IMG/VR virus record: IMGVR_UViG_3300032219_001489
Span: 1 to 37,122 of that record
Source of the DNA: a virus
Taxonomy: Duplodnaviria > Caudoviricetes
DNA: 37,122 nt
Strand: one strand, 5' to 3'
A model generated the notes under the pieces. It saw only the letters and a program-made list of their open reading frames with translations, was not told the DNA's origin and made no database searches. This document shows, one piece after another, positions 1-37,122 of the stretch. Position numbers and translations under genes: made by a program. Position 1 is the stretch's first letter, and each line of letters starts with the position of its first letter.

Positions 1-123
1 ATCCCGGCCTGCGGCTCCATCTTGGGCTCCACTCCGGCCACCATTTGGGTCAGGGCATTCTGCTCGTCGCTGACCTGTGCCTGGGTCGCCTGATCCATCG
101 GCTGGAGCACGGCTCCCGCCATG
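1..123. repeat. Terminal direct repeat identical to 37000-37122 (circular assembly overlap; unit genome 36,999 bp)
   Basis: Base-for-base identity of the first and last 123 nt; the portal reading frame continues across the join. Confidence 0.97.
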
Positions 124-1970
124 TTCGGATCGATGGCGCGGAACATGAGCTCGGTGAACTTGCTGTAATCGACGCGGCCGAAGCGGTCATTGGCCAGGAC
201 GCTCTGGATCAGGCCGAACTTCTCCTTGAGCAGTTCGTGGTTGAGGTCGCGGATGTCGAATTCCAAGCTCACGTCGAACATTCCCTGCACCTCGCTGCGG
301 CCGGCATTCCAAGGTCGGGAGAGGGGGCCGACGATGCGGACGACATGATCCTCGGCCATGTACTGCTGGCAAAGCTGGAGGGTCTGACCGACCACCTGAC
401 GCATCTCCAGCAGCCACCCGTCGACGAGGTCCTGCTGGTGGAGCTGGGCGAGCTGGGGCGGGCAGTTCTCGGTCATGCGGCCGAGGTACTGGTCGAGCGT
501 GGTCTGGGCGGCCTTTTCGATCTCGATGGAGGATCCGTCCCCCTGCGGGATCTGCATCCAGGAGATCTCCTCGCCGCGGCGGCTCGGCCACTTGGTGCCG
601 GGGCCGAAGGAGAGATTCATCGCGCCACGAGACGCGGGGACAAGAATGGGCGGGAGGACGGAAATGGAGGTGCGATCACTGCGGGCGTCACGCTGGCACT
701 TGACCTCTTTCTCCCAGGTGTCGGCAATCGTCGGAACGCCCCGGGACTCAAGGATCGTGCGGGCGATCTGCTCGCGCTGGTGGACCACATAGGGATACTG
801 GCCATGCTCGTAGGGCAGGGCCTCATCGAGGGCCACGCTATCACGGACGCCGAGGCAGAGGACGGTATTCCAGACGCAGGGAATGCCGTCGTCGTCCACG
901 GATTTCCTGTGGAAGTGGAAAATTTCGATCAGGTCTCGGCGCTCGTAGTCGAGGATGCCCCAGAAGTTGCGACGGCTCTCGGAGAGAAGCAGGAGGTTCG
1001 AGGTCAGGGTGTCGACCACGTAGCCCTTGCGCTTGACGGCTTCCTCGACCCAGTCGGCATCGTAGCCGTGGGTGTTGATCCGGTCGCGCAGCTCACCCTC
1101 GGTGAGACGCTCGCGGTGAGCCACCCAGGGAGCCCGCTGGATGTCGTCGGTGATGCAGGGGAAGAAGACATCGACCATCGGGAGCAGGGCGCTCCACTTG
1201 GGCATGGCCGAGAAGACCTCGGGGATCGGGATCTCGGTGCGGCCGGTTTCGCGGAGCTCCTTCAAGCAGGTGCGGGCCGGGCCCTTCTTCAGGATTGGCG
1301 ACATCCCGGTCAGGATGCGGAGGTTCTCCTCCTCGCGGAGGGGATCCATGACCTGCTCCATGACCTGCTGCTTGATGGCGGCAAGTTGCTGCGGGTCTTC
1401 GGTGGCACCCATCATGGTGGCAAGGCCGTCGAGGGTGATCTCCTGAGTCGTGCGGCGAAGTTGCTGATCCCACATGACGGCCGTGATCGAGGCCCCATAG
1501 GTCTGTCGCCAGTTGGCGGCGAGCTGAAGCTCGCGCCGGATCTGGGGGCGCATCTGGTTCCAGATGACATATTTGAGCAAGGTCGAGACTTTCTCCGCGT
1601 ACTCCATGTCGTCGGAATCCATCGCCACGGCCTGCGTGTTGGCCCTGGTGAAGGCGCTCATCATGAGCATCACTTGCTCGTTGATCGCGCTGTCAATGAT
1701 GCGCGGGCGCATATCGCTTGCGCCTTCCCAGGGAAAGGGCTGGGCATTGAGATCGGCCCCGTGCTTGCGGCCGTCGGCGGACTGGCCGTTCCACAAATTG
1801 AGCCGGGTATGGTAGGCCTGCTCGGAGCGGTTGTAGTACCAGAAGGCGTCCCGGGTCGATTGGATCAGCTCAGAGGAAAGGATCGCAAGGTTCTCGGCCA
1901 GATCTCCCCCGGAATCAAGGGCTCCGAGGCGTTCGATCTTCGATCCGGTTCCGTCGTTGGCAAGTGACAT
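1..1970 (-). CDS. Portal protein, N-terminal part (continues through the circular junction to 36792; about 725 aa total)
   Basis: Hand translation from ATG 1970: MSLANDGTGSKIERL...QPFPWEGASDMRPRIID..., a P22-like portal PWEGASD motif. In frame with ORF 36792..37121 and directly downstream of TerL. Missed by the ORF track because it runs off the edge. Confidence 0.85.
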   Translation of the reverse strand, partial: MSLANDGTGSKIERLGALDSGGDLAENLAILSSELIQSTRDAFWYYNRSEQAYHTRLNLWNGQSADGRKHGADLNAQPFPWEGASDMRPRIIDSAINEQVMLMMSAFTRANTQAVAMDSDDMEYAEKVSTLLKYVIWNQMRPQIRRELQLAANWRQTYGASITAVMWDQQLRRTTQEITLDGLATMMGATEDPQQLAAIKQQVMEQVMDPLREEENLRILTGMSPILKKGPARTCLKELRETGRTEIPIPEVFSAMPKWSALLPMVDVFFPCITDDIQRAPWVAHRERLTEGELRDRINTHGYDADWVEEAVKRKGYVVDTLTSNLLLLSESRRNFWGILDYERRDLIEIFHFHRKSVDDDGIPCVWNTVLCLGVRDSVALDEALPYEHGQYPYVVHQREQIARTILESRGVPTIADTWEKEVKCQRDARSDRTSISVLPPILVPASRGAMNLSFGPGTKWPSRRGEEISWMQIPQGDGSSIEIEKAAQTTLDQYLGRMTENCPPQLAQLHQQDLVDGWLLEMRQVVGQTLQLCQQYMAEDHVVRIVGPLSRPWNAGRSEVQGMFDVSLEFDIRDLNHELLKEKFGLIQSVLANDRFGRVDYSKFTELMFRAIDPNMAGAVLQPMDQATQAQVSDEQNALTQMVAGVEPKMEPQAG

Positions 1971-1978
1971 ACGCCGCA

Positions 1979-2014
1979 AGCGTAGACGATGGGATGTCCG
2001 AGCTTAATGGGGGA
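1979..2014 (-). promoter_or_regulatory. Putative late promoter copy 1: TCCCCCATTAAGCTC-N15-TACGCT, portal ATG 8 nt later
   Basis: Exact 15-mer at 2000-2014, one of five intergenic copies with a fixed 15-nt spacer to a -10-like hexamer. Confidence 0.8.
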
Positions 2015-2028
2015 ACGACGGAGACTCG

Positions 2029-2050
2029 CGCAGAGGCGCAGAGGCGCAGA
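2029..2050. repeat. Octamer tandem (CGCAGAGG)n; inverted partner at 36767-36788
   Basis: cgcagaggcgcagaggcgcaga versus tctgcgcctcggcgtttctgcg, 19/22 complementary. Confidence 0.7.
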
Positions 2051-2060
2051 AGAGTTAAAT

Positions 2061-3749
2061 TCAATAGCCCCCCCCTGGGTGCTGGGTTGGTCTCAAGATG
2101 TCTCCCTCGACGTAGAGCAGCTCCGGCTCGGCGGTCACCGCGTAGCGGACGCAGTCGAGCGGGTCCTTGGTCGCAGCCTTGTTCCCGTCCGCACCGGTCC
2201 ACTCTTTCAGTGAATAGATCACATTGGCGCAGTCGCGTGAAATGAAGAGCCGGGGCTCGTTCCCATGCGCGACCGGCTTGTCGGGATCGTAGGCCAGGGC
2301 GTTGTTGATGAGATCAACTCCCTCATCGATGGCACGTCCCGAGGTCGGGTTGAAGTCCATGTCAATATCGGCACATTCGTCGAGTAGGGTCGTCACCCCG
2401 TCGCGGAGGATGGTGGCGCTGGAGGCATAGCGGCTGTCCATGAGGCGTTCGCGGATGACCTCATCCCCCTCAAGGCGTGCGATCTCCTCCTTGTATTCCT
2501 GCAAGCCCCATCCAAAGGTCTTCTGGGCATCGCCCATGTCGCCGTCGGCCTTGCTGGCACTCGGCACCGCCCAGGGGCCGACCACGCCGACCCCGGTAAT
2601 GTAGCGGGAAGAGTCTGGCCACTCCCGGTAGACAAAGAGCCGACCACGAATGTCGACCCGGACCCAGATCATGAACCAGTTGCGGCCACTGCAAGGGTCG
2701 ACGATGTGGTAATTGCTTCCTTCCTTGGGGATGGACTCGGGATCGACCACATGGACATCGTCACGGAAGCGTGGGAAGCGGCTGACCCTCGACTTGGTGG
2801 CCACCCCGTAGGCGCGGCAGAGGATGGTCTCCTTGTTCTTGCCCTCCAGCACGACCTTGAGCGAGGGATAGTTGCCGTAGGGGTTCTCCTGCGTGTGGAA
2901 GTAGACGATCCCGGCATTCCGCATGACCGGCTGCTGGGTCAGCGGGACCTTCTCAAATCCCTCGCCCGTGATCTTGGGCAGGAGCTCGGCCTCGGTCTCT
3001 TCCGTAGTCACGGCCCCATTAAGCACGCTGGCCACGGTCGGGGTGTAACCCGCCACCGGGGTGAAGGTGACATGGAGCAGGCCATTCCTGGTCAGAAGTC
3101 GGTAGCGCAGGGCCTCAAGCCAGTCCGGGGTGACCAACTCGTCCGCCCAGGCACAGTCCAGCTCGGCACCTTCGACCGATTTCACGTCCATGGAGTAGAA
3201 CTTGAAGACGCACATGGAGCCATTCGGCAGGACGAGCTTGTTCTCGGTGAATCCGCCACTCACCGAGTAGTTGATCTTGGTGGTCGTCCCTTGGCGGAGT
3301 TTCCCCGTCTCGCTCTTGTACTCGGTCGGGAGGTATTTCCAGATCAGGCCCTGCTGGTTCTCGATCGAAGAGGCCTCGGTGCTTTGCAGGCACCAGACCT
3401 TGGCAAAGTCCTTTTCGATCATGAGCTGGACGATCCGCTTGGCCGCCCGCTCTGACTTCCCTGCACGGTTCCCGCCCAGGTTCCACTCCTCAATCACCCC
3501 CACCGGGAACTTCTCCCGCAGCCGGGCCCGCTCCGCATCGGCACGCACCCAGGAAGAGGGCTCATGGCCGTAGCGGAGGGGGTCGGCCTTCTCCAGCCGG
3601 ATCCCCTCCTCCCTCGCGGTGATGAAGGCCGCAAGCTGATCCTTGGTGAAAATCCGCTCCCGCTCACCCACGCGGGCCGCGATCCGGCCATCCTTGCGGC
3701 GGCCGATCAGCTCGACCATGGGGTGAACGGGGTGAGGAGTTTGGAGCAT
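2061..3749 (-). CDS. terL: Terminase large subunit
   Basis: Walker A GGNRAGKS, Walker B CAWADE, TFTP coupling motif, C-terminal nuclease IVDP...DPLDCVRY; adjacent to portal. Confidence 0.92.
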   Translation of the reverse strand: MLQTPHPVHPMVELIGRRKDGRIAARVGERERIFTKDQLAAFITAREEGIRLEKADPLRYGHEPSSWVRADAERARLREKFPVGVIEEWNLGGNRAGKSERAAKRIVQLMIEKDFAKVWCLQSTEASSIENQQGLIWKYLPTEYKSETGKLRQGTTTKINYSVSGGFTENKLVLPNGSMCVFKFYSMDVKSVEGAELDCAWADELVTPDWLEALRYRLLTRNGLLHVTFTPVAGYTPTVASVLNGAVTTEETEAELLPKITGEGFEKVPLTQQPVMRNAGIVYFHTQENPYGNYPSLKVVLEGKNKETILCRAYGVATKSRVSRFPRFRDDVHVVDPESIPKEGSNYHIVDPCSGRNWFMIWVRVDIRGRLFVYREWPDSSRYITGVGVVGPWAVPSASKADGDMGDAQKTFGWGLQEYKEEIARLEGDEVIRERLMDSRYASSATILRDGVTTLLDECADIDMDFNPTSGRAIDEGVDLINNALAYDPDKPVAHGNEPRLFISRDCANVIYSLKEWTGADGNKAATKDPLDCVRYAVTAEPELLYVEGDILRPTQHPGGGY

Positions 3750-3761
3750 GGGAAGGGAAAG

Positions 3762-3789
3762 GATGAATGATGAATTATGAATGATGAAT
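3762..3789. repeat. Heptamer tandem (ATGAATG/ATGAATT) upstream of the TerL start; a related array lies at 17153-17175 upstream of the phosphoesterase start
   Basis: gatgaatgatgaattatgaatgatgaat read directly. Confidence 0.7.
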
Positions 3790-4065
3790 GGCAGAGGACT
3801 GCATGCAGCGGGTCATCCATTCATCGCGATCCCGGGCAGTTGCATCGGCATCGCGGGTCACTTGTTTCAAGGCGGCAAGGGCGGCATTCAGCTCCTTGAA
3901 CAGTTTCATCGCTCGGAATTCGCCATGCTCCCACATACGGATGACGCGGTTGGCTTCGTTCAGCTCACGTTCCAGATCCCTTGCAAGGTTCACGATGTCG
4001 TCGTGCGTGTGGAATTTCCAGTGCACGGCATCGGTCCTCGGGGTGTCGGTCGGCTGATTAGGCAT
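3775..4065 (-). CDS. Hypothetical coiled-coil protein
   Basis: 96-aa ORF in the operon; TDTPRTDA...ARDLERELNEA type small phage protein. Confidence 0.7.
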   Translation of the reverse strand: MPNQPTDTPRTDAVHWKFHTHDDIVNLARDLERELNEANRVIRMWEHGEFRAMKLFKELNAALAALKQVTRDADATARDRDEWMTRCMQSSAIHHS

Positions 4066-4098
4066 TTAGGCTGAAGATTGTTAGGTCAGAGGCTTTCC

Positions 4099-4398
4099 TC
4101 AGAACGGAATGTCGTCCTCGGCAAGGTTGCTCTCGGTCTTCGGGCTCTCAACCCTCGTCTCTCGACCCTCGACCTTTTGTTGCGGCACCCATGGCTCTTT
4201 GACCTCACCCTTGATGTATTTCTGGCCCTCGATCTTGGATCCGACCTTGCCCTCGTTGATCCATCCGGCCAGATCATATTTGGTGCCGTCGGGCAGCTCG
4301 ATCGATCCGGAATAGACCGGCTTGCGGGGGTGATCGCCCTCGCGCTTAATGTTCTTGAAGAGGACAAAGGTGCCCTTGTTTTGGTTGCTTTCGCTCAT
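4099..4398 (-). CDS. Small SSB-like / DUF736-like protein
   Basis: KPVYSGSIE...YDLAGW core with acidic C-terminal EDDIPF tail typical of ssDNA-binding proteins. Confidence 0.65.
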   Translation of the reverse strand: MSESNQNKGTFVLFKNIKREGDHPRKPVYSGSIELPDGTKYDLAGWINEGKVGSKIEGQKYIKGEVKEPWVPQQKVEGRETRVESPKTESNLAEDDIPF

Positions 4399-4428
4399 TT
4401 GGTTTTGGTTGGTTTGGTTGGTTGGGGG

Positions 4429-4713
4429 TTATTCGTGGGAGGCGAGCTTCTCGTAGACGCGGGCGACCAGCTCGCCGAACTCGGTGACGGCCTGCTCTTC
4501 GATGTCGGGGAATCGCGCATGGAGGAGTTCGTGGACGGTACATTCCATGAGGGAACGTGATCGTCCATGCCGTGCCGCATGGATCACGATCCGCCGCAGG
4601 TCCTTGTCGGCGGAGCCGTCATCGACGACACCTCCCGTCTTGCCGGGGAATCCGAAGCCAATCGTCCACCGCTTCCCGAGGATCGTGGCCGTGCAGATGC
4701 GCTTGAAGCTCAT
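4429..4713 (-). CDS. Small HExxH (zincin-like) protein
   Basis: CTVHELLHARFP followed by downstream Glu (EEQAV). Confidence 0.65.
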   Translation of the reverse strand: MSFKRICTATILGKRWTIGFGFPGKTGGVVDDGSADKDLRRIVIHAARHGRSRSLMECTVHELLHARFPDIEEQAVTEFGELVARVYEKLASHE

Positions 4714-4886
4714 GGGTGAGGAGAGACGGTGCGGGGGCTAGGCTCTAGGGGTTTAGGCTCTAGGCTGATAGGTTTGCTGGCCTTCGACTCTCGACCCTCG
4801 TCCCTCGACTTCTTAAAGATCGCGTCAAAATTCTCTCTGAACTTGGGGCCGAGATTCCTCGGGGCCGATCCCTTCCCCGCGCTCAT
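4710..4886 (-). CDS. 58-aa small phage protein (MSAGKGSAPRNLGPKFRENFDAIF...) with repeat-derived C-terminal extension
   Basis: Hand-translated; ATGA overlaps with both neighbours; GKGSxPR...NFDxIF pattern; below the ORF-track cutoff. Confidence 0.75.
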   Translation of the reverse strand: MSAGKGSAPRNLGPKFRENFDAIFKKSRDEGRESKASKPISLEPKPLEPSPRTVSPHP

Positions 4887-5221
4887 TTTCCGCCCTCCGG
4901 GTAGTCGGGTACGTCGAGGCCGGTGACAGGATATTTCAACGGCACCTTTTCAATTTTCCTGCAGGCCTGATACCCCAGCTCAAAGGCCAGGCGGAAACGC
5001 TCCATTTGGTCAGTGATGACCGAGCCGTCGGGATTAAGCGCACGCACTCCTTCGGTCTTCCAATAGCGCTTCCAGATCGGGTCTTCGGCGTAGGTGCCGG
5101 GATTCTCAACGATGTCAAAATCAAACGGAATGGTGTCTCGGTCGCGGGTGATGGCGGCCTTGCGGCGCTTGGCCTCGGCAGCTTCGTAGGCTTGCTTGAG
5201 TTTGGTGTCGGTGGTGCTCAT
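4883..5221 (-). CDS. Hypothetical protein
   Basis: 112-aa ORF, ATGA-coupled on both sides. Confidence 0.7.
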   Translation of the reverse strand: MSTTDTKLKQAYEAAEAKRRKAAITRDRDTIPFDFDIVENPGTYAEDPIWKRYWKTEGVRALNPDGSVITDQMERFRLAFELGYQACRKIEKVPLKYPVTGLDVPDYPEGGK

Positions 5222-5847
5222 GCGGCGTGTTGGTTGTGGGTGATGGCTTCAAGGATCTGCTCAAGGCGGGAGGCCAGATCGGTGGGAGTGCCGTCATTGA
5301 TGAGGACCCGCTGGCTGAAAAGGGTGTGATTTTCCGAGACATGGGCCTCAACGCCCAGGACTTCGGAGCGGTGGACGCGAATGACCAATCCCCCCTGCCG
5401 GAGGATGGCATCCAGTTCGTTGGGATACCTCAAATCATCCACGACGATCCCGAAATCCCTTTTCCCAAACTCCCTTTGGAACAACGCATTCTCCTCAACG
5501 CGTCGCTCCCATGCCATGACCCAGACATTCGGGCCGAGCAACTGCCGTCCCCACTCGTCCCCAAGAGTCTGCATGGCTCGGCGCGGGGTCTTGCCCTGAA
5601 GCATCGCGCACGGGGTCTCCTTCAGATCGCCATCGACCTGGGCAAACGTCAGCCCGAAATCCCTGAGCATATCCTTGATCGGGTCGGCAAATCGGATCCG
5701 GCGGTATCCGCACTCCTGCACGAGATGTTGCGCGGCCGTGCTCTTCCCGCTACCGGCCGGGCCGGTGAAAGCAATCAGTCGGGGCCAGTTTCCGTGAAAT
5801 TCTTTCACAAGGGGTGGTTCCTTACGCGGCTTGAAGGTCAGGTTCAT
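5218..5847 (-). CDS. Deoxynucleoside monophosphate kinase
   Basis: FTGPAGSGKST, FADPIK, TPRRAMQTLG-EWGR, DDLRYPNE and HVSE motifs; start placed at MNLTFKP (5847). Confidence 0.88.
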   Translation of the reverse strand: MNLTFKPRKEPPLVKEFHGNWPRLIAFTGPAGSGKSTAAQHLVQECGYRRIRFADPIKDMLRDFGLTFAQVDGDLKETPCAMLQGKTPRRAMQTLGDEWGRQLLGPNVWVMAWERRVEENALFQREFGKRDFGIVVDDLRYPNELDAILRQGGLVIRVHRSEVLGVEAHVSENHTLFSQRVLINDGTPTDLASRLEQILEAITHNQHAA

Positions 5848-6286
5848 GGGCGACGATGTTTTCTTCGGTGTTGTAGAGCGGGAGGTCGGTTCCAGATCGG
5901 GCATTGCGCTGGCGCTCGCGCTGGTGTGAAGGGGTCAAGAGCCAGGTAAGGTCATCGCGGGTGAGCAGGGCCGTCGCTCCGGGCACAAGCCCCAGACGCT
6001 GGCGGAACTTCCACGACTGCCACTTGACGCTCTCGGTCGAGAGGTGGTCGCAGAATTTGTCAAAGTACGGCCCCATGAGGAACTCGATCAGCTCGGCCAC
6101 TTGCCTGGGTGCCCGGTAGCCCAGCGGGCTGTACCGCCAGTCGAGCCCGACCTCGTAACGCCACTTCTCTTTCACGACCTCCTGAGCCCGCACGCAGCCG
6201 AGCTCGCGCAGGGTGACGTAGTCCTCGACGGCCTGTTCGATCATGGCAATGGTCAGCGATCGGATGGGGTTCTCGACGCGTTCCAT
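5822..6286 (-). CDS. Hypothetical protein
   Basis: 154-aa ORF in the operon (AMIEQAVEDY motif). Confidence 0.7.
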   Translation of the reverse strand: MERVENPIRSLTIAMIEQAVEDYVTLRELGCVRAQEVVKEKWRYEVGLDWRYSPLGYRAPRQVAELIEFLMGPYFDKFCDHLSTESVKWQSWKFRQRLGLVPGATALLTRDDLTWLLTPSHQRERQRNARSGTDLPLYNTEENIVAHEPDLQAA

Positions 6287-6288
6287 GG

Positions 6289-6555
6289 TTAGAGGGAATC
6301 AGGGGTGGCCGAATTGGAGCGCGGCGTGCAGGCGCGCAGGGCGGCGGCCAGCTCGGGGTCATCTTTGGGATAATCCCCCCGAAGCAGGAGAAGCTGTGCC
6401 AGCGTGGCCCAAGCATCCCGGGTTCGGATGAGCTCGCTGATTTTATCGAGCATGGCATCGACCGTGGACTTGGTCTGAGGTCTCGGTGCCGGAGCCGCAG
6501 GCGTCGCCCCCGGCGGAATCTTGTCGGCGTAGTTTTTGGCGTTGTAATCTTTCAT
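6289..6555 (-). CDS. Hypothetical protein (88 aa, MKDYNAKNY...)
   Basis: ATG 6555 overlaps the upstream TGA (ATGA). Confidence 0.65.
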   Translation of the reverse strand: MKDYNAKNYADKIPPGATPAAPAPRPQTKSTVDAMLDKISELIRTRDAWATLAQLLLLRGDYPKDDPELAAALRACTPRSNSATPDSL

Positions 6556-6779
6556 GCGGTGGCCGGAGTGATGGGGGCAATCGGGGTGGGCTGGGTGCGT
6601 CGGACCAGTGAGCCGAAATGAAATCCGCTTGAGGGGATGTAGCCGGGGTCTCGCTCCCGGAGCCACTTGTCACAGGCAATCTTCATCTTGATGGCGTCGC
6701 CGCGTGAGATCTCGGCCGTCCCTTCGGCAATGTGCATCCGGAGGGTCTTGCCATTCATGCGTGGGTTCGTTGAGGTCAT
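6552..6779 (-). CDS. Hypothetical protein
   Basis: 75-aa ORF starting 3 nt after the upstream stop. Confidence 0.65.
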   Translation of the reverse strand: MTSTNPRMNGKTLRMHIAEGTAEISRGDAIKMKIACDKWLRERDPGYIPSSGFHFGSLVRRTQPTPIAPITPATA

Positions 6780-6782
6780 GGT

Positions 6783-7064
6783 CTAATTATCAAGGGTGAC
6801 GTTGAGGTTGGGGTCTAATGTTGCCGATTGGTTGAGGTCGACTTTCAGAAACTTGTCGGGTTCGCGCTCCCAGGCGGAGCGGACCAGCTCCTTGCTGAGG
6901 CCAAAGGCGAGGAAGGTCCGCTGGAACATCCCCCCGTTCTCGGCCAGCACCCGGACATCCACCGCCGGAACCATGACCGAGTCCGGTTGATGGATGACGT
7001 AGGGCTGACCGAGAAGAATTCGGGAAATGGTGAGGGGCTTGCGCTGGGTGGAATCAGTGCTCAT
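6783..7064 (-). CDS. Hypothetical protein
   Basis: 93-aa ORF, ATGA-coupled. Confidence 0.65.
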   Translation of the reverse strand: MSTDSTQRKPLTISRILLGQPYVIHQPDSVMVPAVDVRVLAENGGMFQRTFLAFGLSKELVRSAWEREPDKFLKVDLNQSATLDPNLNVTLDN

Positions 7065-7357
7065 GACAATTTACTTACGTCTCCCCACACGTTGATTTCA
7101 TCGGCACATTCATCGATTTTCATCAGTTCCTCATACGCATCCATGCCATCGACTACTTCGTGGCCGATCAGATTCAAAACAAACGTGAACATGACGAAAA
7201 CTTGCTGATAAGAGCTCCTCTTTTGAAAATCAGGCAGTGAAGCCCCGAAATCACTGTCCAGATCAAAGCGCCTCATTTCATCTTCACATGGCAACTCAAG
7301 CGCTCGGATACGGCCGGTTTCGGAATTCCAACAAATACAGGCGTTGTTAATTTTCAT
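7061..7357 (-). CDS. Hypothetical protein (98 aa, lower GC)
   Basis: MKINNACICW... start overlaps the DnaB stop (ATGA). Confidence 0.65.
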   Translation of the reverse strand: MKINNACICWNSETGRIRALELPCEDEMRRFDLDSDFGASLPDFQKRSSYQQVFVMFTFVLNLIGHEVVDGMDAYEELMKIDECADEINVWGDVSKLS

Positions 7358-8739
7358 GCGGCCTTCTTGGTGTAGCCCTTCTGGCGGTGCTCTTCGGAGT
7401 TGGAGTACTTCCGGTCGGTGCAATCGCGGAAGCGGGTCTTCTCCCCGTCAAACATGAGGTCGATCGGTCCCACGGGGCCGTTGCGCTGCTTGGCGACAAA
7501 GAGCTTGCTCGGCTCGGCGGGATCCTCCTTGTTCCGGTTGAGCAGGAGCACCACGTCGGCATCCTGCTCGATCGATCCACTCTCGCGAAGGTCGCTCAGC
7601 TTGGGCTCGCCACGACGCTCGGCTTCCCTATTCAACTGGGCTAGGCTGATGATCGGGATGTCCAATTCCTTGGCCAGGGTCTTGAGCCCTCCGGTGATGT
7701 CGGCAATCTCAAGCGCCCTGTTGGCGTCGCCACGCTTGCTCGGGCAGCGCATGAGCTGGAGGTAGTCGATGACGATGAGCCCGATCTTGTGCTGCATCTT
7801 GAGCCGCCTTGCCCGGGCCCGCAGCGCGTAGAGCGAGAGGGAGGGGGTCTCGTCGATCCAGATATTCTGCTGGCTGACCTTGCTCCCGGCATTGGTGATC
7901 CGTGGGAAATCCTGCTTGGAGAGGAATCCATCCCTGACCCGCTGGAGGCTGACATCGGCCGAGGCGCAGATCATGCGCTGGGCCATCTCCATGCCGCTCA
8001 TCTCAAGGCTAAAGAGCGCCGAGCCGTGGCCCTGCTCGGCCGCGTGCTGGAGGATATTCATAGCCAGGGCGCTCTTACCCATGGAGGGACGCGCCGCCAG
8101 GACAATGAGTTGGCCTCCCTTGAATCCATTGCACATCCGGTCGAGATCGACAAAGCCGCTGGGGACTCCCAGCACTCCGGTTCCCCGGGCCTTGTAGGCG
8201 TGCTCGAACTGGTCGATCGCTTGGTTGATGAAATCCTTTGCTGGCTTAAGCAGCTCGTCTTGCTTGGCAAAGGTGGCCCGCAGGTTGAAGAACGCGGTCT
8301 CGACATCGTCGAGGAGTTGGTCGGGGTTGCCCTCGTCCTGGTGATTTGCCGCGAGCTGGACGGCGTCGTAGCCGGTCTGCCAGATCCGGGTGAGCGCCCA
8401 CTTCCTCCGCACCTCGTCCAGGGCGCGGGGCATATCCATGACAGTCGGCGCGGCCATGGCGATCTCGGTGAGACTCGCCACGCCGCCCACATCCTCGATC
8501 CGACCCATGTCGATGAGGTGCTGCTGGACGCCGATCAGGTCACATCCCTGATGCTGGTGGAATCGCTCGAGGATGGCCTCGACGATGACGCGGTGACCTC
8601 CCCCACGGAATGCATCGGGCCCGATCGACTCGATGACGACGGGGATGCAGTTCGCCGGGTCCTGCATCATGCAGGAGAGGACGATGCGCTCGTGCTCGGG
8701 CGAGGCATTCGGCAGGCGGTCGAAGGGATTGGCGCTCAT
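7354..8739 (-). CDS. dnaB: Replicative DNA helicase, DnaB family
   Basis: AARPSMGKS, IVIDYLQL, LAQLNR, DLRESGSIEQDAD, KQRNGP motifs. Confidence 0.96.
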   Translation of the reverse strand: MSANPFDRLPNASPEHERIVLSCMMQDPANCIPVVIESIGPDAFRGGGHRVIVEAILERFHQHQGCDLIGVQQHLIDMGRIEDVGGVASLTEIAMAAPTVMDMPRALDEVRRKWALTRIWQTGYDAVQLAANHQDEGNPDQLLDDVETAFFNLRATFAKQDELLKPAKDFINQAIDQFEHAYKARGTGVLGVPSGFVDLDRMCNGFKGGQLIVLAARPSMGKSALAMNILQHAAEQGHGSALFSLEMSGMEMAQRMICASADVSLQRVRDGFLSKQDFPRITNAGSKVSQQNIWIDETPSLSLYALRARARRLKMQHKIGLIVIDYLQLMRCPSKRGDANRALEIADITGGLKTLAKELDIPIISLAQLNREAERRGEPKLSDLRESGSIEQDADVVLLLNRNKEDPAEPSKLFVAKQRNGPVGPIDLMFDGEKTRFRDCTDRKYSNSEEHRQKGYTKKAA

Positions 8740-8999
8740 GCGGCACCTCCATCCATTTCACGCTCAAATTTAAGGACCCGCTGGATTTTTTCTTCTGCAA
8801 TAGGATCCCATTCGGTACTGATCCATTCGCCTTGAAAGTCATCCGGTCCATCCGGGGCTCGATCAAGAGTGGCACGCAACATATCCATCTGCTGCTTCAC
8901 GAACTCAATTTTTTCGAAGTACGGATTGTAGATATCAGGAAATTCCTGCTGGTATCGTGACAAATTACGCACTGCATCGGATAAAGTGTCAGAAATCAT
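8736..8999 (-). CDS. Hypothetical protein
   Basis: 87-aa ORF, ATGA-coupled between initiator and helicase. Confidence 0.7.
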   Translation of the reverse strand: MISDTLSDAVRNLSRYQQEFPDIYNPYFEKIEFVKQQMDMLRATLDRAPDGPDDFQGEWISTEWDPIAEEKIQRVLKFEREMDGGAA

Positions 9000-9922
9000 G
9001 CGGCCTCCTCGGATGGGGTGGCGTGGATGGCCTCACTGATCTGGCTGACCAGTCCGTCATGCTCCCTAATCTCAGCCTGCACGCTGGCAGGCAGGAGGCT
9101 GAAGCTGTTTGGGAAATTCCCACCAGTGATCCCATCGGGGAAATTCTGCGGATATCGGTCCACCAGGATCTCCCTCCACCGGGCCGGAACTGAATCCGCC
9201 GCCCTTTCTTTTTTTTGCGGATATTTCAGTTCGTTGTGCCAGCCGTCGTCATTGAGCCATGTCGCCGGGTGCTGCCAGGAGGCGTAGAACTCGCCACGCC
9301 GCTTGGCCTCGACCCGATCCAGTTGCTGCAAGTGGATGATCCGGACCAACTCCTCCACGCTGATCCGGCCCTTGACTTTGTTTTTCCAAACCCTCCAAGC
9401 ACCCCCCTTTCCTTTTTTTTCTGGAAATGCTGCCCATAGGGTCTCGAACTCGGGAGAGTAAGGATCAGGATCATCAGTGGGCTCAGGTGACTCCTCTCCG
9501 GAAAAAACAAGCAGTTCGTTTCTATTCTCTTCTACTTCTCTTCCCTTCTCTTCAGGCCGCCCATTGCTGTCAAATGACGGCGAGTTGTCAGCAACTTGAC
9601 AACCATCCGCTGTCGATGGGTCTGGAAACTTCCTAGTGTGTGATCTCAACCTCTGACCAAAGTTAATGATTGTGAGGTACTTGCGGCCTTTTTGGGCGTA
9701 GAATTTGATGATTCCTCGCTCCTCTAATTCGGACAATCTCTCCGATGTCGACATATTGCTGCCAAGTGGGAAGCAAAGTGCTGACACGATGCGGTCATCT
9801 CCGTGGAAATTTCCGTAATCGTCGGCCTTCATGATCAATCGGATGAACAGGCACTCGGCTTCCGATGACAACCCGTCGAAGCGGTAGCTGTCCGACCAAT
9901 CTCTAAGAATTCTGTTTGGCAT
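8996..9922 (-). CDS. Replication initiator / replisome organiser
   Basis: MPNRILR...ADDYGNF N-terminus, charged linker, FETLWAAFPEKKGK...HPATWLN C-terminal motif; upstream of DnaB. Confidence 0.75.
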   Translation of the reverse strand: MPNRILRDWSDSYRFDGLSSEAECLFIRLIMKADDYGNFHGDDRIVSALCFPLGSNMSTSERLSELEERGIIKFYAQKGRKYLTIINFGQRLRSHTRKFPDPSTADGCQVADNSPSFDSNGRPEEKGREVEENRNELLVFSGEESPEPTDDPDPYSPEFETLWAAFPEKKGKGGAWRVWKNKVKGRISVEELVRIIHLQQLDRVEAKRRGEFYASWQHPATWLNDDGWHNELKYPQKKERAADSVPARWREILVDRYPQNFPDGITGGNFPNSFSLLPASVQAEIREHDGLVSQISEAIHATPSEEAA

Positions 9923-9926
9923 GACG

Positions 9927-10487
9927 TTAAACCCTCCCCTTGAATCGCGGCCGCTCGGTGCAGCTCCAGAACTTCGGAAGATCTGCGGCCTTCACGCACC
10001 CGCTCATGATCATCCCCCGGCACCACTGGCTATTATCAGCAACCCTGACGCGCATGACGTCGGGATTCCCCGGCTGCCGTGCCAGGACGAGGCGAGGATT
10101 CACCACATGGGCGCTCTGGACGATGAGGGTGTCCTCCTGGGCGAGCCGGGCCTCGAGCTTGGCCATCCCGGCGGCGGTGATCCGGACAAATCCCGCCTCG
10201 CGGGTGTAGTCCTTCCCAGCCTCAAGCAGACCCTTGCGGAGCCATGTGACATCCTCGGCGCTGATCCCGAGCTTCTCCGCCACCCCGACCTCGCTGTAGG
10301 AGATCCCAAGCCCGATCACTTCCGCCGGGTTCTTTTTTTCAAATTGCTGAGGTGATGAAGCAGGGGTGGATGCTTGGGAGGGATCCTGAACGCTCAGGAT
10401 GGCCTGTGGCCGCGCTTTTTTTCCAAAGAGGGACGTGATCGCGGATACCGCGCCCCCTTCTTTTTTGGGTGTGTTTTCGGTGGTCAT
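9927..10487 (-). CDS. Hypothetical, possible HTH DNA-binding protein
   Basis: SEVGVAEKLGISAEDVTWLRK resembles an HTH. Confidence 0.6.
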   Translation of the reverse strand: MTTENTPKKEGGAVSAITSLFGKKARPQAILSVQDPSQASTPASSPQQFEKKNPAEVIGLGISYSEVGVAEKLGISAEDVTWLRKGLLEAGKDYTREAGFVRITAAGMAKLEARLAQEDTLIVQSAHVVNPRLVLARQPGNPDVMRVRVADNSQWCRGMIMSGCVKAADLPKFWSCTERPRFKGRV

Positions 10488-10562
10488 GGTGTGGTGTGTG
10501 AAATGGGTGGATTCGGGTGGGTAATCTGGTGAACGATTGAAATAAAATTTCTGAGAGTCCTA

Positions 10563-11486
10563 TCAGTCGCGGTTTCTGGGACGGGGCTTTGAGGCCGACC
10601 CCCTCCCCCCCTCCTTGGATCCCTTTGAGGTGGAGGCCTTCGATCCCGGGGCCGAGGCCGGTGACTTCACCAGGGCGACCTTGCCCTTGGTCTTCGGGTC
10701 CTTGGACTTCGCCGCGGTGGTGGATTTCTTGGGGAGATTCGACGCACAATCCGACGCAATCGGAGCCTCTACAGAGATAGGTGAGTCAGAAACAACTGAT
10801 TGCCCATCAGATGCTGGGGTCTGTATGTCAAATTGAGCCGGTGCAATTTCACATACAGGAGCGGCAGCCGGATCCGCGTCGACCTGGGCGATCTCCTGCA
10901 TCCAGGCATCCGGATCGACATCGAGGAGGGCCGCTATTGGTGAAACATTCTCGCCACCCAGATTGATCTCAGGGCCATCCTCAACGAGCTCGGCATCAAT
11001 CACCGGCAAATCGTCCAGCATCCGCTCAAGACCGGCCGCAACCTGTGACTGCTCCACCTTCTCGACTCGTGCGGTCACTCCACCGGTTAGCACCTGACCC
11101 TTGTCAATCAGGATACCGACCGCCATCGAGAGTTCACCCGGCTTAATCGCCCCGTCCGCGATGATCTCCTCGAGGCGCTCGACTCCCATCGCCGCAACCT
11201 TCAGAGCACGCGCCCCGAGTTCCTTTCTATGTGTGTCAATAGTGGAACCCTCGCGGATCATCACCGCCTCGATCGTCCGATGGTGCAGGCCGGTGAGCCG
11301 TTTGATTTCTCGAATACCAGTTCCCTGACCTAGAAGCTGAACCGTGATCCGGTACAAATCCGGCCGCTGATCCAGCAGACGATCACCAGTAGACGCACCG
11401 GTGAAAGCCGGAGAGCCAACCTTTTCAAGAGCCATTTCTTCTTCAGAAAAAAGAAGAGGCGGGGGTGAGGCGGCGGTCGGAGTCAT
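10563..11486 (-). CDS. HTH protein, putative terminase small subunit-like
   Basis: GTGIREIKRLTGLHHRTI HTH, helical hairpin ending AVGILIDKGQVLTGGVTARVE, long low-complexity tail. Confidence 0.55.
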   Translation of the reverse strand: MTPTAASPPPLLFSEEEMALEKVGSPAFTGASTGDRLLDQRPDLYRITVQLLGQGTGIREIKRLTGLHHRTIEAVMIREGSTIDTHRKELGARALKVAAMGVERLEEIIADGAIKPGELSMAVGILIDKGQVLTGGVTARVEKVEQSQVAAGLERMLDDLPVIDAELVEDGPEINLGGENVSPIAALLDVDPDAWMQEIAQVDADPAAAPVCEIAPAQFDIQTPASDGQSVVSDSPISVEAPIASDCASNLPKKSTTAAKSKDPKTKGKVALVKSPASAPGSKASTSKGSKEGGRGSASKPRPRNRD

Positions 11487-11566
11487 TACATTCTAGACCT
11501 CCAACAGCCGTATAAAAAAAAGAAAAGGGCCGCGCAGAAAAAGGCCTCGATGAAATCGTGACTCAT
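11486..11566 (-). CDS. 26-aa hydrophobic peptide MSHDFIEAFFCAALFFFLYGCWRSRM
   Basis: Hand-translated; ATGA overlap upstream and TAATG overlap downstream fill the gap exactly. Confidence 0.55.
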   Translation of the reverse strand: MSHDFIEAFFCAALFFFLYGCWRSRM

Positions 11567-11757
11567 GCCATTCGAGCCGTGATGAACTGCCGGAGAGATG
11601 ATTCAGCAATCCGGTAGTCGCGAGGTGACAGACGGAGGATCTCGCCGAAAAGACCATCCTGAACCCATAACCTCACCGTATTTGGGTGGATGGAGAGCAT
11701 CGATGCGACCTCCTTGATGCGGAGATACCGCTCACCGGCCTTCGCGTTGGCGCTCAT
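11563..11757 (-). CDS. Excisionase-like HTH protein (HTH_17/MerR-like)
   Basis: YLRIKEVASMLSIHPNTVRLWVQDG...YRIAESSLRQFI. Confidence 0.8.
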   Translation of the reverse strand: MSANAKAGERYLRIKEVASMLSIHPNTVRLWVQDGLFGEILRLSPRDYRIAESSLRQFITARMA

Positions 11758-11879
11758 CGCTCGCCTCCTGGTAGCACCGTGGATTGCAGACGCGGCTCAG
11801 ATCCCGAGAATGGGCAAGGGCGCTTCACATAACCGACTGCCGCGAGATACCAGGTCCAGAAACGACGAAGCCGATTCAT
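11754..11879 (-). CDS. 41-aa hypothetical peptide
   Basis: MNRLRRFWTWYLAAVG...; ATGA overlaps at both ends. Confidence 0.55.
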   Translation of the reverse strand: MNRLRRFWTWYLAAVGYVKRPCPFSGSEPRLQSTVLPGGER

Positions 11880-12124
11880 GGCAGCACCTTCGCAGTGGTG
11901 GAGTGACCGGTACGCAGCCAGCGCATACAGCCGCGCCAGATCGCCTGAGCCTGATGGGCGTCGGCAGTGAATGTCCTCACCGACCCATCAAGGGATACCT
12001 CATAAAAAAAAGAAGCCGCCGCGCCATGGAGCTCCCGCAGCCATTCACCTGGCGTCACCTTGCGAAGGATCAGCCGGTGGCGACCCTGCCGGATTTCCAG
12101 TTCAGTGATCTCGCGGCTCATCAT
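11876..12124 (-). CDS. Hypothetical protein
   Basis: 82-aa ORF, TAATG/ATGA coupled. Confidence 0.65.
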   Translation of the reverse strand: MMSREITELEIRQGRHRLILRKVTPGEWLRELHGAAASFFYEVSLDGSVRTFTADAHQAQAIWRGCMRWLRTGHSTTAKVLP

Positions 12125-12225
12125 TAGCGGCGGAAGCGAGTGATCAGCAGAGCCAGCATCTCGGCAAATTCCTGACGGCCGATGATCAGGATCGCAGTGG
12201 CGGTGGCGGCGAGGAGGGCGATCAT
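12124..12225 (-). CDS. 33-aa hydrophobic peptide MIALLAATATAILIIGRQEFAEMLALLITRFRR
   Basis: Hand-translated; GGAGG upstream, coupled at both ends. Confidence 0.55.
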   Translation of the reverse strand: MIALLAATATAILIIGRQEFAEMLALLITRFRR

Positions 12226-12401
12226 GCGACCTCCATTTCGCACTCTTGCGAGTCGGTTACAGATTCCTCAGCGACGCGAGCCGTGAGGATCTGACGAATG
12301 ATCGTTGATCGATTCGTGCATTGTTGTTTTGCCTGCTCGTCGAGCCACAGAACAAGATCCTGTGGGACTCCGGAGGCCGCGATGGTGGTCGTGTTTGCCA
12401 T
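12222..12401 (-). CDS. 59-aa ribbon-helix-helix regulator in the Cro position
   Basis: MANTTTIAASGVPQDLVLWLDEQAKQQCTNRSTIIRQIL..., a CopG/Arc-like pattern; first gene of the lytic operon; missed by the ORF track. Confidence 0.7.
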   Translation of the reverse strand: MANTTTIAASGVPQDLVLWLDEQAKQQCTNRSTIIRQILTARVAEESVTDSQECEMEVA

Positions 12402-12421
12402 AAGGGTTTTGCTTATGGCGA

Positions 12422-12511
12422 AATCTTTTAAAGAAAAACTTTTAAAGATTCAAGAAGAATCTTTTAAAGATTGAAAATAAAAGTTTGAAAGACTTTAAAA
12501 GGGTGTAGACT
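12422..12511. promoter_or_regulatory. Divergent promoter/operator region with palindromic CTTT-N-AAAG operators
   Basis: AT-rich; AATCTTTTAAAGATT perfect at 12458-12472, variants at 12422, 12436, 12480, 12490; TAGACT (12506-12511) 8 nt before the repressor ATG. Confidence 0.75.
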
Positions 12512-12519
12512 AGGCGTTC

Positions 12520-12783
12520 ATGACCAAGGGAAAATTCAACGCCATCGGCACCGGAATGAAGCTCATCGCTTGTTCCGTTGAAATTCCATTGGTCAACCGC
12601 ATCGACCAATTAGCCCAGCGGGATGGAATTACCCGAGCCACTTGGATTCGCGAAGCAATTATTGAGGCCGCCAAAGGCGACAAGAAATTTCAACGAACCC
12701 CGGTGATCAGGGAAACCGTAATCCCTTTAACACCGAGCGGATACCATGGATCAGACCCCAGGCAGGAAGCAACATCGGCCTGA
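12520..12783 (+). CDS. Ribbon-helix-helix (CopG/Arc-like) putative immunity repressor
   Basis: LIACSVEIPLVNRIDQLAQRDGITRATWIREAI; divergent from the lytic operon. Confidence 0.72.
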   Translation: MTKGKFNAIGTGMKLIACSVEIPLVNRIDQLAQRDGITRATWIREAIIEAAKGDKKFQRTPVIRETVIPLTPSGYHGSDPRQEATSA

Positions 12784-12874
12784 CCGCACCCTGTTATACC
12801 TATAGCAACGATTTAGTAAACGCCAAGGTGATTCATGTAAGAATTGAGGGCTAAAAATATTTTAAGATTTTCTG

Positions 12875-12903
12875 TTGACATCTTTTGCAGTCTTTGAAAG
12901 ACT
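12875..12903 (+). promoter_or_regulatory. Promoter TTGACA-17-AAGACT overlapped by operator AGTCTTTGAAAGACT
   Basis: Consensus -35; palindrome 12889-12903 of the same family as the immunity operators. Confidence 0.65.
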
Positions 12904-12947
12904 TTGAATCAAGGAAGAGCCGACCTACCAAACGGGCAAATCAAAAC

Positions 12948-13193
12948 ATGAAAATCAGAGCACTAATTGAAAACACCAATCACTTGTCCACCGAGCAGCT
13001 TGATCAAATACAAGCCGCCGTTTACGCGATCGACAATCTTTGTACGATTTGCAAATCGTTGGATCAATACCAGGGAATTTTTGACCATTTAAAAAGTTTG
13101 GGATGGTTTGTTTATCGCGGCGGAAACCACGTTGCAATTCATGAGGGGAATGGCAATCCAGTGCGGATAGCCATCGTTTGGGAATCCAAATAA
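12948..13193 (+). CDS. Hypothetical accessory protein (81 aa, low GC)
   Basis: Starts at the ATG of leader copy 1. Confidence 0.65.
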   Translation: MKIRALIENTNHLSTEQLDQIQAAVYAIDNLCTICKSLDQYQGIFDHLKSLGWFVYRGGNHVAIHEGNGNPVRIAIVWESK

Positions 13194-13211
13194 CCCCAGG
13201 AGGACACGACC

Positions 13212-13517
13212 ATGACACCGCTCAACAAACCCGTCGTCCGCAAAACCCGTGACACCCTGGGCTGGGGATACGGGTGCGATACCGGCCGCAATTTGGTTAT
13301 CACAATCTCGTCATCCGCCGATGGCGATACACTCACTTTACGTCCGCACGGAACCCGCCGATCGGAGTCGGTCCTTATTGAAGAAGTTTACCACTGGGCC
13401 ATTCGCAGCCGCGTGCTGAGCCAGCGATTAAAGAAAGCACGCGAAGCTAAGGCCGCAAAGAAACTTCGAGATGAGGCCAGGGAGCTCAAACGAAAACTCA
13501 ACCGCATTGGAAAATAA
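13212..13517 (+). CDS. Hypothetical basic protein
   Basis: 101 aa, AGGAGG SD upstream. Confidence 0.7.
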   Translation: MTPLNKPVVRKTRDTLGWGYGCDTGRNLVITISSSADGDTLTLRPHGTRRSESVLIEEVYHWAIRSRVLSQRLKKAREAKAAKKLRDEARELKRKLNRIGK

Positions 13518-13560
13518 ACAAACCGGAAGAGCCGACCGGAACAAACGGGCAAATCAAAAC

Positions 13561-13722
13561 ATGAACAGGCTAGACATCCGCAAAATACGGGCATTTAACC
13601 AAATGGTTTTGGACAAGAAGTTCAAAAGCGACAACCAGATTTCATGCCGGGCATGGATCGCCAAGATCGACAATAAATGGTACTGGGGAGGAACTCTTTC
13701 TACATATCGACTTACACAATGA
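13561..13722 (+). CDS. Hypothetical accessory protein (53 aa)
   Basis: Starts at the ATG of leader copy 2. Confidence 0.55.
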   Translation: MNRLDIRKIRAFNQMVLDKKFKSDNQISCRAWIAKIDNKWYWGGTLSTYRLTQ

Positions 13723-13865
13723 GCCACCAAGAATCCAAAAACGAAGCCATCCAAATCATCCGCGAACTACTCAAGAAACATCCACCAGGCATGGTCATCA
13801 TGATCCTCCGGGAACTGAAAACCCTGCTTCGAGCAACCAAAGACATCACAATCTACAAAGAATGA
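13719..13865 (+). CDS. Hypothetical protein (48 aa, MSHQESKNEAIQ...)
   Basis: ATGA-coupled both sides. Confidence 0.55.
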   Translation: MSHQESKNEAIQIIRELLKKHPPGMVIMILRELKTLLRATKDITIYKE

Positions 13866-14482
13866 AAACTCTCACCATCCTTGCAATTCTTGCAACCTTC
13901 TGTTCAGCCGAAGCTCAGATGCAAAGCATCACCACCTACGGCGGCACCGGAGGACTCCAGACCACCACCTTCAGCCCCAACGGGGCCGGAGGCTACAACT
14001 ACGTCACCTGGGGAGGGCCACGCTCAGGACAATGGGGCGGAGTCAACGCCGCACCAGGCACCACCGTCAGCGCCACCGTCACCCCTCGAGGAGAGATCGT
14101 CCCCATCGTCACACCGAAAGCCCCCGAACCGACCGTCATCGAGATGAGCACCGTCAGCGCACCCTCGTACGATCTGCCACCCATGCCGATGGTTCGCAGG
14201 AGCGTGACGCCCGCCACCACCAAAGAAACGCACAAAGAAATCCCACCACCGGCGAGTTACAACAACAATCCATATGGCAAATATGCGTGGCTCCACAACC
14301 AGCTCACCCGCGACTGCATGAAGCAGCTTGCCACCGACTGGCAGCGAGACTCCGCAAGCAAACCCGGAGATATGCACGACCCTCGTGTTCTCCTTGCATA
14401 CCTCAAACTTTGGGTGCGCTCACACCCCGGATGTTTGATCGGTAAAGTCATCGGATCCGACGCAAAATCCGACGCAAAATAA
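13862..14482 (+). CDS. Secreted protein with signal peptide (possible lysogenic conversion/superinfection exclusion)
   Basis: MKTLTILAILATFCSAEA signal peptide, Gly/Thr-rich domain, Pro-rich linker; adjacent to attP. Confidence 0.65.
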   Translation: MKTLTILAILATFCSAEAQMQSITTYGGTGGLQTTTFSPNGAGGYNYVTWGGPRSGQWGGVNAAPGTTVSATVTPRGEIVPIVTPKAPEPTVIEMSTVSAPSYDLPPMPMVRRSVTPATTKETHKEIPPPASYNNNPYGKYAWLHNQLTRDCMKQLATDWQRDSASKPGDMHDPRVLLAYLKLWVRSHPGCLIGKVIGSDAKSDAK

Positions 14483-14504
14483 AACGGACAGAGGAGTGTT
14501 TCGG

Positions 14505-14543
14505 ATTACGAATGAGATGCTCTACCAACTGAGCTAAAGCGGC
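14505..14543 (-). tRNA. 5' half only of tRNA-Thr(CGT): attP core homology, not a complete tRNA
   Basis: GCCGCTT TA GCTC AGTTGGTA GAGC A TCTCA TTCGTAA T = acceptor 5' strand, D arm, anticodon loop; sequence diverges after position 39. Confidence 0.88.
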
Positions 14544-14578
14544 TTTACTCTAAAAATTCCAAAAGATGAGATGATTTT

Positions 14579-14607
14579 ACTCTAAAATTCACTTGCGCCT
14601 GACGCAA
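14579..14607 (-). promoter_or_regulatory. Sigma70-like promoter TTGCGT-17-TAGAGT facing the tRNA 5' half
   Basis: -35 at 14607-14602, -10 at 14584-14579, 35 nt upstream of tRNA G1. Confidence 0.6.
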
Positions 14608-14706
14608 TACTAGGCAATTCTTGCAACGAACAGAAACGACGCAATCTGACGCAAAATACGACGCAATCCGACGCAAAATACGACGCAAAGAAAACATCTC
14701 ATCACC

Positions 14707-15927
14707 ATGAAAATCACGACCACCAAAGCAGACGCAACGGCTGCCAAAAGCGCCAAGGCCAAGAGTAAGGATTCCTTCGTTCACGGCGGCAAAACTTATC
14801 GGTTGATTCGACGCAAGGGAAGCCCGTTTTACAATCTGCGGTTTGTCCAGCGGGGCAAGATCGTGGCCCATAGCTTGAAGACCGACCTCCGCCACATTGC
14901 GGTCACCAAGGCGATCGCATTCCTGAAGGCTCTTGAGGAGTCTCAGGCGTCCGGAGACACCACTCGGCTCGACCGGATGCGGACCAAGAGCGATTACGCC
15001 ACCATCGAGGAGATCGCCCTGGCATGGAAGGGGGCGATCCCCACGCTCCGCATCGCCAAGCGTACCGCCATGGACTACATCGGGCAGCTTGAGGGCCTTC
15101 TGCGCGTTTCTACGGGGCGTGAAGAGGTCGGATCACTCCGGGCCAATGTCCTGACCAAGGAGACCGTCGACGCGTTTGTGCAGGGTGCTAGGAAGGCGGG
15201 AAGGCCAGACCACAGCATTGCCTCTCAGATCGTCCATGCCAGGGCAGTCTTCAAAAAGAGCCGCATGGATATTTACAAGCATCTCAAGCTCCCCGACCTC
15301 ACCATGTTCCGTGGGTGCAGTTATGAGTTTGAGAGCAATGACAAGACAGGATTCGTTCCCTTTAGCCAGCAGGAGATGCTCGACTTGGCGAATGGTGCCG
15401 AGGAGCTCTATCGGGATCGTCGGCCGGTCTGGGTCGTCTACGCCCTCATGAACTATTTCGGGCTCCGGAATGACATGGTCTACAGGTTGAAGTGGGATGA
15501 TTTCTTTGAGGACGGTGGCGTGATGAAATTCACTGTCCGAGGCAACTACAAGGAAGCCAAGGCCGTCACCCATACCGTGCCATCCGATTTATGGGTCAGG
15601 CTCAAGGCCTACCGCACAACAGATGCCGAGTTTGTCGTGCCTGCCCGGCACAAGAGCGAGCGCCATGACATCTGCTACCGGGGTATCAATGCTTTCTTCG
15701 ACCGTTTTATCGACCGGAGCGCCGAGGGTGAGAAGAAGAAATCCTACCTCTTTCGCCGACAATACGGGACGATCCTTGCCGACAAGGCCGACATCTACGC
15801 GGCCCAGCGGGGACTTGGTCACCGGAGCGTCACCACGACGGAGAAATTCTATGGGCCCCGTGATTTTGATGCACCGATTGGATTGACCGATGAGGATCTC
15901 CGCAACTTTGGTGAGAAGCAGGGCTGA
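14707..15927 (+). CDS. int: Tyrosine integrase
   Basis: FGLR (Arg I), YLFRR (degenerate HxxR), LGHRSVTTTEKFY (His/Tyr); arm-binding-like N-terminus; adjacent attP. Confidence 0.9.
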   Translation: MKITTTKADATAAKSAKAKSKDSFVHGGKTYRLIRRKGSPFYNLRFVQRGKIVAHSLKTDLRHIAVTKAIAFLKALEESQASGDTTRLDRMRTKSDYATIEEIALAWKGAIPTLRIAKRTAMDYIGQLEGLLRVSTGREEVGSLRANVLTKETVDAFVQGARKAGRPDHSIASQIVHARAVFKKSRMDIYKHLKLPDLTMFRGCSYEFESNDKTGFVPFSQQEMLDLANGAEELYRDRRPVWVVYALMNYFGLRNDMVYRLKWDDFFEDGGVMKFTVRGNYKEAKAVTHTVPSDLWVRLKAYRTTDAEFVVPARHKSERHDICYRGINAFFDRFIDRSAEGEKKKSYLFRRQYGTILADKADIYAAQRGLGHRSVTTTEKFYGPRDFDAPIGLTDEDLRNFGEKQG

Positions 15928-16155
15928 TTACTTGAACCGGTAATACTGCGTCGGGTAGAGGCCGCGCCGGTCAGTATGGATGAGGAATTTCTTCATGTCG
16001 CACTTTCCCGCGGTGATTGCCGTGCGAATAAGCGCGGCAGCCGCTGACTGAGTTACTTTCCATTCTTTCTCGCATTGATCCCTACTGAACCACCCCGGCG
16101 GAATCTTGTCGGCCTTCCGTAGGTTTTTGATTTCTTGGGCGCTGGGGATTTTCAT
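15928..16155 (-). CDS. Small hypothetical protein (75 aa, MKIPSAQEIK...), possibly winged-helix
   Basis: ATGA-coupled to the phosphoesterase; its stop abuts the integrase stop. Confidence 0.65.
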   Translation of the reverse strand: MKIPSAQEIKNLRKADKIPPGWFSRDQCEKEWKVTQSAAAALIRTAITAGKCDMKKFLIHTDRRGLYPTQYYRFK

Positions 16156-17138
16156 TGGAACTTTCCTGCAAGAGATCCTAGGAGCGATTTCCCGCCGATG
16201 ATGGGGATATTGAGGTGGAGGAACTCCCCTGATCGGGCCGCGAGCTGAACCGCGAAACCATGGGTCCACGAGGTTGGGTTCGTGTGCTGCCAAAGCGGTT
16301 GCAGCTCGCAGAGGCAACCGGGATTCCACGCCTTAATCTGACCGGCATGGACAGGGCGGGCTGAGGAAGACTGCTCCCGGTGGGTGTGGCCGAACACCAC
16401 ATTACCGGCGAATGAGTTGAGCGTCGTGGTCGTGGCCTGCTTGGAAGTTGAGGAGCCGTGGAAGAAATAGCATTTCCCCTTCCGGATCGTCCCCGGGAGC
16501 GGGAGATCATCGTAGAATTCCCCCTGGCGGTAATAGGGGATCCCGCGCTCTTTGAGCTTCAAAAGGAACTCAGGCGCAAAGGCCCGGCGAAGATACTCCG
16601 CATCCTTGGAGTTGCGAAGAGTCTGGGTTAGGGCCCAGCTTTCGATCCTCCTTTCATGATTTCCCTCGATGTACTCCACCCTGGCACGGGGCGCGGCGGA
16701 TTGCACCGCATCGAGGAAAGCATTGGTGGCCGCGATATCGGCCTCATAGGTATAGGAGGATTCCGCGACATAGCCCATGACATGGTGCTGGGCTAGGAAT
16801 CCCCCGCAGTCGACATGATCCCCCAGGAGGATCACCTCATCCGGATCGAGGGCCTTGATGTCGCCGAGGCAGGCCGCGAGCGCGGCCTGATCCACTTTGG
16901 CCCCGTGCGTATCGGGGATGATGACCCGCACGATATCCTCCTTGCCTCGACGGGTCGGCTTGGCCGGAGTGATTGGCTTGGCCTTGGGGGTGTGGAGGTG
17001 CCGGTCGAGCGTGGCCGCGAGCTTCGCTTTCGAGGCCTCGGAGGCCTTGAGCTGATCCTTTAGCCGGACGAGCTCGGCCGTGAGGGATGCCGCCTCCAGC
17101 TCACCGCGGAGGGCTTTGGGGGAGGGAGGGCGGCGCAT
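16152..17138 (-). CDS. Calcineurin-like metallophosphoesterase with N-terminal coiled coil
   Basis: PDTH, LGDHVD, GNHE, FHG, GHTH motifs. Confidence 0.9.
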   Translation of the reverse strand: MRRPPSPKALRGELEAASLTAELVRLKDQLKASEASKAKLAATLDRHLHTPKAKPITPAKPTRRGKEDIVRVIIPDTHGAKVDQAALAACLGDIKALDPDEVILLGDHVDCGGFLAQHHVMGYVAESSYTYEADIAATNAFLDAVQSAAPRARVEYIEGNHERRIESWALTQTLRNSKDAEYLRRAFAPEFLLKLKERGIPYYRQGEFYDDLPLPGTIRKGKCYFFHGSSTSKQATTTTLNSFAGNVVFGHTHREQSSSARPVHAGQIKAWNPGCLCELQPLWQHTNPTSWTHGFAVQLAARSGEFLHLNIPIIGGKSLLGSLAGKFQ

Positions 17139-17240
17139 GGGAGGGGAGGAAAATTATGAAAGATGAAGGATGAAACTAGGGCAGAGAAATTCCGTTGACG
17201 GTGGAGCCTTCATGTGGGACATATATTGCGTCAGCGCACT

Positions 17241-20200
17241 TCATTTCCCTGTCCGCAAAGCGGGCATATCTGATTTATCCGCTGGGGATTCAGTTCCCGT
17301 CTTGATTCCTGCAGCCCCGGTTCCGGAAACGGAGCCGGGGTTTGCATTTTCAAGAAAGCTCCGTTGATCATTCCATACTGAATCGACAATAGGCTGCAAT
17401 TTTGCCGCCATCTTGACTTGGAGCGATTTTGTTATTTTGCCCGACCTTTTGACCAGAGGTTCCCTGAAATCGACATCATATTCTCGTGGAGCGTTCTGAC
17501 TAACTTGCCCGTGATTTGAAAATCTTACCTGTTTCAAAAGCTCTGCACCATTTGAAAGCTGAACCCTAATCACCGGGTACTCACTTGAAGAAATTCTGGA
17601 TGAAGCACCTCCTCCCGCCTCTTCAACAGATACAATTTTTGGCGGGGCTTGTTCCCCACGGAAAACCACATGAGGACGCACATCTATAATTGAATGCCTT
17701 TCCGGTAATGTTGTTTTTATTTCAGAATAAAATGGTGTGATTTCCATCAAGTATTGAGGTTTTAATCTGTTTTTGATTTCTTGCATATCACCACGGCGAG
17801 CGTTCAATTCATCGCGGACATCTCCATGCTGCCATGACCAACCGCCGCGACGAATGATCTCATCAGTCAATTCCCTTTCTTTAAAAACAGCAGATTCATA
17901 TTGATCAATTACAGGGGAGCGTTTCACCCCGTCACCATTACCAGACGGCCCAAAATCCGGCATCCGGTTTTCGTTGACCCTGTTGTAGGCGTCGAGGTCG
18001 AAGTAGAATCCGTTCTTGGGGATCGAGGAGACACCGGCTGCGTCGTTCTGGCGGGAGGATTGCTCCGACGGGGTGACGGCGCGGGTGTCCTCGATGCGGT
18101 CGACACGGAGGCGGCGCACCATGCCCTGGGGGCCGTAGTCGGCGGCGAGAGGGTTTGCGTTGCGGTGGACCTTGGAGCCGGTGAAGAGAAGGGCATTGAT
18201 CTCGCGGAGCTTGGCCCCGCCGATCCCGTTTTCGGATGGGAGGTTCTCCTTGAAGTTTTGGACAAGTTGGTCGACCGAGTCACGGATGGCTGCGGGGTCG
18301 TTATTGTGAGCGGCGAAGGCCTCGCGGTTGATCCCTTGGATCACTTTCTTGCGGAGGTTGGAGATATCGATGACGTGAGCTTGGATGTGGCCCTCTTTGG
18401 TGACCGAATAGTTGAAGGGCTCGGAGTGGTCAAAGACCTCCGACCTGATCCCACCCATCTTGAGAATCTTGTAGCCACCACTCTCGCCGGTGCCGACGCG
18501 GTTGTATTTGCTTGAGTAGACATTCCCGAGCCCCTTGTTGGCGTCGAAGGTGCCGAGCAGCGAGAGGATCCACGGTCCGAAGTGCTGGAGTGCGCCCATA
18601 TTGTCAGGGAGGCGTGATCCTTGGACTGATCCATCGGATCGGCGACCGAGGGTCGGGTCGTTCTTGGGCCTCACCCTGGAGCCGACGGCCATGTCGATTT
18701 GCTGTTTGCGGAGCTTGGCGGTCTGGTCGATTTCGGCCTGCGGCTTGTAGGTGATGGTGCCATTTTCATCACGGAGGAATTCATTCTCTCGGATACCAGG
18801 ACGGCCGGGCACCTCGCGGAGTACGATGTTCGGGGACTTGGCAAGCTCGTAGGGACTTCCCGATGCGGAGAGCAGGACACCCTTGGGAGCCTTGGGGGCA
18901 CCCTTGGCAGGGGTGTCGAGTCCGCGCAGCCATGCGTTGTAGGTCTGCACATAGCTGACCAGTTGTTTGGAGAGTTCGGGGGTGGATCCGATGAGGGGAT
19001 TGTCGCGGAAGATTGAGGAAGGAGTCCCCTTGAGCGCCCCCGTGACCGGATCGATCGGGGCACCTGCGGCACCGAGGACACGTGCCTGGGCGGCGAGGAT
19101 CTCGTTCGCGGCACGCTCAGGATCAACATCCGGGCGGACGCCACGGCGGATGTCATTGATATTGATGCCTGAGGCATTGAGATGCTCGGCAAAAATTTCA
19201 TCCCGAGCCCAGTCGAGCGGGTCGTTGGCCCCGTTGCGGATTGCATTGTTCTTGAGGGCCTCCACCCTTCCGGTGATCCGCTCTTCCATGGGATGTAGAG
19301 TTGGGAGGGGTTGCCTGTTTGCGATGGCATCGCGCTTGGCCGAGCGATCCTCGGCCTCAAGCTGACGCTGGGCATACTCGCGGGATTTACTGAGCAGATC
19401 CTCGGGGCCGTAATTCATGTCCACCATGTGGCGGACCGAGTTCCTCAGATCGCCGTCGAGGAGCTGGGAGGACATCATCGCATGGGCAAACTCATGCCCC
19501 CAGGAGGGGACCTTGGCATCGAGGTTGATGAACATCCTCGGCCGCGATCCCGGGGTGGCATCGTAGAAGGTTCCGGCAGATCCGGTGCGACCGAGCGCGG
19601 CAGCATTGGCTAGGTACTCCTGGGCCGGGAGAGGCACCACATCGGCACCGGCGATGGCCGGTTGATTGTCGACGACGCGACGAGCCTCGGTAAGTTGCCG
19701 ATCACTCATGGGGAGGACATCGACCCCCTTGAGGGAGAGGAGGCCCTGATAGGCGGCAAGTTCTTGGAGCTTGGCTTGGGGGAGCTGGGCGGCGCGGATG
19801 GCATCGCCACCGGCAAGGTGGGTGTCGACCAGGAAGCGGGCCACATCGGCATCGATTTCGCGCCGATTGAATCCGATGACCCTACGGGCCAGACCTCCTA
19901 CGGCTCCAAAGACGGCTCCGGTGCCGACCAGGTTTCCCGCCTCGGAGTCATTGTTGGCCATTGCGGCCAGCGGAACCATGGCGGTCGCACCGCCGATGGA
20001 TCCCTCGACGGCACCGCCGACATTGCGGATGGTGCCGACCAGATTGGGACGGTTGGTCACTTGGCCGAACTTCTGCACCCATTGGGGGAGTTCGGGATTA
20101 TTGGCCAGGCGGGAGGGTGTTGAGTCGATGGCCGATTCGGCGCCTCGCATCGCGGAGCGGTACTCCAGAGGGATTTCGGGATGCGAGGCCAGAGAGGCAG

Positions 20201-21503
20201 CGGCCTCCGTGCGGAAGGGGGTGAAGGGATCGGCGGCTTCGCGGAAGATCAGGCCTGCGCCCTGAGCACCCTGAGAGACTTTGCGAAGGATGCTTCCACC
20301 CTTGCGGAAGGCCGCGTAGACACCAAGAACACCGGCTACTTCGGGAGAGTGCTCGGAGCCACCGATGGCCATGCCGATGGTGGTTGGCACACCGACGACG
20401 GCGGCGGTATCTGCCACTTTCTTGAGACCCTGCGGAGAGAGACCTGTCAGGTCTTCGACGGATTGTGAGGCGCGTGTGGCGGCGGCGGTGAGGCCGTCGT
20501 CTATCTTTACGCCCAAGGTGCCCAGAGCCCCGAGCGTGCGGCCGGTCGCGGCCTTGGCCAGACGTCCGATTCCGACACCGGCGGCAAGCTCACCGGCGGC
20601 ACCGGCGACCAGATTCTCGGGGGCCACGGCCATGGAAACCAAGTTGGCTGTGTTGGGCATCGGCTCACCGAGTTGATTGAGGACAGGGACGGCCTTTAGG
20701 GAAGTCACGATGGGTGCCGCGATCTCCCGGTCGAAGAGGCGGTTGTCTCGGAAGTTTTGGAAATCACGCTCCAGCGTGGCATCAGGCCCTTCCCCGGCGG
20801 CGGCCTTGAGGTCGGCGGTGCGCTCGGCAAGGAGGGTTGGGTCAGGCATTCCGAGTGCATTCACCTTGCCTTCTGCGCGGAGGGCGCGGGAGGCCTCATG
20901 GGTGAAGCGTTCCTGCAGATTGCGTTCATTGAGGTACTGACTCACCTTCTGCACGTTTTCGAGAGTCGTAAGACCGGCCTTGCGGATGCCTTCGGCGGCG
21001 GTATTGACTAGGGAAGGCCCCTGCGACCCATCCTCAACGCGCGACAGATCCTCCGGATCTCTGCCGAGATAGTTTCCAAGCTCCTTGATGCCACCCCAGA
21101 CCGTCTGAAGGATCCCGCCGACCGTTCCGGGGAGCTGGCTCACCCCATAGGAGAAGGTATCATGACCCAGCCTATGGGAGGCATCGCGGGCCTGCTGGAG
21201 ATCTTCCTTGCTGGAGGGATCCCAGAGAGGATCGTCGAGCTGATCGGCTAGGTGCTTGTCCGCCTCAGTGGGTGAGAGCTTCTCAGGCATCCCATCGGAA
21301 GCATCGACGGCCCCTTGGGCGACGAGGGATTCGTAGGAGATACCCTGCCCGGCGGCAGGATCAGCCACCGAGGAAGTGATCGGAGCTTGGGCGGGGGTGG
21401 ATGCCGCAGCGGGCTCAGCGGCAACGGCACCTTGGGCGATCAGATCCTCGTAGGAGAGGGAGTCGCCGGGCACGCCCGCTGGAGTGGCGGCGGGTAGGGC
21501 CAT
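17241..21503 (-). CDS. Large internal virion/ejection protein, polyvalent type, with HExxH metallopeptidase domain and low-GC C-terminal domain
   Basis: 1420 aa; Ala/Gly-rich helical N-half; WGHEFAHAMM...DEIFAE; last gene of the ejection cluster. Confidence 0.72.
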   Translation of the reverse strand: MALPAATPAGVPGDSLSYEDLIAQGAVAAEPAAASTPAQAPITSSVADPAAGQGISYESLVAQGAVDASDGMPEKLSPTEADKHLADQLDDPLWDPSSKEDLQQARDASHRLGHDTFSYGVSQLPGTVGGILQTVWGGIKELGNYLGRDPEDLSRVEDGSQGPSLVNTAAEGIRKAGLTTLENVQKVSQYLNERNLQERFTHEASRALRAEGKVNALGMPDPTLLAERTADLKAAAGEGPDATLERDFQNFRDNRLFDREIAAPIVTSLKAVPVLNQLGEPMPNTANLVSMAVAPENLVAGAAGELAAGVGIGRLAKAATGRTLGALGTLGVKIDDGLTAAATRASQSVEDLTGLSPQGLKKVADTAAVVGVPTTIGMAIGGSEHSPEVAGVLGVYAAFRKGGSILRKVSQGAQGAGLIFREAADPFTPFRTEAAASLASHPEIPLEYRSAMRGAESAIDSTPSRLANNPELPQWVQKFGQVTNRPNLVGTIRNVGGAVEGSIGGATAMVPLAAMANNDSEAGNLVGTGAVFGAVGGLARRVIGFNRREIDADVARFLVDTHLAGGDAIRAAQLPQAKLQELAAYQGLLSLKGVDVLPMSDRQLTEARRVVDNQPAIAGADVVPLPAQEYLANAAALGRTGSAGTFYDATPGSRPRMFINLDAKVPSWGHEFAHAMMSSQLLDGDLRNSVRHMVDMNYGPEDLLSKSREYAQRQLEAEDRSAKRDAIANRQPLPTLHPMEERITGRVEALKNNAIRNGANDPLDWARDEIFAEHLNASGININDIRRGVRPDVDPERAANEILAAQARVLGAAGAPIDPVTGALKGTPSSIFRDNPLIGSTPELSKQLVSYVQTYNAWLRGLDTPAKGAPKAPKGVLLSASGSPYELAKSPNIVLREVPGRPGIRENEFLRDENGTITYKPQAEIDQTAKLRKQQIDMAVGSRVRPKNDPTLGRRSDGSVQGSRLPDNMGALQHFGPWILSLLGTFDANKGLGNVYSSKYNRVGTGESGGYKILKMGGIRSEVFDHSEPFNYSVTKEGHIQAHVIDISNLRKKVIQGINREAFAAHNNDPAAIRDSVDQLVQNFKENLPSENGIGGAKLREINALLFTGSKVHRNANPLAADYGPQGMVRRLRVDRIEDTRAVTPSEQSSRQNDAAGVSSIPKNGFYFDLDAYNRVNENRMPDFGPSGNGDGVKRSPVIDQYESAVFKERELTDEIIRRGGWSWQHGDVRDELNARRGDMQEIKNRLKPQYLMEITPFYSEIKTTLPERHSIIDVRPHVVFRGEQAPPKIVSVEEAGGGASSRISSSEYPVIRVQLSNGAELLKQVRFSNHGQVSQNAPREYDVDFREPLVKRSGKITKSLQVKMAAKLQPIVDSVWNDQRSFLENANPGSVSGTGAAGIKTGTESPADKSDMPALRTGK

Positions 21504-21506
21504 GAC

Positions 21507-22676
21507 TTATCGGGCCCGGTGGTAGGTTCCGTCGGACCCTAGCTGGTACACGGCCCCCTTGAGATTCAGAGTAGCCGGACGTGCAGTAGAGAACGATGCG
21601 GGAGCGGATGTAGGAGCCGAGGAGGAAGTAGTTGTGGCGGTGTCGGATGGAGCCTGGTTGCCGAGCCGGGCCTTGGAGCGCTCAAGACCGGTCTGGAGAA
21701 TGCCACGGAGCTCGCCAACCGAGTTCTTGAACTCTTCTTCGGACTGATTGGTGCCGAGGCGGCCGAGTGCTGCCTGAGCCTTGGCTCCTTCGATCTCGGT
21801 GATTTGTCCCGCGCCCTTGAGCTGGTTGAAGGCCGTGAGGAAATTCTTACCCTGCACCTGCTTGACCCGCTCCATGAAGTTGGCGGCATCGGTCCCGGCA
21901 AGCGGCTCGCTCTTGAGACCAAACAGGAAGGCGGCATCCTTGGCACCGACGGAGGAGGAGAGGCCCTTGTGGGAGACAAGATCGTCGAGGAGCTGGATGT
22001 TGTTCTGGACCTCGGGAATGGCGTCGACCTTCTTGGCGACGGCATCGGCCTGTTCCATGGACGATTTTTGAATTTCCAACGTATCCTTTTTGAGCTTGAG
22101 AAGTTTTTCAGGATCTTGGCGGGCAAGGAAATCCTTCTGCTGATCGAGGTATTTCTCCAGGATCACCTTGCGTTCGTCCGGCATGACTTGGCGGGGCAGG
22201 CCGGAGGCCTTGGCCCAGTCGGCAAACTGAGGGAATCCCATGGCCGTCGCGACTTGCTGAGGCGCGGAATCCTGAGCAACAGAACCATCGGGAGCGGGTG
22301 CTCCCCCGTAGGTATTGGCCGCCCCCGTGGTGGGAGGAAGATTGAGCGGCTGACCTGCCGCATCAAGGGCCTCAGTATCGGGGCCGGAGGTGAAACCATT
22401 GGGGTCGGAGGGTGGCTGCACCCCCATCATGGCAAGCTGGTTGGCCGTGACCTGATCCATTTGGGACTGAGGGGCCGGAGTCCCCATGAGCTGGGCCAGC
22501 AGGGCCGGATCGACCTGGTCGGGCGTCAGGGAAGGTGCCGAGGGTGCGGCGCCGGAGGCCATGGCATAGAATTGCTGGAGATCTTGAGGCGTCACCTGCG
22601 ACTGCGCGGCGTTGAGGGCGGGGGATGAAGTTTGACCTGGCTGATAGCCCATCAAAGCGAGTTCCTCAGCGGTCAT
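21507..22676 (-). CDS. Putative DNA ejection/internal virion protein (389 aa)
   Basis: Start MTAEELALMG 5 nt after the upstream stop; Q/P/A-rich; FLTAFNQLKGAGQITEIEGAKA motif of P22 gp20-like transfer proteins. Confidence 0.65.
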   Translation of the reverse strand: MTAEELALMGYQPGQTSSPALNAAQSQVTPQDLQQFYAMASGAAPSAPSLTPDQVDPALLAQLMGTPAPQSQMDQVTANQLAMMGVQPPSDPNGFTSGPDTEALDAAGQPLNLPPTTGAANTYGGAPAPDGSVAQDSAPQQVATAMGFPQFADWAKASGLPRQVMPDERKVILEKYLDQQKDFLARQDPEKLLKLKKDTLEIQKSSMEQADAVAKKVDAIPEVQNNIQLLDDLVSHKGLSSSVGAKDAAFLFGLKSEPLAGTDAANFMERVKQVQGKNFLTAFNQLKGAGQITEIEGAKAQAALGRLGTNQSEEEFKNSVGELRGILQTGLERSKARLGNQAPSDTATTTSSSAPTSAPASFSTARPATLNLKGAVYQLGSDGTYHRAR

Positions 22677-22681
22677 GGGGG

Positions 22682-23035
22682 TTAGTAAAGCGAAACGGGT
22701 TGCGTCTTTTCCCCAGCCTGATCCAACTTGGCTTGGCTTAGACCAGCCATCATATTCCAGTGATTTGCAGCAGTCTGTTGGCCTACCAGTTGGATGAGAT
22801 TCGGGGCAATGGATGCTTTCTGCATCCACGGAGTATTTTGAATCGTTTTCAGCGCGTCGGCATCAATCAGGCCCATTTTATGGGCAAGGGCTGCGGTGGA
22901 GTCTGCTTGGTCGGATTGGAGTTTGTAGGCAGAGAGCTTATCGATCGCGCCGGAGATTCCGGAGGCGGCTTGAGAAATTCCTCCGGCAATGAGTTCGCCG
23001 GAACGGTCGTTGACTGAGGGGTTGTAGGCAATCAT
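22682..23035 (-). CDS. Small putative internal virion protein (117 aa, MIAYNPSVNDRSGE...)
   Basis: ATG 23035 follows the mini-ORF stop by 4 nt; in the ejection cluster. Confidence 0.65.
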   Translation of the reverse strand: MIAYNPSVNDRSGELIAGGISQAASGISGAIDKLSAYKLQSDQADSTAALAHKMGLIDADALKTIQNTPWMQKASIAPNLIQLVGQQTAANHWNMMAGLSQAKLDQAGEKTQPVSLY

Positions 23036-23039
23036 GGGA

Positions 23040-23096
23040 TTAGTGAGTCGAGAGACCAGAGACGAGCGTCGAGAGTTCCGAAGCAAGGAAACGCAT
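23040..23096 (-). CDS. Leader mini-ORF MRFLASELSTLVSGLSTH (18 aa)
   Basis: ATG 6 nt after the -10 box of promoter copy 2; stop 4 nt before the next ATG. Confidence 0.55.
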   Translation of the reverse strand: MRFLASELSTLVSGLSTH

Positions 23097-23102
23097 GGGG
23101 GC

Positions 23103-23138
23103 AGGATAGAGCTTCAAGCGACCGAGCTTAATGGGGGA
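23103..23138 (-). promoter_or_regulatory. Putative late promoter copy 2: TCCCCCATTAAGCTC-N15-TATCCT
   Basis: Exact motif 23124-23138. Confidence 0.8.
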
Positions 23139-23180
23139 AAATCTTGACGAACTCTTGTTTCAGGAAGCATACGATGACGG

Positions 23181-23498
23181 GTGAACGACTTTGATTGCCA
23201 AGCCTGCGGGGCCTGCTGTGCCCACAAGTGGAGCTGGCCCGTGCTGCGGCGGGACCGGAGCGATGCGGCAGGGATTCCTCCCGCGATGGTGCGGGATGAT
23301 TACCCACTACTCAGGACGGTGAGCAATCGGTGCGTGGCATTGATCGGACAAATCGGGGTCTCGACCGGGTGCTCGATCTACGCAGCCAGACCCGCCGCGT
23401 GTCAGGCTTTCACGCCCGGATCAGTGCTGTGCCTAGAGGCACGTCAGTTTGCTGGCCTCTCGACGCTCGACCCTTGCCCCTCGTCCCCTGCGGCATAG
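23181..23498 (+). CDS. YkgJ-like Cys-cluster (Zn/Fe-S) protein
   Basis: DCQACGACC...RCVAL...CSIYAARPAACQAF; only plus-strand gene inside the virion region. Confidence 0.85.
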   Translation: MNDFDCQACGACCAHKWSWPVLRRDRSDAAGIPPAMVRDDYPLLRTVSNRCVALIGQIGVSTGCSIYAARPAACQAFTPGSVLCLEARQFAGLSTLDPCPSSPAA

Positions 23499-24289
23499 CC
23501 GCAGAGAGGCATCTTGAGATTCACCCAGGGGGCGGTGGCGCTGACATTGTTCACCTGGCATTTCAGTTTGGGGCACTCCACCACACCGGGCTGATCGGGA
23601 TCGAGGCAGGCCGTGCAGGTGCGGTAGTAGTCGGGATTGCCCACCTTGTCGTTGTCGAGGACGGCCATCTCGCCATCGAGGCGGCCATAGCGTTGGGGAT
23701 CCAGCGGCACGTTATGGAGCTCGCAATAGGTGAAAATATCATCATCGGTCCATTCCCTAAGAGGATAGAGTGCGGCCGGGCAGGTCGGGTGGGCGATCAT
23801 GTCCAGGGCAAGAGGGACCTTGCCCGAGCAGGGATCTTCGTCCGAGGATTTCTGGCCATGGAAGGCGGCATCCCAGGGGAACTGCATCCCGCCAGTGGGG
23901 CGTGAAAGCCACTCCACCCCGCACTGGAAAGGTTCACCTTCACGGGGGGACTCCGTGCCACGGGCCAGCCAGAGGGAGAAATTCCCAAGCTGGAAGCGCT
24001 GCATGATGTCGATGCGGCCATTGCCACGATTCAGCCCCAGCTCCGAGGGAGGGAAGTCGTAGAGGGTGAGATTCCAGTCGGAGGCAATTTGCTGGGTGAA
24101 GTTAAGCCGACCACGCTGCCAGGGCTCTTGGAAAGTCACGACCGGCAAGTCATGACCCATGGAGCGAATCAGGTGGAGCAGGACTTGGGAATCCTTGCCC
24201 GAAGACCAGAGGATGCAGGGGTTGCGGAAATGGGCCAACCATCCCGCAAGACGCTCACGGGAAGTGGCGAGCTTCTCGGAGAAAAGCAT
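23444..24289 (-). CDS. PAPS-reductase-family (PP-loop) protein with C-terminal Cys cluster
   Basis: WSSGKDS, GQKSSD, YPLREWTDDDIFTY, CTACLD...ECPKLKC; TGATG-coupled to the upstream gene. Confidence 0.8.
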   Translation of the reverse strand: MLFSEKLATSRERLAGWLAHFRNPCILWSSGKDSQVLLHLIRSMGHDLPVVTFQEPWQRGRLNFTQQIASDWNLTLYDFPPSELGLNRGNGRIDIMQRFQLGNFSLWLARGTESPREGEPFQCGVEWLSRPTGGMQFPWDAAFHGQKSSDEDPCSGKVPLALDMIAHPTCPAALYPLREWTDDDIFTYCELHNVPLDPQRYGRLDGEMAVLDNDKVGNPDYYRTCTACLDPDQPGVVECPKLKCQVNNVSATAPWVNLKMPLCGYAAGDEGQGSSVERPAN

Positions 24290-25350
24290 CAGAGCGCAAC
24301 GCCCATGCCGATTGCACCGCCGATCTGGCCCACGGCGCCGATCCCAGCGCCGAGCAGGGCCGCCTTGTTGTTTTGCTGTGAGTTGTACTGGCTCATTTGG
24401 CCGTTGTAGTTGGCGGAGGCGACATCCCCGGCCATCTGCAAATTCTGGCTGTACATATTGCCAATCATCTGGCCGGTCTGGCCGTTGGTGCTGGTGCCAA
24501 GGTTAACACCGGTGCCCATGGCCCGTTGCATCGGGTCGAGATTCACCAGGGCGCTGGCACCTCCATATCCGAGTTGTGCCGCATTCTGGTAGGCACCCCC
24601 CGCCTGACCGTAGAGGTTGGCCGAGTTGCCAAGCAGGCCACTGGCCGTCGTGGCACGGTTATTCATTCCGGCCTCCATGAGTTGATTGGCTCCCGAGGCC
24701 GCCTGCTGGCGTTGCTGGAGTCGGGCCTGACCGTACTGGTAGCGGTTGAGCAGATCGGCGGCGGCGGCCGAGTTCCCGGTGCCCAGCCCCCGCATCGCGT
24801 AGGCACTGGAGGCTTGCTGGGAGGCGGCGCGGGCCTCCTCGGGATTGAGCTGGGAGCCGAGGGCCAAGTCGCTGGCCGCCTGATTGTAGAGGTTTTGCTC
24901 GATTGAAGTGGGACCCGCCAGGGCGCGTTGCTGGGCCGCACTTGCCACGGCGGAGGACTGGTCACCCAGGGCATTGATCCGGTTGCCGGTATCGATCAGC
25001 GCATTGGTGCCGCGGGACATCGTCTCGTTGATGACATTGTCGGCGCGCTTGGTGTAGTCGTTTCCGGCAGACATCCCGATCGGAGCCCGGGTCAGGCCGG
25101 TGACCTTGCCACCCTTTCCGACGACCGGGGTCAGGTTGTACTGCTGACTCGGGTCGCCCGAGAGCAATGCCGCCACATTGTTGACCTGACCGAGGGCCTG
25201 CTGCGAGAAATACGGATTGTACTGAAGTTGCTGGGCGGCAATCTGGGGATAGTATTTGAGCGTGGCTTTCATGCCCGAATCCGCCATGGCATTGTAGTCC
25301 ATGGGTGCAGGTGCCGATGCGCCGCCGCCGCCGCCGAAGAGTCCGCCCAT
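24289..25350 (-). CDS. Putative ejection/pilot protein
   Basis: MGGLFGGGGG start, Gln/Ala/Gly-rich, hydrophobic Gly-rich C-terminus; position typical of the first internal virion protein. Confidence 0.65.
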   Translation of the reverse strand: MGGLFGGGGGASAPAPMDYNAMADSGMKATLKYYPQIAAQQLQYNPYFSQQALGQVNNVAALLSGDPSQQYNLTPVVGKGGKVTGLTRAPIGMSAGNDYTKRADNVINETMSRGTNALIDTGNRINALGDQSSAVASAAQQRALAGPTSIEQNLYNQAASDLALGSQLNPEEARAASQQASSAYAMRGLGTGNSAAAADLLNRYQYGQARLQQRQQAASGANQLMEAGMNNRATTASGLLGNSANLYGQAGGAYQNAAQLGYGGASALVNLDPMQRAMGTGVNLGTSTNGQTGQMIGNMYSQNLQMAGDVASANYNGQMSQYNSQQNNKAALLGAGIGAVGQIGGAIGMGVAL

Positions 25351-25368
25351 AATTTTAAGTGTTAGAGG

Positions 25369-25722
25369 TTAGAGTGAGTGAAGGCCGACCCGCTTGGCCA
25401 TGCGTGGCCATGTGTAGGCATGAAAGTCGAATCCATTGTCCCGGCGGAAAATGACCCACTCCATCGGATAGGGAAGCACCTGCATGATCCGTGAGAGGGG
25501 TGCGGCACTGGTGGCCGCGATCTCGATGAACCAAGCATTGCGCGGGGAGGAGGGGTGCGCCGGAGCCTTGAGTGAGGGATCCCAGGAGACCAACGAGGCC
25601 AGCACCAAGCAGGAGGGGTCGGAATGCACGACCCCATGGGCAAGATGCCACGCCACCCGTTCCTCGAAGGGAATCGGTGAATGTTCTTCCTGCCATTGGC
25701 GTGCAATCTCCCATGCGGGCAT
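25369..25722 (-). CDS. Hypothetical, possibly a GNAT-like assembly protein
   Basis: 117 aa (AWFIEIAA...WVIFRR) between tail fibre and ejection genes, the slot of T7 gp13/P22 gp14. Confidence 0.55.
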   Translation of the reverse strand: MPAWEIARQWQEEHSPIPFEERVAWHLAHGVVHSDPSCLVLASLVSWDPSLKAPAHPSSPRNAWFIEIAATSAAPLSRIMQVLPYPMEWVIFRRDNGFDFHAYTWPRMAKRVGLHSL

Positions 25723-26424
25723 TTAGAATTTGATGCAATAAAGCATCGCAATGTTACGGGGACGGGTTTCGGTTCCACCGGTCGAGGCATTGGCAACCGT
25801 GATTCCTGTGGTGGAAGAATTGATTGTCGTGGCAGCAGTTACAGATTGCGATCCTCCTCCGAGCCCAGATCCCGCTGTAATTCTTTGGGCATTTGATGTA
25901 TGCGTATGACCGGGATCGGTAACCGTTGCGGTATGCGTATGGCTCTTGAAATCGTCGGCCTGCTTAACTCCAAAAGTTCCGGCCGTAGCCACACCATCTG
26001 ATCCTGCACCTCGGACAAAGGATGCACGCAGGTCGGGAAGCGTAAAAGTTGTCGAACCATCACCTGTGCCATAAGTGGTTCCAATCGCCGTAAAGAGCGC
26101 TGCATAGGTGGTTCTGGAAATAGCTGCGCCATCGGCGGCCAACCATCCAGATGGGGCCGAGTTCATGGCAAAGGCTTGCACCGCTCCGGCTGGGAGCAGG
26201 GCCTGTTGCACTGTGGCGACGAGTTTTGCCAGCGTCACGGCTCCATCAGCGATCTTTGCCGTGGTGATATTTGAATCGGCAATCTTGGCCGCGGTTACTT
26301 GGCTGTCAGCAATGTCGGCCGTCTGAATGGCTGACACCGAGGCCCCGCCCGCCAGGCTGTTCAGCTTGGCCGGGGTGACCGTCTCATTATTGACGAACGT
26401 GTATCCGGTGGTGACGGTGGCCAT
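25723..26424 (-). CDS. Tail fibre with collar domain
   Basis: VTxAKIAD repeats, PAGAVQAFA...PSGWLAADGAAISRTTYAALF...LPDLRASFVRG, ETRPRNIAMLYCIK. Confidence 0.9.
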   Translation of the reverse strand: MATVTTGYTFVNNETVTPAKLNSLAGGASVSAIQTADIADSQVTAAKIADSNITTAKIADGAVTLAKLVATVQQALLPAGAVQAFAMNSAPSGWLAADGAAISRTTYAALFTAIGTTYGTGDGSTTFTLPDLRASFVRGAGSDGVATAGTFGVKQADDFKSHTHTATVTDPGHTHTSNAQRITAGSGLGGGSQSVTAATTINSSTTGITVANASTGGTETRPRNIAMLYCIKF

Positions 26425-26427
26425 GGG

Positions 26428-26478
26428 TTAGTGAGTCGAGAGACGAGGGTCGAGGGTCGAGAGCACGGAATGCCGCAT
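26428..26478 (-). CDS. Leader mini-ORF MRHSVLSTLDPRLSTH (16 aa)
   Basis: ATG 6 nt after the -10 box of promoter copy 3; stop 3 nt before the tail-fibre ATG. Confidence 0.55.
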   Translation of the reverse strand: MRHSVLSTLDPRLSTH

Positions 26479-26584
26479 GGGGAGAGGATAGGTGACGGGG
26501 GCGGTGAGCTTAATGGGGGAAATCAGGAGAGAAGAAGAAGGCCTTTTCGTTTTGGCTCTCGACCCTCGACCCTCGACCCTCGAC
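26435..26584. repeat. Inverted heptamer arrays (GTCGAGG)n 26435-26464 and (CCTCGAC)n 26555-26584
   Basis: 28/30 complementary, enclosing a 90-nt loop that holds promoter copy 3. Confidence 0.9.
26485..26520 (-). promoter_or_regulatory. Putative late promoter copy 3: TCCCCCATTAAGCTC-N15-TATCCT
   Basis: Exact motif 26506-26520. Confidence 0.8.
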
Positions 26585-26589
26585 ATCAA

Positions 26590-28719
26590 TTACGATTCCG
26601 TCCTAGACAGTCGTGAGGTATCGGCCGGGATGGTGGCGTCAGCAGTGACCGCACGGATCGTGGGGCGACCGCCCGAGGTGGTGACGGTCAGGTCGAGGTA
26701 GGTGCCGGGGCGGCGGATCGGGGCGCGGATAGTGTAGTCATTGTCCACCCCGGAGTTGGTGACCGTGGCAATGTGGGTCGTGTTGTCCGGATCGGTCGTG
26801 ACGGAGGCCACATCGACCGTGGTTCCGGCAGGCAAGTAGGCCGAGACCGCCACATTGCCCAGGCGCTTGCGGGCGAGCTGGCCGTAGAAATAGCGGCGGG
26901 TCGTGATCACGCCATTGACCAAGGCCTGGGCGCTGCCGGTGCCGGTGTCATCATTAGCGGTATCATACTCCTCAAGGAGGAAGATGGCCCCCGAGTTGGA
27001 GGCGGCAAAGAGTCGCCGCTGGGTGCCGTCATCGCTGACCACAAGCCGATCGAGGGCCGGGAGATTGGTATCGACCGATTCCCAGGACTCATTGAGCTGG
27101 TTGTAGATCAGCAGGGTGTTGGGTGAGGTGGCGTTGCCGGTCGGGACGGCAAGGTAGTAGCGGTTGTTAAAATAAACCGCATTGGAGGTGCCGACGGCCG
27201 ACTGGTTGATCGTGGAGAAGATGTCGGCAATCGGCTCGGAAAGCGGGAGCGTGTTCCCACGCAGGGCCAGATCGATCTGGCTATTGTCGAGTCGGTAGAC
27301 GCCCTGATCGGCCAGGAAATAAATGTAGGTTCCGGCCGTGGCCACCGTCATCCGGGCCGCGCACCCGACCTCATTGGTCAGGAGCTGGAGGCTGGAGGCG
27401 GCCGTATCGACCGAAACACCATCGGCGGCCAGGACAAGCGTCCCGAGGTAGATCGACTTGCGTAGGAACGCGATCAACTGTCGGTTGGCATAAGGATGGA
27501 GGGCGACCAGGTAATCGTTCGATCCCGTATTAGTCCGAAATCCCTTGAGCATCGGATCGTAGGTGTCGGGATCGAGCACGTCGGAGATGAGCAGGGTGTC
27601 ACGCCCGTTGCAAATCACGACCTGATTGTTGTAGTAGGCGGCAATGCCACCCGTCGGACTTACCATGCGCGAATAGGTCGGCCCAAGGGGGGAGGTGCCG
27701 GTCGGGACGCGGGCGAATCCGGAGGTGATTCCATCCCAGACCAAAGGGCAGCAGACCCGTTGGGCAAAGAGACTGGTCGAAGTGTTGGCCGAAGTGGCAC
27801 TCGGGACGGCCACCGTGAAGGTTGTCGGTTGTCCGCCTATTGCAGGAGTGGATGGCACCGTGGCGATGACGGCATCGAGGTTGAACCCACTCTGGTCACT
27901 TCCCGAAAGTCGGACGACTTCTCCCACGGCATAGCCATGGGCGACCGGGGTGGTGATGGTGGCGGTGCCGCTGGACTGGGTGATGGAGGTCACCTTCTGC
28001 TGGAGGTCACTGGACCGCCAGCGGAAGAGATAGAGCCGGTCAAAGGCCTGCAGCGTTGTGACGATGTCGCCGGGCAAGATCTGCTCGGTGATCGGCGTGA
28101 TGGGGTAACTCAGAGTCAGAAGGCTCGAACCCTGACGGTAGAGATAGGCCGTCGTCGGCCCGCACAGCACGATATACTCGTTGGCGGAGTCGTAGCGGGG
28201 TGAGGAGTAGACCCCGGCACCGAAGAGACCGCCCGAGTAATTAGTGAGCAGGACCGGCCATGTCCAGGTGATCGTCCCGGGAGGATTGGAGGCCGGGGAT
28301 CCCGAGACATTGTAGGTGAAGGTCGAGGTGCCCGTGATCGTCACCGTCCACTTGCCATTGTAGGCGCTGGCCGTGGCCCCGGTGACTCCCGCGATCTCGA
28401 CATAGAACTGCGAGCCATTTGAGCCAAGGCCATGGGGCGCGGCGGTCGTCACCGTGGCCACATTGCCGGACTGGGTGATCGAGCTGACCGTGTCGCCGCC
28501 GTGCAGGGTAAAGGGCACAGTGACGGGCGTGGCTCCGACCGAAATGCCTGCCGCGAGCCGCTTGGCCCCCTTGCGGGTCTGGGCAATGCCGCGATCGAGA
28601 CGGATATTCTGGGCGACCTGAAGGTAGCCGGAGGGGATCGTCAACGGATTGCGGCGGGACTGAAGGCCGAGGAAGGCGGTGTCGCCGTCCTTGACGATTG
28701 GGCTGGAAAGAGGGGGCAT
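26590..28719 (-). CDS. Tail nozzle / head-closure (P22 gp10, T7 gp12-like) protein with two inserted Thr-rich beta domains
   Basis: 709 aa; VGCAARMTV...IYFLADQGVY...LSEPI...RYYLAVP...LLIYN pattern; duplicated SITQSG..AT.TT..AHG modules. Confidence 0.72.
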   Translation of the reverse strand: MPPLSSPIVKDGDTAFLGLQSRRNPLTIPSGYLQVAQNIRLDRGIAQTRKGAKRLAAGISVGATPVTVPFTLHGGDTVSSITQSGNVATVTTAAPHGLGSNGSQFYVEIAGVTGATASAYNGKWTVTITGTSTFTYNVSGSPASNPPGTITWTWPVLLTNYSGGLFGAGVYSSPRYDSANEYIVLCGPTTAYLYRQGSSLLTLSYPITPITEQILPGDIVTTLQAFDRLYLFRWRSSDLQQKVTSITQSSGTATITTPVAHGYAVGEVVRLSGSDQSGFNLDAVIATVPSTPAIGGQPTTFTVAVPSATSANTSTSLFAQRVCCPLVWDGITSGFARVPTGTSPLGPTYSRMVSPTGGIAAYYNNQVVICNGRDTLLISDVLDPDTYDPMLKGFRTNTGSNDYLVALHPYANRQLIAFLRKSIYLGTLVLAADGVSVDTAASSLQLLTNEVGCAARMTVATAGTYIYFLADQGVYRLDNSQIDLALRGNTLPLSEPIADIFSTINQSAVGTSNAVYFNNRYYLAVPTGNATSPNTLLIYNQLNESWESVDTNLPALDRLVVSDDGTQRRLFAASNSGAIFLLEEYDTANDDTGTGSAQALVNGVITTRRYFYGQLARKRLGNVAVSAYLPAGTTVDVASVTTDPDNTTHIATVTNSGVDNDYTIRAPIRRPGTYLDLTVTTSGGRPTIRAVTADATIPADTSRLSRTES

Positions 28720-28781
28720 GGGGAGAGAAAGGCTATTAGGCTGAAGTCTAAAGGCTGATAGGTCAGAAGCGGAGAAACCCC

Positions 28782-29231
28782 CTAGACGATGGATTGCTTG
28801 GCGGCGACTCGCTCACGCATTTCGGCGAGGCTCAGGCCGGTCCGCCACTGGATGTGAGGCTCATCGACGAATTTCCAGTTGCCTCCCCATTCCAGAGTTG
28901 GAAAGGTGGCAACGATCTTGCCGATGTCACGATAGAAGGGAGTGTCCTCCAGGTAGCTGCCGTCTAACGTGAAGAGCCCGACATCGACGGCGATTCCAAA
29001 GTTGTGATTACTCTCACCTCCGCGGGCCTTGGTGACAATCGGCCCTGGAGAGGTGCGCCCCTTGGTATAGAGGGCATCCTGCTCGGCATAAGTGCGTGTT
29101 CCGCAGATGTATTTGCATTCCACACCCTTCTCTTGGAAGTGCTTCTTCAGCTCGATCAGGAGATTGGCAAAAGTCGGTTGCACCTTGAGAAGCAAGGTGG
29201 AGAGGACTTGATCAGAGCGCTTATCGATCAT
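28782..29231 (-). CDS. Endolysin, peptidase M15 family (L-Ala-D-Glu peptidase-like), 149 aa
   Basis: RTYAEQDALY-KGRT, GGESNHNFGIAVD, WGGNW-FVDEPHIQ; start placed at MIDKRS. Confidence 0.9.
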   Translation of the reverse strand: MIDKRSDQVLSTLLLKVQPTFANLLIELKKHFQEKGVECKYICGTRTYAEQDALYTKGRTSPGPIVTKARGGESNHNFGIAVDVGLFTLDGSYLEDTPFYRDIGKIVATFPTLEWGGNWKFVDEPHIQWRTGLSLAEMRERVAAKQSIV

Positions 29232-29236
29232 GGGGG

Positions 29237-29641
29237 TTACTTGGCAGCGACACCCTTGAGGCGCTCGATGGTCCTCAGAGACCCGAGCCCGAGGAGCCCT
29301 AGAAGCGTGGTCATCAGAATATCCATCGGCAGTGCCACGACCGGGGCGGGCTGATGAGTCGCCACCGTGTAGAGCCATGAGAACATCGGCTGGCCAAGAG
29401 TCGCCCAGGCAAATCCAAGTGCCGAGACCCATCCGCAGAAGGGCCGCCACCCCGAGACGAAAAGGGACGGATTTTGAGCCTCGACGGCATTCACCTCGGC
29501 CTGGGCCTTGCTCTCGCTGGTGGCGAGCTTGAGCACCTCTAGCTCGAAGGACTCCTTGGCACGATTCTTGGCATCGGCGTCAGGGATGATCTTGTCGATC
29601 ACCTTGAGCCCGGCCGAGACCATGGAAGGGATGTCGTACAT
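29237..29641 (-). CDS. Holin, 3TM/GTA-type
   Basis: IDKIIPD...SLFVSGWRPFCGWV...LGLLGLGSLRTIERLKG. Confidence 0.85.
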   Translation of the reverse strand: MYDIPSMVSAGLKVIDKIIPDADAKNRAKESFELEVLKLATSESKAQAEVNAVEAQNPSLFVSGWRPFCGWVSALGFAWATLGQPMFSWLYTVATHQPAPVVALPMDILMTTLLGLLGLGSLRTIERLKGVAAK

Positions 29642-29647
29642 GGGATC

Positions 29648-29926
29648 CTACCTCAGCAATTTCGTTTCGATTCTTTGTGTTCTTTGATCAATCTGCTGAA
29701 GGGTGGCTAGGGCGGCGGCGAGGATTTCCCTCCGTTGAGCATTGTCGCGCTGGATCTCTGCAATCCTTGAGTCCTGAGATTCATTCATTTTCTCCACCCG
29801 ATCCATCCGCAAGGGCAGAGCCGAGTAGAGGCTGAAAAAGGTGAAGAGGGCGGCGGCTCCCGAGCAGGCGGCGATCAGCGAGATGACTAGGGTCAGCGGG
29901 TGAGGAAGCGGGATTCCGGTGCTCAT
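29648..29926 (-). CDS. Membrane-anchored coiled-coil protein in the lysis cassette
   Basis: One N-terminal TM segment, coiled coil ending RIETKLLR. Confidence 0.65.
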   Translation of the reverse strand: MSTGIPLPHPLTLVISLIAACSGAAALFTFFSLYSALPLRMDRVEKMNESQDSRIAEIQRDNAQRREILAAALATLQQIDQRTQRIETKLLR

Positions 29927-29966
29927 GTTCCTTCAGCCTTCAGCCTTCAGCCTTCAGCCTTTCAGT

Positions 29967-30245
29967 CTAATGCTCCCAGCGGTAGGAGAGCGTGGGTGTG
30001 CCGGACGCGGCGAGGACCGAAAGCTGGGACGCATCACGCAGACCCGTGAAGGTCATGGTGGTGGCCGCCGGGACCGTGATGGCCGCGGATCCGGCATCCT
30101 GCTTGACTTGGACGGCGACCGCACCCGAGGCCGTGTTCGTGATATGGACACGGGTGGCGACCTGGGCGGTGAGGGCCGTGTAGGTGGAGGCATTGAGGGT
30201 GACCGCGTCGTTGCCTGCAGACTTGACGGTTGCGTAGGTATTCAT
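29967..30245 (-). CDS. Small beta-rich putative virion protein
   Basis: 92 aa, Thr/Ala/Val-rich. Confidence 0.65.
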   Translation of the reverse strand: MNTYATVKSAGNDAVTLNASTYTALTAQVATRVHITNTASGAVAVQVKQDAGSAAITVPAATTMTFTGLRDASQLSVLAASGTPTLSYRWEH

Positions 30246-30298
30246 GAGAGAAGTCGAGTGTCGAGAGCCAAGGGTCGAGGGCCGGAATAGCCCTTCAT
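30242..30298 (-). CDS. Leader mini-ORF MKGYSGPRPLALDTRLLS (18 aa)
   Basis: ATG 6 nt after the -10 box of promoter copy 4; TGA overlaps the next ATG (ATGA). Confidence 0.55.
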   Translation of the reverse strand: MKGYSGPRPLALDTRLLS

Positions 30299-30304
30299 GG
30301 GGAG

Positions 30305-30340
30305 AGGATAGGTGATGGGAGCACCGAGCTTAATGGGGGA
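30305..30340 (-). promoter_or_regulatory. Putative late promoter copy 4: TCCCCCATTAAGCTC-N15-TATCCT
   Basis: Exact motif 30326-30340. Confidence 0.8.
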
Positions 30341-30366
30341 TATTCATCCGCACTGCGGATGAATAT
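30340..30366. repeat. Palindrome ATATTCATCCGCA-C-TGCGGATGAATAT; near-identical copy at 36297-36319
   Basis: Perfect inverted repeat abutting the promoter motif. Confidence 0.85.
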
Positions 30367-30408
30367 GCGTCGAGGGTCGTCCCTCGTACCTCGTCCCTCG
30401 ACTTGGCC

Positions 30409-30633
30409 CTATCTGTTCAGCAGGTAAGCCAGCCCCACCGCAATCATCACGACGGCCCCGGTGATCTCGCCCTCTTCGCGGAGTCCGCGGTTCACCAGCT
30501 CCGTACGGGTCTCGTTGTAGGCGATCATGTGGCAGACGGTGCCGGGGTATTTCAGCGGGCGGTCAACCAGGACGCGACCGCGGGCAATCGGGTAGCACCT
30601 GATTAAGAGCCAGAGATCGCGGAGGAGCTTCAT
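30409..30633 (-). CDS. Hypothetical protein
   Basis: 74 aa, hydrophobic C-terminus, 3 nt after the upstream stop. Confidence 0.6.
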   Translation of the reverse strand: MKLLRDLWLLIRCYPIARGRVLVDRPLKYPGTVCHMIAYNETRTELVNRGLREEGEITGAVVMIAVGLAYLLNR

Positions 30634-30636
30634 TAG

Positions 30637-30894
30637 CTAGGCCGAGTGCTGGGCAATCAGGTCGCGGAGTTGCTGTTGAACTTCAGCGGGGAGGAGTGCT
30701 GCGGCACGGAATGCGTCCTCATTTTCACGCATGGTGCGCTCCACCTCACTCGCATCGTAGGAGGCAAGGACCTCCTCCACTCGGCTTTGAAAATACGCTT
30801 CGGGCGTGGTCTGCTCGGCACCCTCGACGCTATTGAGGCGAGAGACGATGGCGTTGAGGCCGGAGAGCTTGGATGGATCAATCGTTAGTTGCAT
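30637..30894 (-). CDS. Hypothetical protein (85 aa, MQLTIDPSK...), possible fibre chaperone
   Basis: Helical acidic ORF downstream of the fibre gene. Confidence 0.6.
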   Translation of the reverse strand: MQLTIDPSKLSGLNAIVSRLNSVEGAEQTTPEAYFQSRVEEVLASYDASEVERTMRENEDAFRAAALLPAEVQQQLRDLIAQHSA

Positions 30895-31051
30895 CAGATT
30901 CTGAGGGTTCGGGTTTGATTGCGGAGGCGAGGACTTCGATTGCTTGCTGGATAGCAATAAATCCCTGTCTGGAGATTGCGTTGATGTTCCGAGGCTCCAG
31001 AGCTTCGGATAGGAGTTGCAGGGCTTGGGTTGGTGTCATGGTGTTGTTCAT
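30878..31051 (-). CDS. 57-aa hypothetical protein MNNTMTPTQALQLLSEALE...
   Basis: Hand-translated; starts 4 nt after the fibre stop and overlaps the next start. Confidence 0.55.
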   Translation of the reverse strand: MNNTMTPTQALQLLSEALEPRNINAISRQGFIAIQQAIEVLASAIKPEPSESDATND

Positions 31052-31055
31052 AAGA

Positions 31056-32222
31056 TTAGGCGAGGGCTACAGACTTCATCGTGCCGCCGTCGTTGACCCA
31101 TAGTTTAACGGTTCCTGAGGTTGTGTTCTTGTAAATGGCCCACGTATTGCTACCAAGATCGGTGGTTGTGGGGTCTGTAGTTAGCGAATACCAAACACCT
31201 CTAAAGGAGTTGAAAGAAATTGTCTGGTTCACTGCAAACTGGAATGTTCTCGAGGTGTCAGAGCAATAAACGTCTATTCCTTCTGCTGAATTAAGCCTGA
31301 CCCTTCTAGCCGTGCCTGTTCCCGCCTTTTGCGTTCCAATGGTCAGAGAGTTTGAATTAGTAGTCCAATCGAATACGCCACGCTCGTAGTTGCTTGCGTC
31401 CGTGTAGGTGTTGTAGAGACGGAAGGTCTGTGCATTGGTGCCGTTTCGCTGGGCAAGCGTGTTGGCTGCGTCTCTTGTTAAAAATAAATCAGACGTTCCA
31501 AGCTCGACGTTGGCGTTGCTTTTCCAAAGGATAGAAGCGTTTGAACCAACCGCAAGACCCGTTGTGCTAATTTGCGATCCTGTGCCACCAAAAACAGAGT
31601 TCGAGGCGTAAACAGCAATCGCCGTAACGGTTCCAGTCTTGGAGATCTTAAACCTGCTTGTGCCTGCGGTCTGTACGTCGAAAAGCACACTAGCCGCATT
31701 GCTCGCCGTGTCGGTGATGTTGAGCAAGATGCCCTGTGCAACGCCCGTCGTATTCCAAGTTCCCGTCAAGTTCAGAAGAGGGGTCGTGTTCGCTCCCGTG
31801 ACGGAGTAGCTTGCCGTCAGCGCGGAGGTATTTGCGGCGGCGGTGATGCTCTGGCCTGCGGTGAAATTGTTGTTCTGGTTGTCGAGAGCGACGTTGTTGG
31901 AGAGTCGTGCATCCGCAAGGGTTCCGGTCAGGTCTGCCGCCGAACCGCTGGTGGCGACCGAGGCGAGGCCGGTGATCTGGGAAGAAGCAAGGGTCAGGGC
32001 ATCGCTTCCCCCGCTGGCGTGACTTGAAGCGTGGGCCGAGGGCGCAAAGGTTGAAGGGGTTCCCGTGAGGTCTGCGTAGGCACCGGAGAAGAGGCTCGGC
32101 TTGTTAAGGATCGCCGCCACACCTGTTGAAGCGTTCCAATCGGAGTTGACCTGACTGCCGCCAGAACCTCCCGATCCCGCCTGATCGAGCTTTCCTGTAA
32201 AGGGATTGAAAACCCAGGCCAT
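31056..32222 (-). CDS. Tail fibre/spike, putative receptor-binding protein
   Basis: FNPFTGKLD N-terminus, SDWNA...ILNKP, HASSHASGGSDAL and LASVATSGS fibre motifs; lower-GC C-terminal half. Confidence 0.72.
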   Translation of the reverse strand: MAWVFNPFTGKLDQAGSGGSGGSQVNSDWNASTGVAAILNKPSLFSGAYADLTGTPSTFAPSAHASSHASGGSDALTLASSQITGLASVATSGSAADLTGTLADARLSNNVALDNQNNNFTAGQSITAAANTSALTASYSVTGANTTPLLNLTGTWNTTGVAQGILLNITDTASNAASVLFDVQTAGTSRFKISKTGTVTAIAVYASNSVFGGTGSQISTTGLAVGSNASILWKSNANVELGTSDLFLTRDAANTLAQRNGTNAQTFRLYNTYTDASNYERGVFDWTTNSNSLTIGTQKAGTGTARRVRLNSAEGIDVYCSDTSRTFQFAVNQTISFNSFRGVWYSLTTDPTTTDLGSNTWAIYKNTTSGTVKLWVNDGGTMKSVALA

Positions 32223-32224
32223 GG

Positions 32225-32584
32225 CTAAGACTTGGTGACGCTCGTGAGATTGCCCGACCCGTCATAGGCCAGAGTCAGGGTGGCGACCGTCGTGCCGCTC
32301 GACCCGCCCGTCTTGTAGACGATTGAAGTCAGGTTTGACCCAGTATATCCGAGCGAAATGTAGTCATTTGCAGGGATCGCCATTCCAGCGATCGATGCCG
32401 CACTCGACTTGGTGGCGGCAAGATCCGCAGCCATGACGGTTTCAATCGCAGTTTGGGCATTGAGGATGGTCTCGACGTTTCCAATCGAGGAAACGGTTCC
32501 GGAAATGACCACGCGGCCATGGGTGTCCACATTGACCGGGAGCCTTGCGCCCGCGTCGGTTTTGCCAATCATTACGTCTGCCAT
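32225..32584 (-). CDS. Putative virion protein
   Basis: DYISLGYTGSNLTSIVYKTGG...TLTLAYDGSGNLTSVTKS. Confidence 0.65.
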   Translation of the reverse strand: MADVMIGKTDAGARLPVNVDTHGRVVISGTVSSIGNVETILNAQTAIETVMAADLAATKSSAASIAGMAIPANDYISLGYTGSNLTSIVYKTGGSSGTTVATLTLAYDGSGNLTSVTKS

Positions 32585-32638
32585 AGGAATAGGTGCTTAG
32601 GCTCTAGCGGTTTAGGCTCTAGGGTTGATGGTTTGGTT

Positions 32639-33430
32639 CTACCTGGTCATGGCGCTGAAGCGCCCTTGCTGGCCCTGTTTCATTTCGATCTTGTCCCACT
32701 CGGTGTTGAGCGCGGCCAGGGCATTGGCGTCATGGGCGGCGGCCTTGTCAAATTGTCCATCCTCACGCTGGGCCTCGGCACAGATGCCGAACTTGACGGC
32801 CTCAGCCACGACATAGGGGATCGTGTCGCCGTTGCTGTAGCTTGAGGTGGTGTAGACCGAGGGCCGGACGGTGAACTGGACCCAAACCGTAGAGGGGATT
32901 GAGGTCACCGAGAGCCCGTTCTGACCGACAACGATGCCGTCATTGGTCAGCATCCAGTTGACTGGGGTGGCGTACCGGTTTGTCCGGGGATCGCTTTGGA
33001 AGACTCCGAGCACCTCGCCAATCGGGGTAAGGGTCGTGCCACCCAGCACCTGGTCGAGTGAGATCGCATAGAGGATCCCGCTGCCGGTGGTCGAGCTGTA
33101 AGAGCTGGCCGGGGCCCAGTAGGTTGCAGAGGTATCGGCAACCGGATCTTGGGAAGAGTTTGCCTGAAGGGCGTAGTAGTAGTTGCCATCACTCCCCAGG
33201 ACAACGTCCCCGGCCGCATAAGAGGTGCCGGACGCCCAGGTCGCGTAGAACTGGCGACTCTCAAACCGCACGGCATCGGGCCACGGGTACATCTCCCAAG
33301 CGGCACGGAGCGAGGAGTTCGCGTACTCGGTGAAGGCCGCCAGAGTGTTGGAGGAGGGAGTGACCAAGGGGTCCAGACCCATGCGGGCCAAGGCTCCGTC
33401 AATCACGCTCTTAAAGGTTACGGTACGCAT
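32639..33430 (-). CDS. Head-tail adaptor (tail tubular A-like) with inserted carbohydrate-binding-like module
   Basis: MRTVTF...AWEMYPWP N-terminus; WASGTSYAAGDVV...YYYALQAN...YW insert; position after capsid. Confidence 0.65.
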   Translation of the reverse strand: MRTVTFKSVIDGALARMGLDPLVTPSSNTLAAFTEYANSSLRAAWEMYPWPDAVRFESRQFYATWASGTSYAAGDVVLGSDGNYYYALQANSSQDPVADTSATYWAPASSYSSTTGSGILYAISLDQVLGGTTLTPIGEVLGVFQSDPRTNRYATPVNWMLTNDGIVVGQNGLSVTSIPSTVWVQFTVRPSVYTTSSYSNGDTIPYVVAEAVKFGICAEAQREDGQFDKAAAHDANALAALNTEWDKIEMKQGQQGRFSAMTR

Positions 33431-33476
33431 GAGAAGTCGAGGGGCGAGGGTCGAGTGGCGAGGGCTTCTGAAATGC

Positions 33477-33947
33477 TCACGAAACGATGGTGTCGGTGCT
33501 TTCTACCTCGGTGCCATCAATCGTTCCCTCGGTGGAAGGGGCGGGCAGATCGGTTTCTGCAAAGGTGTGTTCCTCAATGATCTTCCTGGCCTCTGTTCCT
33601 GATTTACGGCTTTCCACATTCTTACTTTCTGGTGCAAACGACATGATCTTGTCCGAGATCCCCTTGACCCTCTGAATGATGCCGTCACGCTCAAGGGCAT
33701 CGGTGAAGGCCTTGTCCTTCCAGCAATCGGGACCGAAGAGAGCCTTCATGTGGTGGTAGAGGTCGGCGTCGATCCGGTACTTGAGCTGGCCGAGACCCTC
33801 CATGAGCCGGGAGGAGTTCTCAAGCTGACGCGAGTAGGCATTCACCTTCTCCTGACGGAGGGCCGCCGCAACGGCGTGCTGTTTGAATCCCTTGCGGAAT
33901 TCCTCCAGGACGGCAGAGCTGGCTTCGATGGGTGCTACGAGTGACAT
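33477..33947 (-). CDS. Hypothetical protein (156 aa, MSLVAPIE...)
   Basis: GLGQLKYRID...FGPDCWKDKAF; conserved slot after the capsid gene. Confidence 0.65.
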   Translation of the reverse strand: MSLVAPIEASSAVLEEFRKGFKQHAVAAALRQEKVNAYSRQLENSSRLMEGLGQLKYRIDADLYHHMKALFGPDCWKDKAFTDALERDGIIQRVKGISDKIMSFAPESKNVESRKSGTEARKIIEEHTFAETDLPAPSTEGTIDGTEVESTDTIVS

Positions 33948-33968
33948 GAGGATTTCGGACCGTGATTG

Positions 33969-33996
33969 CAGCGCCCGGGGTTGCCCCCGGACGCTG
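33969..33996 (-). terminator. GC-rich 12-bp hairpin with GCAA loop after the capsid gene (terminator/stabiliser, no U-tract)
   Basis: CAGCGTCCGGGG-GCAA-CCCCGGGCGCTG, 17 nt after the stop. Confidence 0.55.
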
Positions 33997-34013
33997 TGTA
34001 CCACGAACCAGAA

Positions 34014-35030
34014 TTACGCGTTGGCGGCGTCGATCTTGGCGTGGGCCTGTGGGTTGGTCGGAACCAGGGCCACGATGGCCTCCACGATGCCGCGACGACC
34101 GGCACCGAGATCAGGGAGCTCGGTGAAGTACGGGGCGGTGTGGGTGCGGAGCTCGCAGAACTCGGGATCGATGATGTATCCCGTGCGGGTGGTCGGCAGG
34201 AAGGCGCTCAGGTGGAGCTCCAGATTGCCGTAGTCGCCGCTGTAGATATCCACAACGGAGCTGACCATCTTGCTGTTCACGTCCTGATTGTAGAAACGCA
34301 CAGGCGTGTTGCTTGTCTTACTTGGTAAGTATCTCGAGAAGTCGCTCACGCTATTCTTGACATCGCTTCCGACGATGGCGAGGAGGTCCCCACCCTTGCC
34401 GGTCACGCTCCAGCGCTGCTGAAGCACGCCACGGAGGGAATCCTCGGTGAAGGCACTCAGGTTCCCCGAATAGATCTGGGAGCTGGAGAGCAGCACGTTG
34501 GACTGACCGAGGGCGACGGAATCGGCCGTTGCGCTGAGCCACTGACCAAGACCACGGGTCTTGTAGGCGACCGAGCCGGTTCCGGCCACGGCGCCATTGG
34601 CGCTCAGGCAGGTGGCCTCGATGTCGCGCTTGACCATGACCACGGCCTTGGCCTTCGCACGGGCGAATTCCGTGGCTCCGGCCACACCCTGGGGGTCGGG
34701 GTTGTTGACACCGGCGACGGTGGCGACGGTCTCCTCCAGGCGGCTGACGCCGGGGACGCGGCGGAACTGCTGGATGTAGGTGCCGATGCGGTAACGGGTC
34801 GACGCGAAGTCGGCAGCATCGGTGTAGGCAACCTCGGTTCCGTCAACGGTTCCGGCGGTGCTGGTGGAGGGATAGGAATCCACGAGCCACTCAACGTAGG
34901 CGTTGGTGGGCTTCTTGGAGCCTTTCTTGATGGAAGACGTCAGGACGGTTTCCTTGGCGTCGACGACGGCGATGATGTCGGAGAGGTCTTCCCTCTTGCC
35001 GACCGAATTGAGATAGCTTGTAGCTGCCAT
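34014..35030 (-). CDS. Major capsid protein (DUF5309/SU10-like)
   Basis: GKREDLSDII...EWLVD...YIQQFRR...KRDIEAT...TRGLG...VDIYSGDYG; follows scaffold. Confidence 0.88.
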   Translation of the reverse strand: MAATSYLNSVGKREDLSDIIAVVDAKETVLTSSIKKGSKKPTNAYVEWLVDSYPSTSTAGTVDGTEVAYTDAADFASTRYRIGTYIQQFRRVPGVSRLEETVATVAGVNNPDPQGVAGATEFARAKAKAVVMVKRDIEATCLSANGAVAGTGSVAYKTRGLGQWLSATADSVALGQSNVLLSSSQIYSGNLSAFTEDSLRGVLQQRWSVTGKGGDLLAIVGSDVKNSVSDFSRYLPSKTSNTPVRFYNQDVNSKMVSSVVDIYSGDYGNLELHLSAFLPTTRTGYIIDPEFCELRTHTAPYFTELPDLGAGRRGIVEAIVALVPTNPQAHAKIDAANA

Positions 35031-35107
35031 AGTGTTAGGTGATTAGGCTTTAGGTTTTAGGGTTCTAAAGCTGGATGTTTGTTTGGGTGTTTGAGTTGTT
35101 TGGGGTT

Positions 35108-36160
35108 TTACCCGCCGAAGTAGGCCGTGAGGTCGTCCATGGATCCCGATCCGATCACTCGGTCGAGGCGTCCTGACTTCCCCTTGGTGCTGGCGGCGGG
35201 TGGGCGGCTTGCCGAGGGCTTGGGAATCGCCGGGGCGATCACCTTCCTCGAGGGGGCCGCAAGTGCTGCTTTGCTTGCGTCGGTGCCTTTTGTTTCAGCG
35301 GCTGACTTGGACTGGGACTTTGCTGCCTCCTCAAAGCGGGCTTTCTGACCTCGGAATGCGTCACCGAAGATCATCTCGTAGTTAGCGAGACGCTTGAGCG
35401 CGGGCACCTGCTTGAGGGTTTCGACCATGACCTTGTGCTCGGCCGATCCCACCTTGAAGAGTTCGGGATAGGTTGCCTTGGCCTCGGGGAGGATCGCCTC
35501 GCGCTGGGCAAGGTACTCCTTGCGGGACGGGGCGTGGTCGGTGAGGAGGGCGTCGGTCTGGGCGATGAACTTCGCCATCTCGCTTCGGTCGACATAGCGC
35601 TCGCTGCCGTCGGGATTGGTCACCGTGGCGCCGTCCGGATTGGCCAGTGCCCAGGCGCGGACCTTCTTGGCCGCGCTGACCTTGGCTTCCAGTTCGGACA
35701 TTGAGTCGAGATCGGCAAGGGGATCCTCGGCCGTGGCCTCGAGCTTGATGACGGATCGTTTCTCGACTTCGGCCTTCAGGCTCTCGTTTTCGGCACGGAG
35801 TGACTCGGCAGCGGACTCGGCCTCCTTGCGGCGGCGGGTCAGCTTGTCGATGCGCTTTTCGAGCTTCTCGATTCCCTTGGGCTTTTCCTCGGAGTCTTTC
35901 TCCTCGGAGTCTTCCTCATCTTTGTTGTCGTCATCCTTGGAGTCGTCCTCGGATTCGGCATCCTCAGTCGTCTCAGTCTCTGTCCCCGCATTCTCCTCCT
36001 CGGTCTCGGCATCCGGAGGATCGGGCTCTTGCTTGCTCTTGGAGTCTTTCGACTTGCCAAGTGCCTGAGCCACCTCGGGTGGGAGATGATCAAGGATATC
36101 ACTGAAGGATTCCTCAGACTCGGGTGCGGGTGCTGCTGTCTCTTGGGTGCTTTCGCTCAT
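35108..36160 (-). CDS. Capsid scaffolding protein
   Basis: Very acidic N-terminus, KRIDKLTRRRKEAE coiled coil, directly upstream of MCP. Confidence 0.8.
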   Translation of the reverse strand: MSESTQETAAPAPESEESFSDILDHLPPEVAQALGKSKDSKSKQEPDPPDAETEEENAGTETETTEDAESEDDSKDDDNKDEEDSEEKDSEEKPKGIEKLEKRIDKLTRRRKEAESAAESLRAENESLKAEVEKRSVIKLEATAEDPLADLDSMSELEAKVSAAKKVRAWALANPDGATVTNPDGSERYVDRSEMAKFIAQTDALLTDHAPSRKEYLAQREAILPEAKATYPELFKVGSAEHKVMVETLKQVPALKRLANYEMIFGDAFRGQKARFEEAAKSQSKSAAETKGTDASKAALAAPSRKVIAPAIPKPSASRPPAASTKGKSGRLDRVIGSGSMDDLTAYFGG

Positions 36161-36177
36161 GAGTTTTTATACGGCCC

Positions 36178-36252
36178 TCAAGAGGCCTTGTTGTCAGCAC
36201 TTGCCTTTGCCCCGCGTGATGCGGTGCCGATCGAAGCGCAGGAAGATCCCAT
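36178..36252 (-). CDS. Leader mini-ORF MGSSCASIGTASRGAKASADNKAS (24 aa)
   Basis: ATG 7 nt after the -10 box of promoter copy 5; stop 17 nt before the scaffold ATG. Confidence 0.45.
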   Translation of the reverse strand: MGSSCASIGTASRGAKASADNKAS

Positions 36253-36259
36253 GCGGGGG

Positions 36260-36295
36260 AGTATCGGTCACCGACGGGTCGAGCTTAATGGGGGA
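36260..36295 (-). promoter_or_regulatory. Putative late promoter copy 5: TCCCCCATTAAGCTC-N15-GATACT
   Basis: Exact motif 36281-36295. Confidence 0.78.
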
Positions 36296-36364
36296 AATTC
36301 ATCCGCACCGCGGATGAATGTGAGTCGAGGGTCGACCCTCGTCTCTAGACCCTCGTCTCTCGAC

Positions 36365-36679
36365 TTAGGCCTGCCTCTGCCTCATGGCTTCGGCACGCAG
36401 GTTGAGCAGATACTCTTCCAGGCGGTCGAGCCCGTTCTCTCCGCCGAGGGCAAAGATGGTCTCCCGCTCGCTCTTGATGATGGCCTTGGCCTCGCTCCGC
36501 GCCTCGGTTCGCGCACGGTCGATCACCTCGAGGACTGCCTGCAGCACCGGATGATCAGCATCGACGGCCAAGGCACCGACGAGGGCCGCGTCATCCATGC
36601 GAGTTGCGCGGAGAATTTCAACCCGAGGTTGAAATATGGCCAAGAGTCGAGAGACGAGGGTCGAGAGCAGCTTCTTCAT
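36365..36679 (-). CDS. Hypothetical protein between portal and scaffold
   Basis: 104 aa, ATGA-coupled. Confidence 0.7.
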   Translation of the reverse strand: MKKLLSTLVSRLLAIFQPRVEILRATRMDDAALVGALAVDADHPVLQAVLEVIDRARTEARSEAKAIIKSERETIFALGGENGLDRLEEYLLNLRAEAMRQRQA

Positions 36680-36795
36680 TTCTTGGATTTTGCAGCTTCA
36701 AACATCGCCAGGAGCTTTTGCGCCGGGGTCAGTTTCTTAAATACGACTTTGGACTTCTTCATTTTCTCTGCGCCTCGGCGTTTCTGCGGGATCAT
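36676..36795 (-). CDS. 39-aa Lys-rich peptide (alternative start 36762)
   Basis: MIPQKRRGAEKMKKSKVVFKKLTPAQKLLAMFEAAKSKK; ATGA overlaps with the portal stop and the next start. Confidence 0.55.
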   Translation of the reverse strand: MIPQKRRGAEKMKKSKVVFKKLTPAQKLLAMFEAAKSKK

Positions 36796-37122
36796 TGGTT
36801 CCCCTGCCCCGCCTCAAGGACGGGGGCCGTGCCGACCCGTCCGATTTGGGCGTTGCCTTGCTGTTGCAACTGGAAGTTCAGGAACTTGATCCGGTTCTCC
36901 ACCATCTTGGAGAGCACCGGCCGGGCGGCGATCATCTGCTGCAGCTCGGGATTCATTTGGATCGACTGCTGGAGTGTCTGCAGCCGGAGCTGATAGTTCA
37001 TCCCGGCCTGCGGCTCCATCTTGGGCTCCACTCCGGCCACCATTTGGGTCAGGGCATTCTGCTCGTCGCTGACCTGTGCCTGGGTCGCCTGATCCATCGG
37101 CTGGAGCACGGCTCCCGCCATG
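36792..37122 (-). CDS. Portal protein, C-terminal part
   Basis: Gln-rich C-terminus in frame with 1..1970 across the junction. Confidence 0.85.
   Translation of the reverse strand, partial: MAGAVLQPMDQATQAQVSDEQNALTQMVAGVEPKMEPQAGMNYQLRLQTLQQSIQMNPELQQMIAARPVLSKMVENRIKFLNFQLQQQGNAQIGRVGTAPVLEAGQGNQ

What the first reader, a model, noticed from the sequence alone, without database searches (positions are those of the whole stretch)
28719..29969. Whole lysis cassette enclosed by a second, orthogonal inverted heptamer pair
Seen: stop of the 92-aa gene (29967) is 1 nt from a (CTGAAGG)n arm (29965-29930). The three lysis genes (29926 to 28782) follow, then a complementary degenerate arm (28769-28727) and, 7 nt later, the nozzle ATG 28719. 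This is a different repeat family from the TCGAGGG arms nearby, so the brackets would not cross-pair. Inference: a 1.2-kb loop-out could let ribosomes or processing bypass holin/endolysin, tuning lysis timing separately from tail genes on the same transcript. Alternatively it records how the cassette was inserted.
Basis: partly seen in the sequence, partly recalled or inferred. Interest (0 to 1): 0.8.

Follow-up and report, generated by a model that had tools for sequence, protein, structure and literature searches.

The report
Heptamer repeat arms around lysis genes
Two mirror-image runs of a 7-base repeat do enclose this freshwater phage's lysis genes and are predicted to pair, but such runs sit at many gene boundaries in this phage family and relatives lack this bracket, so it is likely a by-product of repeat spread rather than a built-in lysis timer.

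Summary
A purine arm (29965-29930) follows the 92-aa gene's stop and a pyrimidine arm (28769-28727) ends 7 nt before the next ATG. They are each other's best partner on the whole sense strand (-51 kcal/mol; 0 of 1000 shuffles reach it). They are two copies of a fast-turnover family of 7/8-base gene-boundary repeats: purine arms follow stops (46 of 62) and pyrimidine arms precede starts (68 of 126), the polarity published for Xanthomonas heptamers. The full bracket is in 0 of 22 related lysis modules. The closest relatives hold an unrelated lysis module in this slot without it, and a 96%-identical holin-endolysin pair runs straight into the next gene with no arm. Long-range cognate pairs are not enriched in two tests. 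One post-hoc signal remains: purine arms touching an ATG are mostly at lysis genes (5 of 6 lineages), and in 3 a predicted duplex encloses the holin. 22 further, mostly arm-poor contigs did not repeat it. Verdict: new member of a known, unexplained repeat class. A conserved lysis switch is not supported; recruited holin damping stays possible (about 15%).

The parts
29930..29965 (-). Purine-rich arm, (CTGAAGG)n family, between the 92-aa gene's stop and the first lysis-module ATG
28727..28769 (-). Pyrimidine-rich degenerate arm of the same family (CCTTCAG-type), ending 7 nt before ATG 28719
29967..30245 (-). 92-aa gene of unknown function upstream of the module; 96-98% identical in L001/L002, which lack the arm after it
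29648..29926 (-). First module gene, 92 aa, one N-terminal hydrophobic stretch then a polar region; lysis role inferred from synteny with the holin and a weak Rz-like PHROG hit
29829..29846 (-). Pyrimidine-rich coding stretch predicted as a weaker local partner of the purine arm (-23 kcal/mol) before the 3' arm is transcribed
29237..29641 (-). Holin, GTA_holin_3TM family (PF11351)
28782..29231 (-). Endolysin, M15 peptidase (PF13539/PF02557; PHROG endolysin)
26590..28719 (-). 709-aa conserved virion gene; 'nozzle' inferred from position and size only
30305..30339 (-). Promoter-like motif (TTAAGC, 17 nt, TATCCT), five copies in the window; inferred start of the transcript that carries both arms
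   Evidence: (D2)
30254..30402 (-). Neighbouring TCGAGGG-family purine and pyrimidine arms around that motif; in L001/L002 the purine arm is replaced by an octamer arm
26429..26583 (-). Second TCGAGGG-family arm pair, after the 709-aa gene's stop and before the collar gene's ATG

Best explanation
The two arms are copies of a fast-changing gene-boundary repeat that sits purine-rich after stop codons and pyrimidine-rich before start codons, and the bracket around the lysis genes is likely a by-product of that polarity rather than a dedicated switch. Shown: the polarity, the turnover of arm families at one junction, the absence of the bracket in relatives, and that the lysis module with both arms is a block with no homology to the closest relatives' slot. 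Inferred: the module likely came in by recombination in the conserved ends of the two flanking genes, carrying the arms as passengers. The pyrimidine arm likely works on its own as an open leader for Shine-Dalgarno-free initiation of the 709-aa gene. The purine arm is likely neutral or slightly lowers initiation of the first lysis gene. The predicted 32-pair helix may form on unoccupied mRNA but is likely not required for lysis timing.
For: Polarity in 39 loci (471 kb): purine arms within 20 nt after a stop 46 of 62, within 25 nt before a start 6 of 62; pyrimidine arms 34 of 126 and 68 of 126 (Fisher p about 1e-9 each; loci not independent). The CCTTCAG type is the commonest pyrimidine arm, 29 of 110. 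0 of 22 related modules have the full bracket, 12 of them the homologous module type. L006 and L199 have the same-family purine arm at the same junction with no partner. A contig of run X3 matches holin+endolysin at 96% (31 differences in 860 nt) and has the endolysin stop overlapping the next ATG. The next-junction pyrimidine arm is cognate in 8 of 49 cases against 11.9 +/- 2.6 permuted. In 63 viral loci with the perfect array, convergent partners are enriched only within 150 nt (12 of 61 against 0 of 61); beyond that the counts are 12 against 17. At the junction before the 92-aa gene, close relatives swap the purine arm's family and keep the pyrimidine arm. Arm-free starts rarely have an SD-like site: 1 of 115, against 2.6% of random windows.
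Against: The arms are mutual best partners genome-wide and sit exactly on the module's two junctions. Purine arms touching an ATG are at lysis genes in 6 of 8 cases (5 of 6 lineages; p 0.0025, post hoc). 4 of those 5 have a cognate arm 0.4-1.2 kb downstream, against 7 of 58 other purine arms, and in 3 the helix is predicted to form and encloses the holin. The family detector missed the window's own degenerate 3' arm, so degenerate partners are undercounted. The leader role of pyrimidine arms is untested.
Confidence: 0.62

Rival explanations
1. Repeat arms are repeatedly recruited to damp or delay holin translation: the purine arm against a lysis gene's ATG pairs with a downstream pyrimidine arm, hides that start and brings the upstream stop next to the downstream start.
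For:: 5 of 6 lineages with a purine arm at an ATG have it at a first lysis gene or holin-type gene, with three repeat units and two unrelated module types. Predicted helices enclose the holin in the window, L041 and L050 (P 0.83-0.84). Endolysin starts carry 13 pyrimidine and 0 purine arms. The helix puts stop 29967 across from ATG 28719.
Against: The subset was defined post hoc and is small. Bracket ends differ (3 genes, 2 genes, holin only). L006/L199 have no partner, and in L002 a local arm wins (P 0.00). 0 of 22 further contigs show it, though only 3 carry family arms. Most relatives manage without arms. The predicted change in start accessibility is small for the first gene (0.34 to 0.24) and nil for the holin (0.31 to 0.29).
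Confidence: 0.17
2. The arms are the ends of a mobile cassette, or the sites of the recombination that inserted the lysis module.
For: The non-homologous block against L001-L003 runs from 29967 to about 28716 and includes both arms. In L002 a purine arm stands before a holin-like gene that is only 39% identical to L001's while its neighbours are nearly identical.
Against: No empty slot was seen in the 22 modules. The three genes have different closest relatives. The 96% holin-endolysin pair lacks the 3' arm. The differences extend past the arms into the last codons of the upstream gene and the first codons of the downstream gene. Arms occur inside the module in relatives.
Confidence: 0.1
3. 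The helix is an RNase III-type substrate that cuts the lysis message out of the late transcript, as for intervening sequences in 23S rRNA.
For: A 32-pair, near-continuous helix is long enough (RNase III substrate size recalled).
Against: Not conserved. No Rfam match. Cutting would leave the 709-aa gene with about 7-25 nt of leader.
Confidence: 0.07

Closest known systems
GGGAATC / GGGGA(C/T)T heptamer repeats of Xanthomonas and Nostoc (Rehm et al. 2015, PMC4692102; passages read)
   Same: Intergenic heptamer runs of about 4 units; purine strand on the sense strand just after stops, its complement just before starts; convergent inverted pairs; length and sequence variation between relatives.
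   Different: Here the host is a 37-kb phage, several 7- and 8-base families coexist and replace each other at one junction, the units have no G-tracts for quadruplexes, and one pair spans three genes.
TAACTGA direct repeats of Beggiatoaceae, Cyanobacteria and Bacteroidetes (MacGregor 2015, PMC4679880; abstract, introduction and passages read)
   Same: 2-6 heptamer copies ending a few bases before start codons, mostly without an SD site; translational role proposed, untested.
   Different: One dominant unit and few post-stop copies there; several families and abundant post-stop arms here.
Heptamer-armed four-helix-bundle / 23S rRNA intervening-sequence cassettes (earlier scan notes; PMC4990558 seen as search listing only)
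   Same: Layout stop - purine arm - gene(s) - pyrimidine arm - start.
   Different: The enclosed genes are lysis genes. No such protein family was hit among the 35 window proteins scanned, and the arms do not travel with the enclosed genes.
TIR-flanked tyrosine-transposase genes (TIRtrons; PMC3733652, passages read)
   Same: Inverted arms around genes, related to dispersed repeat families.
   Different: No transposase between the arms; the arms are tandem heptamers.
Ribosome bypassing in T4 gene 60 and long-range translational coupling (recalled, no call)
   Same: A structure would bring a stop next to a downstream start.
   Different: The known bypass covers about 50 nt inside one gene with matched codons; here it is 1.2 kb with three intact genes and is not conserved.

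Membership tests
Gene-boundary heptamer repeats (Xanthomonas/Nostoc/Beggiatoa type) | Tandem 7-base units, about 3-6 copies, in excess of chance | tested here: met
   12 period-7 arrays at threshold 15 against 0-1 in shuffles; other periods 0-4
Gene-boundary heptamer repeats (Xanthomonas/Nostoc/Beggiatoa type) | Intergenic; purine strand after stops, pyrimidine strand before starts | tested here: met
   46 of 62 and 68 of 126; 11 of 224 arms inside called ORFs
Gene-boundary heptamer repeats (Xanthomonas/Nostoc/Beggiatoa type) | Close convergent pairs; variation between relatives | tested here: met
   12 of 61 against 0 of 61 within 150 nt; arm swaps between the window and L001/L002
Gene-boundary heptamer repeats (Xanthomonas/Nostoc/Beggiatoa type) | G-quadruplex-forming unit (Xanthomonas subtype only) | tested here: not met
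   The unit CTGAAGG has no run of three G
Mobile cassette with terminal inverted repeats | Empty site in relatives | tested here: not met
   The slot is filled in all 22 modules examined
Mobile cassette with terminal inverted repeats | Arms travel with the enclosed genes | tested here: not met
   0 of 12 homologous modules have the bracket; the X3 contig lacks the 3' arm
Mobile cassette with terminal inverted repeats | Own transposase or four-helix-bundle gene | tested here: not met
   None between the arms; none among 35 proteins scanned, which are not all ORFs of the window
Long-range cis-regulatory RNA helix | Stable predicted duplex | tested here: met
   -51 kcal/mol, P 0.83
Long-range cis-regulatory RNA helix | Conserved position with compensatory change | tested here: not met
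   0 of 22 at the same ends; partial holin-enclosing pairs in L041 and L050
Long-range cis-regulatory RNA helix | Pairing or processing seen in RNA | not testable with these tools
   No RNA run was available to lay

The most novel reading that the evidence does not exclude
Selfish heptamer arms are domesticated again and again in this phage family as a holin brake. A purine arm lands on a lysis-gene start, pairs with a downstream pyrimidine arm, loops the holin out of the late message and couples the flanking virion genes, so lysis timing is retuned by repeat turnover. That would give the unexplained bacterial heptamer repeats a testable function.
Probability: 0.15. Interest if true: 0.75.

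Novelty: new member of a known kind. Interest (0 to 1): 0.33.

Why it matters
Heptamer repeats at bacterial gene boundaries are known and unexplained. This phage family offers many close genomes in which arms appear, vanish and swap family at the same junction. The comparisons indicate that position and purine/pyrimidine polarity are kept while the pairing partner is not, which points to single-strand effects on translation or to selfish spread. It also warns that a gene block 'bracketed' by such arms can arise by chance. If the residual holin signal is real, it would be a new route to tuning lysis time.

Tried and rejected
No RNA holder was listed for the stretch. Contigs of 7 DNA runs showed no joint skipping 28770-29929; contigs drop rare variants, so this is not counted as evidence. 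The sigma-70 consensus scan found no promoter or terminator in 26000-31200; the promoter-like motif falls below its thresholds. Rfam: no match. A metagenome scan with the first module gene found no relative. The genome-contig scan gave one distant locus (33% identity) and no host. The fold of the 709-aa protein was too poor to search (pLDDT 44.5); PDB sequence and atlas searches gave no name, and the atlas gave none for the first module gene. A loose duplex threshold (-18) did not separate families and was replaced. The replication set for the holin signal was mostly arm-poor. Literature searches found no paper on heptamer arms around phage lysis genes; subscription journals are mostly outside the library and no supplements were read. 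Rejected: assembly artefact (a 17.5-kb contig of X1, possibly the source run, matches 26000-31992 without differences, and an X2 contig runs from the 92-aa gene 13 nt into the arm); intrinsic terminator (no T-run hairpin); cross-pairing with TCGAGGG arms.
Full report
Setting. The window is a complete 37-kb phage record with a 123-nt terminal repeat. It encodes an SU10-type capsid protein, a DnaB helicase and an integrase; most genes are on the minus strand. The five DnaB hits with a taxon name among 120 listed are Chthoniobacterales or Verrucomicrobia at 43-46% identity, so a verrucomicrobial host is inferred, not shown. Laid runs labelled lake or freshwater hold close relatives.

Observation. 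The coordinates are exact. The purine arm 29965-29930 fills the 37-nt gap between the 92-aa gene and the first module gene. The degenerate pyrimidine arm 28769-28727 lies in the 62-nt gap between the endolysin and the 709-aa gene. The duplex has 32 pairs and -51 kcal/mol. Each arm is the other's best partner on the sense strand, and 0 of 1000 shuffles reach that energy. Folding of the whole region keeps the helix (mean P 0.83). TCGAGGG-family arms do not cross-pair. A promoter-like motif (TTAAGC, 17 nt, TATCCT) at 30339-30305 has five copies in the window and 18 in six relatives; it likely starts the transcript that carries both arms.

The arms are not special to this place. The window has 12-16 period-7 arrays, against 0-2 in shuffles. 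In the window plus 38 related loci (471 kb, not independent, genes called by my own rough script) there are 66 purine, 133 pyrimidine and 25 mixed arms of period 7 or 8. Of those outside ORFs, purine arms lie within 20 nt after a stop in 46 of 62 cases and pyrimidine arms within 25 nt before a start in 68 of 126. Rehm et al. report this polarity, and convergent pairs, for Xanthomonas and Nostoc heptamers (PMC4692102, passages). MacGregor reports pre-start heptamers in Beggiatoaceae (PMC4679880, abstract, introduction and passages). Given this polarity, any purine arm followed by a pyrimidine arm of its family looks like a bracket, and the CCTTCAG type is the commonest pyrimidine arm here (29 of 110). 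Arms turn over fast: before the 92-aa gene, L001/L002 have an octamer purine arm where the window has TCGAGGG, with the same pyrimidine arm beyond it.

Relatives. L001-L003 (93-98% identical 709-aa protein) have a non-homologous lysis module in the same slot, with a GH108 endolysin, a 7-nt spacer after the 92-aa gene and no such bracket. Homology to the window ends at 29968 and resumes at about 28715, so module and arms form one exchanged block; the direction of exchange is unknown. Of 38 related loci, 22 showed both ends of a lysis module (16 dropped as incomplete or lacking one); 0 of 22 have the full bracket, including 0 of 12 with the window's module type. In those, arms of the same family sit inside the module, for example before the endolysin in L036, L037, L039, L040, L041 and L050. 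L006 and L199 have a same-family purine arm at the same junction but no partner; L199 has 3 nt between endolysin and the next ATG. A 5.8-kb contig of run X3 matches holin plus endolysin at 96%, and its endolysin stop overlaps the next ATG with no arm. An X4 contig carries a match to the 3' arm in front of a different gene start.

Tests for long-range pairing as a rule. In 21 of the 39 loci (18 arm-poor or redundant ones dropped), the next-junction pyrimidine arm was cognate for 8 of 49 purine arms, against 11.9 +/- 2.6 after permutation; upstream it was 12 of 47 against 11.7. That detector missed the window's own degenerate arm, which would make it 9 of 49. In 63 viral loci with the perfect array, convergent partners were enriched within 150 nt (12 of 61 against 0 of 61) but not beyond: 2/59 against 3/58, 3/54 against 5/58 and 7/47 against 9/49.

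Results against my reading. Purine arms that touch an ATG break the polarity rule, and they cluster at lysis genes: 6 purine and 16 pyrimidine arms at 99 lysis starts, against 2 and 65 at 230 other starts (p 0.0025; 5 of 6 lineages). Four of those five lineages have a cognate arm 0.4-1.2 kb downstream, against 7 of 58 other purine arms; none has one upstream. The helix is predicted to form in the window, L041 and L050, each time enclosing the holin, but not in L002, where a local arm wins. The subset is post hoc and small, and the ends differ. Nine purine-arm-before-ATG candidates from the wider virus set preceded no gene that I could recognise by eye as a holin (no family scan was run on them). 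22 further contigs gave 0 cases, but only 3 of them carried family arms. The signal is neither confirmed nor excluded.

Mechanism. Shown: polarity, turnover, module exchange and non-conservation of the bracket. Inferred: the module entered by recombination in conserved flanking gene ends, with the arms as passengers. Late-gene starts lack SD sites (1 of 115 arm-free starts), so the pyrimidine arm likely acts as an open leader for the 709-aa gene (predicted unpaired 0.65-0.73 under local folding). The purine arm may slightly lower initiation of the first module gene: 0.33 unpaired against 0.46 +/- 0.11 for shuffled arms, which is not significant. How the arms spread was not resolved. Earlier scan notes tie such arms to four-helix-bundle cassettes, which I did not test; no such family was hit among 35 window proteins.

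Verdict. The feature is real and belongs to a known but unexplained repeat class, here in a phage family. A conserved lysis loop-out is not supported; repeated recruitment as a holin brake keeps about 15%. My seven literature searches found no description of such arms around phage lysis genes. Supplements were not read and could list further cases.

Noticed in passing
window 36294, 30339, 26519, 23137, 2013 (minus strand); L001-L003, L005, L008, L011: Conserved promoter-like motif CCCCCA-TTAAGC, 17 nt, TATCCT/TAGAAT/GATACT before the scaffold, 92-aa, collar, ejection-region and putative portal genes; 18 copies in six relatives. L011 has one directly before the 709-aa gene, which would uncouple it from the lysis genes.
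   Followed up: partly
slot between the 92-aa and 709-aa genes; L001-L012, L036-L051: Hypervariable lysis slot: at least three unrelated endolysin types, two holin types, single-gene swaps, and extra genes (a Peptidase_S74 protein in L006, a 215-219-aa gene in L008/L011).
   Followed up: partly
L038 3760-3870 and 6447-6580: Two junctions are inverted mosaics of two octamer families (purine C + pyrimidine F; purine F + pyrimidine C), as if a whole two-armed element had been copied in opposite orientations.
   Followed up: partly
L012, L041, L040, L037: Adjacent purine and pyrimidine arms in one junction often share the period (7 or 8) but are poorly complementary (-3 to -15 kcal/mol).
   Followed up: no
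window 36632-36668, 4142-4176, 4735-4812; L001 4688-4719: Arms embedded in ORF ends or short ORFs, read as low-complexity peptide.
   Followed up: no
window 11486-8739 starts versus late-gene starts: Four replication-region genes have strong SD-like sites (-10 to -11.6 kcal/mol) while late genes have none at that level.
   Followed up: no
window 23444-24289 and 23181-23498: A PAPS-reductase-domain gene and an opposite-strand CxxCxxCC gene sit inside the virion gene block.
   Followed up: no
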